DNA from: Octopus vulgaris
Lineage: Eukaryota
NCBI GenBank assembly: GCA_951406725.2
Contig: OX597831.1
Span: forward strand, 38,440,001-38,504,000
Length of the DNA stretch: 64,000 bases
Direction of reading: 5' to 3'
In this document: positions 1-64,000 of the stretch, piece by piece
How the letters are laid out: the number at the start of each line of letters is the position of its first letter
Position numbering within the stretch: position 1 is the first letter of the stretch
The notes under the pieces: generated by a model
Told to the model about the DNA's origin: nothing
Seen by the model: the letters and a program-made list of their open reading frames with translations, nothing else
Database searches by the model: none
Position numbers and translations under genes: made by a program

Positions 1-414
1 ACCGACATATTGTCCAGTGTAAAATACTGGCCGACTCTGCCATATCTTGCTTTATATTATACAGATGCTAAGAGTCTACACTCTGAGATTAGGTGGTCTA
101 TAGTTTCAATCTCATCGTTACAGAATCGGCATTTTAGGTCAGCTCCATTTTGTATCAAATTGGCTTGGTAGTTCCGGGTTAATAAGCTTTCGTTTTGAAA
201 GGCTAATATGAAACTTTCACTCTCCGCTTTTAGCCCTGAGCTTCGTAACCATTGGTGCGTGTGTATCTGGTCGACATCAGCTTGTTTGGTACGGGCCACA
301 TGCTTGCCATGCAGAGGTTTCAGTTCCCATCTGCTAGCTAATTTTTCATGTGCTTTTGTCTTTGCAATTAATTATATTTTCTTTGCAGCAGCAGTTGGCG
401 CATTTCTTTCAACG
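1..414 (-). mobile_element. R4/Dong-clade RLE non-LTR retrotransposon fragment (C-terminal CCHC zinc-knuckle region)
   Basis: Minus-strand translation gives WELKPLHGKHVARTKQ...WLRSSGLKAESESFILAFQ...CRFCNDEIETIDHLISEC. The W..KPLHG motif and Cx2Cx7Hx4C knuckle are typical of R4/Dong. Abuts an (ATC)n/(ATT)n tract. Confidence 0.85.
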
Positions 415-417
415 TAA

Positions 418-1216
<799 letters not shown>

Positions 1217-1254
1217 GTAATTATTATTATTATTATTACTATTATTATTATTAT

Positions 1255-2149
1255 ATCTGTTGCGGAGTAAATCGGACGTATTTTCGAACGCTCGAGGTAA
1301 GTCCTTTTTAATACAATTTTTTTACACTATTTTGGTTCAGTTTATTCGCCTTACACTTTGTTCCAAGTTGTTAATAGAAACAGCAAGAAACTGTCACTGG
1401 GTTTCTGTGTTTGGTTGCCCCCTCCCCCACCGCCGGTCTTCATTCGACACCCACTCCAAATATGTTCAGTGGGTTTTTTCATTTGTAATTCAAAAAGATG
1501 CCGGCCCGCATCTTGACAGAGTTAAGAAAAACTACTGCCCCTCACGTAGGTCTAGTGACCTCTGAAGATATCCCTGCCCTTCACTCCGTTACTGGCAACA
1601 ATACAGGAGAGGTGTCACATGTAGGACAGATTCGGTTATCAGCCGAATCCCCGCCACCTTCTTTTGGCCAGGAAGGAAATGCAGTTTTCCTGTAGCTATA
1701 GCGAAAGAGGTAGTGTGGTGGATGAAGCTGAAAGGACTGAGGACAGACACTTTCCTCTTCAGCCGAGCCCTTATCGATATTTTCAAGTTCCACTCGAAAA
1801 AGAAAGTGAGGGTAGAGAGACAAGTAATGTTGTTGAATGGTGGGTGAATATTCCGAAAATGACTCGTGTGAATGGCCCTACTCTGGATTTCGTTTGTAAG
1901 CCGGAGCATTTGACGGAAGAGGGGTGCCTACCTAGCGTGCTCTTTGCAGTTGAGGTGACCAGGATGTGTGGGGTGTCCTAGTTGGCCTTGGGTGGAACTC
2001 CCCCTATGGCGTATTTTTGCTAAATAATCTTTGTTAACTGTTTATTATTTTTTGTTCTTTAGACGTTTTCTGTTTAAAACCCCACTTGTCTCTTATTTTG
2101 TATTCTCCTTAAGTTTTGGTGTTCGGCCCTAGTGGCCAATAAAGAAAGG
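1255..2149 (+). mobile_element. Internally deleted L1/Tx1-like LINE derivative inserted in (ATT)n
   Basis: 1692-1830 reads VAIAKEVVWWMKLKGLRTDTFLFSRALIDIFKFHSKKKVRVERQV, resembling L1/Tx1 ORF2 C-termini. Followed by a T-rich 3' UTR ending GGCCAATAAAGAAAG. The upstream part looks like a 5' UTR plus a short ORF start at 1498. Confidence 0.55.
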
Positions 2150-2257
2150 ATTATCATTATTATTATTATTATTATTATTATTTTTATTTTTTATTTTTAT
2201 TTATTTAATATTATTATTATCATTATTTTTATTTTTATTTATTATTATTATTATTAT

Positions 2258-2658
<401 letters not shown>

Positions 2659-3045
2659 TTCAGTAGTTTTATTTTTCATAGCGTGCTTTCACTTCACTAC
2701 CGAGCGCAGCTCTGTGTGCCTTGGGTATGTGCTGTGGTTTGTTGTGATACTCTGATGGATATTGTATTGAAAGTGTTCTGCGTAGGATGTGTGCAGTGCC
2801 CAGTAGTGCAATTTTCTGTATGTTATATGTGTTTGTAAGTCCTGGTGTTTTTGTTATGTATTTGTGTGAATATTTTTTTATCATGCCTAATGCACCTACT
2901 ATGATAGGAATTGTTTCTGTTTTTAGATTCCACATTCTGGTTACCTCTATTTCCAGGTCTTTGTATTTTGAAAGTTTCTCCATTTCTTTTAGAGACACGT
3001 TTTCATCTGCCGGTATTGATACATCAATTAGAAAGCATTTTTTTC

Positions 3046-3046
<1 letters not shown>
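2659..3046 (-). mobile_element. 5'-truncated R4/Dong copy (RLE C-terminus plus 3' UTR), same family as 587-1157
   Basis: Closely similar to 587-970. ORF 2669-2998 reads EKLSKYKDLEIEVTRMW...IQKIALLGTAHILRRTL. (TAA)n on both sides. Confidence 0.9.
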
Positions 3047-3114
<68 letters not shown>

Positions 3115-3116
3115 GA

Positions 3117-3177
<61 letters not shown>

Positions 3178-3187
3178 GTTGTTGTTA

Positions 3188-3420
3188 AGGCGGTGAGCTG
3201 GCAGAATTGATTTTACACCGGGCAAAATGCTTAAAGGTCTTTCGTCCGTCTTGACATTCTGAGTTCAAATTCTACCGAGGCCGACTTTGCTTTTCATCCA
3301 TTCGGGTTCGATAAATTAATTACCAGTAAAACACTAGGGTCGATATAATCGACTAGTCCCTCCCTGCACCTCCATCCCCCCTGAAAAATTGCAGGCTTTG
3401 TGTCTTTAAGAGAAAGGATT
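3188..3420 (+). mobile_element. tRNA-headed SINE family B (Nin/Deu-like core)
   Basis: Head GGCGGTGAGCTGGCAGAA, B-box GAGTTCAAAT, core TTTCATCCaTTCGGGtTCGATAAA..TACCAGT. Homologous to 16352, 35681 and 57897. Confidence 0.8.
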
Positions 3421-3495
3421 ATTATTACTATTATTATTGTTATTATCAGTGATGTTGCTGGTGTTATTGTTGATGAGGATAATATCATTATCACT

Positions 3496-3676
3496 CACGC
3501 CGGGCGAAATGCGGTATTTCGTCTGCCGCTACGTTCTGACTTCAAATTCCGCCGTGGTCGACTTTGCCTTTCATCCTTTCCGGGCTCGATTAAATAAGTA
3601 CCAGTTACGCACTGGGGTCAATGTGATCGACTTAATTCCATCCCACAAATCCCAGGCCTTGTACTTCCAGTAGAAA
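3496..3676 (+). mobile_element. SINE family B, 5'-truncated
   Basis: CGCCGGGCGAAATGC...GTCGACTTTGCCTTTCATCCTTTCCGGGCTCGATTAAATAAGTACCAG. Confidence 0.75.
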
Positions 3677-3753
3677 TGATATTATTATTACGGTCTTCAG
3701 TATCCTCTCCTTTCTCCTTATGATCATCATCATCATCATCATCATCATTGTCG

Positions 3754-3792
<39 letters not shown>

Positions 3793-3842
3793 TTACTGTC
3801 ATCAACATCATCATCATAATCATCATCTTCATCATTACTATC

Positions 3843-3876
<34 letters not shown>

Positions 3877-4599
3877 GCGACGTCTGTAGCAACAAATTAT
3901 GGTTTTTTTATATGTTTTGTGTTGCTTCTTTTTTGTGTTTTTTTTTTTCTTTTTGCTTTGTTTCTTTGTGTGTCTATAGCGTTCTAGTAAAACCGATTTT
4001 TCAAAAGAAGAATGCTTTGTGAAAGAAACATGCTTCGGTAATTGACTGATGATGAAAGAATTAGAAAATAACTTTTATATTCAAATAATACATAAAAAGA
4101 TATTATTTTCTTATTTGTTGCGTGTCTGTTTTTCCCTTTATTATCTTTTTTTCTTTCAGTCTTTTATAATACAAGACTTCTTTGTATAATTGGGCTTCGG
4201 TTTATTTATCTAGTCGTTTTACTTTTTTTTTTGTTTTTTGCTTTTTATTTTTTTTCCATGTGTTTGTTTTGTGTTTTTGAAGCAGTTGTATATATATATT
4301 TTAAGCACTTTTCTGTTTTATGTATTGTCTCTCTTATATTTCTATGTATGAATGCTTTTGTGGATGTGTGTATGTCTACGCATGAACATCTTTGTGTGTG
4401 CGTGTGTGTGTGTGTGTATGTGCGTGTGTGTGTCTGTGTGCGTGCGTGCGTATGTCCGTTTGTGTGGTTGGCTATTTTCAACATGCAATGAATTGAAGAC
4501 ATTCTCAGATTCTATAAACATGGTTTGGAAGTGTTCTTTAACTTAAAAACAAAAAAAAACACCTTTTATTAACGTTTACTATTACCACTAAAACCACCT

Positions 4600-4990
4600 C
4601 CACCGCTGCTGCTGCTGCTACTGCTACTACTACTACTGCTGCTGCTGCTGCTGATGATGATGATACTGCTATGACGACGACAAACGTTATTACTACTACT
4701 ACTACTACTACTACTAATACTAAAGCTGCTACCTCTAATTTTACAGATGACGACGACGGCTAATACTACTTCTACTACTAAAACAAATACTGCAAAATCT
4801 AATGTTGATGCTGCAGGTGGTGGTGCTGCTGCTACTGCTGCTACTGCTGCTACTACCACTTCTGATACTTCAGGGGATCCAGCCCCCGCTGCTGCTGCGG
4901 CTACTACTACTACTACCAGCACCACAACTACTACTACTACTACTACTATTGTACTGCAACTGCCGTTGCTGCTGCTGCTGCTGCTGCCAC
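4600..4990. repeat. Degenerate compound (CTA/CTG/ATG)n trinucleotide region
   Basis: Low-complexity triplets that generate spurious poly-Ser/Thr/Ala/Leu ORFs. Confidence 0.85.
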
Positions 4991-5170
4991 TTCTTGACTT
5001 TTTTATATTCTTTTTCTTTTCCCCGTCGTTTTTATTGTTATTATTCTAATTGTTTTATTGTTATTGTTAAAATTGTTTGCCTTGTATTTGTTGCTGTTGT
5101 TCCTTCTATTCCTGGTATATTTTTGTCATTGTCGTCAAACATGCTTTCGCATACAATTTATTCAATTTAT

Positions 5171-5235
<65 letters not shown>

Positions 5236-6638
5236 TTCTGTTGTAGATAACAAAATATGAAATAAGAGACAATGCGAATGGATGAAAGAAATAAAGAAAA
5301 AAAATTAACGAAATTATTGGAAAGAATACTAGCATTGTCTTGATTGAAGTTTCTTTCCTGAACAAAAAAGAATATAGCTGCACAAAAACTATAGAATTTC
5401 GTCCAGTTCATTAGAATAGTTCTTTTCAGTGCTTTTATATGCGATAAAGAGAAACAGGTAAAAAGAAAACTATGTACGTATAATGAAATTATAAATACGG
5501 TAGCTTTTGGAAAGTCTGGTTACGTTTGTGTACATGTATGTTGTATTTAATTACTGCAGATACTAATATATTTTGGAGTTTAACTGTCTTCTGCAATCAC
5601 ACATATTCTGTCTGCTTGTTTCTACTGAAGTTATTCAGAATGGATTATCGATGTAACGGCAGATAGTTCACTATTATATGTTATTTTATATTATTTCATT
5701 CTATTTATATTGGTATTTTAGGTGACATAAGCATTAAGGATGCTCTGCCCGTTATACACACTTTACGGTCTTCTAAGGTGTTTTGTCCGTAATTCTATGT
5801 CCATCGCAATGTTGGAAACATTTCCGTATTATCAGTAGGTACCTCATGGTCACGAGCGCTTCACTCCTTAGCTTGTACTCTTTGCTTGATTGAGACAGCG
5901 AGGACTGAAGTGGTTTTCTCTTGCGGAAGCGTTCAGACTCTTATCAAACTTAACTAACATAGATGCTAAAATTTAATCCAGTTCATCAGAGTAGTACTCT
6001 GCGACGGTTTTATATGTGAATTGAGAAAATTAGTTAAAAATGTAAAAAAGAAGCGGTGATAATAGATTTATACACGTATATTATGATTAATTGTTGCAGA
6101 TTTTCATATATTATATGCTACATTATTTTGTAAGTTTCGCATATTTTGCTCGCTAGTTCCTACATGCATCAGTAAAAATTGATTTCAGCTGTAAGTGTAG
6201 TTACTTTCATTTTTTATTTTACCGGTTTCAGCTCATGCGCACCACCAACAGGTACACTACATTTTCATTAATCCTCCTTTAATAGTTGGCTTTCAGTAAA
6301 TGTGGGAGTTTGAGGCTACTGTCCTCATTGCCACTTCCTACCGTGAAGTTGAATCTCAAGCCATTACAGAAGCCGGTCCAGCATTTCGAAGGCAAGGATG
6401 TGATTTTAAGCCATATACAATAGCAAACTGTTCCACCGATATTATAGCTACCCCGACGTTTACGAAAATTCCTTCCAGGATCTTCCACATGTACATTGCA
6501 GCTTAGTTTATATTACATTTTAAATAATATTATATTTGTTTATTTATGATTTGGATTTATGTGGCCGAAATAAATAAAACAATTTGTCTCTTATAGCAAT
6601 TGTGATTAGTACACCTTTAACAAGCAAAACGAAATATA

Positions 6639-7173
6639 TTGGGTTGTCCGGTAAGTTCGTGCCGATTTTTAAAGGAAAGATAAAGGTAAATAGATAATCG
6701 TCATTACATTTTTAATAAACCAAATATGAATCATTTTGTTGCACAATGCGTCTCCATCTTTCTTTAACTTCAAAATACCCTCTTCCCAGAATTTAGGTGG
6801 TTTCATGGCAAAGAATTCATCAAGGTATCTTTTTACGTCATCCAAGGCATTGAAATTTTTACCATTAAGACTATTCTGCAGAGACCTGAATAAGTGGAAT
6901 TCCGAAGGAGCAATATCTGGTGAATATGGAGGGTGGGGTAACACATCACAGCCGAGCATCAAGTGCCGAAAATGAACTTTCTTATCTTCCATTTTAAAGC
7001 GTTACAGAATTAACACAGGTTATAGGAACATAAACCTTCTTCCACGAAAAGATAGCTTAAACTGTGCTCTAAACGGAGGTGTAGTCAAATCCTATTTATG
7101 AACTCAACCATGTTCTAAAATAAGTCGAAATTTAAGCTACTATAAATCGGCACGAACTTTCCGGACAACCCAA
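6639..7173 (-). mobile_element. Internally deleted mariner (Mos1/Hsmar1-like), 535 bp
   Basis: ~30-bp TIRs TTGGGTTGTCCGG(t/a)AAGTTCGTGCCGATTT and TA TSD (6637-38, 7174-75). ORF fuses MEDKKVHFRHLML to VLPHPPYSPDIAPSEFHLF. Confidence 0.95.
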
Positions 7174-7696
7174 TATAATCGTGTAAAGATTCAAGAACAT
7201 ACCTTAATGAACTCCAGCAACGGGTTGAACATCGAACGTAATGATATGGCTGTAAAATTTAAAGTACATGTAATAATCTGCATACAGTAGAAGATGTCAA
7301 ATCTAAGGCCTCAGGAAGCTACACATTTCCTAAGCTGACCATTATATAGATTTGCTCATACCCGTTGGAAATATTTTACAGATGGCTGAGCTGATGAATG
7401 GTGATTACCACGTTTGAATTTTATTGATATATATCCCATCGCTACATGGCGATTTGTAGCCGCAGCAAAATTTATTTAATTATAAGAAGGAGAATAAATG
7501 ATATCCTGATTCCGTTTGATATTCCTGGTCTTTGATTGCTTTTAGCAAAAATTTCTCTATTTTGAGCATCCAAGCAGAAATCACAGAGATAACAGTTGCT
7601 GATCGTATGACATCAGCCTGTTCGATCTTACCAAAGAAATCATTCAATTGTGATATGCAATACACACCTTCTTTTCTCTCTCTCTCTCTCTCGCCC

Positions 7697-7733
<37 letters not shown>

Positions 7734-7844
7734 TCAACTGCCTTAGAATTTCAAGGACCCGTTGGATGGTATGTTCTATGATATACGAAACAATTGAAAT
7801 AGTTGCGGCTGGAACTCTTTTGATCATGCATGATCGATCCCCAA

Positions 7845-7912
<68 letters not shown>

Positions 7913-7962
7913 GCACAGATATATATATATATACATACATACATATATATATATGTATGTAA

Positions 7963-8059
<97 letters not shown>

Positions 8060-8508
8060 AATATATATATATATATTTCACCACCAGCAAGAACAAACAA
8101 AAAACAAGAGGAGACGTATATCATTTATCAGATGAATGATAGATAAAACATGAAATGAGAAAACATTGCATCGCTACGATTGAAACGGCCATCGATCTCT
8201 CTAGACGGTGATTAATCTTTATTATTTAAACAATTTGACGTCCACGCTGTGCATTTCTCACGGCCTGCAACACTTGTGACATTCATGCTGGTATCATTTT
8301 TGATGCAAATTCTTAGCAAAAAAAAAACACCCCCCTTTAAAGCGTATCTCAATTTATTGGCGTTGGCATTGATGTGTGGTGAAGAAGCTCGCTGTGCAAG
8401 CAAATGGTTTCGGGATCATTCCTAATGCGTAGAATACCGAGGAAAATGTCTTTTAGTTTCTTCTCGAGCCAATGGAAGCAATGTGGGTGACTGTTGTGTG
8501 TGTGTTTG

Positions 8509-8570
<62 letters not shown>

Positions 8571-8581
8571 GCATATATTAA

Positions 8582-8848
8582 GTGACCGACCAGACCATCA
8601 GATGTTGCTACACATCGCTGGTCACAATGCGTTCGCATTGCTTTAGCCTTCGAGCAGGCCAACAGACGAAAGGGTGAGAGAAAGAGTGGTGAAAGAGTAC
8701 AGCAGGGATCACCACTCCCTGCCGGAGCCTCGTGGATATTTTAGGTGTTTTCGCTCAATAAACACTCACAACGCCCGGTCTGGGAATCGAAACCGCGATC
8801 GTACGACAGCGAGTCCGCTGCCTTAACCACTGGGCCATTGCGCCTCCA
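8582..8848 (-). mobile_element. tRNA-headed SINE family C, tail type 1
   Basis: Minus-strand head TGGAGGCGCAATGGCCCAGTGGTTAAGGCAGCGG...GGTTTCGATTCCC with A and B boxes. Same head as 14684 and same tail as 23240. Confidence 0.85.
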
Positions 8849-9045
8849 TATGTATATATAAAGGTATGAAAGGTATTCGTTTCAGGGAGACCCAAACTGT
8901 ATCCGGGAAATGCTAAGTGCTATGGATAGACCATGGTTAAGCTCCTGGCTCCATAATGATACGAATGAGGAGTCCTACGTGGGTCATGTATTAGCATGCA
9001 TATATATATATGTATGTATGTATATGTATATATATATATATATGC

Positions 9046-9342
9046 GGGGACCCCCTTCGGTTACAAACGACCATGGGATTGCACCAAGTAAGTTACTCTC
9101 CAAGGCACAAGTCCGGGCAAGTTTGTTTATGGAAGACCAGCAGTCGTCTATGTATACCAGCCTCCTCTCTCCACGCCACCGATGTTATCCAACTGATTTC
9201 TACAGCTGAGTGAACTGGAGTAACGTGAAATAAACTGTCTTACTTAAGACAAGAGCAAAACACGCAGGCCGGTCCAGTATTCGAACTCACAATATCACGG
9301 TCGTAAAATCGACGCTCTAACCACTGATCCATGCGCCTTCAC
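9046..9342 (-). mobile_element. tRNA-headed SINE family D (V/Meta-like core)
   Basis: Head TGAAGGCGCATGGaTCAGTGGTTAGAGCG and core TTTCACGTTaCTCCAGTTCACTCAGCTGTAGAAAT. Homologous to 33240 and 52949. Confidence 0.8.
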
Positions 9343-9427
9343 TCTATATATAAGATAAAACTTTTGTTTTTTCAATTTTATCAGTGGTCAGCATATAAAA
9401 AAATCTACTGATTAAGGTGAAGTCATA

Positions 9428-9832
9428 TACTCTTTACTCTTTTACTTGTTTCAGTTTTTGACTGCGGCCATACTGGAGCACCGCCCTCAGTAGAGCTAAT
9501 CGACCCTATTACTTATTCTTTAGAATCCTAGTACTTATTCTATCGGCCACTTTTGCCGAACAGCTTTTTTTGCGCAAACACACCAGCATCGGTTGTCAGG
9601 CAATGCTAGGGGGACAAACACAGACACACAAACACACACAAACACACATATATATGTATACATATATACGACGGGCTTTTTTCAGTTTCCGTCTACCAAA
9701 TCCACTCACAAGGCTTTGGTCGGCCCGAGGCTATAGTAGAAGACACTTGCCCGAAGGTGCCACGCAGTGGGACTGAACCCGGAACTATGTGGTTGGTAAG
9801 CAAGCTACTTACCACACAGCCACTCCTTCGCC
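9428..9832 (-). mobile_element. SINE family A (tRNA head, internal microsatellite, AAAAGAGT tail)
   Basis: Minus strand GGCGaAGGAGTGGCTGTGTGGTAAG...GGGTTCAGTCCCACTGCGTGGCACC...(TA/TG)n...GGCCGCAGTCAAA...AAAAGAGTA. Confidence 0.9.
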
Positions 9833-9978
9833 TATATATATATATATATATATATAGTATCGCGGTTCAACTATTGCGTTTTATTATTTAAGTTTACATA
9901 GATTCCTCTGAGATGTTGTTTTGCATTTGTAATTAAACAAATACATACAATTTATGAAAATATATTTAAAAATATATA

Positions 9979-10069
9979 CAGTGCACTACTGGTTATACTT
10001 CGCGGATTTTCACCCATCACGGGGGGTTTTTTTTAAGATAAAACCAGCGATAGTCGTGAGGGATTACTG
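9979..10069. mobile_element. Tiny pogo/Tigger-like MITE remnant
   Basis: TA|CAGT...ACTG|TA ends. The right end reads CAGTAATCCCTCACGACTATCGC on the minus strand. TIRs are degenerate. Confidence 0.45.
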
Positions 10070-10329
10070 TATATGCAAATATAATGCTGTGCACATACAC
10101 GTTGAATGTCCACATATTTTCCGAGTTCAAATTTCCCCACGGTAACAGAAGTCGTTGACCCAATTTTGTTCAACTATCATTTCTGTGTTCAGTTGCAAAC
10201 CTTTGCAGGTTTTAGGACAGAACAAAAATTCTCTGATGTAAATTTTTTTAAAAACAAATTTATACTCGGACTTGTAATGTATGTTAACTTGAAATATATT
10301 TTACAGTATATAAAATATATTATAATATA

Positions 10330-10728
10330 GGCGCAGGAGTGGGTGTGTCGTAAGTAGCTTGATCCGAAATACAGGGTACCGGATTCAGTCCCACTGCGTG
10401 GCACCTTCGGTAAGTGTCTTCTACTATAGCCCCCTGGCCGACCAAGGCCTTGTCAGTGGATTTGGCAGACGGAAACGGAAAGAAGCCCGTCGTATATATA
10501 CATATATATATGTATGTGTGTGTGTGTGTGTGTGTGTGTTTGTCCCCCCAACATCACTTGACAACCGATGCTGGTGTGTTTACATCCCCGTAACCTAGCG
10601 GTTCGGCACAAGAGACCGAAAGAATAAGTACTGGGCTTACAAAGAATAAGTCATGGGGTCGATTTGCTCGACTAACAGCGGTGCTCCAGCATGGCCGCAG
10701 TCAAATGACTGAAACAAGTAAAAGAGTA
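10330..10728 (+). mobile_element. SINE family A, full length
   Basis: Same layout as 9428-9832 in the opposite orientation. Confidence 0.9.
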
Positions 10729-11119
10729 TATTTAGCAAGTTTTTTTTTCCCCAAATTTGCTCATCTGTATGGAAATTAAACTCTACTATAAGATAATATA
10801 TTCCAACTGTGTTACTGCATTTTCCGTAAGCAGAATATTAAGGGTTTAAATTTGTCTAACGTTTTATTCGTATTTCAAGATTGTAAGGGGGAATTTCGTT
10901 GGGTTTCTATTACTAACAGTCCAAATGATCTCGTGCACAGAGTGTTTCGGTCTTTTGCCTTTAGCTGAAGTTTCGTTGATATAAAATTTGGTATTACCAG
11001 TTGTGAAAAAGATGGTCCTGTAAAGACTATTATCTGATCTCTTTTGATTACACGTAAAGAATGCATAGAATCTTATTGCCAATCAAATATCCCCCTTTCG
11101 CACTGCCTCTCACACACTA

Positions 11120-11160
<41 letters not shown>

Positions 11161-11161
11161 C

Positions 11162-11203
<42 letters not shown>

Positions 11204-11213
11204 TGTCTCTCGT

Positions 11214-11275
<62 letters not shown>

Positions 11276-11383
11276 CGTATCTGCCTATCAATCTATCTCT
11301 TTCTCTTACTTGTAATTTGCCATCTTTCCTCCGTCCCACTATCTCTCACTCTCTCTGTCTCTGTCTCTGTCTCTGTCTGTCTG

Positions 11384-11436
<53 letters not shown>

Positions 11437-11903
11437 AAATCATATTCAAAACGGTTCTTCATATTTACACACAAAATTTTCTTCAGAATCTGCTAGTTTG
11501 AAACAACCAATAAGTTACTTATCTTATTTGGAAGAGAAAGAAAATCGAAGAAAAACGAAGACAAAAAGTAACGTTCTTCTGTTTCGTGTTATTGTTGTTT
11601 ATTTCATTCATTTCTTTGTTGTTGTCATTACAGACACGAATTGATTATCAAATGTTCACATCACATCAATTGTTTTTTCTTCTTTTTTTTTTCCTCAGCT
11701 TCATTTCCTAGTCTTTGCGTGACATATTCCAAATAATTTATTGCTACAATGTTGCAAGATTCCAGAGTTGGCACATATGGCTCCATCTTATCTCAGTTTA
11801 GACATCTCATTTTATTTGCATTTGTATTTTATTTCACATGGCCTTCACCACCGCTGCCGTCCTCTTTCGCCATCTGTTCATCCCCATGTCCTCTTATAAA
11901 CAT

Positions 11904-12025
<122 letters not shown>

Positions 12026-12517
12026 TAGGGACCTCTCTCTCTCTCTCTTTCTCTGTCTTTCTCTCTCACGCACACACACATGCATACACTTACATACACT
12101 CTCCGTCTTTGCCTCCCCTTCTGTCCTTCTCTATTGCTCTCCTCCTCCTCCAATTTCCACTTTATATTGATGTTGTCTTATCTTTCGAAATCCATACTCT
12201 AAATACGTACTTTCTCTCCTTCTCTCTCTTCTTCGTGATTTCTTTATTTTATTTATTTATTTATTTATTTATACTTCTTATCTTTCTTCTCTTTTCTCTC
12301 TGCTTCCCAAGTGTACCCATTTTACCATGCTTTTCTACATCATTTCCACTTTTGTTCTCATCATATCTCAAAAGTTTCGGTACGAATTCATACAAAGAAA
12401 CCTAATTCATATCACGTAAGTGTTATTTCTGCTATTCATCATAATATCGCTTTATCACCTTCTTGTAGGAGCAGTTCAGCATGAGCAGCGCACACCCCTA
12501 CCTCATTACAAGAATTA

Positions 12518-12568
<51 letters not shown>

Positions 12569-13346
12569 TGTATGTTTGTATATATGTATGTATATATGTG
12601 TGTTCGTATGAATGACTTTATGTATGTACGTCTGTATCGTTATTATATTTGTACATGTGCGTGTGCGTCTATTTTCGTGTCTCCGTTCTGTTCATGTTCT
12701 TTTATAATATAAAATGTTTTAAAATGAACGTGTGTCTCCAATCCAGTCAATGTAATTATCCAAACTGACTGCGAACTTCTATACACACTTCTTGCTAAGC
12801 TATTCCTATCTCGTTTAGTATTAGCTGCATAGGTAATTAACTGACCTAGCATTAAACTTTATCACCTATAGATAGTCGTTATCGGATTACAATTTACATA
12901 ACACCTACAGCTCTTTCCTTCTATAGCATGTCTAAGACATGACGATCATTGTTGCTGATACTTGCAAGTTCTTAATCAGCTCAGAACGTGCAGTACTGTG
13001 AGATAAGACCATCTATCTACGACCAAATCTTTTATTTTAGCTATTTTATATTTAGAACTACATTACCCAAAGTGTCATCTTCTTAAATAGTTGGGTATGA
13101 TTCAAGAAGGGATTTACACCTTTTTCAACCAACTTAAGCGGCCACATTCTGTTTCTCTAGGCAATTCAGTAAATAGGATGTCAGCATGCTTATCATAGCG
13201 TCAATGGATAGTATAATATCTCCAGCACACTATTCATCTTCTCGTTCACTGTCATACAATTCATTCCCACAAGGCCTGTTTAAACACACACACACACACA
13301 TACACACACATATATATATGTATGTATATATATATATATATATGTT

Positions 13347-13387
<41 letters not shown>

Positions 13388-14239
13388 ATGTATGTATGTA
13401 ATGTGCATGCATGTATGTCTTCGTATGTGTATGTCTGTGTGGATGTGTGCGTGTATGCATCATGGCAGCTATAAGAATCACAAGCGATCAATATGGAATT
13501 AATGAAAATTTGCTATCAACTTGTAGCAACCGATCAAAATATGAAAATTCTAATTCGAGAAGAATGGCACCATCTAAACTGACTTGTCCTCAACGCAGGC
13601 ATTAATAGTTCAACCAAACCTTAATAAAATTGGCACCAGTGAAGTAATGGGTCTCGATGTGGCTGATTAGTCAGCTAGGAAGAGAAATGAATTATAAATT
13701 GCAAATTACGCTATACCATCGTCAAAAGTTAGAGCATGTTAGAAGATTTGGCAACCCTTCTTAAATAGAAGTGATGCGGAAAAATAAAATATCATTGAGC
13801 ATGTAATTTTTTATCAGAGTTGGCCAGGGTTAGAAAAAATAACAATGGATAACAAATAGCCTATAGTTCTTAAGAAGCTTGGACTAAAAGGTCATGGTTG
13901 GTGCACGTTGATTATGTTTTATCTTTTATAAGATCTGCTCAAGTGCTAAACAAAAACATATACAAGGCTTCTATGGTTACGCGTAACTCTACATCTGCTC
14001 ATGTCAAGCCTAGGAAAAAATATTTCTAGGAAATCTGATGGTTTCCAGGCCATACAGTTCTTGCCTCTCCAATGTTTATATAAGGAACCGATGTTCATCG
14101 GAAGAATATTTTGTCGACTGAATTTGAATAAAAATCTTGCCTTTGTGTGCTCTACTCACATGCGTCAGAATTACGAGATTTAACCTCCAAACTGAAATTC
14201 GAAATCGGAGTACAGAGACTTTCATGAAATATTATGATA

Positions 14240-14395
14240 CTTTGAAGCAAGAAGTTTTCTTCCCAACCACATTGTTCTGGATTTAGTCCCACAACATAGT
14301 AGCTTGGGTAAGTGTGTTTTGTTATTAGAACCCCAAGCCATTTAAAGAACTGTGAGTGAATTCAATAAACGGAAACTGAAACACCGCCGTGCATA

Positions 14396-14467
<72 letters not shown>

Positions 14468-14672
14468 TGTGTATGTGTGTGTGTGTGTTTGTGCGTGTGG
14501 CATTGTGTCCATGTTTATCTCCTACTTATGTGCGTAAGTCGCTCGTAACATAGTGGTTGGCAAAGGAGACCGATATAATAAGTACTAGCTTTTAAGCGAT
14601 GATAAGTTATGTGGTCGCTTCGTTCAGCTAAACTTCTTCAAAGAGGTACCTCGGCATGGACGCTACTCAATT
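14240..14672 (+). mobile_element. Old, diverged SINE family A copy, interrupted at its 3' end
   Basis: Degenerate CCCAACCACAT..TTCTGGATTTAGTCCCAC, CGGAAACTGAAA, internal microsatellite and AAAGGAGACCGAT..AATAAGTACTAG. Confidence 0.65.
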
Positions 14673-14683
14673 ACTAAAGCAAG

Positions 14684-15076
14684 CGTGGAGGCGCAATGGC
14701 CCAGTGGTTAGGGCAGCGGACTCGCGGTCATAGGATCGCGGTTTCGATTCCCAGACCGGGCGTTGTAAGTGTTTATTGAGCGAAAACACCTAACAGCTCC
14801 ACGAGGCTCCGGCAGGGGATGGTAGTGATCCCTGCTGTACTCTTTCACCACAACTTTCTCTCACTCTTACTTCCTGTTTCTGTTGTACCTGTACTTCAAA
14901 GGGGCCGGCCTTGTCACTCTCTGTGTCACGCTGAATATTCCCCGAGAACTACGTTAAGGGTACACGTGTCTGTGGAGTGCTCAGCCACTTACACGTTAAT
15001 TTCACGAGAAGGCTGTTCCGTTGATTCGGATCAACCGGAACCCTCGTCGTCGTAACCGATGGAGTGCTTCCATTCC
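14684..15076 (+). mobile_element. SINE family C, tail type 2, full length with TSD
   Basis: tRNA-like head and (TTCCA)2 end. 11-bp TSD ACTAAAGCAAG at 14673-14683 and 15077-15087. Confidence 0.92.
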
Positions 15077-16351
15077 ACTAAAGCAAGTAAAGATTCTATC
15101 CGAAGCTCTAAGGAGTCTGTCAAATCGGGAAAAGAACAAAATTAACTTAATTTCGTGGAATAATAATAATAATAAATTTATAGAACAGAAAAAAACATCG
15201 TAACGTCATGGATGGTTCATATTTGATCATAGTTCATATTTGATCATAGTGAGGGTTTCAACGGAACTAAATGACATAACTTAAAGTTATGATTCTTCTC
15301 CTGCATGAATCATTTCTTTAAGTCTCCTACCAGCCAGCACGATAGACGTCAGATTATTGTGGAAAATTTTAGTTATTAAATAATGTTTTGACACAAAACA
15401 CATTCTTCCACTTTTTATCCACGACCAAAATCTTCGAATTAGTTATTGCAATACGCTGGGCAATACAAACCAGTATATTAAACATTCATTGCAGCGATCT
15501 TATAAGGCAACTTCAGCGCAGTCATTCGATTGACCTGTTTACAATGGCATCGACACATGAGAAGGCTCTTAATATAAGAATAGTATATTGCTTAATACAG
15601 TCCTTGATACATGTATAAAAGCGTAAATAAATATGGTCTAGACCGCCCATAACTGTGGTAGACCCGGTGTTAAACTGTAATAATAAAATTTGTTTGAATA
15701 TTGCTATGGAACCAATGTATATATTAACTGCACTATTACACTGCAAAAATCTCTTAAATCTAACGTGAGATGTTATTGGATGATATCAAATATAAGTTTG
15801 TTATTCCAATCGCCAAACTGAATAAATATATACAGTTCTGCATACAAAAGCAAATCACAAACATCTGTTGTCTATGAACAAAAGCTCTTCAATCTGTTCT
15901 GTTGTATCCACGTAAATCTATTACAAAATTGTGCGTCAGAACACTTATTATTATCAGTTACATATTATGGATTGAGGAAACTCATAAATTTGCTGTGCTG
16001 TGCTAAGAGATAAGAAAAAGCAAGCTGTCAAATAACTTCAGCTAAACTTAAAATAAATATTAACAAAAATTTAAAATAATAGTAAAATAAAGAGGTTTTA
16101 CATTATAAAAGTTAGCACCTCCAAAAATTTCAGGAATTATTTATGTAAAGAGCGATTGGTTTAAACTCAGATAGGAATATTTAGTAGCTTTCAAGATTTA
16201 AAGATTACAATCTCGGTAGCAATAAAGTACAAGTTTGCGGCATCTTATCTAGACTTGGAGGTAGGACTATTGCCAGCAGATGGATGCATGCTAGGATTAA
16301 GATTATCTAGTGATATATGTAGTCTTTACAGTGCAATTTTTTGATTATTTC

Positions 16352-16752
16352 TTATTTTTGTTTTGTCGACAAGGGACTAAACAAGGACAGACAAAGGGAT
16401 TAAGTGGATTACTTAGACCCCAGTTCGTAACTGGTACTTAAGTTATCGACCCCGAAAGGATGAAAGGCAAAGTCGATCTCGGCGGAATTTGAGCTCAGAA
16501 CATAACGACAGACGAAATACCTATTTCTTTACAGCCCACAAGGGGCTAAACACAAAGAGGACAAACAAGGAAAGACAAACAGATTAAGTCGATTACATCG
16601 ACACCAGTGCGTAACTGGTACTTATTTAATCGACCCCGAAAGGATGAAAGGCAAAGTCGACCTCGGCGGAATTTGATCTCAGAACGTAGCGACAGACGAA
16701 ATACTGCTAAGCATTTAGCCCGGCGTGCTAACGTTTCTGCCAGCTCGCCGCC
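16352..16752 (-). mobile_element. SINE family B, dimeric copy with TSD
   Basis: One head plus two body/tail units. 14-bp TSD TTTTTGATTATTTC at 16338-16351 and 16753-16766. Confidence 0.9.
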
Positions 16753-17916
16753 TTTTTGATTATTTCATTAGTTTCCTTCTAAAGAGTGTGGCCATGGTGA
16801 ACATCTTCCTCAACATTCCTTAATTCAATTGTTTTATAACACTTGTGGCATCTTGTCGGAAGCTTTTAATCTTTTTATTTTTCATCGGTTTCCTGATGGA
16901 TAACCTTGACATAAAATGATGGAACTCGGACGGAATTATTATTTAAATCAATGTTTGAGGTTAGAGTCACTGATATTGGTTGGTTACCTCGCTGCACTTT
17001 ACATTTAACAGGAGTCTCTCAGGACTAGACTAAAGCATCATTAGGAAACCGAGAAAATGAGAGATTTTGCCTAGTTGTCTGAAGTAAAAGAATTAAAATC
17101 AAATAACCATGAAATTATACCTTACTACTGCTGAAATGAAAGATACGTATCAAAGTAAATGCATTTTTAGCTGTTCTATGCATAACACTAGCACCAGATG
17201 GTTATGCTTGGGACATGTGGTAAATAATCACAGAAAACAACCATAATGCAGTAACGAACGATTTGAAAAGCACATGCATTTGTAGGTGAATATTCTTCAA
17301 AATGTTATATCCTCTAAAAACGAAAGGAAGCATAAAATACAGGAAGTAGTTCTAAATATAATACGTTAGGAAACAAAAACAAGGGCGATTTTGGTTGGAA
17401 TATTTCTTCTTTAATATATTTTAGATGCTCCTTAATTGTATTTGTTTTGCTAAATGATATTTTAATGTACTTCCAAGCTGGCTTTGTATAATTCATAGCG
17501 GAATTAAATTAGCGGCAAAAATGGTTGCTCTGATTTGAAACAATGTTTTGTTTTTAATTGTTACTTTAAGTTACCTCTATATGTGTGTCTTATTTTCTAT
17601 TTGTTTCTTTAAGAAATCAACAAAAACTACTTCAGACAATGTACAGAAATCAACATAAAAATATTGTAATTACAATATTTAGAGAGTGATGCTCCAGCAT
17701 AGATGTCAAGTGATCTTCAAAATGAAAACTAGTAAACGAATTGTACAAAACAGACTACACATTTCACCAAATCTGTTCCCTATATGTACCAGTCTGTTTG
17801 CAACCATCTCATTTCTAAGACAAAATATTCATAGCACGTAAACAAAATGTGATTAATTATAACTATAACAACAACGAGAGCAACGTGTTATGAAAAGCAG
17901 TAAGGGAGGCTTAGAA

Positions 17917-19195
17917 CGGTGGTTCGCAAAAGGTGTGCCGGGGCGCACTGGTGCGCCACAGAAGATATATAGGTTGCGCCTTGAGATTTTCCAGAGACGT
18001 GCATTCAGATATAAAGAAGTAAATGCATAGCTACTTTCTTATGTTAAATTTATAACAACAGCACTCTTCTTTGCAACGAACAGCTAGCTTCGAGCCTGCA
18101 AGCAGGTTCGATACGCGTTGCGAACACACGTTTTGAACGAGATTTGAACGACTCTGCAACAGCCAAGCATGCAACAGTATGGCATTTGCAGGCAGTGGTA
18201 AGAGACGGGATGTTTTTATTGTGTTAAACAGGCATTCAGAGTGGAAGTGTTGTTATTTTTTACTCGCACAAAAGTACACCTATACAAAATGGATAGGTTT
18301 CTTATTAAAAAGAAGCGTGATATTCATGAATATAAACCTGGAAGTGAGCAAAACTTAAGTGAAACAAGTTGTTCAAATAAGAAACTGAAACCGCAGCCTA
18401 CACGCAAGTACGATTAAGTTATTTAAGCTTTGGTTTCATATGGATTGGAAGTGAAGACCATCCTTTGCCGCTATGTTTAGTATGTGGATAGAAAATGTCA
18501 AAGGAATCATTGCTTCCAAGTAAACTCAGCAAACAGCAAACATTTAAAAACTAAACATCCTCATTTACAACATAAATCTACAATTTATTTTAAAAGATTG
18601 TCTGAACAGCAAACTAAAGTGGCAAATTCTTTCATAAATAAAATGAGTCTCCGAGAAAGCTTAAATCGCTTCCTACCAAATCATGCCCTACCCCCACTCA
18701 AATCCCCCACTCTGGAATGTTCAAGAATCATTCATCCCCTTCCTCCTCTTTCCCCTCTCAAATCCCCCGCTGCTATATCTACTAACCGTGGATTAATGAT
18801 GAAACACAAGGAATTGTCACTTCAGGCTTTCTGGATTTCTGTAAAAGATGAATATGTTTCGATTTCTGAAAATCCTCTTACAATTTTGCTACAATTTTCA
18901 ACTTCATATCTATGGGAATTGGGATTTTCCACCCTTTCTACTATGAAGTACGAAAAGCGAGGAAGACTTACATGCATTGATGAAGAAATATGAGTTTGTC
19001 TTTCAAACTTGTACCCAAACATTGAAGAAATTGCCAAGACACATCGAGCTAACGTTTCTCATGAACTCATGAATGAAGAATCTTAAAGTATGCGTTATTG
19101 TCTGTTATTGACTTTAGAAATTTGTATATGGTGTGCCCACAATTATTTTTATGGAGTCAAGAGCGCCCTGACCTCAAACGAGCCAACAACCACTG
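17917..19195 (+). mobile_element. Internally deleted hAT transposon (Buster/Charlie group)
   Basis: Termini CgGTGGTT...AACCACTG and 8-bp TSD GCTTAGAA/GTTTAGAT with central TA. Broken ORF from 18289: MDRFLIKK...RKYD..YLSFGF...PLCLVC...HLKTKH (BED finger), then FW...FSTSYLWELGFS (hAT dimerisation domain). Confidence 0.9.
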
Positions 19196-20672
19196 GTTTA
19201 GATGTTCGTTTCGCAACCAAGATGTTCGCAATTTCATATTACTAAGCTTCGTCTTGGACAACTATCTTTATCTATATTCTAAAGAAGAACGGAGTTATAT
19301 GAGTGATATGGAATAGGTTGATATTATGTGCAAACTCATTGAAATTATCGTATCTTATCTTAAAAGTTATACGTATACAGCCATGCAGTTCAAAAATCGG
19401 TATTTCGACACTGAGCACTTTGCGATCAAAGTTTATCTGTTAAAAAAAACTTGGACGATTCATTTAGTTTCCTCCTATTCTTCTCCGAACCACTACGAAG
19501 TTCGTGCAATGATTTATGGGCACTAAATTCCTTTATTGAACAAAGCTACGAAATATGAATATATACAAACTCACTCCTACGTTCAAATTCCAGCCAATGC
19601 TAGCGTAGAAGCTTTTTTCGAGTCTTCTTCACAAGGCAGCTTTCAATATAAAATAAGTTAAACGTCTTACAATTGCTATTCTTCTCGTATATTCAACATT
19701 TATGAGGAGAATGCCAATCAAGTTTGACAAATTCTTAAACTGAATGGGAGAAAGATAATTTAAATAAACAGATTCCCCATGAAACATATGAAGGAGATCG
19801 AGCAAAACTATTATTTTCACGAACAAAAAAGAAAATTATTAAATTTTACGTTGAACTCGAGGTCTATAACTTATTTATAAAGGTACCCAGGTATCTGTCC
19901 ATTCAAAATCTGCAGCGAAATATAAAATTCTCTATACGTTGTATGTTATCTATTTTTCAATTATATACATATATATAAATCTGTGTGTGTGTGTGTATGT
20001 ATGTATGTATATATGTATGTATGTATCTATGTATTATGTATGTATAATAGCGTCTTTACAATGGTTGCAATAGGAATATAATAATATTTGCTCAACTTGT
20101 TTTCAGAGCAATTATATTATATTTTTTTCTCTCCACATTCTCCTATTGTATTTTCCGCTCTTCCCTATCGTAAAGATTTCTTCCTTGTTGTTTTTTTTTG
20201 TTGTTTTTTTTTTGTTGTTTTTTTTTCCAGTCTCCCTTATTTGAACACAAAACATAACTGCTTAAACTTTTATTACTAGTAAAATGTTCGGATATATTTA
20301 TTTTTTACTCTTATTACAAAGTGGATTTTCATCGAAATCTCTATTCACATATCTATGAGTGAATATAATAACCATCATCATTGGTATTATTTCGGTTGGA
20401 AACGCTGTCCAGGTTTACGAACTCTTCTTTTACTTTTGTATTAATAAATATTGAAAGATTTTAGAGTGAAATGGTGCTTTTGGTTTCTTTTAAATTATAT
20501 TTATTACCATTTTTCCGTGTCAGTAACTGTTGTATAGCTTGGCAAACTCGAAATATTGAAGCGGTAAGTTTATCCATTCTCTTCATATATTCTCATTCAC
20601 ATCACCCAAAATGTATGGATGAGTATCGGTACGTGTATATGTATATACATAGGTAAATGCAAAGGTATATAA

Positions 20673-20716
<44 letters not shown>

Positions 20717-20929
20717 GTGTATGCACACACTCACACACACACATATTTACAAATAATTTACAGATAGTTCTATTAATATTAACAAAAATACTAGCTATTT
20801 ATATAGATTTTGCAAGAAAAGAACAGCACTTTCGGTACCCTATTGAAAAACAATACACAGATGCTAGGCATTAATGATCGTTATACAGCATGATCGAAAT
20901 CTTGCTAACCATTTATAGTTTGCATTATA

Positions 20930-21312
20930 TCTCTCTATATATAAACGGCAGTTTGTCTGTGCGTGTCTCTGTGTGTCTGTTTTCTTGTACCCTCACCCTG
21001 ACCACGGCTTTCAACCGATTCTGATGAAACTTGACACACACATAGCCCAATGTCATAATTCAAAACTAACGCAGCGAAAATTTTGAAAAGTTCCCCCAGT
21101 TCTGAAAAAAATCGATAAATTCGACATGGAGTCGAGAATCAGAAACACAAACCGCAAACTGTCTAGGGGACGCAACTCCACCTTTTTTAACTAAAAAAAA
21201 AATTTACCATCATTTTTTCCCATTTTTTTGCTATTTTTTGGCTATAACTCTCTAAAAATGCTTTATAGTTATCTCCCTTACAAACCTGAGCAACGCCGGG
21301 CGATACTGCTAG
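20930..21312 (+). mobile_element. Non-autonomous Helitron
   Basis: Inserted between A (20929) and T (21313). 5' TCTCTCTATATATAAA then a (TG)-rich tract. 3' sub-terminal hairpin-like CCTGAGCAACGCCGGG and terminal CTAG. No TSD. Confidence 0.85.
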
Positions 21313-21330
21313 TATATATATATATATATA

Positions 21331-22307
21331 GATGTCTTGCAAACAACTTGCACATGCAAGTGCTACCAGTTAAAAGCTCCGTATACCGGAAGCTAGCAAG
21401 TGTATGGTGTCATCAGGAGAGAATGCGCACCGTTTCGGGGCCTACCTCTCGACGGCATCAATGCGCACCGGCCCCCCCTCACTGATATGAGACCCCATCT
21501 GCTAGATCAGCTGGTTATGAAGAACTCAATATACTTCTAGCCATCGCTCATCGTCTCTTTTTAACCAAATCCAGTGGCTAGCCTTCTCCACTGTAGATTG
21601 GATATCAGTCATGGTGGTATTGACTTTACGATGAGTTAAGTCTATCGATAACAAGAGTCGTCTCACGCTGTGTCCAACAAACCCTCTACATCCGACTTCG
21701 ATAGGAAAATGTTCCGCTTTCCAGCCTGAGTCTTGACATTCCTCAAGGAGATTTTCATAACGGTTCAATTTCGAGCCCGAGCGGCGTCCATATTATCTTC
21801 ATGAGGAACCGTTAGCTCGACAATATTTACAACTTTCTTTCTTTCACACCACATCAAAATATCTGTTTTTTTCGAAACTGGGATGGGAAAGAAAACCTGG
21901 CACCCAGGTAAATCTGCAGTTACCTCCCAATAGCCGTTCCACTTTTCATTTTTCTCAGGAAGTTTCTTGATCTTCTTCTTGAAACGGATCCGCTGACCTG
22001 GTCGCACGAAGGTAATGAAATCTCTTGATGGTACTTTTAACGGTTTTTCCTCAGTGTTGTTGAGATGAATTTGATTCTTTATAGCATTGAAGATAACCTT
22101 AAGGACCAAGTTGTGCCTCCATGTATACCTGTTCAATGCTAAAGAACAGTTAGAAAGAATATATTTTAGTGTACCGACCTTTCCACATTTGCAGATGTCA
22201 TTCTCTAAGACCCTCCATATTCCTAAATTCGTAGGTGATGGCAAAACATCATAAGATGAACGAATCAGGAAACTCAGCCGAGATGTCGTCCACTTCCACA
22301 TCTCACA
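21331..22307 (-). mobile_element. 5'-truncated HERO-clade RLE non-LTR retrotransposon in (TA)n
   Basis: FLIRSSYDVLPSPTNL..W...C.CG..GTL.YILSNC..AL.RYTWRHN.VL...ELTVPHE...PIEVGCRGF...VEKASHWIWLKR, with one frameshift near 21766. (TA)n on both sides. Confidence 0.82.
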
Positions 22308-22314
22308 TATATAT

Positions 22315-22726
22315 ATATATAATATTAATTAGAGACAAAACCACTATTATGCAAATCAAACAAAGAAAGACTTAATCCAATACATAAAAAAATTTTATAT
22401 AAATTAAATGAAATTAAATTCGCCACTACAATTGTTTCGTGTCTCTTCCAAGGACATTCATCAGGTGGTATTCAGATCTTCTATTCAATTTTAAGTTATG
22501 AAGTCCTGATGAATGTCCTTAGAAGAGACACGAAACAATTGTAGTGGCGAATTTAATTTTATTTAATTTATATAAAATTTTTATGTATTGGATTAAGTCT
22601 TTCTTTGTTTGATTTGCATAATAGTGGTTTTGTCTCTAATTAATATTATATAATATTTTACTATAAAATTGGATTCAGTCCTAAATCTGATTTTTCCCTA
22701 TAAATTTGGATTTATTCCCTAATATT

Positions 22727-22730
<4 letters not shown>
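22315..22730. mobile_element. Penelope-type fold-back (inverted pLTR) element in (TA)n
   Basis: ~150-bp near-perfect inverted arms (~22315-22465 and 22505-22652), a unique 3' extension, and a hammerhead core in each arm. Confidence 0.85.
22423..22468 (-). ncRNA. Minimal type I hammerhead ribozyme
   Basis: CCAC CTGATGA ATGTC-CTTGGAAGA-GACAC GAAAC AATT GTA GTGG: stem I CCAC/GTGG, stem II TGTC/GACA, palindromic stem III loop AATT, GUA triplet. The plus-strand copy at ~22506-22547 has a broken stem I. Confidence 0.85.
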
Positions 22731-22787
<57 letters not shown>

Positions 22788-23170
22788 ACACACGTATACA
22801 CATACAAACAGAGAGCCCCAAAATACAGAAACCGTAAAACAAGGTGAACGACGGACATGCAGATTTCATTACGTAGATGCTCAAGATGACCTCATTAAAT
22901 TTTCACGCGTATACTCTTCCATAACAGAAGTCAGGTGAGGAGAATGAATCGATAGAGAGAAAAATCAAACGTGCTCGAGTTAAACCAAAAGTTTGGCGCT
23001 CTGGAAACCATCGCTTCCTACATTCTACACGGTTCGAAAGTAACTGTAACACCAAAGAACCAATGGTATTGATTTCGTAACTGCCTTTCCATTCTTTTGG
23101 GAACGCAGGTATGTTACATAATGCTGAAATGCTTCAATTACGTTTGCTGCATTCCTTATCCCCATACATA

Positions 23171-23239
<69 letters not shown>

Positions 23240-23245
<6 letters not shown>

Positions 23246-23497
23246 ATCATGTGACTGACCAGACCATCAGATGTTGTTACACTTCGGTGGTCACAATGCG
23301 TTCGCATTGTCTTAGCCTTCGAATGACGCCACCAGAAGAAAGAGTGGGAGAAAGAGTGGTGAAAGAGTACAGCAGGGATCACCCCCCCCCCCTGCCGGAG
23401 CCTCGTGGAGCTTTTAGGTGTTTTTGCTCAATAAACACTCACAACGCCCGGTTTGGGAATCGAAACCGCGATCCTACGACCACGAATCCGCCTCCAC
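23240..23497 (-). mobile_element. SINE family C, tail type 1, head partly deleted
   Basis: Homologous to 8582-8848. Ends in CACATGATCACGTGAT next to (TA)n. Confidence 0.8.
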
Positions 23498-23639
23498 TAG
23501 AAATATACATAAATATAAATTTATACACCCTTATACATACACAACACATACATGCATGTAGATATATATATATACATATATATATGTAAATATATATATT
23601 TATATATATATGTATATATATGTATATATATATATATAT

Positions 23640-23690
<51 letters not shown>

Positions 23691-24999
23691 TGCATGTATG
23701 TGTTGTGTATGTATAGGGTGTATAAATTTATATTTATGTATATTTCTATCTATGTTTCTGAATAATTGTGTTTTTTTATATTTGAACTGTATATCTTTTC
23801 TAATCAAATACCTTGTTTTTTTTCCTTTTCTTCGCACTGTAAAATGAAAGCTAACGACAGTATGGAATCTCATGTGGAAAATGACGGGATGATTAGCAAT
23901 TAATTCACCAGTAAATTCCCTATGTGTATGGGTATCTCTCTTTCGTGCCTAAGAGCAACTTCGACGTAGAAAACTATCATTATTCTGAATCCATACTGGT
24001 ACTGAGATAAAGAAAAAAAAATTTTTTTAGCAAAGAAAAACTAAAATACATTTAAAAAATACTATAAATGCAACAATCTTGTATGGATTTGGAAATTTGG
24101 ACCGAAATTTACATCCTGCTGATATTAATTCTAATACAATATACAGAAAAAATAATAAAATTACAATAATAATAATATTAATAATAATAATGATAATAAT
24201 GATAATAATAGGTATCCTTTGATTAGGATGTGGCATATATTATACTGGTATCTGATAGGCATATCTCATTTCTACTTGCTCTCCCTGCTTAACTGCCTGC
24301 ATTTCTTGACTATCTCCTCTCTCAGAATATCTTTTCCTATCTCTCCGGTCTTTTTCCTTCTTTTCTCATTCTTTCACTTACATTTTGCCCTCTGTCTCTC
24401 ACTCTCTCCCTCTTTCTCTGCATCCACTCTTTCTCCCTGTCTCTTCCTTTTTTCTCTCTCTCTCTCTTTCAAAACAAATTGCATCCTAATGAAGCATACA
24501 AACAAATCCTGCTAATACAAGTTCAGAGTAGACGTAGCCTGAAATGAAAATTGGTAGACTAGGACCAAAAACTCTGGCACTTATTTGCAAAGACATCGCT
24601 TCACGCAAGAGATGACATGGGTGTTGATATTTAGCTCCAAGACATTTTTAATCGAGCATATCGTTATTTGTAGACTAACTGCAGATATACAGTATTGCTT
24701 GAAATAGAGATCTTGATATGGCACATCAAGATCTCTACAACCGATCCGTATTGCATTTGGTTTCTTTGTCTCCTTGTTCAGGAACAGCTTTATTTATTGA
24801 TTAGTAGTCAACAGTATATAGATTAAGATTTAAGTTTAGATAAAAGCAAATGTTATGAAGGGCAGGAAGTCACCAAAATATTGGAAACTAGTTAGCTGCA
24901 GCAAGATGATTCGCCCCGGATGTCAAACGCCATCACATGACTAATGCTCACCGTTATCTGAATGTTGTAAAAACTATAAAACGTGGCATGGGCAGCTGT

Positions 25000-25794
25000 G
25001 AACTCGTGAGCATTCCGATAAAAGCATTCCCTTTCTCGCTAATATCTACTTCTTCGCAGTTAGGGCATTTAATCCAGTAGATGAAATTTCTGCTTTGCAG
25101 TTCATATCTACATTTGTGAAAGTCTGTCCGTTCTTTGTTCCAATGGATCAACCAGTATTCATGTATTGACACGTTCCACATCTGTTATCATTACACTTGG
25201 ATACTGTGAATGTTTTCTCCTGTTTGTTCATGCCTTTGTTAATAAATTCTTTTGGTTACGTGGTTGCTTTTTGCTTAAAGTAAATGTTTGATTAGTAATA
25301 GTTTTTTTTTTACTCTGTTTCAGGATTGGCAAATTTGTTGTGATGATGTTAAAAATATTTTGATGATGCGGGTTGTGTGTTACTGGAAATGTTATTGTAT
25401 TCCTTTGATGGGTTCGTCTTTCTTGTGTTGCTCTAAATTGTTATACAGGTAACTCTTTTGATCGTTGTATTTTATTTTCTATAAATAGGAGCGGGTATTT
25501 TTGCTTGAGCAGAAATCCTTTAAAGTTTTATAAGTCGTTTGTTCCTGCTATTAGGATCATTTATAAATTTTTGTTAGCTAGACAGTACGGAATGTTACGT
25601 TTTATGTATTTTGGGTGGGAGGATTTGAAATTTAGGTACTCGTGTGTATCTGTGTTATTGCAATGGATATCAGTTGTGATTGTGTTGTTGTTTTTAATTA
25701 CCATTGTGTCAATAAATGGTAATTGTTTGTTGCTCATTTCTCTTGCGAATTTGCGACAAGAGTGTAGGTTGTTGAGGAGGTACTGATTGGTCAA
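25000..25794 (-). mobile_element. Degenerate Penelope-like ORF remnant (RT thumb plus GIY-YIG endonuclease)
   Basis: LNNLHS..KF..E....LPFID...ITTDI....DTHEYLNFKSSHP...KRNIPY.LA, then downstream QSRNFIYWIKCPNCEEV.I.E.G. Confidence 0.8.
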
Positions 25795-26300
25795 AATCGT
25801 ATTTGAAAAATTTAGCTTGTCGCAGACTTCTAAAATGTATAAATATGAAGTCAGTCATTTTACTACAGTTGTGAAGAACTTAACTCAACTCAACTGTCAG
25901 AAAATCCATTTTGAAATCTGATGATTTCTACGAAAGTATGAGAGTGCTAATTGAATATTATGGAAAATACTAAATGTTTTTTGTAATGTTCAACACACTT
26001 CAATATTGTTCTCCAAAATATAATCTGGTTAGTAAGATATGCATTATTTTCTAAAATCATTCTGCCACAGATATAACATACGAAATCCATGTAATTATTT
26101 TGATTTCTATTATTGATGTAAATTTGTTTTAAATGGTTTATGCTTTGTGTTCGAAATTTATATGATCATCTCAGTCTGTAGGGAGAGGTTTCTTTCAAAT
26201 TAATGTAATGTTTTCATAGATCAATTAAATGGACTCGCCTGAAAAGGCCGTAATGTATTGACACCTGCACATCCATGTTACTTATTTACATTCACCTCAC

Positions 26301-26555
26301 CTAACTTGGAATTGTTCAGACTATACCGAACTGGCAAGGTGCCTCAATTTAAGTCAGAGTTTACTGGAGTAGAATCCTTTTGTACCCAGCGCCTTGTGTT
26401 TTACGCCGTCGTGGTCTTCGAACAAGATCCTGTTCAAACGCACACACCACACACACACGTACAAACACGACAAGATCCATTATTTCGGCAGTTCAAATTT
26501 ACATCCGTTTATCCCAAGAACGCCTTAGATAACGCTCTATTTAGAACCGTTAAAT
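26301..26555 (-). other. Candidate non-coding (UTR or lncRNA) exon
   Basis: Unique, GC-richer segment bounded on the minus strand by TTATTCAG| and |GTGAGG. All three frames are closed. Confidence 0.3.
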
Positions 26556-27149
26556 CTGAATAAATTCTTGTTTAAGATATTGCAAAATTATCGACGAGCT
26601 CGTGGTCATAGATGAACAATTACTACAGGCTTTATCTGTAAACTGCAATAATGGTGTAGTTATGACACTATTGGAAAATATAAGGCTTAATTACACGTGG
26701 ATAAACATAATTATATGAATGTAATACTTGAGATATACGAAGTTCAAAGGTGTATTGTTAGTTTCACATTTATGTGCATACAGAATAATTATGGCAATCA
26801 AAATTCTACTCGATAACATTTGAATAAACAAGCATCAGAATCGCAAAATATTTCCGTGGATGAATAAATTATTAAAAGTTGGATAAACACTCAATTATCC
26901 AATACTGTTCAAATATATATATATTTATTCATTTATTAATTTACATTATTGTTATATGTATAAATTGTCTCTATTTCATATATATATGGCTAATTAATGT
27001 AATTTGAAGACTGATAAACAAAACGTTACATACAATATGAAGCACACACATATGTAAGGATATATGCATATGAATAGATATATTCATATATATCTATATA
27101 CATACTCATATTTGTGTGTGTGTGTTTGAATAAGTTTAAAAGTTACGTT

Positions 27150-27834
27150 TATACAAGAGAAAGCAAATATTTATTCGTACTTTCGTCGTAACATATTTTA
27201 TTATTGTCACTTTGCCTTCTGTGCATGCGTGCTTATAGCTGTTACGATCGTGGTCACGTGATCGAGGTTTGAGCCTGATCGCACCATTTTTATTCCTGGC
27301 TTTACAGTGTAAGCATGATTGCTCCACTAGCGATGTGTACCAAAGAATAAAGAGCAATGATCCGATTTCTCTTGAAGAGGGTGTACGATCAACACTGCAA
27401 GATACAGTGCTTTGCAGGACAATAAACTGAAGCCAGACGTTCACACCAAGAGCCGAAGCCTATTGCCGAAGAAAGTGTCATTGTTGCATGACAATGCACT
27501 CCCCGCACGGCCACCTAGACCGTTGAAATCATTAATCGATTGGGTTTTGAGATGCTGGAACACCCAGATCTCTCCCCTTCCAACTATCATATCTTTGCAC
27601 TGCTCAAAGTTTGTTTACGAGGACATCTAATTCCTACGGATAAAGATGTGAAGGCAGCGGTGCATAAATGGCTGCACAACCAACTGAAGACGTTCTTCTT
27701 GGAGGGAATACGTACGTTTGTGGACTGCTGGACCAAATGCATCGAAAAGGAAAATGGCGTACTTGTTTATTCCTTGCTTTTGTGTAAATACATAGACAAA
27801 ACAAGCGTGCATATCCTTTTTGGCTCTCCCTCAT
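27150..27834 (+). mobile_element. Degenerate, deleted mariner (irritans/Hsmar2-like)
   Basis: LLHDNA.P...GFEMLEHP.DLSPSNYHIF..LK..LRG...V.AAVH.WL..Q...FF.EGI...V..W.KCIE. The right TIR-like end is CTCCCTCA|TA. Confidence 0.8.
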
Positions 27835-28161
27835 ATGTTTATATATACATGAATAGCTTTAGTCATGATCAGATAACTCAGATATGATTCGGCCAAAGAT
27901 TGACCCAGGCAATTATTAACTTAAGAAAACCACCTGATAGGATCTGTTAAATTATTATTAAGACAAAGTTTGTGGTATAATGGTCCATTGAAATAGGGAG
28001 CTGTTGTTAAGTTCTATTAGGGTATAGATGGCTTATATGGTATCTCTTAAAGAAATCTGTCCTGGTTTCGTTTGAAAGTGACGAGATCTTTTCCTTCAAT
28101 GCATTGTTTTAGGATAATATATACTCGCAGGGCCATGGATATACATATGTATTTTTATGTG

Positions 28162-28213
<52 letters not shown>

Positions 28214-28235
28214 AGTGTATGTATGTATATGTATG

Positions 28236-28276
<41 letters not shown>

Positions 28277-28280
<4 letters not shown>

Positions 28281-28756
28281 AGAGAGTGAAAATCAAAAAC
28301 ATTTACCATTAACGATATATCGCGGACTGATCAGTTTCTACCTCTTTCTAGCAAAACAGACAGAATATGTTTGCCAAGGCAAGGTTCGTCAGCGGGACGC
28401 CTTCCTAACTCTAGATGCGCAGAGCGTTAGAGCACATGTTGATCTAACAATTTGTATATCTTAACTTTTCAAACCTCTGCGCAGACGCAAAACATACCCG
28501 GCGACATAGGGCATGCCGGTAAAAAATTTTACGAACAAATTTATCAAGTGATATGTGAACATATGTGAACGTCCCGCTGACGAACCTTGCCTTGGCAAAC
28601 ATATTCTGTCTGTTTTGCTAGAAAGAGGTAGAAACTGATCAGTCCGGGATATATCGTTAATGGTAAATGTTTTTGATTTTTACTGTCTCCATGAATTTAT
28701 CCCGCTTTGTGTCTCTAGCACTAAGCTTCCTTATTTGGGAGCCTTTATTATATTGC
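28277..28756. mobile_element. Penelope-type fold-back element next to (TA)n
   Basis: ~120-bp inverted arms (28277-28399 and 28570-28692), ~170-bp spacer, 3' extension, and a hammerhead in both arms. Confidence 0.85.
28572..28649 (+). ncRNA. Type I hammerhead ribozyme with extended stem II
   Basis: TCCCG CTGACGA ACCT...TTGGCAAA...TTTGCTAG...AGGT A GAAAC TGATCA GTC CGGGA: perfect 5-bp stem I, palindromic loop TGATCA, GUC triplet. Minus-strand copy at 28320-28397. Confidence 0.88.
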
Positions 28757-29087
28757 TATATGAATAATATTTTTTCTATATGAATACTATTTTGTGTAAT
28801 GACAAATTCGTCTTTTGTGCTAGACCAGTGGTAATAATAACTTATGTTATTACCCTTTTTGAGTATATATATATATAAAAATATATATATATATATAAAA
28901 ATATATATATATATATATATACAACCAGCGACGAAAATATTTTGACAAATTAAACTTAAATGTTGAAGTGAATCGAACGGCTTTTGTGTGTTTCTTAAAT
29001 GGCTTATAAACACCTTCCACGCTGCAATTGTTTTCGTTTCAGCACACGATCTCAGATCAAATTACTTGCTATGCGAGTACATCTCCG

Positions 29088-29150
<63 letters not shown>

Positions 29151-29151
29151 A

Positions 29152-29643
29152 TATCAATAATTGAGGGTAAAATTAATTAGTTAGTAATCAATTTCACTAA
29201 GTAGTGTTCAGTATGTAAAAGGACCATTTAAGGCGTATTCAAGATAACTCACGTGGGTGGAAGAGGAAAAAGCGGGAATCTTCGCTTATACATTTTGAAT
29301 TTGCTAGTACTTGCAGTTTGAGGGTCTTTGTCTGAGGTGATACATTGCCGGACGGGTATGTTCATTCTTTTAGTGCTTTCAAATCCAAAATTAAGAAATG
29401 TTGAGCTGACGAAGGAAATGCTGAGTTTTATTTCGGCTAATCTAGAAACGTGACGTTCTCAAATGATCTTTGTACTTGTGATATTTTACTGTTTTACCTC
29501 CATATCTTCGTGAGTTATTTTTGAGTAAACATTATCTGGGAGAATTTTTCTTAAAGTAGTGGAAATGGCTAAAAAACTTTTGGGCTGCTATTTCTAGAAA
29601 GTTCAGTATGTGGCAAAGTAATTTATTTTACTAAGCCCTAATT
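29152..29643 (+). mobile_element. Probable PLE pLTR fragment between (TA)n tracts
   Basis: Unique segment embedded in (TA)n that contains a hammerhead at 29401. Confidence 0.6.
29401..29462 (+). ncRNA. Type I hammerhead ribozyme
   Basis: TTGAG CTGACGA AGGAAAT-GCTGAG-TTTTAT-TTCGGC-TAATCTA GAAAC GTGAC GTT CTCAA: stem I TTGAG/CTCAA, near-palindromic ACGTGACGT, GUU triplet. Confidence 0.78.
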
Positions 29644-29700
29644 ATATAATATATATATACTTGTATATGCGTACATTTATATGTATATAGGAATATATAA

Positions 29701-29750
<50 letters not shown>

Positions 29751-30661
29751 ATATATATATATATCGATATAGATATAGATAGATATATATCTATATATAT
29801 AGATATATACATATATAGGTATATATATATATACTTATATATAGGTATATATATATATATATATATATATAGGTATGTGTATATACTTATATGTGTGCGT
29901 GTGTATATGTATGTAACTGGAACTAAATGATCTCACTGATATTTCGAAAAATTACTTTGTTTCTGTTGCTTTTTGAACACTCCGCATAGAGTACTTGCTA
30001 ACTAGATACTAACAATTACATTGTTATCAACTGTATTTAGAATTGAGTATATTCAAGTAAATTCTGCTCACTCAGATGACACACCGCACCAATTAGAAAG
30101 CAACACCAGGAAATCATGTTCTAGCAATATAATGGTCTCATCAATGCAACCGTATGTTCCATCGTGAAAAAATCCTTTAGCAAGGGAAAGTGAAAGTCCA
30201 TGTCTCTTGATCCAACAGGGCATGTTCCTTAAAAAGTGCAATATAACGGAAAATATATTGTTTGTATTATTTAGTGGATGGAAAAATGTTTCATTTAGTT
30301 TTAATAACTGATTAATTAAGTCTTACAAATGTAATGTCAATTCAAGGATTGTGTCCCGTAATAACATACAATTACAAGTAATTTAAGTGGCCTGTCGACA
30401 TGCTCAAAATAACAGTCTAAACTATCTCTAAATCAATACCCGTCATCGTATATTCCTGGTGTAAAATTTAAGATATTTTTGATTGTCAGAAGTGGAATTA
30501 TTTATATGTAGGAAATCGGTTCTATGAGGTAATCAGAAAAGAATTTTAAAAAAAACATATAAATGACCATAACATGAAAATGAGTGAGGATACATAATGT
30601 CTATTTTCATATAGCCACAGGAGGTTAATGGACGTGAACACAACTAAAATGCAAGAATACA

Positions 30662-30867
30662 TACTCTTTTACTCTTCCATTTGTTTCAGTCATTTGACTG
30701 CGGCCATGCTGAAGCACCGCCTTTAGTCGAGAAAATCGACCCCAGGACATAATATTTGTAAGCTTAGTACTTATTCTACTGGTCACTTTTGCCGAACCGT
30801 ATAGTTAGGGTGACGTAAACACACCAGCATCGGTTGTCAAACGATATTGGAGAGACAAACAGACACA

Positions 30868-30953
<86 letters not shown>

Positions 30954-31100
30954 CATACATATATACGACGGGCTTCTTTCAGTGTCCGTCTACCAAATCC
31001 ACTCACAAGGCTTCGGTCGACCAGAGACTATAGTAGGAGACACTTACCCAAGGTGCCACGCAGTGGGACTGAAACTGGAACCATGTGGTTGTTAAGCAAT
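30662..31100 (-). mobile_element. SINE family A, extreme 5' end missing
   Basis: Homologous to 9428-9832. Confidence 0.88.
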
Positions 31101-31880
31101 CTCGAAGAATTTTTAGTTGAAAAATTTACCCCAGTACCATTTCTTAAAATCTGGAACTTATTCTATTGATCTCTATAGACATAGCAAGTAGACATAAGCT
31201 ACGAACACTACGTGCTTCTTTCAGTTTCCGTCGAACTTAGGCATATGTTTGTGTGTGTGTGTGTGTGTTGAATTGAACCAGTTTCCATTCACGAGCTGTG
31301 GTCATGCTGGGGGCACCACCATTTTGTACGTATGTATCTTTGTACATACGTTTATGCATTTGTATCTACGCGCGCAAATACTTGTATTTACAAACTGTAT
31401 ACGATATACTTATGCATTGGTATAAATATATGTGTGTGCACTTGCATGTATGTGTGCGTGTATTTGGATGTGTATATGTTTGTTGGTTTGTTTGTATGTG
31501 TGTGTACGTTTAGGAGCGCGTGTGTGTATCGTTTATTGACGAAGAGCAATGGCTGACAGCGTAAACCAAAATTGCTACCATTTTTTTTTTACTCCAATTC
31601 TAATTTCTTTTCTTTTCTTCCTCTGATTCTTTTTCCATTTCTGAGATGTTTATCAATATCCTGAAGCACTGATCTACTGACCCAGATTTCTCTTTTTATG
31701 TATTTTCATTGTCATAGTGAATAGAATATCAGCAATTGTCTTATTTGCACCAAATTTGCTGAAACCTAAATTTATATCACATTATCTAGTAATGAAGAAG
31801 AGCTTTGCAATTTTTCTTCATTTTTGTAACATACATACAAAGTACGCACATGTACAAAATATCACAAATGAACGTGTGCA

Positions 31881-31939
<59 letters not shown>

Positions 31940-31945
<6 letters not shown>

Positions 31946-32280
31946 GTGTAATGATGTGTGTCTGTGTGTGTGTTTAGGCTTACAGTAAGTCCTCCTACAC
32001 CGTCAAACTCATTTTAATGATTTTTGGCACGTTGGTAGATCACATGCCCTGAAGTTCAAATAAGGCCGGAAATTTTCGAAGACTCGATAATGCACAGTTG
32101 GTATTGATTTCTGTGAGCTCAATCAGGTATTTGAATGGAAAACAACTCCTTCGCTTGCTCTGACCAATTTGTCTCTGGCCGCCACACATCTACTCATCCT
32201 GCAACAGCCTGCCGAACCAGATATAACATCTTAATGGGTAACAGTTGGCACGGGGAGCGCAGAAGATTGCAATATAAGGT
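31940..32280 (+). mobile_element. Degenerate Helitron-like non-autonomous element
   Basis: TATATA..(TG)-rich start and AACTCATTTTAATGATTTTTGG, similar to the motif in 20930-21312. Ends are unclear. Confidence 0.4.
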
Positions 32281-32809
32281 CAGTCAGTGGTGGGCTTAAC
32301 TTCAACACGGAGAACACGAGCATCAGCTAGTACAAACATATAAAGACAAATAAGCACAATTGCAAACAAACATTGTTTTTCTCTTTTAAATAGATATCCT
32401 TCAATTCTCCTAATTTCGTAAACAACGGCAAAAATTATACATGTAATTGTAAATACTAATGCCCATCTTTCGGCTGCAGATGATTGATGAGTGATAACTA
32501 ATGCGTGACGTGTCACACGAAGCTTCATTCTTCTGTTTTTTTTTCGTGAGGAAATTCGACGAGTTCTATCCTGTGCATTTTTTTGAGCTGATTTCGTTGC
32601 GCGGGTCGTGTATTTTTCTCCAATACTGCTATATGATATGCTTTGGATTATATGTTTGTATACATGTTTGTGAGTATGTCTTTCTCTATTTGTGTTTGTG
32701 TGCCTCTTCCGTGTACTAACCTTACATATATTGCTTTTTTTTAATTCATTCCATGCACACAGCAAGGACAGTACCTTCTGGCTAGGGATCAAATCTTACA
32801 GTAAATGAA

Positions 32810-33180
32810 GTGAAAAGAAAAGGTTCCCTACGACGTCGGTTCTGGGTTCAGTTCCACTGAATGGTTCATTGGGCAGGTGTCTTCTCCTATAGCCTCGGCC
32901 TAACCAAAGCCCTGTGAATGGATTTGTTTCAAAAAAGTCCGTTGCATATGTATGTGTGCGCGCGCGTGCATGTGTGTGTGTACGGGTTTGTGTGTGAATG
33001 TGTTTGTCACTCACCACAGCTTGACAACCGGTTGTGGTATGTTTACTTCACAGTAACATAGCTGTTCGGCAAAAAAAGTCCGACACAATAAGTCCTAGGA
33101 TCGACTAAAAGAATTCTCCAAGGTGGTGGCGTAGCATAGTCGTAGTCTGATGACTGAAACAAGTAAGACATAAAAGAATA
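32810..33180 (+). mobile_element. Diverged SINE family A
   Basis: GGTTCTGGGTTCAGTTCCACTG...GTGTCTTCTcCTATAGCCTCGG...GCTTGACAACCG...ATGACTGAAACAAGTAA. Confidence 0.8.
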
Positions 33181-33194
33181 TGTGTATATGTATA

Positions 33195-33239
<45 letters not shown>

Positions 33240-33240
<1 letters not shown>

Positions 33241-33575
33241 GACCCCCTTCGGTCATCACTGACCGTGGGATTGCACCTAGAAACTTACCATCCCAGGCAA
33301 AGGTCAGGGCAAGTTTGTTTATGGAAGACCAGCAGTCACCCATGCATACCGGCCTCCCCTCTTCACGCCACCAATGTTATCCAAGGGAAAGGCAAAGGGG
33401 CCGATACAGCTTGGCACCTGTGACGTCGCAACTCATTTCTACAGCTGAGTGAACTGGAGCAACGTGTAATAAAGTGTCTTGCTCAAGAACACAATACGCA
33501 GCCCGGTCCCGATTTCGAACTCCAAACTCACGATCGTAAAGCTCCACCCTCTAACCACTGAGCTATGCGCTTTCA
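33240..33575 (-). mobile_element. SINE family D, full length
   Basis: Homologous to 9046-9342 and 52949-53209. Confidence 0.88.
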
Positions 33576-33655
33576 TGCACGCACCTCCCCCCCACATATA
33601 TATATATATACGTATATATGTATAGATTCATATATATAAATATATACATACATCT

Positions 33656-33690
<35 letters not shown>

Positions 33691-33730
33691 GTATGTATAG
33701 ATTCATATATATAGATATATAAATACATCT

Positions 33731-33789
<59 letters not shown>

Positions 33790-33814
33790 ATATATATATA
33801 TATATATGTGTGTG

Positions 33815-34440
33815 TGTGTAAAGTAAACAGTAAAAGAGTCAAAAGGAAGAGTAACTGCGGTTAGGCAGCTTTTTAATCACTACAAATGTTTCGGTACATA
33901 CAGATCCACGTATATACAGTATTTAATGTTAAATTTAAATTAAATTATGTAACGATTCCCTATACAAGAAGATCCATAAGTAACTCCTCAGGCGATATTC
34001 AGTTGCTGTCTCGTAAGTAAATCTTCAAAGAAGAAGCCATGGATGTTGTAGAATGGTAATCTAGATTTACTTACGGAGACAGCAAATGAGTATTACCTGA
34101 GGAGATAAATATAGATTTTCTTACACAGGTAAATCGTTACATAATCGAATTTAAATTTAACTTTAAATCCTGTATATACGTGGATGTGTTTGTAACGAAA
34201 CATGTGTAGTGGTTAAAAACTGCCTTTCCGTACTTACTCTTCCTTTTGACTCATACTTCTTACTTTTTACTTTCTACTTTCACACACGAGGAATACCTAA
34301 GACTAGACTTGGTAGCATACCATAATAATACTACCGGTTATTTGGGATTTCTAAGGGTGAACGAGCTCTATTTGTACTCTTGTACGTTTCTGAACAGAAG
34401 TAGCTTGATATTTATAAACAAAATCGAATATACATACACG
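33815..34440. mobile_element. Older, diverged Penelope-type fold-back element
   Basis: ~200-bp imperfect inverted arms (~33820-34024 and 34063-~34260) with a hammerhead core in each arm. Confidence 0.75.
34092..34213 (+). ncRNA. Degenerate type I hammerhead with ~95-nt stem II insertion
   Basis: ATTAC CTGAGGA G...(~95 nt)...GTAAC GAAAC ATGT GTA GTGGT. The other arm gives CTGAGGA GTTAC...GAAAC ATTT GTA GTGA, implying an ancestral GTTAC/GTAAC stem II. Confidence 0.65.
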
Positions 34441-35128
34441 AGGGGTGGATGTGTGGGTGTATATGTTATTATTTCGTGGGTTGGCTTCCTTAATGTTCAT
34501 ATATATAGTTGCTATTTCGATCGAACTGGATTTCTTCCGTAGGATGTAACCAAGGACTTTAGTGCCAGTTCTTTACATTATTTGGAACTAATTTATTACC
34601 TGAAGCATATATCGAGTAAATGATATAGGACCATTGAACCATTTTCCTTGTAGGAACACAAGTTGTGCTCATGTTTCACTATCCATTAGTTGTGAAGAAA
34701 GAGTGAAAGAGAGGGCTGGAGAGAAAAGTCAGATTTGTGAAGCTTACTTAAGATTTTTTATACATATTGAAATATTGTTCAGAACAATCTCAAATAAATT
34801 TCTTCCCTACAAAATAAGTAACGCAGTTATTTTTTCACCTTTCAGCTACCTTTATAGATGTGCCTTTTATAAAATATCATTTCGTTTCTGTGACTTACAG
34901 AGGTGTTTCCGTACATGTTTTTCAACGTATATCTATGGACATGTCATTCTGATTCGTAAAAACACTTTTCTAGTAATGTAAGTTTAAGAATGATTGGGTA
35001 TCTGTTTCTTTTTCAAAACACGGGGAGAATATATTCTTGGCTGGATTTTATTGTGAAGTAAAAGAAGTTGAGAATCTATGATATTTTTGTGTCAAATTTG
35101 AATTTCTTTTCCTTTCATTTAGAATATA

Positions 35129-36068
35129 CGGGGAGGTACCCAAAAGAAACCGGAATTTTGCAATATTATTTTATTCGTTTAGTTTTGCATCTTTACACTT
35201 TTATCACGTTCAATGTGTTTTACATTTCAAGTAATGCATCCGTCCAGACGTGTTTTCCACTATGCGAAGTGGTGTTGGAACTCTTGCATGTGATGCCTCT
35301 TAACGCCTCCGTGGATTTTTCTTCGCCTTCCATATCTGCAAATTCCGTAGCACCAGATTTCGTCACCAGTGATGAAATTCGAAAAAAGATCCAGATTAAC
35401 TTCCAACTTCTCCTTCGGTTCAGGTCACGTATCCAATAATGATTGCTTTTCCGTGAGCAAGCGAGACGCAACTTTTGCTGCAACTCATTTCATTCAGATT
35501 TCCTCACTTAAAATTCCTTGGCTGGAGCTCCAGGACATACCAGTCATATCAAATCGTTCGTCAACTGTTTCGTGACGCTCCTTCAAAATCAGTTCGCGAA
35601 TTTTCCTGATGATTTCCTTCATTCGAGAGGTCGTTGGTCGCCCTAACCTTGATTGGTCTACAGGCAACAAGTGAACATTCCTTATTTTTTTTATTGCTCA
35701 CAAGGGGCTGAACATAGAGGGGACAACAAGGACAGACAAAGGAATTAAAAACGATTATATCGACCCCAGTGCGTGCTAGTACTTAATTTATCGACCCCGA
35801 AAGGATGAAAGGCAAATTCAACCTCGGCGGAATTTGAACTCAGAACGTGACGGCAGACGAAATGCAGCTAAGCATTTCGCTCAGTGTGCTAATATTTCTG
35901 CCAGCTTGCCGCACGAGCACATTCCTAAAGTGTAGAAACCTCTCGTAGACTTATGTTTTGATCATGGCAGGGTCCTTGTAAGCTATTTGAAGCATAACAA
36001 CTGTTTCGGCCGCCGTTTTACCCCAGCAAAAAACAGAATTTCACAGAAGTTACTTTTGGGTAACCCCT
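35129..36068 (-). mobile_element. Degenerate, internally deleted mariner with a SINE insertion
   Basis: TIR-like GGGAGGTACCCAAAAGAAAC and GTTACTTTTGGGTAACCCCT. Minus-strand translation RLGRPTT...KIRELIL...VAAK...LLT...FITGDEIW. Confidence 0.75.
35681..35912 (-). mobile_element. SINE family B nested in the mariner
   Basis: Family B core, flanked by an ACATTCCT direct repeat (partial TSD). Confidence 0.85.
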
Positions 36069-36512
36069 TGAGCATTTAATATACATAGTAAAATGATTAA
36101 TATATGCTGAGCCTAGGATGTACTATCTTCGGTTTTTAAAAGACATGGTTTAAAATCTACATCATCTGTACTAAGCACAAAATGGATATACCATTGCACC
36201 GTCATCAAGCAGCAAAACAGAACATCGGCAAAAAGCATTGATTATGATCTATAAGTTCTACGGTAAACAGATATGCTCGAATGTCCTTCACCAAATATAG
36301 CATGATAAAGAATAGAGAAAGGACATCGGGACTGCATGTTTCATGCATATTACATGGTCGAAAACTCACGCGCGGGCATGTGAGTATGTCTATGTGTGTG
36401 GAGACTAGGGAAGTGCTGTGCAATTATACACGTTAATATGTCCTTGAGAAAAGAATCAGTATGCTCTGCCTTTATGTAGTGAGGAACGTTTAAGCTACAT
36501 ATTGGTTTTTCC

Positions 36513-36561
<49 letters not shown>

Positions 36562-36565
<4 letters not shown>

Positions 36566-37127
36566 GTTGTCCGGAAAATTCGTGCCGATTTATAGTAGCT
36601 TACATTTCGACTTATTTTAGAACATGGTTGAGTCCATAAAATAGGATTTGACTACACCTCCATTTAGAGCACAGTTTAAGCTATCTTTTCGTGGAAGAAG
36701 GTTTATGTTCCTATAACATATGTTAATTTTGTAACCCTTTAAATTGGAAGTTAAGAAATTTCATTTTCGGCAATTGATGTTTTGGGAACCAGACAAAAAT
36801 TGCTGCAGCTCGGCTGGGATGTGTTACCCCAACCTCCATATTCATCACATATTGCTCCTTCGGATTTCCTCTTATTCAGGTATCTGCAGAATAGTCTTAA
36901 AGGTAAAAATTTAAATTCCTTGGATGACGTAAAAAGATACCATAATGAATATTTTGCCATGAAACTACCTCAATTCTGGGAAGAGGGTATTTTCAAGTTA
37001 CAGGAAAGATGGAGACGCATTGTGCGACAAAATGGTTCATATTTGGTTTACTAAAAATGTAATGGCAAGTATTCATTGACCTTTTTCTTACCTTTAAAAA
37101 TCGGCACGAACTTTACGGACAACCCAA
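36562..37127 (+). mobile_element. Internally deleted mariner, same family as 6639-7173 (566 bp)
   Basis: Same TIRs and TA TSD. ORF RQKLLQLGWDVLPQPPYSSHIAPSDFLLF...ERWRRIV..NGSY. Confidence 0.95.
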
Positions 37128-37744
37128 TATGTATAAAACATCTGCCTGTCTGTGTGTGTGATGGAGTGCGTAACGTGAACATGTATGTATGTATATATGC
37201 ATATGGGTACAAGCGTGCGTGTACGTGAATATATGCAGAAACAGACATGTATGTTATCACATCCTTACCTGTGTATACGTCTACAATTCGCATCCACAAA
37301 ACAGCCCAATAGGTAAAATCTTTAGTAGAAGAGTGATAGAATGTGTATACAAACATATGTACGTTTATACACCTATTGCTCACGCACATACACATACACC
37401 CACTCAGACACACACACATACACGTGTGTATATCAAATATAGTTTCGTACATAATTTGTAGTAGTATGGTTGTTTATTTTTATTTCATATATTTTGTATT
37501 GCTGTTTATATATGAACTTCGTTTGCATAACATTTTCTTTGTTGTATCTGATACTAAGCGAAAGATAAATAAATAAACGAATTTTTAGAGAAAAACGGCG
37601 AACAAAAACTAACGAGTATAGAACTACATCGACAGAGAGAGAGATAGACAGACAGAGACGGAGAGCTGGATATTGAGAAAACGTGAGAAAAAGAGAGAGT
37701 TGTAGGGAGAGACAGGACAGACAAGAGATAGAGAGATAGAGAGG

Positions 37745-37810
<66 letters not shown>

Positions 37811-38046
37811 CAACAGAAAAAAAAAGTGGAGCCAAAATCAATATTTCGAAAACACTTTTGTGATTATTTGTTTTAGAAATCATTTGAAATCAATATTTCT
37901 TTTTACCCTCGAGCCAATCTATCCTCTTTTCTTCCGTTCTGTTGGCACTTGAGAATCAGGTCATTAACGGATGCGTATTTTGGCTTTGTGTGATTGTGAG
38001 AGTGTGTATGTGTGTATGTGTGTTTGCATGCGTGTGACTACATACA

Positions 38047-38113
<67 letters not shown>

Positions 38114-38251
38114 GTGTGTGTATATATATATGTATATATATGCACACATATATGGTTATGTATATGTTTAATGCACATATATATATATACGTATGTATGT
38201 ATATGTATATATGTATATATATGTACACATATCTATCTGTCTATCTTCTCT

Positions 38252-38984
<733 letters not shown>

Positions 38985-39036
38985 CACCCATATATTTTTT
39001 TAATTTATATTTAATGTATATATATATTTTAATATA

Positions 39037-39089
<53 letters not shown>

Positions 39090-39103
39090 TTGTGTGCGTG
39101 TGT

Positions 39104-39264
39104 GCGCAGGAGTGGCTGTGTGGTAAAAAAAAACTTGCTTACCAACGATATGAATCTAGTTTCAGACCCATTGCGTGACACCTAAGACAAGTGTCTTCTA
39201 ATATGCCTCAAGGCCGACTAATGCATCTTGAGTGTATTTGGTAGTAGAAAATTGAAGAATCCCG

Positions 39265-39337
<73 letters not shown>

Positions 39338-39610
39338 TTAATATAATGAGATAAAAATCCAAGGGTGTGAAAGATTTCAGAAATTTATAAATAGAAGGTC
39401 TTATATATTATATATCCCTTCATAGGAGATACATTTGTGTTTCTGTGTTTGTCCCCTCCACCATCGCTTCAGAACCGATATTGGTGAGTTTACGTCCTCG
39501 TAACTTAGCTGTTCGGTAAAAGAACCCGAAAGAAAAAGTACTTTGGTCGATTTGTTCGACTAAAGGCGGTGCTCTAGCATGGCCACAGTCAAATGACTAA
39601 AAGAAAAGAA
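39104..39610 (+). mobile_element. SINE family A with a foreign ~90-bp insert in its internal (TA)n
   Basis: Head GCGCAGGAGTGGCTGTGTGGTAA, tail GGCGGTGCTCTAGCATGGCCACAGTCAAATGACT, extra sequence at ~39335-39430. Confidence 0.8.
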
Positions 39611-40115
39611 TATAAAAATATACATATATATTTATATATGATATACATATATGAATGAATGTGTGTGTATGAACGTACACAACCATATATCCATACGTAT
39701 ATGTATTTATAGATATACAAACCTACATTTGTATATGTACACATACATATATTTAAGCACATGGGTATTATTTTTAATACATTCGTGTGAGTCTAAGTGT
39801 ACTACATTTAATCTGCCTCGGTTTAAGTAGGTCTCTCTGCAGTTGGTACTAAACGTGAAAATATTAATATTAATATATCTGAAAGGGATAACATAATTAT
39901 TGTAACTGAATGTTCAACTTTCATCTCGTAGTAATTATAAGTCGTGCTTTTTCATTCCATCGTCTTTATATATATCCATCTATCTATGTACCTGTCTGTC
40001 TATCTATCTAGCTATCTATCCATCTAACTGTCTGTGTGTCTGTCTATCTACCTATCAATCTTCAATCTATCAATTAATATACTTACATATATATGTGTGT
40101 GTATGTGTGTCTGTG

Positions 40116-40173
<58 letters not shown>

Positions 40174-40739
40174 TGTACATATATAATTATAAATAAGGGC
40201 GCTGGAGGGAGAACGCCAATACGATAGAATAAGATGTCAAATATCTACAAACGACTCTTAATTTGTTCTCTTTTTTACACAAGGCTGAATGCGAAGAAAT
40301 TGACAAGAAGAAATGTCATAGATCTTGTCCATTTCCTCGCATTCGGCCTCTTCAGTTTCATTCATTCTCAAATGCTTGTACAGTGCTTTATTACACACAT
40401 GTGAGTGAGAACACTTTGAGATATTTTTGGTATCTAACATATGTCAGATACTGCGAGCGCTGCTTCTGATTGGTCAATCCATGGTGATGACCCGAGGTCA
40501 CGGTGACGGCACCACTTTTGTCATTCATAAGTTACAACTAAACTTTCACGAGCCGGTAGAATGTAGCCATGTAATTCAACAAACATACTATCTTTTTTAT
40601 ACCAGATATCATTTAAAGTTATATACACATAAAATATAAACATTTCTGGTCGTAATTCAATTTTTTGTTGCCAAAAAAATCACAACATATATCGTCTGCT
40701 CGTCGATACTCTTGCAGTGCAGGTAGATCTATCAAGAAG

Positions 40740-42278
40740 ATGGCTAATGTTATCGATATCAAGGTGAATGATTTTGTTAAGATTGATGGTAAAGATGGGG
40801 GAAGAGTATTATCCGTTGTTCAACCTCTTGGAACATACAGAATGTTCAATGTGAAGATAAATACTGGCCAAGTTCGACATGTTGCTGGATACAGGTTAAC
40901 AAAGGTACCTGAAACAGTGTCATCGACGAGTGGATTGTCATCGAACCCTGCATTTAACATCCCTGATGAGGTGTACAATGATCTTCTTCGTGACGATTTC
41001 TTTGATGATAGCCATAATGATCTTGAATTTCAACCGAGGTATGATCATTCTGGAATAGATAAATTCGTTCAAGGTAATCAAAATAAAAACACTCTTCGGA
41101 AAACAAACTATGATGTTAAACGATTGTTTGCTTTCATAGCGACAAATGGCGACACGCGTCCAACTGAATCTATCGACAAAGGCGAAGTTTGTGACATTCT
41201 CTGTGCTTTCTTTATATCGTTACGAAGGCCGGACGGTAGCAACTATGAACATTCATCTTTGAGGGGAATGTTATCCAGTATTGAAAGATATCTGAAGTCA
41301 AAACACTACTCGACGTCACTATTCTCGGACGGGACATTCGTGAAACTACATGACGTACTAAAAACGAAGCAAATGCTGTTGAAAAGTTAAGGAATGGGAA
41401 ACCTCCCTCGAGGCGCGGAATCTCTCTCCGACGATGATATCAACAAGCTATAGGAATGTGACCAGCTCGGTCCGAACACACCTGAATCCATCCTCAACAC
41501 GCTATGGTGGAACAACACCGTTCACTTTGGTATCCGGAGTGTCAAACCTCACAACGACATGCGATGGGGCGACGTTTCTTTGCATGTTGACAATGAAGGC
41601 AAGGAATTCCTTCAGTTTAGGGAGCGAGAGTCCAAAACTTGTCAAGGTGATAATCTCGACCATGCACGTAACATCTAGCCAAAAGTATGGGCGACGAATG
41701 ATGAGCGTTGTCCAGTTAACCTGTACAAGCGTTTTGCTGATCTGAGACCATCAGATTATTTATCGCCGGATTCACCATTTTATTTGGCCACCAACTGCAA
41801 AGATGCCTCCCATTCTCATCCCTGGTTTAAACGTCAACCGGTCGGTGTCAACAAACTAGGTACAATTATGAAAAGGGTGGCTAAATCAGCTGGTTTGGAC
41901 AATCGAAGATTCACGAACCATTCAGCACGCAAATACCTTGTGCAGAAGCTCGCTGACCAGAACACTCCTCCAACTGAAATCATGCAGATATCTGGACATC
42001 GTAATGTGCAAAGCATCAATAGTTACAGCAATATTTCCCTGGATCGTCATCGTGCCATCAGTAACATCCTTAGTAGCAACAACGACCAGCCGGGTTCGCT
42101 TGTACCTCCGTCACACACAGCAGCAGCGAGTGCAAGTGAACTCCCTTCCACCGTCAACGTTACGTCGAGTCAATCTCGGAACGCTGTCACTTGCTTTGGT
42201 TCATTGCACTCCATTTTCTCGGTTCCAATATTTGGGGAAACAATCAATTTGAACTTCTTTGGCTCAGATGCAAAGTGA
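40740..42278 (+). pseudogene. DUF3504-type tyrosine recombinase (CryptonA; related to KCTD1/ZMYM/QRICH1 domains) with three in-frame stops
   Basis: Single frame of 513 codons: NKNTLRKT...LCAFFISLRRPDGSNYEHSSL...SIERYL...LGPNTPESI..TLWWNN..HFGIR...ER.SKT.QG...RCPV.LY...WF..QPVGVNKL...TNHSARK...IMQISGHRNVQSINSY. R-K-HxxR-H-Y catalytic residues are present. Stops TAA 41388, TAG 41451, TAG 41676. Confidence 0.9.
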
Positions 42279-42642
42279 CCTCGTCTCACAGATAATGAGG
42301 ACTGTTAAGTTTTCCTGGACTATTGTGCTCTACTCTGACTGACATTGCTGCTCGAAAACATGTTTGAGTATTATTAAAGTTATTGAAGATTCAATCTGTT
42401 ATGTATTTCTTGAACGTGAACTTGAATGTTAACAAAATGTTAAATAGTCATCAGTTATCAGTCATTTCACCTGAAAACTTAGCGCTATAAAGTCGGACTA
42501 TCTTCCTGCGGCATGACATCTTTTAAAGTAACACATTGTGACGTCACTGACGTGAAATCAAGCTGTATTCATGCGCGCTTCAACATGATGTGAAGAATTT
42601 AATTATTAGATTAATAAAATATGGTCGTTTATTCGTGTGTAA

Positions 42643-42802
42643 TAAATAAAATACCAAACTCATTCCCTATGGATACCGTATTTATTACAACTCGTGGCTT
42701 GTAAACGTATCTAACTCGCTTTCGTTCGTTAGATACGTTTACAAGCCACTCGTTGTAATAAATACGGTATCCATAGGGAACTCGTTTAGTATTCTCTATT
42801 TA
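42643..42802. repeat. ~160-bp terminal palindrome of the Crypton
   Basis: Core arms 42663-~42716 and ~42726-42780 pair perfectly except at symmetric TC/TC bubbles inside ACTCG-type motifs. Confidence 0.95.
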
Positions 42803-43565
42803 TCGTTGCAATTCTTTCCTACCGAAGCCTGGCCTTCTTACTTCCAATAAAAGCGGTTCTGTGGCATTTTTTACATACCATGTATGTTGTTTTCCTCTGC
42901 TCTAATGCAGTGTTCGCATCGAATCAGTCCTCTTATCCCGCTTTTTCTTGGTACATATAGTCTGTCCGAGTCATTATTTGGGTGGAGTGACCCATATGAA
43001 GTCAACAACTCCCTCGTCATTCTGTCTTAGCTGTTTAGTTCCTCTACTGTCCATGCGATTACCCCTGCTCCATATCCAAGGAGTGAAACCGCCCCGGACT
43101 TGATTGCTTCAATCTTACTTCTTCCGTTTAATTTCGACTTTAGGATCCGTCTCAGTGTGCGAAGTACTCCTCCTTAAAATTTTCTGTCATTTCTTTCTCC
43201 ATGAATTTATCCATTTCTAATACTTCCAAGTACTTATAGACCGTCTCTTCTATCTGCTTCATAACCTTCCCCGGCGGTATCGCTAGAGAGTTGATACATT
43301 TGATTTTACTTCTCTTCAAGTCTAACACACCACACCTTTTCAGTCCGAACTCCTTTCTGATATCAGCACTCAAAGTTTACACCGTATCAACGAGAGAACC
43401 GACTTGGGATTCATCTTTACCATAAAATTTGAGGTCCTCCACTTCGCCATATTTTTTCCAAGCAGTCGCTCAACATTCGATGCAATACCAAATAGGTTCA
43501 TAAATTCCATAATTCAAGAATGTGGGATCACATCGTACGCCTTACGATAATCAAAACCCAGAGAC
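42803..43565 (-). mobile_element. Degenerate R4/Dong reverse-transcriptase fragment
   Basis: DYRKAYDVIPHS...DLKFYGKDE...EFGLKRCGVL...YKYLEVLE...ILKSKLNGR.KI.AI...LHP..D.DRLYVPR..G.RGL. Its upstream side abuts (TTA)n. Confidence 0.8.
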
Positions 43566-43586
43566 CGATTATTATTATTATTATTA

Positions 43587-44135
43587 TTGAGTGAGAGAGC
43601 AGTTCATGCCATCAAAGTGACACTGGGGTAAAATATACGAAGCCCAATATACCCATCATGACTACCCGTCTGATAAGGGTACACTAGGCACATGCATCAC
43701 AACCATATGTGCGCGACCTGGTGATCTCATATCAAGATAAACAGCACATGACCTTGCCGGCGGAGCCCAGTTAGAATTTTCTTCAGGTTGAATAGCCCAT
43801 CCCGCTCAAAAGGTCCCTGAATAAGGGTTGTTTAAGGATGTTGAAAGAACCACCCATGTTTCCAGAGGTGAATTATTCAAACCCCAAAGAATCCCTCAAC
43901 ACATGGCTATGATGCTCCCCCACTACTTCTGCTCGTGATCAGAGATGCACATATCGTCAGCCACTAAGGGACATGCTCAACTGGTTATGGTCAAACAACT
44001 GACAAGCAAATCTGTGGTATTGAGCAGAATATTTGTTGTAGCCCATCTTTTATACCAAGACAAAACAATGTACATGATAACACTTCCAATCAGTTAAGAT
44101 CAGAAGCCATGAGAGCCACTGCCTGGTACTGCATT
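43587..44135 (-). mobile_element. Non-coding interspersed repeat embedded in (TAA)n (putative Dong-mobilised non-autonomous element)
   Basis: ~550 bp bounded on both sides by (TTA)n. A diverged partial second copy lies at 46441-46731. Orientation is inferred. Confidence 0.6.
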
Positions 44136-44137
44136 TA

Positions 44138-45027
<890 letters not shown>

Positions 45028-45479
45028 GGACAATAAAACGAATGGTTTACAACTGATAGTTTACTGGCAAAGCACAGTCACTTTCACAGTGAACGTTATG
45101 TATATGGCAAATGAAAGACCGAAGATGGTATATACGTGAATTTATTATTAATAACGACAATTGTTTAAAAGCATCTAGCATCGATTCCCCATGGGTGGGA
45201 CCCTTAACAACCGGTTCAGGAGCATCCGGCTATGCAGATGTATCTCGTTGTGTGATAAATAGATACAACTCGTTAAAATAACAGTTCCTCAACGTAACTT
45301 CTCGTTTTCTTGAAAGGAAAACAGCCAGACGGAGGAAAGATCGTCATTTGTATAGATCAAACATTAAATCACAAACAGGAAAAAGATTTTCAGTGAAGTT
45401 TATTCACTGATCACCAAAATTAGAAATATTAAATTTCTAAATATCTAAGAAAGATATGAGCGGTGATGGAACGATAGAG

Positions 45480-45770
45480 TTGTTGTATACTGTCAACTTA
45501 ACGTGACAGTCCCGTAAAGGGAATCACACCACTGCTATTTAGCCCTAGGAAGCATCGACGCTTCCTGTCGGCCTTGACACATTTCCTGTGTCCTTATATC
45601 TACGAAGGGGAGACAAACACCCCCAACAGTTAGGCCTGCATCTAGAGACATGCATGTTTCTGTGTCTTCAGCCAGCAGGTCATGCTACTCTGGACTGATG
45701 ATGCGCAAGACTCAGAAACATGCATGTCTCTAGATGCAAGCCTAGCTGTTGGGGGTGCTTATCTCCCCTT
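45480..45770. mobile_element. Short fold-back PLE-type element with a hairpin-rich extension
   Basis: 64-bp inverted arms (45605-45668 and 45707-45770), a hammerhead, and four small hairpins at 45490-45592. Confidence 0.75.
45690..45733 (+). ncRNA. Minimal type I hammerhead ribozyme (44 nt)
   Basis: CTGGA CTGATGA TGCG-CAAGA-CTCA GAAAC ATGCAT GTC TCTAG: stem I 5 bp with one G.U pair, palindromic ATGCAT loop, GUC triplet. Confidence 0.85.
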
Positions 45771-46209
45771 AGGAAAATGATTTTCATACAGAAATTCGTC
45801 AATGGACATCTTGATTGTTCTCTGTATCAGCACTTATCGTATTTATTGAAACATACTGAAGTCAATTTTTAGGGGCAATACTGAAGTTGAATACACTGGG
45901 TGTACAAAAATTCAAAATAACTAAATCATTTTTCAGGGAGAACGTACAAAAACCACAACAAAAAGATTTTTACGCACGAGTAATTGATATACACGGACGG
46001 CAATTTGTAGACAGAAGTAGGTAATTGTGTGAGTGTGTTAAAGAAACAGAGGGAGTAAAACAGACACAGACCAGACTAAAAGAGAGTAATTATTACAGAG
46101 GGTGAGAGAGAATATGCGTAAGTAAGAGAAACAGAGAATGAAAAAGAGAGAGAGAGAAAACAACAGAGCGAGAAAAAGGAGAGAATCGATTGAAAATTGC
46201 AGACGTGTT

Positions 46210-46367
46210 TAGAGTAAAAACCTTCTAAAACACCGTTTTTTCCGGTTTCTCGCTTTATGCGTAGCTATGGGTAAAATATCATACTACATGACCATACTTG
46301 GCACATAAGTATTGTGAGTGTACAGTTTGTTGAAAACTGTAGAAATGCATACGTACTACACACACAG

Positions 46368-46405
<38 letters not shown>

Positions 46406-46433
46406 ACATCCTTTGTTTTATATATAAATAGAT
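46210..46433 (-). mobile_element. Helitron-like 5' end fragment
   Basis: Minus strand TCTATTTATATATAAAACAAAGGATG followed by (TG)n, the same 5' architecture as 20930. Confidence 0.45.
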
Positions 46434-46440
46434 AAATATC

Positions 46441-46731
46441 CCATGACCTAGCAAATGGGACCAAGTTAGCATTTCTTTCGGGTCGAGTAGCCCCACCCCG
46501 TCCAAAAAGTCCCTGAACGAGGGTTATTTAAGGATGATGAACGAAGCACCCATGTTTCCAGAGTTAAAATGTTCAAATGCAAAAGAATCCTTCTCGACAC
46601 ATGGCTTTGATGCTTCCCCACTCTTTCTGCTCGTAAGCAGAGATGCCCGTATCGTCGACTACTATACAACTGGTTATGGTCAAGCATTTGAGAAGTAAAT
46701 ATTTGAGAAGTAAATATTTACTGTAACCCAT
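46441..46731 (-). mobile_element. Diverged partial copy of the 43587-44135 repeat
   Basis: Aligns by eye to 43748-44045, for example CACCCATGTTTCCAGAG, ACACATGGCT.TGATGCT.CCCCACT and CAACTGGTTATGGTCAA. Confidence 0.75.
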
Positions 46732-46779
46732 CGTCGTCATCATCATCATCATCATCGTCATCATTATCATTAATATTGC

Positions 46780-46878
<99 letters not shown>

Positions 46879-46881
46879 TAT

Positions 46882-46913
<32 letters not shown>

Positions 46914-48534
46914 TCATTATTATTATTAATTAATTAATTAATTAAGTAAGTAAATAAATTCGTTTGATTCGGATTCATGCAACTTAAAAATCCAGCTTTG
47001 CATATGGAGAAATACTGGAAGTTCAAGACAAAAACGCTACAGGGAAATCGGCTGCTATTGGTCAAGGCGCCTCACGTGGTGTTGCCAGAAATGAAATCGG
47101 CATTTCAGCGACATCACATGCATTTGAAAGAATTTATTGGATGGCGTGGCTGGACAGGAAGCTGGTTTGTACCTTAGTGTCTGGCGTTTGAAGGAAATTA
47201 GAAGCTAACAGATTGAAGGCCAGTGTGTGTGTATGTGTGTGTATGTGTGTGTGTGTGCGTGTCTGTACTTGAGTGCGTGCATGTGTGTGTGTATGTATGT
47301 TTGTGCGTGCGCGTACCTGATGTATGACTGTTAGCATGCGGTGTTTTATTGGTCGTGTGAGTTCGTGTGTGTGCGCATGAATATGTGGGAGTTAGAGCCT
47401 GCTGTATATGCGTGCGTGCACGTACGTGTTTTGAGTACATGCATGGGTGTGTGTGACAAAGTATGTACATTCTTGTATTTGTGTAGAAACGTAAGAGGGC
47501 GAGGCCTGTTTGTCCGGAAGAAAACATATCCAAGCGTGCATGTGCTCTTGCGTGGCGCATGCATGTGTGTGTACATACATATTCATGTATTTGGTAATTA
47601 TGTGTGCGGGCATGCAACAGTACATCTACATGTTTGTGATCGTATATAATAAAAACATGTGTCCGTGTGAATGTGTGTGTATTGATATGCATTCAAATTC
47701 TATAGTTTGACAATAAAAGAAACAGTTACATACTACGCACTCTCTCTAATGTTAACTTCTGTCTGACAAGTCGAGTTTCATACTATTTTGATCATCAGGT
47801 AAACTATTTTATTTTGAGGCAAGTTTATGCATATGAAATGAAAACAGTTTGCTGTTTTCTGTTTAGCTGTCGTTTCTGTTGATTAATTAGTAAATGTTAT
47901 ATTAAAATGTCGTGTATATTTCTTGCAGCATTTTCCCACTCGTTACGTATTCTATGTTCAACTGTTGGTCTCCTGGTAATTTGCAGTTTGTAATTTTCAT
48001 TATGTTTAATCTCTGTATATTGTCTTGTCGTAGGTTTTGTTTGTTTCTAAATCTTGTCTAATATTTCTTTGTTTCTAAGTCATGTCTATAATTGCCAAAT
48101 TATCTTGCAAGTGCTTATTTGTTTATCGTTTTTCATTGGCTAATTAATTAGCTGTTGTGTTTATTTCAACAGCTTAGAGACATCAGATTTAAAATCAAAA
48201 CCTTCGAATTGGACTATGAAAATCGTGGTTGCTCGAGGAGTCTTGTTCTTTACCTCTAGGAGCATTTTTTGGTTTATATCATTCCGGTTAAAGACAATAG
48301 GAGAAACATTAATGTATTATCATGCGATACATACCAGATGATACGATGATACGAGGACAAGTTTACTGTATCGGAAATGTATAGCAGAGTAATGATGTTT
48401 ATCTTACTATTTAAACTTACATCAGGCTGATTCAGCAAATGGATGAGCAATGCCATTGCTGTCGTGATAGCGATTCTTTCAAGGTGTAGCATAACCAGAA
48501 CATTCACACACATGTGCACTATCAATAAGGCACG

Positions 48535-48565
<31 letters not shown>

Positions 48566-48605
48566 GTATGTGTATATATATAGACATATGTATGCATGCA
48601 TACAT

Positions 48606-48640
<35 letters not shown>

Positions 48641-48650
48641 CATATATATG

Positions 48651-48755
<105 letters not shown>

Positions 48756-49749
48756 GAAAGTTGGTTTGTGAAACCACGTGGTTGAATATATAGAAAGTAG
48801 TAAAAAGTGAAAAAACTACAGAAGTTTTTTCACTTTTTACTATTTTCTATATATATATATATACATATATACATATTTATATAAATATATATATATACGT
48901 ATGTATGTGTGTATATATACGTATATATATATATATTTCGATAACCACACACACACATACACACATATATGAAATGTATAGTATTAAAATTCCATCTCAG
49001 CGGTGTTATCAATCTTTTTCGCGTAAATAACACAATGGAGTGTTAGATAACAAACAGATTATATAACTTTCCACTCATCAGAGTTAGCCGACATGGAAGG
49101 GAATATGGTGACTGCTCTCTATTATCGGAGGTGGACTAGCAGAACCCTTCAGCAGCTGCAGTGAAAAGAAAAAGGGCCAGGGGATTTGTCTCTTGGTTGG
49201 ATATGCTGTGAATCAGGCAAAAGGTGCGCGTGCGTGCACAAGGGATCATTGGTGTGTGCTTCGGTCAAACTCTTTGCCGGGCACGAGGGCGTTAGTGGAA
49301 GGTCGAGGCTGGCGACTTCTGCTTGCTGTCATGGTAAGACGCGCAGATGTACGATAGGATGTGCTTCCTTTCATATCAGTAAGGATTAAACACCTCATTC
49401 ATGCTATTCAGGTAAATATCATATGAAGATATTGAATAAGAGATCACATATGCTTGTAACTGCACTTAATACATATAACGGGAATATGCAGCACAGTAAA
49501 CAAGGTATAAACCAGTAGATGTTACTGTAGTTCCAATAGAGTTCTAGCTTCCTTCTATGTATCTGTCTGCAATGTTTATCTTATAATACCGTACTTAGGA
49601 TTATAGATTTGCGATATTATTTAGTTGGTTTGTTAAGTATTTAAAAGTTACCGGATTTAAATTATTCTACTAAACGTATACTTGCTGCTGCAATGCTTCA
49701 CACATTTTTTTTCAAACAACTGATAAGTTCTTGAATCAAGGAGTTATCG

Positions 49750-49975
49750 CTGAAAAGAGATCCTCTGTATGATAGAAAACCTGCTAGATATAGTGTCAGT
49801 CAAATAATAATCGAAGATCTTGACACTTGCGAATACACAGGCATATTTGTACATAAAAGCTGCCACGGAGTACTGCATTAGGTGGAAGATCCTAGGAGAA
49901 AATTAAAACCGTACTTAAACAGCAGCAGGAAGTACAGTTTATGCTTGGATGAGAAGAAAACAATTTTAAAGGGTC
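49750..49975 (+). mobile_element. Highly degenerate PLE GIY-YIG C-terminus (Neptune-like)
   Basis: EYTGI...IRWKILGE...YLNSSRKYSLCLDEKKTI resembles the I.WKI...Y....C.LCL.EK..I motif. Confidence 0.5.
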
Positions 49976-50334
49976 TTGGCATCCTCATGAGAAGCGGAAA
50001 ATTTGGGACTACTTCTTGATGTGTGTCAATTTCCTATAGTTGAAATTTCGTCAACATCGGATATTCATGAATTTTCATGTGGGGTTCTTCTCCTTTTAAG
50101 CCATCTAAAATTCAAACCAAACATACTGCATTATACCCGCCCTTCCGCATTGAACCTAAGTTCAAAATATAATAAGGATCCATTCAGTAATTTTGGTCCA
50201 TGACGTTGTATGAAACATTCCCTTTCTCCCTGCGGTTGGATTTTGGGTTCCAAATTTCATTAGGATCGGTGCTGTAGTTTTCGAGTCTATAAGTAACTCA
50301 GGAACGCAAATACATTGAGTTTTATGTAATATAA

Positions 50335-50424
<90 letters not shown>

Positions 50425-50429
50425 TTATG

Positions 50430-50460
<31 letters not shown>

Positions 50461-50571
50461 GTATGTATATATATATATGTGTGTGTGTGTGTGTATATGT
50501 ATACATATATGAACATACACATATACATATGTATGTGTGTGTGGTTGTATGTGTGTGCTTGTGTGTGTATG

Positions 50572-50663
<92 letters not shown>

Positions 50664-50689
50664 GCGCAGATTCATAAATACAATTGAGT

Positions 50690-50899
50690 AGGCAAACAAA
50701 AGTAACAGGCACTGCCTTGAAGAATTTTTTGTCGAATGAATCAATCCCAATACCTTTTTTTATTTTGATAAACCTGGTAATTATTCTATCTGTCTCTTGT
50801 CAAACCAGTAAGTTATGGAGATGTAAATAAAATAAAACACCGGTTGTCAGGCAGTAATGACGGAGAAACACAGACACAAAGTCACACACATAAACTTAC

Positions 50900-50969
<70 letters not shown>

Positions 50970-51125
50970 GATGAATGTCTTTCAGTTTCAGTCTACGAAA
51001 TCCACTCAGAGGGCTTTGGTTGGTCTGAGTCTAAAGCCGAAGACATGCTAAGTTACCTATCAGTGGGACTCAACCGAGGACCATGTGATTTAGAAACAGG
51101 TTTCTAACCACGCAGCCAAACATGC
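50690..51125 (-). mobile_element. Diverged SINE family A
   Basis: AACACCGGTTGTCAGGC...TTTCAGTTTCAGTCTAC.AAATCCACTCA...CAGTGGGACT.AACC. Confidence 0.75.
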
Positions 51126-51202
51126 TGGTACATGGTCCTCAGTTCAGTCCCACTGCATGGTATCTTGCCATGTGTCATCTGATATAGCCTGCACCTATAT
51201 AT

Positions 51203-51249
<47 letters not shown>

Positions 51250-51579
51250 ATCTATTTTCATTCCTCCACCTCACTCTCCATTTCGTATCTTATCTAAATT
51301 AATTATTATTTAACCATCCTCTCACACCATCACCGATGAAGGGATATAATAAATATCCTCAAAACAGCTGTAAGACCTTTTATCTATAATTGTTCTAAAA
51401 TCCATACAGCCTTGGATTTTTATCGCAGTGCGAAAAATTGATATATATATATGTGTGTGCGTGTGTATGTGTGTGTGTATGTATGCATGTATATGTATAT
51501 ATGCATATATATATATATATATATATATACGTATGCATGTATATATGTGCATATACATGCGTACATATTACACATACAT

Positions 51580-51643
<64 letters not shown>

Positions 51644-51658
51644 ATATGCATATGTGTA

Positions 51659-51704
<46 letters not shown>

Positions 51705-51726
51705 ACGTATATGAATGTATGTATAT

Positions 51727-52293
51727 AATAGTTTCAGTATTAATAGTGAGACGTGGAGGCGCATGGCTTAGTAATTAGGGTGTCAGCATCATGATCGTAA
51801 GATTGTGGTTTTGATTCCTGGACTGGGCGACGCGTTGTCTTCTTGAATAAAACTCTTCATTTCACGTTGCCCCAGTCCACTCAGCTGGCAAAAATGAGTA
51901 ACACTGCAATGGACTGGCGTCCCACCCAGCTGGGGAAAACATACGCGATAAAAACAGGGAAACCGGGCTTATGAGCCTGGTTAGTCTTTAAAAGGGTGCA
52001 TTTATATTATTATTTATTAACAGTGAGACTATTACACTGAAAGTATCTCAATTTACAATAGGCAGATGTAATTGTTTCACTTTTGACACGTAATACTGAA
52101 ATTGTGTAAGAGATAAGAGCTTGCACTGGGCCCGCATGAGGAAAGAAGCTGAAACTGTTTTTGGCCCATCACGCTGTATGGAGCATAAGAATGGCATGTG
52201 CAAAATTTGATTGAAATCGGTTGTGTAGTTCACGAGGTTTAGGTACTCACACAGACAGACACAGTCAGACACACAGACAGACACACATTCTCA

Positions 52294-52297
<4 letters not shown>
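51727..52297 (-). mobile_element. Helitron-like non-autonomous element interrupted by a SINE
   Basis: Minus strand: TATAGATGAGAATG-(TG/TCTG)n 5' part and CAACCGATTTCAATCAAATTTTG motif. With the SINE removed, a 3' hairpin TTTCAGT..TAATAGT-CTC-ACTGTTA..ACTGAAA is followed by CTAT. Confidence 0.6.
51753..52014 (+). mobile_element. SINE with a family D-like core and an alternative tail, with TSD
   Basis: GTGGAGGCGCATGGCTTAGT head and TTTCACGTTGC.CCAGTCCACTCAGCTG core. 15-bp TSD TATTAA(T/C)AGTGAGAC at 51738-51752 and 52015-52029. Confidence 0.88.
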
Positions 52298-52333
<36 letters not shown>

Positions 52334-52629
52334 TTACATGGAAGAGAAATAATATTCTTAAGGAAAAGTTATTACACTTGGAAAAGTTCACGACAAATTA
52401 TTGCATCTAGTAAAGTACTAAAAAAGAAAATTCTTATTTAAAATTTTGCAGCTAAGGATAAAATTTCAAATAAATTTTTTAGATTTAGAAAATATTAGGT
52501 TTTATTAAAACAAATAATTTCATTATAACTTATTACTTCTATTTTTATTATTTGTTAGTTTTATTAATAAATTTTAAAAAATAACTTAAATTTAATATAT
52601 ATATATATACGTGTGTGTGTGTGTGTGTG

Positions 52630-52854
52630 TATGTGTATGTATGTTTGTATGTCTGTGTTTGGCCCCCAACATCGCTTGTCAACCGATGCTGGTGTGTTTT
52701 TGTCCCCTTAATATAGCGTTTCGGCAATAGAAGCCGATAGAATAAGTACCAGGCTTACAAAGAATAAGCCCTGGGGGTCAATTTGCTAGACTAAAGGCGG
52801 TGCTCCAGCATGGACACTGTCAAATAACTGAAACAAGTAAAAGAGTAAAAGAGT
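52630..52854 (+). mobile_element. SINE family A, 3' half only
   Basis: CCCCCAACATCGCTTG...CTAAAGGCGGTGCTCCAGCATGG...AAAAGAGTAAAAGAGTA. Confidence 0.85.
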
Positions 52855-52948
52855 ATGTGCATATGTATATACACATATACATACATACGTACATACATAT
52901 CTATATGTGTGTGTGTTTGTGTGCGTGTGTGTGTGTTGTGTGTGTGTG

Positions 52949-53209
52949 TGAAAGCGCATAACTCAGTGGTTAGAGCGTCGTTAGGTTATAGGTTCGAATC
53001 CCGGACCGGGCTGCATATTGTGTTCTTGAGCAGGACAATTTATTTCACGTTGCTCCAGTTCACTCAGCTGTAGAAATGAGTTGCGACGTCACAGGTGGCA
53101 GGCTGTATCGGCCTTTGCCCTTCCCGTGGACAACACTTGTGGCGTGAGAAGGGGAGGCCGATATGCATGAGCGATTGCAATCCCATGGCCAGTCATGACC
53201 GAAGGGTGC
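52949..53209 (+). mobile_element. SINE family D with internal deletions
   Basis: Homologous to 33240-33575. Confidence 0.82.
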
Positions 53210-53215
53210 CTCAGC

Positions 53216-53248
<33 letters not shown>

Positions 53249-53253
53249 AGTCT

Positions 53254-53309
<56 letters not shown>

Positions 53310-54018
53310 ATGAATGGATGGAGGGGGGGAGGGATGGACGAAAAAGTTTATAAAAGGATTTCTAGACCGCTGATTTTAACCATGAAGGTAGAAATAATTT
53401 TTTTGAAATTGAAAAAAATGGGTATTGAGTTAAGAGACAAACACATTGAATTCTTACTATGTGAATCAACTTCGTATCACAAGTCTTCTTAAATAGATTC
53501 TGTAAGCAACATAATGATTGGTAAATGATATTGAAAAGTTTTTGTTGCAAGCTCAGGTTCAAGATTTCAATGCCCTTTTATTCTTTGTGGCCAAAGCATG
53601 TCTGAGTTCTTCATAGATAAACCTCCTCAAAAATATTGATGTAGAATATCTTTTATCCTGTTTTTCTTTCAGTCTCGTGGCTGTCCCTATGCTGCGTCAC
53701 CGCTTTGAAAATTTATTAGACCCTGTAATTCTTGTTTATAAGATTGATTCTTTGTTCCAGCAACTAAGTTAAGGGAACGTTAAGTGGATCCTTATATATG
53801 GTAAGTGGAGAAATATATATCTTGAAATTGGAATTATGTTGAATAAACATGGAATTTCTTCAAGAATTTACTGCCGCCTGGAAATGATCCTAAACCGAAG
53901 CGTTGAATAATTCAAAAGTATAACATAAACTGTTCCTAAGCCTTATTTATCATCAGGGCAAATTCTGAAACAATGCTGTTAAGCAGAATAGCAATTATTT
54001 CCCGATTAAAAATCGATA

Positions 54019-54187
<169 letters not shown>

Positions 54188-54613
54188 GGTGAGTATAACT
54201 CCAAACTTACAGGGAAAAATTCAATTTAGTATTAAATCGAATTTCACAATATAAATATATAAAATATAAATTAGATATAAAACCACTATTATGCAACTCA
54301 AACAGTGAGGGACATAAAGCAAAACATTAAAAAACAAATAATGCATATTTTTATAAAACATATAACTAGATCTTAAAAAGTATAAAAATGATTTTATATA
54401 TATATAACAATGATGAAATCCTTGTATCAAATCATGCAAGTGCAACCGATGTTTTTTATTTATTTATTCACATTAAAAGTTTTGTCCAAATTTTAAATCA
54501 ACATGAATATATAGAGGATGTAATCCCTGAGTCGAACAAAACGACATTTCTTCAGTGTAGTCACAAGTCGGGTTAAAAATACTAGCCAGTGTTCCATCAA
54601 CGTGTCGTCTTAC

Positions 54614-54771
54614 AAAAGGAAGATCGCATTGATTAAAGTAGACCAGAATACAATATGTCGAGAAGACATAATCGGATTGTTTCCAATCAGCTTGAAAGTC
54701 TTTGTTCATAGGTCTGCGTCTTCTGAGTCGGCCTGGAGCTGAACAACAACACCAACGACTACAAGAACAAT
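54614..54771 (-). CDS. Candidate internal exon of an unidentified host gene (158 nt, phase 1 to phase 0)
   Basis: Strong acceptor CTTTTCTTTTCTCTTCAG| and donor |GTAAGA. One frame is open: CSCSRWCCCSAPGRLRRRRPMNKDFQADWKQSDYVFSTYCILVYFNQCDLPF. The protein is not recognised and this could be a UTR exon. Confidence 0.45.
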
Positions 54772-55570
54772 CTGAAGAGAAAAGAAAAGCAGCTGTTACA
54801 TAATACGACGAAAGCTCAATACATGCATCTGGTTGATGAAATGTCAGAGACATATTCTGAGATAACGGCTTGTGGACAATGAGTGATTCACATTGTCTAC
54901 AATATGCAGGATATTGCTTTTATCGATGGCCGTACGATTTATAAATGTTAACCATATTGATTTTCTTCAAAAGGTCAGTTAGAGTCTTAATAACAACTAA
55001 CCTCTGATAAATTCCGTGACAGCTGCAGTAATAGATTTCAACAACGACATTAGTATTACTGTGACTCTTAATTTTAAAATATGTTATAATTGTAGATGTA
55101 CAAAATTGCAGAGACAGTAGTATTAATATCAGACTAGTAGGTGAAGGTCGATAAGCAGTCTACGGCTTTTGAGCAATAATGACACAGAAAAAATATAAAC
55201 TCATATGTTCTATATAAAACGTAATTACTAAAGAAATATAATTAAATTTTGATTAATTATTTTTTTTTTCTGTTTTAATAACTATTATTTGCATTCAGGG
55301 CAAAACTAAAAATTTTCGAAGAAATAAAAAAAAAACGATCGATTGCACTTGTATCAATCGATTTTCTTTGATTCTTACAAATTGAATGTAATTATACTAC
55401 TGTTCCACTCATCGAGTAAGTGAACCAAACGAAATTTAAAACAAAATAAAAAACAAGAAAGAGCAAGTAGACATACGTACACAGTATTTTATTATAAAGC
55501 TCGAAGTGTTATTTGACCAAATATAAAGAAATATAACGAAAACAAAAGGAATTTTCTCCCTCTCTCTCTC

Positions 55571-55619
<49 letters not shown>

Positions 55620-55662
55620 GGGGTTTAGATGATCGAAAGAATACCGTACAGTATATTGCATA

Positions 55663-55884
55663 ATCTCTCTTTTTCTCTCTTTTACTTGTTTCAGTCATTT
55701 GACTGCGGCCATGCTGGAGCAACTTTTTATTCGAACAAATCGAGCCCAGGACTTATTCTTTGGAAGCCTCGTAATTGTTCTATCGGTCTCTTTTGCCGAA
55801 CCACCAAGTTACGGGGACGTAAACACACCACTATAGGTTATCAAGCGATGTTGGGGGGGTCAAACACTGACACACAAGCATACA

Positions 55885-55943
<59 letters not shown>

Positions 55944-56127
55944 GCAAATATATACATTTATACGACAGGATTCTTTCAGTTTCCGTCTACAAAATCCAGT
56001 TACAAGTCTTTAGTCGGCTCGAGGCTATAGTAGAAGACACTTGCCAAAGGTGCCACGCGCAGGGGGAATGAACCCGGAACCATGTGGTTGGGAAGCAAGC
56101 TACTTACCACACAGCCATTCCTGCGTC
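55663..56127 (-). mobile_element. SINE family A, full length
   Basis: Homologous to 9428-9832. Confidence 0.9.
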
Positions 56128-57896
56128 TATGAAGCACTATGACGAAGTCTCCTCAAAATACTCCGAGAAGTCTGTGAGCCCTGGATAGTGTAGAGCAAAC
56201 AAACGAGACTACAGAACCAATTCCACATTTATTGCTTCGTTGTATATTCTCGAGCAGGACAAAATCCCTGATTCTGAAGATCTCCAACGAGCCGAACGTT
56301 CCTAGCCTATGCAACCACTTTCAAAAACAAAAACGGGATGGCCACGGACGCAACTTACTGCTGGGGCGGAGCATCTAAAAAATCAGCGCCTATATTGAGA
56401 ACTCTCCCAGGAAAAAAGGCACAATTTTCGAGAGTATGTGGTGATTCGAAGACCTCATGAATATAGATCTGTAATACATCTTAGTTATGGCTGCATTTGG
56501 GAGCTGCTTATGAAAATCCTCCTCAAAGGGCTGTTTGTTTTATACAAGGTATAGAAGCCGCTGAAATTAAAACAGTTGCTGCTACTGTTATTGAGAAGAA
56601 CCATTGAGGCAAACCTAGAACTACCATTTCTTTAAGTGTTGATTCTTCCTATTGGAGCCTTACAGGGAAGACAGGGTTCCGAGGGGGCTGCTTAGCTCTT
56701 ATAAGTTATCTCTGAATAGACCAATCGTTAGTGAGAGCAATTTGTTAGACAAAAGCAATATGTTGTGATTTAAGTGAGATTTAGATTCCATTTCTTACAA
56801 ATCGAGTGAAATAAAACAGCTGGATTTTGTGAGTGTTGTTATGTATATATATATACATAGGTCTCCGTACATCTAAGCTAACGCTAGCAGATAAGAAAGC
56901 AACGTGACATGGAGGAAATTACATAAACTCGGAAAAGGAAACAAACACGAGATAAAGGCCTTAATAAACATCTTAATACTTATAAAAATGCCTAATTTTA
57001 GTTTAACATTTATCAGTAATTTTATTTTGTGAAAACCGAATTGATTAGATGTTCACAATATATTTTACTCCACTTTCGTATATAGTCATACAATTAGCAA
57101 ATGATCGAGTGTTTATCAAGAGTAAAAAGGCAAACCCACTTTCTGAGAATTTGTCAATAAAAAGAAGTACGAAGTGCTTGGAAACCTGAAGAATGAGAAT
57201 AGCAAGAGAGCTTCCATATTGCCTGAGGGTTAGTTAGGAAAACCAGCCAATCCTCTATTTAAAAATCCTCCATCCAAACGGATGTGCACATCGGATAATG
57301 TACTACACGCTATATTATACCCGAATAAAATTAAAGCTGTGATTTTATCTTAGTAAAAATCTCTCCCTCTTTCTTTCTCCCTCTCTCTGTCCCCCTCACT
57401 CTGCCCCATTCTCTCTGTCCCCCTCTATCTGTCCTGTCCCTCTCTCTCTCTCTGGTTCTCTTTCCACTTCTATTCTCCTCGCTATTCAGACCTTGTAGCG
57501 CTTGAACAAAGTAAATCTGACTAAAATTCACTCTTCATAACATTAATATCAAATGACCGTTTATAGTGCATACATACTAGAATCAGGCCGTTCTAGCCTG
57601 CACTAATTTCTATAAATATCCTTCAGCTGAGAACCTGGATTGCTAAATTCCTTCATAGGTCTCCAGGGTTGTTCGCATGTGATCAGTTCGAAATAGCTAA
57701 ATCTATAGCATAACCGATTTCAAATTGTCCATTGCAGATAAAATTCTAATTTAAGACTATATACAAATGTTTCTTTATGCAAACGTTCCTTGACGCAATT
57801 TACATAAGCTAAGTTAGCTCAGAGTTAAATTGAATATGCTATAAGTATTACAACTAAATTCGTCAGTGTTAGAAGAAAAGTATGCCTTGTTTAAAA

Positions 57897-58492
57897 GGCG
57901 GCGAGCTGGCAGAAACGTTAGCGCGCCGGGCGAAATGCTTAGCGGTATTTCGTCTGCCGTTACGTTCTGAGTTCAAATTCCGCCAAGGTCGGCTTTGCCT
58001 TTCATCCTTTCGGGGTCGATTAAATAAGTACCAGTTACGCAATAGGGCCGATGTAATCGACTTAATCCGTTTGTTTGTCCTCTCTGTGTTTAGCCCCTTG
58101 TGGGTAGTAAAGAAATAGGTATTTCGTCTGCCGTTATGTTCTGAGTTCAAATTCTGCCGAGGTCGACTTTGCCTTTCATCCTTTCGGGGTCGATTGAATC
58201 AGTACCAGTTACGCACTCTAGGGTCGATATAATGGACTTAATCCGCTTGTCTGTCCTTGTTTGTCCTCTCTGTGTTTAGCCCCTTGTGGATAGTAAAGGA
58301 ATAGGCATTTCGTCTGCCGCTACGTTCTGAGTTCAATTTCCGCCGAGGTTTGACTTTGCCTTTAAATCCTTTCGGGATCGATAAATTAAGTACCAGTTGT
58401 TCATTGGGGGGGGGGGTGTAATCGACTTCATCCCTTTGTCTGTCCTTGTTTGTCCCCTCTATGTTTAGCCCCTTGTAGGTAATAAAGAAAAT
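57897..58492 (+). mobile_element. SINE family B, trimeric copy with TSD
   Basis: One head plus three tandem ~185-bp units. 19-bp TSD AAGTATGC(C/T)TTGTTTAAAA at 57878-57896 and 58493-58511. Confidence 0.92.
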
Positions 58493-58831
58493 AAGTATGC
58501 TTTGTTTAAAAGATGTCTTAGAAACTATAAGCTACGGAGATAGACCCTAGATTTTTCTACTTCGTTTTGGAAAATAGCAAGAAAAAATTAGCAAAAAAAG
58601 ATGTTGAATGTACTTGGGTAACGATTTTGATCCGGTTTTACAGCGATGCTAAAATTTTATAACTATAAAAATCGATATCTCATATTTCAATCAAAAATAA
58701 GAACAAAAGAATATAGGAAAGAAACCGTTTCTCCCAAAAGACTGAGTAGTTCGCTATTACTTAATGTACGTACCTACTCACAAACTAGACATACCTAAAT
58801 TTATATATTTATGAACGTATCTGTCTTTGCA

Positions 58832-58887
<56 letters not shown>

Positions 58888-59217
58888 AATATACGTGCTC
58901 ACTACATATATACGCATATATGTACATATAATACATATATGTAGGCATGCAATATTAAACATATTAATACGTACACGTATGTATACATATATATATATAC
59001 ATGCATACATACATATATACACATATGAATATATATATATATATACATACTAGAATTTTATGTATACATATGTAATAGTGCATTGTGCATATATATATAT
59101 TTATACATATTTATAACAGACTTTGTATATGTCTGTATACATTATGTATATATTTATATAGAAGTATATAATATATAAATCTTTCTAGTAATACGTATTT
59201 ACATAGGTATAATAATT

Positions 59218-59260
<43 letters not shown>

Positions 59261-59792
59261 CACATGTCATGTATGTGTTATATTTAAATTTATGCATATG
59301 TATACACACATATGAGTGTGTGTGCGTATATTTCACGCGTGTGCGTATGTGTATAGATGTGTTTTATTATTAGCCTTCGAGTATTTTCTCATACATTATG
59401 GAGAAATAGAGGAATATTCTGTATTGTCTTCTAGGACATTACCATCAAACATTTCATTCATTAATTTTTTCATGGACGTCAGAATGATCATTTATTATTG
59501 ACGGTAAAATTTTCGGCGTAATAAATAACAAAAGTGAAAAGGAATAAAGAAATATCAGAAATCGAAGATATAACGTTGCAGAGAATTAGAAGAATGTGTT
59601 AAAGACTATAAAAGCAAATATATATAAGAATGGTATTTTGCTTGGATGCTTTGATGTGAAACTGCGAAGATTGTTAAGCTTCTGCCTCAGCCACTATTTG
59701 AATTATAGCAACAAGACGGGCGGTGGGGATCATCACCAAGCGGTCTCTACCCTGTGTTCCTGAGAAAGAGCTGCGGTTGTTTCGGTATAATA

Positions 59793-60010
59793 CGAGTGGG
59801 TGCTAAAAAGATCCTGGCGTTAAGGGTATCGCGAAAGGACGTGTTAGAGTACCCAGCATTCCGAGTTCTTTTATAGGGCTTAGAAAAACTGAAGGAGTGC
59901 TGAAATAAGTGTGTGAATCTGCGAGGGCAATATGTTAAATAAGATCATAATGAACTGATCCTCCAGTATTGTCTTTTACCCAAGGCCAGGAAATGTTCAG
60001 CACGCCCTCG
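59793..60010 (+). mobile_element. 218-bp mariner-derived MITE
   Basis: TA TSD and imperfect TIRs CGAGtGgGTGCTaAAaagaTCCTGGC / GCCAGGAAATGTTCAGCACGCCCTCG. The interior encodes GLEKLKEC*NKCVNLRGQYVK*, a mariner C-terminus. Confidence 0.8.
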
Positions 60011-60126
60011 TATTCGACTATACTATTGTATGTTCTTTGCTATATGATACATGCACATATTTATTCTTATCTTTCTTTACGTACTGTATACACACACACA
60101 CGCGCGCAGAGGCATATGTATACAGG

Positions 60127-60170
<44 letters not shown>

Positions 60171-60278
60171 AACACATACTACATACACACACGCGCACAC
60201 ACACGCACAAATGCAAGTCCATATATAAGTTCTTACATATATATGAACGAACACCTGAATGAAAACTTTATATATATA

Positions 60279-60314
<36 letters not shown>

Positions 60315-60336
60315 CATGTATGTATATACGAAGACA

Positions 60337-61289
60337 TGAATGAAAACATATTGTGGATCATTCTGAAGGTGGAGAAAGTCAACGCAAAACCGCAGGAAAT
60401 CTTGGGATTCCGATCTCTACAGTTAATAGAGTGATTGCGAAATTCACTTGAGGGGGGAATGAGTCTACTTCCCCTCGCCCAGATGAATCAGCCCCATCCC
60501 CTGACAGGACCTTTCTCTTTGCAAAGAGAAGTGCGGAGGATAATCCCCATTGCAAGGCCTCTGACATTGCAGAACAATTTGATGTCAGTCCCACAGCAGC
60601 TGTCAGGGATCTCCGCAAGCTTGGTTACTACGGCAGAGCAGCAAGAAGGAAGCCACTTCTTCGACCAGCCAACATCAAGCAGAGAAATGTGAGATGGTGG
60701 AGAGTCCACAAGCATTTTGGGATATTGTAATATTCTCTGATGAGTCCAGATCTTCTGTATTTCTTGAGAGTGGTCAAGCGCGGGTCTGGAGACTCTGTTA
60801 TCAAGAATTTTGTGTGGAAAGATTTCAGCCCAAAAATGAAACACGGCAGCAATTCTGTGATGGTTTGGAGAGCAATTTGGAGCAATGGTTGATCAGAGCT
60901 GGTGTAGTGTGAGGGAAACATAAACTCAGACGAATTTGTGTCCATATTGCCGAAAGGCTTTCTACCAATCTTCTCCAGTGGTGAAATGATTAAAGTAGAC
61001 TATTTATGGGATGAGGCTCGTTGTCACTCCAGTAAAATTACCCAAGATTTATTGGATGAAAATGGCATTAAAAAGCCAGTCACCAGATATGAACTCGATT
61101 GAACACCCTTGGGACATAATGGACAGGACACTTCATAATAAGAAGAAAGCATCTTCAAAGCCAGATCTTTTGAGATTATTGCATGAAACTTGGCAAGAAA
61201 TTTCGCAAGAGAATACTCATTTGGTCAGTAACATGCCTAATAAGGTTCTTACATTGAAAAATGCAAAGGACATGTCTACCAAATATTGA
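60337..61289 (+). mobile_element. Tc1-family transposase pseudogene (DD34E type)
   Basis: [22 protein letters not shown] (HTH), W..VIFSDESR, QSPDMNSIEHPWD and SNMPNKV...NAK...TKY*, with multiple frameshifts. TIRs not seen. Confidence 0.85.
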
Positions 61290-61649
61290 ATATTTACTTG
61301 AGGGATAAAAAAGGTGTTAGAATGTAGGAGGTTGCTCTGGAGGAGTGCTGTTGGCAATTTGATTAAGGCAGACATAATGTGCAACAGAAATATTATTCGT
61401 AACCAGAAAGATGTCAGAAAAAGGGATTTCTGACTAAGGACAAGCGGATATCAAGATTGAAGTTCTGAAGGAGGGCATTTTGTCAATCAACATCTTTTGA
61501 ATTCGTAGGTCACTTCTTTTCTTTCTTTGCAGTTCCTTACGCTACAGTAGCGTCAGGCTGTATCTGGAACAAAGAGTTATAAAAAGTATCAAGCAGAGTA
61601 GCTAGCCTAGGAACGGGAATGGAATAAGTCCAGGCTGTAAGCAACAAAA

Positions 61650-62090
61650 GAGTTATTTCTTTAGGTGAAAGGTAAATCATATGATGATAATTAACAACGA
61701 AGGAGGATTAGTAGCACGAATAAGAACCGGGTGGAAAATGTCTTACGAAATTGGCAACAAAAAGATTCTTTCTCCGGGTGAAGTAGAGACTGTATGACGC
61801 TTATGGCCAAATTATTAAGTTTCATGATAGTGAAACGAAAAGTTATAATGCAAAAAGTCTGCGATGGCTAAAAAAGAAAAGATGTGTATATGCAAGGCTG
61901 GGTATATAAAGTCAGTATGCAATACAGAAAAAGTGAAAAACTGTGTGGAATAGAAATGAAATGTGGTGTGTTAGAGAAAATAACTAATGTGGCACACAGT
62001 TATGTAAAACAAATGAAGAATGGCAGTGGGTGTCGAAGAAATAGTGAAGTTGATCAAAGGAGAATGGAGATCTTGAAAGAGATGACAAAG
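61650..62090 (+). mobile_element. Highly degenerate RTE-clade LINE fragment
   Basis: VARIRTGWKM...LRVK*RLYDAY...HDSET resembles the RTE post-RT motif ARIR.GW.K...RVKGRLY.A.V..MLHGSETW. Confidence 0.55.
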
Positions 62091-62145
62091 AATAATTACA
62101 TAGACACACACACGTGTGTGTGTGTGAATGTATGTGTGTATCTGT

Positions 62146-62169
62146 AGAGATAGATAGATAAATAGATAG

Positions 62170-62206
<37 letters not shown>

Positions 62207-62288
62207 TAGTGATAGAAAGATAGATAGATAGATAGGTAGATAGATAGATAGACAGACAAACAAACAGACATACAGACAGACAGACAGG

Positions 62289-62336
<48 letters not shown>

Positions 62337-62337
62337 C

Positions 62338-62376
<39 letters not shown>

Positions 62377-62410
62377 CAGATAGATAGAAAGATAGATAGA
62401 TAGATAAATA
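62146..62410. repeat. (GATA)n/(GACA)n microsatellite
   Basis: Directly visible. Confidence 0.95.
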
Positions 62411-62617
62411 TACAATGTCTAGAGAAAAAGAGCATAAACAATGATAACGATGTAATTCTGCTCGGAAAGAACAGAAAAAATGATTTAGCGCTTCCGAATA
62501 AAAATTATTTCTTAAGAAACGGGATTTAGAGCTGAATGACGTTTCTTGGCAGAGATGTTGTTCCAGTCAAGGGAGATAAGACATACATGAATGATTCATA
62601 CCGTGTGTAAATATAAT

Positions 62618-62669
<52 letters not shown>

Positions 62670-64000
62670 GTGTGTTTGCTAATGCGTTCGACGATAATGT
62701 CTTTTATACGTCTACATGTATGTACTTATATGTATCTTACGTTATGTTATTATGTGTGGTAAACATATAACACATTATGAAAAATGTTTGAAGTTCTACA
62801 TAGATAAGTTAACAATATGAAAGATATTTTGTCTGAAATAACAATAATTACACTTTTACTGCTGAGAAATCACAGTAAACTCTATTAGTTCCGTTCGTTA
62901 TTATCTAACAAATTCCTTTGTATATTTTTTCTTCTACAACGACAAAATGTCTTACCTCCCGAGAAATTCATTCAAATCTGTCTAGCTTCTTGACGAAAGA
63001 CCATAGAACGCGACAATGAACAATATCTTTGTTCATCCTTCTATACAGGAATCATTTCCAGTACTCTAGCATGATTTTCCGATTTTTCATGCCAAAGATC
63101 TTTTGGGTGGTGAAGGAAGAGAGAACATTTTTCATTTGATTTCAAAACTTCAAAACCTGACACTAACCAAGAGTTGGTTCGATACTCGATTCTCGGATTG
63201 AAATCTATGTGATCTTCCATATACTTTTTACGACAAAATGCTGAATCAAGCTATTATTCCTCGATAAAATACAAACTTCTTTACTTCACCAATTGTGTAG
63301 AAGTGAGAGTATATTTTTCGTCATTTAAATGCTTCCATAAACACACAGATAGCAACATACTGGAAAAGTGAAAAACAAAAGCCCCGCTTAAAAATATGCA
63401 CACATTCATATACATAAGAATTTACATGTATAATTAGTAGCTTGCAGTTAATTATTTCCATTAATTAAAACAAATCTTGTTGAAAGCCAGTCTCCTACTT
63501 CAAATATATTGTCTGAAAGATTACATTATTTTCATTTTCTAAAATTAAATTACCTGAATTCCAATATTACAGGAACTGGCCTATATTGTCTTCTTTGACG
63601 ATGAGCTAGATCGATACGATAAATGAATTACCTTGTCTTTCGTCGTTCATTTAGTTATTTTCTACAACTGTTTGTATCATATTCTTCCTTAAATGATCAT
63701 GATTTTATCACAAGGCTCTGCCGCACAGGATATTTCAGACTTAAAAAAAAAAAAAACTAAGTGGAAATTATAAATACATATGGGAATGTAAACATCTATG
63801 CACCTATATAAGCTTCTGCGCAGTTTACTCGACGAAACTGAAGTCACAAACTTTGGATCAACAAAAGATTACACCAGAGAATGCTTTCGACGTTCAGAGC
63901 AGCGTGATCAAAACAAACCATGAGACTGCAAATCGAACAAAGCCATTTTGGGGAGTATGTAATGTCCGTTCTCGCATATAGCTGTTATGTAAGTGTGCAT

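What the first reader, a model, noticed from the sequence alone, without database searches (positions are those of the whole stretch)
40190..42802. Near-intact CryptonA-like tyrosine-recombinase element
Seen: a 513-codon frame with all catalytic motifs (GIR, SKT, NHSAR, SGH, NSY), only three stops and no frameshift, bracketed by hairpins. Established: DUF3504-type YRs define CryptonA, the source of domesticated KCTD1, KIAA1958, ZMYM2-4 and QRICH1 domains, and the Crypton mechanism is poorly characterised. Inference: a relatively young copy, so a reconstructable or active family may exist. Its higher GC relative to the flanks is compatible with recent arrival.
Basis: partly seen in the sequence, partly recalled or inferred. 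Interest (0 to 1): 0.75.

Follow-up and report, generated by a model that had tools for sequence, protein, structure and literature searches.

The report
Octopus Crypton transposon with folded end
This is a broken but little-decayed copy of an octopus jumping gene whose sister copies still carry a full-length tyrosine recombinase gene, and its ends share with distant animal relatives a long bulged hairpin that likely lets the enzyme act on folded single-stranded DNA, which would make the never-demonstrated jumping mechanism of this transposon group testable.

Summary
The element is real: a DUF3504 tyrosine-recombinase (CryptonA-type) DNA transposon of Octopus. Corrections: the family frame is 522 codons and this copy has four premature stops, not three; the element is 40388-42799, inserted without a true target duplication into a decayed LINE-like repeat; the left hairpin (40282-40349) lies outside it; GC says nothing about age. 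The family is multi-copy. DNA contigs from 4 of 4 runs lack the three internal stops, full-length frames are annotated in O. vulgaris and O. sinensis, and short internally deleted derivatives are far more abundant. Present activity is not shown. The new part is the end anatomy, shared with 38-46%-identity relatives and one held-out locus: ends TTATTA...CTAT, a 140-165-nt terminal hairpin with CTCG mismatches facing the same way on both arms, and an internal inverted copy of the end-to-end junction. This suggests recombination on folded single-stranded DNA, as at integron attC sites (inferred, about 0.4). Animal Crypton termini are listed as not determined in the founding paper; Repbase was not seen. 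This scan found the same end anatomy earlier in other genomes (e1-7880953, e1-9883132, e1-9829197).

The parts
40388..42799 (+). CryptonA-type DNA transposon, 2412 bp (ends can slide by up to 5 nt, 40387/40392 to 42798/42803, because the target here begins with TTAT)
   Evidence: Uninterrupted host-repeat contigs in 4 of 4 runs; contigs starting at 40388 (records 9 and 25); end consensus of relatives
40388..40398 (+). Left terminus TTATTACACAC; its reverse complement occurs once, just inside the terminal hairpin
   Evidence: 1 of 2000 second-order shuffles of the element body held it anywhere
40740..42308 (+). Intronless recombinase gene, 522 codons in the family, with premature stops at 41388, 41451, 41676 and 42279; R266, K299, H394, R397, H420 and Y429 intact
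40752..40913 (+). Codes for residues about 5-58, a predicted small beta-barrel (SH3/KOW-like) ahead of the recombinase body; lead only
   Evidence: AF2 strands with pLDDT 82-90 over residues 11-50; Atlas structure matches TM 0.80-0.87 but under the naming bar, feature scores 0.77-0.81; present in 12 aligned relatives; single-sequence fold failed
42635..42670 (-). Internal inverted copy of the end-to-end junction (left-end complement followed by the inner hairpin arm)
42640..42799 (.). Terminal imperfect hairpin; mismatches at CTCG facing the same way on both arms (42691/42749; outer pair near 42659/42781, left copy reads CTCA)
40351..40387 (-). Left remnant of the host repeat, a high-copy decayed non-LTR-retrotransposon-like element
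   Evidence: loose ends and joints
42800..43560 (-). Host repeat continued; frameshifted RT-like peptides (motif likeness to R4/Dong-type LINEs is recalled; no Pfam RT hit)

Best explanation
This is a non-coding (four-stop) copy of a multi-copy CryptonA-type DNA transposon of Octopus, likely moved in the past by its own tyrosine recombinase, which is predicted to join the two ends bluntly and likely recognises the joined ends as a folded single-stranded hairpin. Shown: the recombinase family and intact catalytic residues; many copies and short derivatives; the ends; insertion into a host repeat with no extra sequence lost or gained; the hairpin, its one-way CTCG mismatches and the internal complement of the junction, in this family and in distant ones. 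Inferred: (1) the recombinase excises or copies the element as a circle in which ...CTAT abuts TTATTA...; (2) joining the ends extends the hairpin across the junction, so one strand folds into a double-stranded site; (3) the CTCG mismatches make the two strands unequal (tandem G.A on one, tandem T.C on the other; the stability of tandem G.A pairs is recalled), so one strand is preferred, as at integron attC; (4) one strand exchange at a T|(A/T) target needs almost no homology, which explains the missing target duplication, and replication or repair finishes the job. Confidence: about 0.95 for identity as a CryptonA-type transposon, about 0.4 for the folded-strand steps.
For: Pfam DUF3504 1.4e-26 and Phage_integrase 6.1e-9 for the full-length sister P0058; fold matches QRICH1 (E 2.8e-12) and Cre (E 9e-9; Z 17.3, 280 aligned, rmsd 4.5). 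R266, K299, H394, R397, H420, Y429 are at least 90% conserved in 56 relatives. The 90% cluster holds 11 proteins: 1 O. sinensis, 9 O. vulgaris on 5 chromosome-scale contigs, 1 unnamed equal to the window's first 216 aa. The three internal stops read as sense codons in 4 of 4 DNA runs. Empty-form joints in 4 of 4 runs; deletion joints 40548>42397, 40696>42459 and loose ends joining 40543 to the 42590 region. In 80 relative loci (29 DNA families) 10 symmetric two-base-mismatch hairpin sites were found: 8 CTCG/CGAG (7 families), 1 CAAG at the same place in one of those families, 1 other; that class is 1308 of 53,643 eligible 4-mers and appeared 0 times in 10 Markov replicates. Over 22 hairpin ends of 10 families the strand ending in the hairpin holds 63 CTCG and 13 CGAG; a perfect palindrome gives equal numbers. 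The blunt junction pairs in register with the internal copy in 5 of 8 families (19-21 of 24 nt against 7-11 for an overlapped junction). Held-out locus L081, fetched after the pattern was set, shows left end, internal complement, CTCG pair and CTAT end. L035 holds a right end joined bluntly to a left end. In family f1 the gene points the other way while the hairpin polarity follows the end, which argues against an mRNA role.
Against: No circle was seen: no right-to-left joint is among the joints listed for the octopus runs (15 of 67 shown, 15 of 19). L035 can equally be a head-to-tail neighbour. Polarity has exceptions: of 22 ends 17 have CTCG > CGAG, 3 tie (L070 is a perfect palindrome) and 2 are reversed (L008, L058). 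In 3 of 8 families, the octopus one included, the junction and internal copy are offset by 2 nt (11-13 of 24 ungapped). Computed strand preference is small: the CGAG strand folds lower in 16 of 22 ends, higher in 4, tie in 2, by 0-7 kcal/mol. The model resembles Cre (Z about 17) more than the integron integrase 2a3v (Z 12.8). Left ends of f0, f4, f5 and f6 were first located by their match to the internal copy, then only partly confirmed by copy boundaries. The empty sites are paralogous copies of the host repeat, not the orthologous locus.
Confidence: 0.5

Rival explanations
1. Same transposon, but it moves by the conventional Crypton model: a double-stranded circle recombined Cre/Tn916-style. 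ACTCGT boxes are double-stranded binding (arm-type) sites that must face one way; the palindromic flanks are kept alike by fold-back repair, and the internal junction copy is a second binding or inversion site.
For: The circular double-stranded model is the one proposed in print (PMC3212892 parts 1-3; PMC13565253 passages). Best fold matches are Cre and other double-strand recombinases. A predicted extra N-terminal barrel could bind arm-type sites (inference). Family f1 has the gene reversed between the two inverted sites, as an inversion would leave it.
Against: Arm sequences differ wholly between families while pairing and the two-base mismatch persist; a mismatch exists only in a folded strand. 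No consistent 4-6-bp direct repeat in the 9 relatives with both ends read. The one rearranged copy examined (L058) has a 615-bp inversion inside the gene, not between the terminal sites.
Confidence: 0.35
2. The hairpin works at another step (replication origin, nicking or priming site of the excised circle, or a terminator), and recombination itself uses only the short TTATTA/TAATAA boxes.
For: The hairpin lies at one end only and is kept in the short derivatives; terminal hairpins serve such roles in rolling-circle elements (recalled).
Against: The element encodes no second protein; the stem is completed precisely across the end-to-end junction, which ties it to the joining step.
Confidence: 0.12
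3. A decayed domesticated DUF3504 gene (KIAA1958/ZMYM/QRICH1 type) and not a transposon.
For: Databases name relatives 'KIAA1958 homolog' or 'finger MYM-type 2-like'; earlier scan notes report domesticated Crypton-BTB fusions in this genome (unchecked).
Against: Intronless, catalytic tetrad intact, at least 7 loci on 5 O. vulgaris contigs (inferred from overlapping fragments), precise insertion into another repeat, short derivatives, and about 24 residue changes for about 2% DNA divergence, as neutral decay would give.
Confidence: 0.01

Closest known systems
CryptonA DNA transposons of animals (Kojima and Jurka 2011, PMC3212892; parts 1-3 of 7 read, supplement 1 searched), e.g. CryptonA-1_OL, CryptonA-1_LG
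   Same: Single DUF3504-type YR gene with R-H-R-Y, about 2-2.4 kb (listed 1248-2289 bp for autonomous-type families), few long copies and many short non-autonomous ones, a mollusc host already known (Lottia).
   Different: That paper found no terminal repeats in animal Cryptons (all 8 CryptonA rows 'n.d.') and only the YR domain; here the ends, a terminal hairpin, an internal junction complement and a predicted N-terminal barrel are defined. These may be unnoticed general CryptonA traits.
Glomhopper CryptonA of Glomeromycota (PMC13465315; abstract, sections 3 and 7, passages)
   Same: DUF3504 with intact catalytic residues, multi-copy, mobility not shown.
   Different: Boundaries and repeats could not be identified there; 'hairpin' and 'SH3' do not occur in its main text.
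Integron attC sites and CTX phage (PMC3458562; abstract and passages)
   Same: Tyrosine recombinase; two regions of inverted homology over 57-141 bp that recombine as a folded single strand, one strand preferred, one strand exchange.
   Different: Shown by experiment there, inferred here; here the enzyme is inside the mobile unit, the stem is completed only by joining the ends, and the asymmetry is a two-base internal mismatch.
DIRS retrotransposons (described in PMC13465315 section 3)
   Same: YR element with an internal complementary region matching its termini (that it matches both ends is recalled).
   Different: No reverse transcriptase or RNase H here; one gene only.
Domesticated DUF3504 genes QRICH1, ZMYM2-4, KCTD1, KIAA1958
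   Same: Best structural and profile hit is QRICH1.
   Different: They lack the catalytic Y and second R (PMC3212892 part 3); this family keeps them and is dispersed.

Membership tests
CryptonA | YR matches DUF3504 (DIRS and Ngaro YRs do not, per PMC3212892) | tested here: met
CryptonA | Catalytic R-H-R-Y tetrad kept | tested here: met
   R266, H394, R397, Y429 in the window frame and at least 90% of 56 relatives
CryptonA | Single YR gene, no RT, no GCR1_C or other C-terminal domain | tested here: met
   tail 450-522 low confidence in the model
CryptonA | Dispersed multi-copy element with non-autonomous derivatives, animal host | tested here: met
CryptonA | No terminal inverted repeats and no target duplication | tested here: met
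   Termini TTATTA/CTAT are not inverted repeats; no consistent duplication in 9 relatives with both ends (2 share AT); the TTTAT repeat at this locus occurs at 1 of 22 right ends
CryptonA | Groups with named CryptonA, not CryptonV or others, in a YR tree | not testable with these tools
   Repbase/Dfam sequences are not held
Fungal/oomycete Cryptons (F, S) | 4-6-bp terminal direct repeats; GCR1_C or conserved C-terminal region | tested here: not met
DIRS/Ngaro | Reverse transcriptase and RNase H | tested here: not met
   One gene fills the 2.4-kb element
Domesticated DUF3504 gene | Single copy, catalytic residues lost, under purifying selection | tested here: not met
attC-like folded single-strand recombination | Enzyme binds and exchanges one folded strand | not testable with these tools
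   Only sequence anatomy tested

The most novel reading that the evidence does not exclude
Animal DUF3504 Cryptons are integron-like: their recombinase joins the element's ends and recombines a folded single strand chosen by tandem G.A versus T.C mismatches, inserting at T|(A/T) without duplication. It would be a folded-single-strand tyrosine recombinase in eukaryotes, the octopus family would supply natural full-length enzymes and exact substrates, and the human Crypton-derived domains (QRICH1, ZMYM2-4, KCTD1) would descend from a structured-DNA-binding enzyme.
Probability: 0.4. Interest if true: 0.82.

Novelty: new variant of a known kind. Interest (0 to 1): 0.58.

Why it matters
A 2026 review states that Crypton transposition has not been demonstrated experimentally (PMC13565253, passages), and the papers that define CryptonA give no ends. 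Exact ends, target preference, short derivatives and natural full-length recombinase genes from one little-decayed family are what an assay needs. The conserved bulged hairpin gives a sharp prediction that separates a Cre-like from an integron-like route. The copy in this window is itself an ordinary dead transposon.

Tried and rejected
No whole genome is held, so copy number rests on annotated proteins and run contigs. No other copy of the element or its ends lies in the window. Expression: no listed holder is on record as RNA; two runs guessed to be RNA tile much of the gene at contig depth 2-7, inconclusive. Circle junction in octopus runs: none among the listed joints; contigs drop rare forms. 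A 5-bp direct repeat TTTAT as a family trait: rejected, seen at 1 of 22 right ends. Left hairpin as part of the element: rejected. GC as age marker: rejected. Inversion between the terminal sites in L058: rejected, it is internal. Viral contigs: 38 pattern matches, none a relative. Prokaryote genomes: 1 of 3 matches is a relative, on a 7-kb MAG contig, probably host DNA (inference). Rfam: 5 weak miRNA-model matches, all far under gathering score. N-terminal barrel: single-sequence fold pLDDT 41, profile search of PDB gave only QRICH1 and weak ATP-synthase b matches judged spurious; the full-model fold searches barely test residues 1-104. Host repeat: no RT family hit in six frames. Three other inverted repeats of the window show single mismatches and no CTCG pairs. 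Horizontal transfer not claimed: nearest non-octopus protein is 60% identical and unnamed. Literature searches: Crypton+tyrosine recombinase+DUF3504 (4 papers), Crypton+Octopus (19, none on this by listing), CryptonA+direct repeat (2), Crypton+empty site+transposon (15), CryptonV (3), Crypton+hairpin+palindrom (10), Crypton+non-autonomous+subterminal (4), sheared/tandem G (0), Eulor+Crypton (3), folded single-stranded+CTX+attC (1). A Kojima review asked for by recalled DOI is not held. Repbase reports and Dfam entries were not seen and may describe these ends.

Full report
Observation. The frame from ATG 40740 has no frameshift and stops at codons 217, 238, 313 and 514. Its pieces hit DUF3504, Phage_integrase and, below cut-off, QRICH1. 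The closest protein is Octopus sinensis LOC115217879 (95% identity); 54 relatives were found among 7,994 scored candidates, named ones from molluscs and a hemichordate. Its 90% cluster has 11 members: nine O. vulgaris predictions on five chromosome-scale contigs, among them full-length 522-aa and 518-aa proteins, and one unnamed protein equal to the window's first 216 residues. The family frame is thus 522 codons and this copy has four premature stops. R266, K299, H394, R397, H420 and Y429 are intact here and at least 90% conserved over 56 relatives. A model of the 522-aa sister (mean pLDDT 76) matches QRICH1 and Cre.

Boundaries. No genome is held, so I laid contigs of public runs on the region. 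In 4 of 4 DNA runs contigs go from 40389-40391 straight to about 42812-42836, and the loose ends behind 40391 read like the sequence after 42803. The element therefore interrupts a high-copy repeat, which on the minus strand gives frameshifted RT-like peptides (no Pfam hit; the likeness to R4/Dong LINEs is recalled). These are paralogous empty forms, not the orthologous site. TTTAT stands on both sides, so the ends can slide by 5 nt. Contigs starting at 40388 and the ends of relatives place the element at 40388-42799, with no duplication. The 27-bp hairpin at 40282-40349 lies beyond the host remnant, in a third repeat.

Family and age. The contigs read sense codons at the three internal stops in 4 of 4 runs (40 of 282 difference rows were shown and the fourth stop was not among them). 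Long contigs differ from this copy at about 2% (24 of 1079, 21 of 1061 nt). This copy differs from the octopus majority at 24 of 510 residues, other copies at 0.8-4.2%; about 24 residue changes for about 32 base changes is what unselected decay would give (inference). The three long frames each carry private changes, two at near-invariant glycines and one a 4-residue loss after Y429. The O. sinensis protein is 253 of 255 and 219 of 224 identical to two fragments on one O. vulgaris contig and shares their early end, so one insertion likely predates the split of these species. Young yes, active not shown. Joints 40548>42397 and 40696>42459 and loose ends linking 40543 to about 42590 show short derivatives; summed contig depth at the ends is hundreds of times that of the gene. 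The tool warns that depth is no copy number, so I take only 'few long, very many short'. GC does not date the element.

End anatomy. The right end is a hairpin of about 160 nt (z = -15.9). Its mismatches fall where CTCG stands in the same orientation on both arms. Just inside it lies the only reverse complement of the first 11 nt of the element (1 of 2000 shuffles), so that joining the ends would extend the stem across the junction. To test whether this is chance I fetched 80 loci of relatives with 30-58% identity in the best segment, falling into 29 DNA families. A blind scan for symmetric two-base mismatches in hairpins found 10 sites: 8 CTCG/CGAG in 7 families, 1 CAAG at the matching place, 1 other; the class is 2.4% of eligible 4-mers and never arose in 10 Markov replicates. 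Multi-copy alignment of family f1 gave sharp ends with the same design, though with the gene reversed. Family-specific patterns gave left ends starting TTATTA (one TTGTTA, one TTATCA, one TTATTC) and right ends mostly in CTAT or ATAT. After dropping duplicates, internal copies, the L035 junction and three apparently spurious hits, the base before the left end is T in 15 of 20 sites and the base after the right end is A or T in 21 of 22 (L031r:790 dropped as a probable inner arm). None of the 9 relatives with both ends shows more than a 2-nt duplication. Over 22 hairpin ends CTCG outnumbers CGAG 63 to 13; 17 ends follow the rule, 3 tie, 2 are reversed. A blunt junction pairs in register with the internal copy in 5 of 8 families and with a 2-nt offset in 3, the octopus one included. 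L081, fetched afterwards, meets all four predictions. L035 carries a right end joined bluntly to a left end: a circle junction or a head-to-tail neighbour.

Mechanism. A mismatch that is kept while the arms change completely has meaning only in a folded strand or cruciform. Because polarity follows the element end and not the gene, an mRNA role is unlikely. Integron attC sites, 57-141 bp with two inverted regions, recombine as one folded strand with a single exchange, and CTX phage does likewise (PMC3458562, abstract and passages). I propose the same here (about 0.4). The conventional double-stranded circle, the model in print (PMC3212892; PMC13565253), remains a close rival (0.35): the fold is nearer Cre than IntI, computed strand preference is small, and no circle was seen.

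What is known. Kojima and Jurka found no terminal repeats in animal Cryptons and only a YR domain (PMC3212892, parts 1-3 of 7; supplement 1 lists all 8 CryptonA as 'n.d.'). The Glomhopper paper could not define boundaries (PMC13465315, abstract, sections 3 and 7, passages). PMC5753468 (passages) notes terminal similarity between salmon Cryptons and human Eulor5/6 without mention of hairpins; PMC8869645 (passages) notes microsatellite targeting by CryptonV. Ten searches (listed under Tried and rejected) found no description of this anatomy or of an octopus Crypton, but Repbase, Dfam and subscription papers were not seen. After I had noted the model, one search showed that three earlier reports of this scan reached it in other genomes; they are AI notes and not independent proof.

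Verdict. A dead copy of a real, little-decayed octopus CryptonA-type family. The membership is ordinary. The value lies in the exact ends, the conserved bulged hairpin, and natural full-length enzymes, which together make the Crypton mechanism testable.

Noticed in passing
window 40195-40350: A separate lower-copy repeat with a 27-bp hairpin (40282-40349) cuts off the host LINE-like repeat at about 40351; contig depth similar to the recombinase gene. Identity unknown.
   Followed up: partly
window 38379-38774: MITE-like inverted repeat, 172-nt arms, 97% complementary, next to a GA microsatellite; single mismatches only.
   Followed up: partly
window 28269-28700: MITE-like inverted repeat, 131-nt arms, 95%, next to a TA microsatellite.
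   Followed up: partly
window 415-979 and 2489-3053: Direct repeat of about 565 bp at 92.6% identity, 2 kb apart, edged by simple repeats.
   Followed up: no
window 57898-58498, 16373-16756, 35681-35912, 3179-3639: Dispersed repeat with an internal tandem unit of about 180 bp.
   Followed up: no
window 21768-22328 (-): 187-aa open stretch with a C..C and RH motif like the zinc-knuckle/endonuclease end of a non-LTR retrotransposon (motif recalled).
   Followed up: no
P0052 (O. vulgaris CAI9731261.1): The first 100 residues of this recombinase family (87% identity) are predicted fused to transposase-like HTH domains; may be a gene-model artefact.
   Followed up: no
L035:1-75: Right-end arm joined bluntly to a left end in a relative family.
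   Followed up: partly
L031:4347-4563; L050:2515-2630; L058:1433-1541: Related hairpin-ended elements sit right at or near the ends of others (tail-to-tail in L031), hinting at clustering or self-targeting.
   Followed up: no
L008:2700-2730; L058:700-760; L070:3803-3916: Hairpins with a flipped inner part or a perfect palindrome; real arm exchange or assembly artefact.
   Followed up: no
run X17, window 42645: One contig leaves the element exactly at the internal TAATAA box and goes on into unrelated sequence: a hairpin-less copy or recombination at the internal site.
   Followed up: no
L081 (GTDB MAG contig CBDDTI010000338.1): A complete animal-type Crypton on a 7-kb contig of a bacterial MAG, probably host contamination.
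   Followed up: partly

Follow-up and report, generated by a model that had tools for sequence, protein, structure and literature searches.

The long palindrome in the 64,000-nucleotide stretch of Octopus vulgaris DNA analysed here (the window; contig OX597831.1, numbered from the first letter of the stretch) forms the right terminus of a CryptonA element of 2.4 kb, which interrupts a high-copy repeat. We observed a hairpin at this terminal place, with conserved bubbles, tips and length, with a foot matching the joined element ends and, in a relative, with duplication-free insertion. This is a new end structure for a known kind of transposon. The reading that we favour, with moderate confidence, is that only the antisense strand forms the hairpin, as a folded single-strand DNA substrate for the tyrosine recombinase of the element, and that the hairpin works like an integron attC site while splinting the element ends like DIRS elements do.

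The CryptonA element and its terminal palindrome

The empty site of the element was present in contigs of four runs with four organism labels, with joints from 40390/40391 to 42812-42836 (Table 1). Loose ends behind 40543 matched 42591 onward in all four runs. The hairpin was covered by contigs 80 to 260 times as deeply as the open reading frame (ORF), a depth that is not a copy number and that is as expected if short derivatives with both ends are common. Dispersed copies with empty sites, together with left-right deletion joints, were thus seen in the contigs, as in CryptonA elements. Moreover, a DUF3504-type tyrosine recombinase is the sole gene of the element, as in other CryptonA elements. 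The first-pass annotation had placed the palindrome at a terminus and linked it to a Crypton recombinase, and the mapping of the element supports both points.

Table 1. Mapped features of the element, its hairpin and its flank in the window
Feature	Positions	Strand	Basis or remark
Whole CryptonA element, 2412 bp	40388..42799	+	Empty-site joints and loose ends behind 40391, 4 runs; ends in register with relatives
Left end; 12 nt able to pair with the hairpin foot; initial TTTAT recurs at 42799-42803	40387..40398	+	
Small left-end palindrome, arm GTATCTAAC same as the arm under the long-hairpin tip	40430..40451	.	Read from sequence
DUF3504/phage-integrase tyrosine recombinase ORF; a single frame with three premature stops; R-H-R-H-Y present	40740..42278	+	
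Right segment retained in internally deleted non-autonomous derivatives (joined to ~40543)	42591..42799	+	
Hairpin foot: internal copy, inverted, of the joined right and left ends (ICR-like splint)	42635..42654	-	
Long terminal hairpin	42642..42799	-	Axis 42721/42722; axis-to-end distance 78 nt
Outer bubble, left TC (partner 42782-42783)	42660..42661	+	GA/GA on minus strand
Middle bubble, left TC (partner 42750-42751)	42692..42693	+	GA/GA on minus strand
Tip: third GA/GA pair, GCGAAAGC-type mini-hairpin cap in family majority	42716..42727	-	Window copy deviates at 42725
Middle bubble, right TC	42750..42751	+	
Outer bubble, right TC	42782..42783	+	
Right end, ..CTCTAT; two bases longer than the paired foot strand; adjoins joint	42790..42799	+	
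Host flank: high-copy repeat broken by the element; LINE-like by eye	42800..43560	-	Depth, joints, frames

In Pfam, the ORF matched PF12012 (DUF3504; E = 3.4e-10) and PF00589 (E = 9e-9), whereas its match to QRICH1 was weak; the host flank gave no match. Among 42 relatives, H394, R397, H420 and Y429 are invariant and R266 is nearly so. The same catalytic motifs are readable in the window copy, and the full R-H-R-(H)-Y set is present, in contrast to domesticated DUF3504 genes. An intact relative labelled Octopus sinensis was 96% identical over the part searched. The predicted fold of the recombinase is Cre-like and, by this prediction, no nearer to IntI than to Cre; the fold search favours none of the mechanisms considered. 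No ORF or repeat corresponding to reverse transcriptase/RNase H, GAG or inverted LTRs was detected within 40388-42799, and no relatives of the recombinase were found in viral contigs. Two side observations concern the ends of the element. A shorter left-end palindrome lies beside a CCAAT-type word at 40430-40475 of the window and upstream of the ORF in five related loci (L014, L015, L016, L053 and L069), and two neighbouring CRE-like words, TGACGTCA and TGACGTG, are found at 42538-42553, just within the right segment.

The element resembles the published animal CryptonA elements (PMC3212892; Glomhoppers, PMC13465315; salmon Crypton-N and Eulor5/6, PMC5753468) in its single DUF3504-type recombinase with an intact catalytic set, its animal host, its abundant internally deleted derivatives and its lack of terminal inverted repeats proper. 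In contrast, the 78-bp hairpin, the GA/GA blocks and a foot matching the joined ends are absent from the portions of those descriptions available to us. In these portions, Kojima and Jurka reported in 2011 that animal Cryptons have no terminal repeats, with 'n.d.' in two rows of the supplement (PMC3212892), no terminal repeats are detectable in Glomhoppers (PMC13465315), and the termini of salmon Cryptons and Eulor5/6 are described as similar (PMC5753468). A literature search retrieved no description of GA/GA blocks, cap or splint; Repbase or Dfam entries may note the palindrome itself. Eulor entries are termed self-complementary in repeat databases.

All pairs of the palindrome share a single axis between 42721 and 42722, and paired coordinates add up to 85443. 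The perfect arms comprise an outer part of 29 bp (42663-42691 with 42752-42780) and an inner part of 22 bp (42694-42715 with 42728-42749). They are separated by the middle TC/TC bubble of Table 1, and there are two further TC/TC mirror mismatches, the outer bubble of Table 1 and a third at 42716-42717/42726-42727. We could thus confirm that the arms are complementary save where TC faces TC at mirror sites, with two corrections: the outer bubble contains one additional A/C mismatch (42662/42781), and the tip of the window copy has a G/T at 42718/42725. In contigs of all four sequencing runs, 42725 is C in about 100% of the depth, and this C closes a two-pair stem above the third bubble. The six motif occurrences listed by the first-pass annotation are also found where it had placed them, with ACTC at 42658, 42690, 42714, 42748 and 42780 and TTCG at 42725. 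The figures of their 32-24-10-24-32 spacing hold, but the spacing fails as separate evidence, since three mirror TC/TC pairs account for all six "direct" motifs and symmetry forces the mirrored spacing.

The hairpin fold of the window copy had z-scores of -19.2 on the minus strand and -18.4 on the plus strand, and none of 200 shuffles was as good on either strand. A second copy of the arm or tip was not found within the 64-kb window. A known structured RNA or pre-miRNA was rejected, as the hairpin did not reach the gathering score of any Rfam family (best match mir-983, 25.2 bits versus 100, E = 0.78). Elsewhere in the window, an unrelated, MITE-like inverted repeat of 172 bp (97%), which contains a nested hairpin of 27 bp and no TC/TC loops, lies at 38379-38774, with similar inverted repeats at 22388-22582 and 45605-45770. 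A fragment at 36755-37054 reads by eye like the end of a mariner transposase and had no Pfam match.

Bubbles and tips among related loci

We fetched 85 related recombinase loci, including the best 80 of 339 metagenome matches, and removed two (L008 and L009) as weak prokaryotic integrase matches. Of the remaining 83, 32 had less than 600 nt downstream and were excluded; the 51 with at least 600 nt were analysed together with the window, giving 52 loci, many of them from few related families. A long hairpin was detected in 32 of the 52. These hairpins contain 79 two-by-two loops, of which 52 are TC/TC on the coding strand and five are GA/GA, the latter confined to three loci with a flipped inner part. 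All 57 TC/TC and GA/GA loops stand in a Y-nn-R context, with CG/CG, CG/TA or TA/CG closings. Such loops have a chance share of 0.009 per loop and made up 9 of 12 in representatives of 70% clusters; eight other palindromes contained none. Thus, the bubbles are non-random and directional, and the earlier argument that they do not stem from random decay stands. Indeed, instead of fully paired arms or randomly placed mismatches, 14 of 15 hairpin clusters (80% identity) carry two to four mirror pairs. Four loci (L006, L035, L043 and L075) passed the hairpin score via other inverted repeats; they are within the 79-loop count and outside the 28 hairpins used for tips and ends.

The geometry is conserved as well. 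In L011, which has 58% hairpin identity and 41% protein identity, the bubbles lie 61, 30 and 6 nt from the axis, compared with 62, 30 and 6 nt in the window. The distance from axis to end is 73-81 nt in 21 of 24 anchored ends; the right-end anchors of L020, L028 and L044 were probably misplaced by the search pattern. Moreover, in a bin whose contigs resemble animal host DNA (G001), at least one extra mirror pair was present in 15/15 hairpins, which had been found by a tip pattern that fixes two mirror pairs and does not demand the extra ones. Exceptions were also observed: the hairpin of L070 has no bubbles, and the middle bubble is paired in L067 and L082. No hairpin was found in 20 of the 52 loci, ten of which have at least 1,200 nt downstream, five of these from one family. 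In a tree of the fetched loci (quick method, midpoint root), hairpins occur on both sides of the root; the hairpin label was not clustered (156 of 500 shuffles were as low), a result that is uninformative on co-evolution.

Some loci merit separate mention. In L012, L027 and L067, the inner part of the hairpin is inverted with respect to its outer part, and the coding strand there reads GA/GA; this is either an assembly artefact or a real flip-flop. Six loci (L038, L040, L050, L052, L066 and L075) form a single family with near-identical recombinases and no bubbled hairpin. Other insertions interrupt the 3' flanks of this family, one of them with ends rich in GCGAAGC. Animal-type Crypton elements also occur in prokaryote bins, namely in L005, L006 and L090-L127 (CBDDTI records) and in L007; the CBDDTI bin, with many copies, resembles host DNA. 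L007 carries a full hairpin on a 439-kb contig labelled Nitrospirales, for which contamination and transfer are both possible.

Read on the antisense strand, every TC/TC bubble is GA/GA, and it is in a Y-GA-R context that two sheared G-A pairs form a stable stacked block of DNA (PMC10085684). On the minus strand, the tips of the 28 hairpins are GC-GNA-GC in 12, its flipped form in three and G-GTA-C in three, with none of these in ten; the tips are mostly GNA or GAAA DNA mini-hairpins, and the family-majority tip for the window is GCGAAAGC. Both GCGNAGC and GCGAAAGC are described as very stable DNA mini-hairpins, the latter melting at 76.5 C as DNA and at 39 C as RNA (PMC13037366). By analogy with these motifs, we infer that the antisense strand would fold into a nearly continuous helix, whereas the coding strand would keep open TC/TC loops, stacked at the tip. 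Such folding, confined to the antisense strand, would point to a single-strand DNA hairpin rather than to a cruciform or an RNA structure. ViennaRNA energies were nearly equal between the strands (-61.4 versus -58.0), and this small difference was not counted as evidence for a strand bias.

A scan of viral and prokaryote contigs for the tip motif gave four loci with no long arms, which were judged unrelated. The same tip module, stacked TC/TC around a TNC loop, was also noticed in L092, L093, L095-L098, L102, L107, L114 and other Halorubrum loci, which are GC-rich, palindromic haloarchaeal repeats at scattered sites and differ in their arms. Mobile repeats may use the module more generally to cap single-strand DNA.

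The hairpin foot and the insertion joints

Immediately left of the hairpin, 42635-42646 reads as the first 12 bases of the element in reverse complement. Next to it comes the stretch paired with the right end, so that the foot amounts to an inverted copy of the two ends in joined order, right end then left end. When end joining was modelled for the window, the stem extended across the joint with a predicted gain of about 10 kcal/mol, beyond all 200 random flanks. In relatives, the match between foot and left end is 16-29 nt long and changes with the left end of the family. Twenty loci could be tested against their own left end: in 11, none of 200 shuffles was as good, and in ten of these 11 the own left end beat that of every other family. 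The shuffle test failed in the other nine, including the window with its short match.

The non-autonomous family of G001 comprises seven complete copies (501-511 bp, 95-99.6% identical, 24-nt foot match) with fixed ends, unrelated flanks and no target duplication. Modelled end joining gained 17-27 kcal/mol in all seven, again beyond all 200 random flanks. Given these features, no homologous 6-8 bp core is used; coupling sequences like those of Tn916 are possible at these ends, where the copies are known from filled sites alone. In nine G001 insertions, the left ends begin alike in all nine (the left-end motif was part of the query), and the right end is followed by eight different pentamers. 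In 7/9, a T precedes the left end, and the right end likewise closes with T, a micro-homology of one base. Direct repeats of 4-6 bp at the ends, a trait of fungal Cryptons, are represented by TTTAT in the window copy and are absent from all seven G001 copies. Because the G001 family shows no duplication, the 5-bp repeat of the window probably reflects a target with a chance resemblance to the left end. The insertion joint of the window copy lies at the element end, 42799/42800, at least 17 bases from the nearest bubble. Just inside the joint, pairing is imperfect over 8-10 pairs, where the junction strand of the window copy has two additional bases.

These joints bear on the classical double-strand Crypton cycle, in which a dsDNA circle would be excised at short direct repeats and the hairpin and foot would be accessory duplex binding sites or, served by the bubbles, an origin or priming signal for copying the circle. 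TTTAT at both ends of the window element would fit such a cycle, as would the Chlamydomonas CryptonF, for which donor/target matching and clean excisions are described together with a rising copy number (10.1101/2022.05.23.493040), and the mini-hairpins found at phage and plasmid priming sites (PMC13037366). We nevertheless consider it unlikely, given the G001 copies without duplication or homologous core and the uniform left ends set against differing pentamers after the right end; it also gives no reason for the in-register match of the foot to the joined ends.

Proposed single-strand recombination and its alternatives

In the folded single-strand reading that we favour, the antisense strand would become single, probably at the replication fork, and then fold. 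Its bubbles would close as sheared tandem G-A pairs and its tip as a DNA mini-hairpin, whereas the sense strand would be left with open TC/TC loops. The foot would pair with both element ends and keep them side by side, and one strand exchange would then join the ends to a single-strand circle, with the junction inside a duplex stem. Insertion of a new copy would be the reverse exchange, into an AT-rich target of low specificity, with resolution by replication. The bubbles would accordingly act as strand selectors and shape marks, not as crossover points.

Several known systems show parts of this scheme. In integron attC sites, the shape selects one strand and micro-homology suffices (PMC5027507). 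Like attC and the CTX phage attP (PMC5027507; CTX via PMC9345347), the present site combines a tyrosine recombinase with an imperfect hairpin whose shape is conserved above its sequence, with strand-distinguishing features, with imperfect pairing beside the joint and with micro-homology alone at the crossover. Conserved, strand-distinct unpaired features in an imperfect hairpin, an attC trait, are indeed present, but the AAC/GTT core of attC was not found at the joint, which reads ..CTAT and then TTATT... Whereas attC has extrahelical bases and a conserved AAC triplet (PMC5027507), the window element has symmetric GA/GA loops and a mini-hairpin cap, and, unlike attC, its full site would form only once both ends meet on the foot. 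The foot in turn resembles the ICR of DIRS-1 (PMC7192593), which also lies inside a tyrosine-recombinase element, close to its right end, and whose sequence complements the two outer ends in the order of their junction; this DIRS trait is found in the element and its relatives. However, DIRS-1 has a reverse transcriptase, GAG and inverted LTRs, all lacking in the window element, whose right-end half of the match lies in the long hairpin and whose left-end match, counting relatives, is 12-29 nt long compared with 33 nt in DIRS-1 (PMC7192593). The bacterial elements SE-6283 and SE-6945 are similar in that their tyrosine recombinases circularise one specific strand; they differ in having four genes and terminal imperfect inverted repeats, and their authors, in the portion of the report available, found no attC-like hairpin (PMC9345347). 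The site of the element thus works like attC at most and is neither an attC site nor a DIRS element.

The likeness to DIRS raises an RNA route, in which a transcript would be copied in trans by a reverse transcriptase, the antisense cDNA would fold, and the foot would restore and join the ends like the DIRS ICR. The strand predicted to fold is the one that a reverse transcriptase would make from a sense transcript, and DIRS-1 makes antisense single-strand cDNA, requires its ICR and acts in trans (PMC7192593). We regard this route as quite improbable, since the element has no reverse transcriptase and the left part of the foot match is, at 12-29 nt, too short to rebuild a lost promoter region.

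The first-pass annotation had proposed directional recombinase-binding or crossover sites in a cruciform. A two-strand cruciform is disfavoured by the bubbles, which are predicted to stabilise one strand only (after PMC10085684 and PMC13037366), and the stacked TC/TC loops at the tip should impede folding of the sense strand. Each bubble with its flanks does form a tiny interrupted palindrome with an asymmetric centre, a miniature recombinase site, at a conserved position. Nevertheless, the six direct-orientation sites share only 4-6 nt, their CTCG, CTCA and TTCG forms vary with the partner across the axis, the number (2-4) and spacing of bubbles differ among families, and the joints map to the ends, away from the bubbles. 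This proposal is not supported and is, in our view, slightly less probable still than the RNA route. That the bubbles merely protect the element, by interrupting a long perfect palindrome against nucleases, fork stalling and RNA silencing, is the least probable account, and very unlikely: long perfect palindromes are unstable in genomes, but any mismatch would then serve, yet 57 of the 79 loops share one type, context and polarity, and other long palindromes nearby persist without bubbles.

Whether the folded single-strand reading extends to animal CryptonA elements in general, which would then transpose as folded ssDNA, with G-A blocks and a mini-hairpin picking the strand, a splint uniting the ends and one exchange joining them, we judge to be an even question. 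The hairpin addresses how animal Cryptons find their ends and multiply. It gives an end rule for them, the right end lying at the axis plus about 78 nt and the left end being the inverted foot, and provides a concrete substrate for trials with intact recombinases, P0001 among them. It may also be relevant to which DNA the domesticated DUF3504 proteins (QRICH1, ZMYM) prefer. If the proposed mechanism is true, sheared tandem G-A pairs would gain a conserved genomic role, and the DIRS ICR would gain a DNA-transposon counterpart. Folded single-strand recombination by a tyrosine recombinase would then extend to eukaryotes, as a counterpart of the integron and CTX systems, and animal cells would harbour a native, single-protein, structure-guided DNA insertion system.
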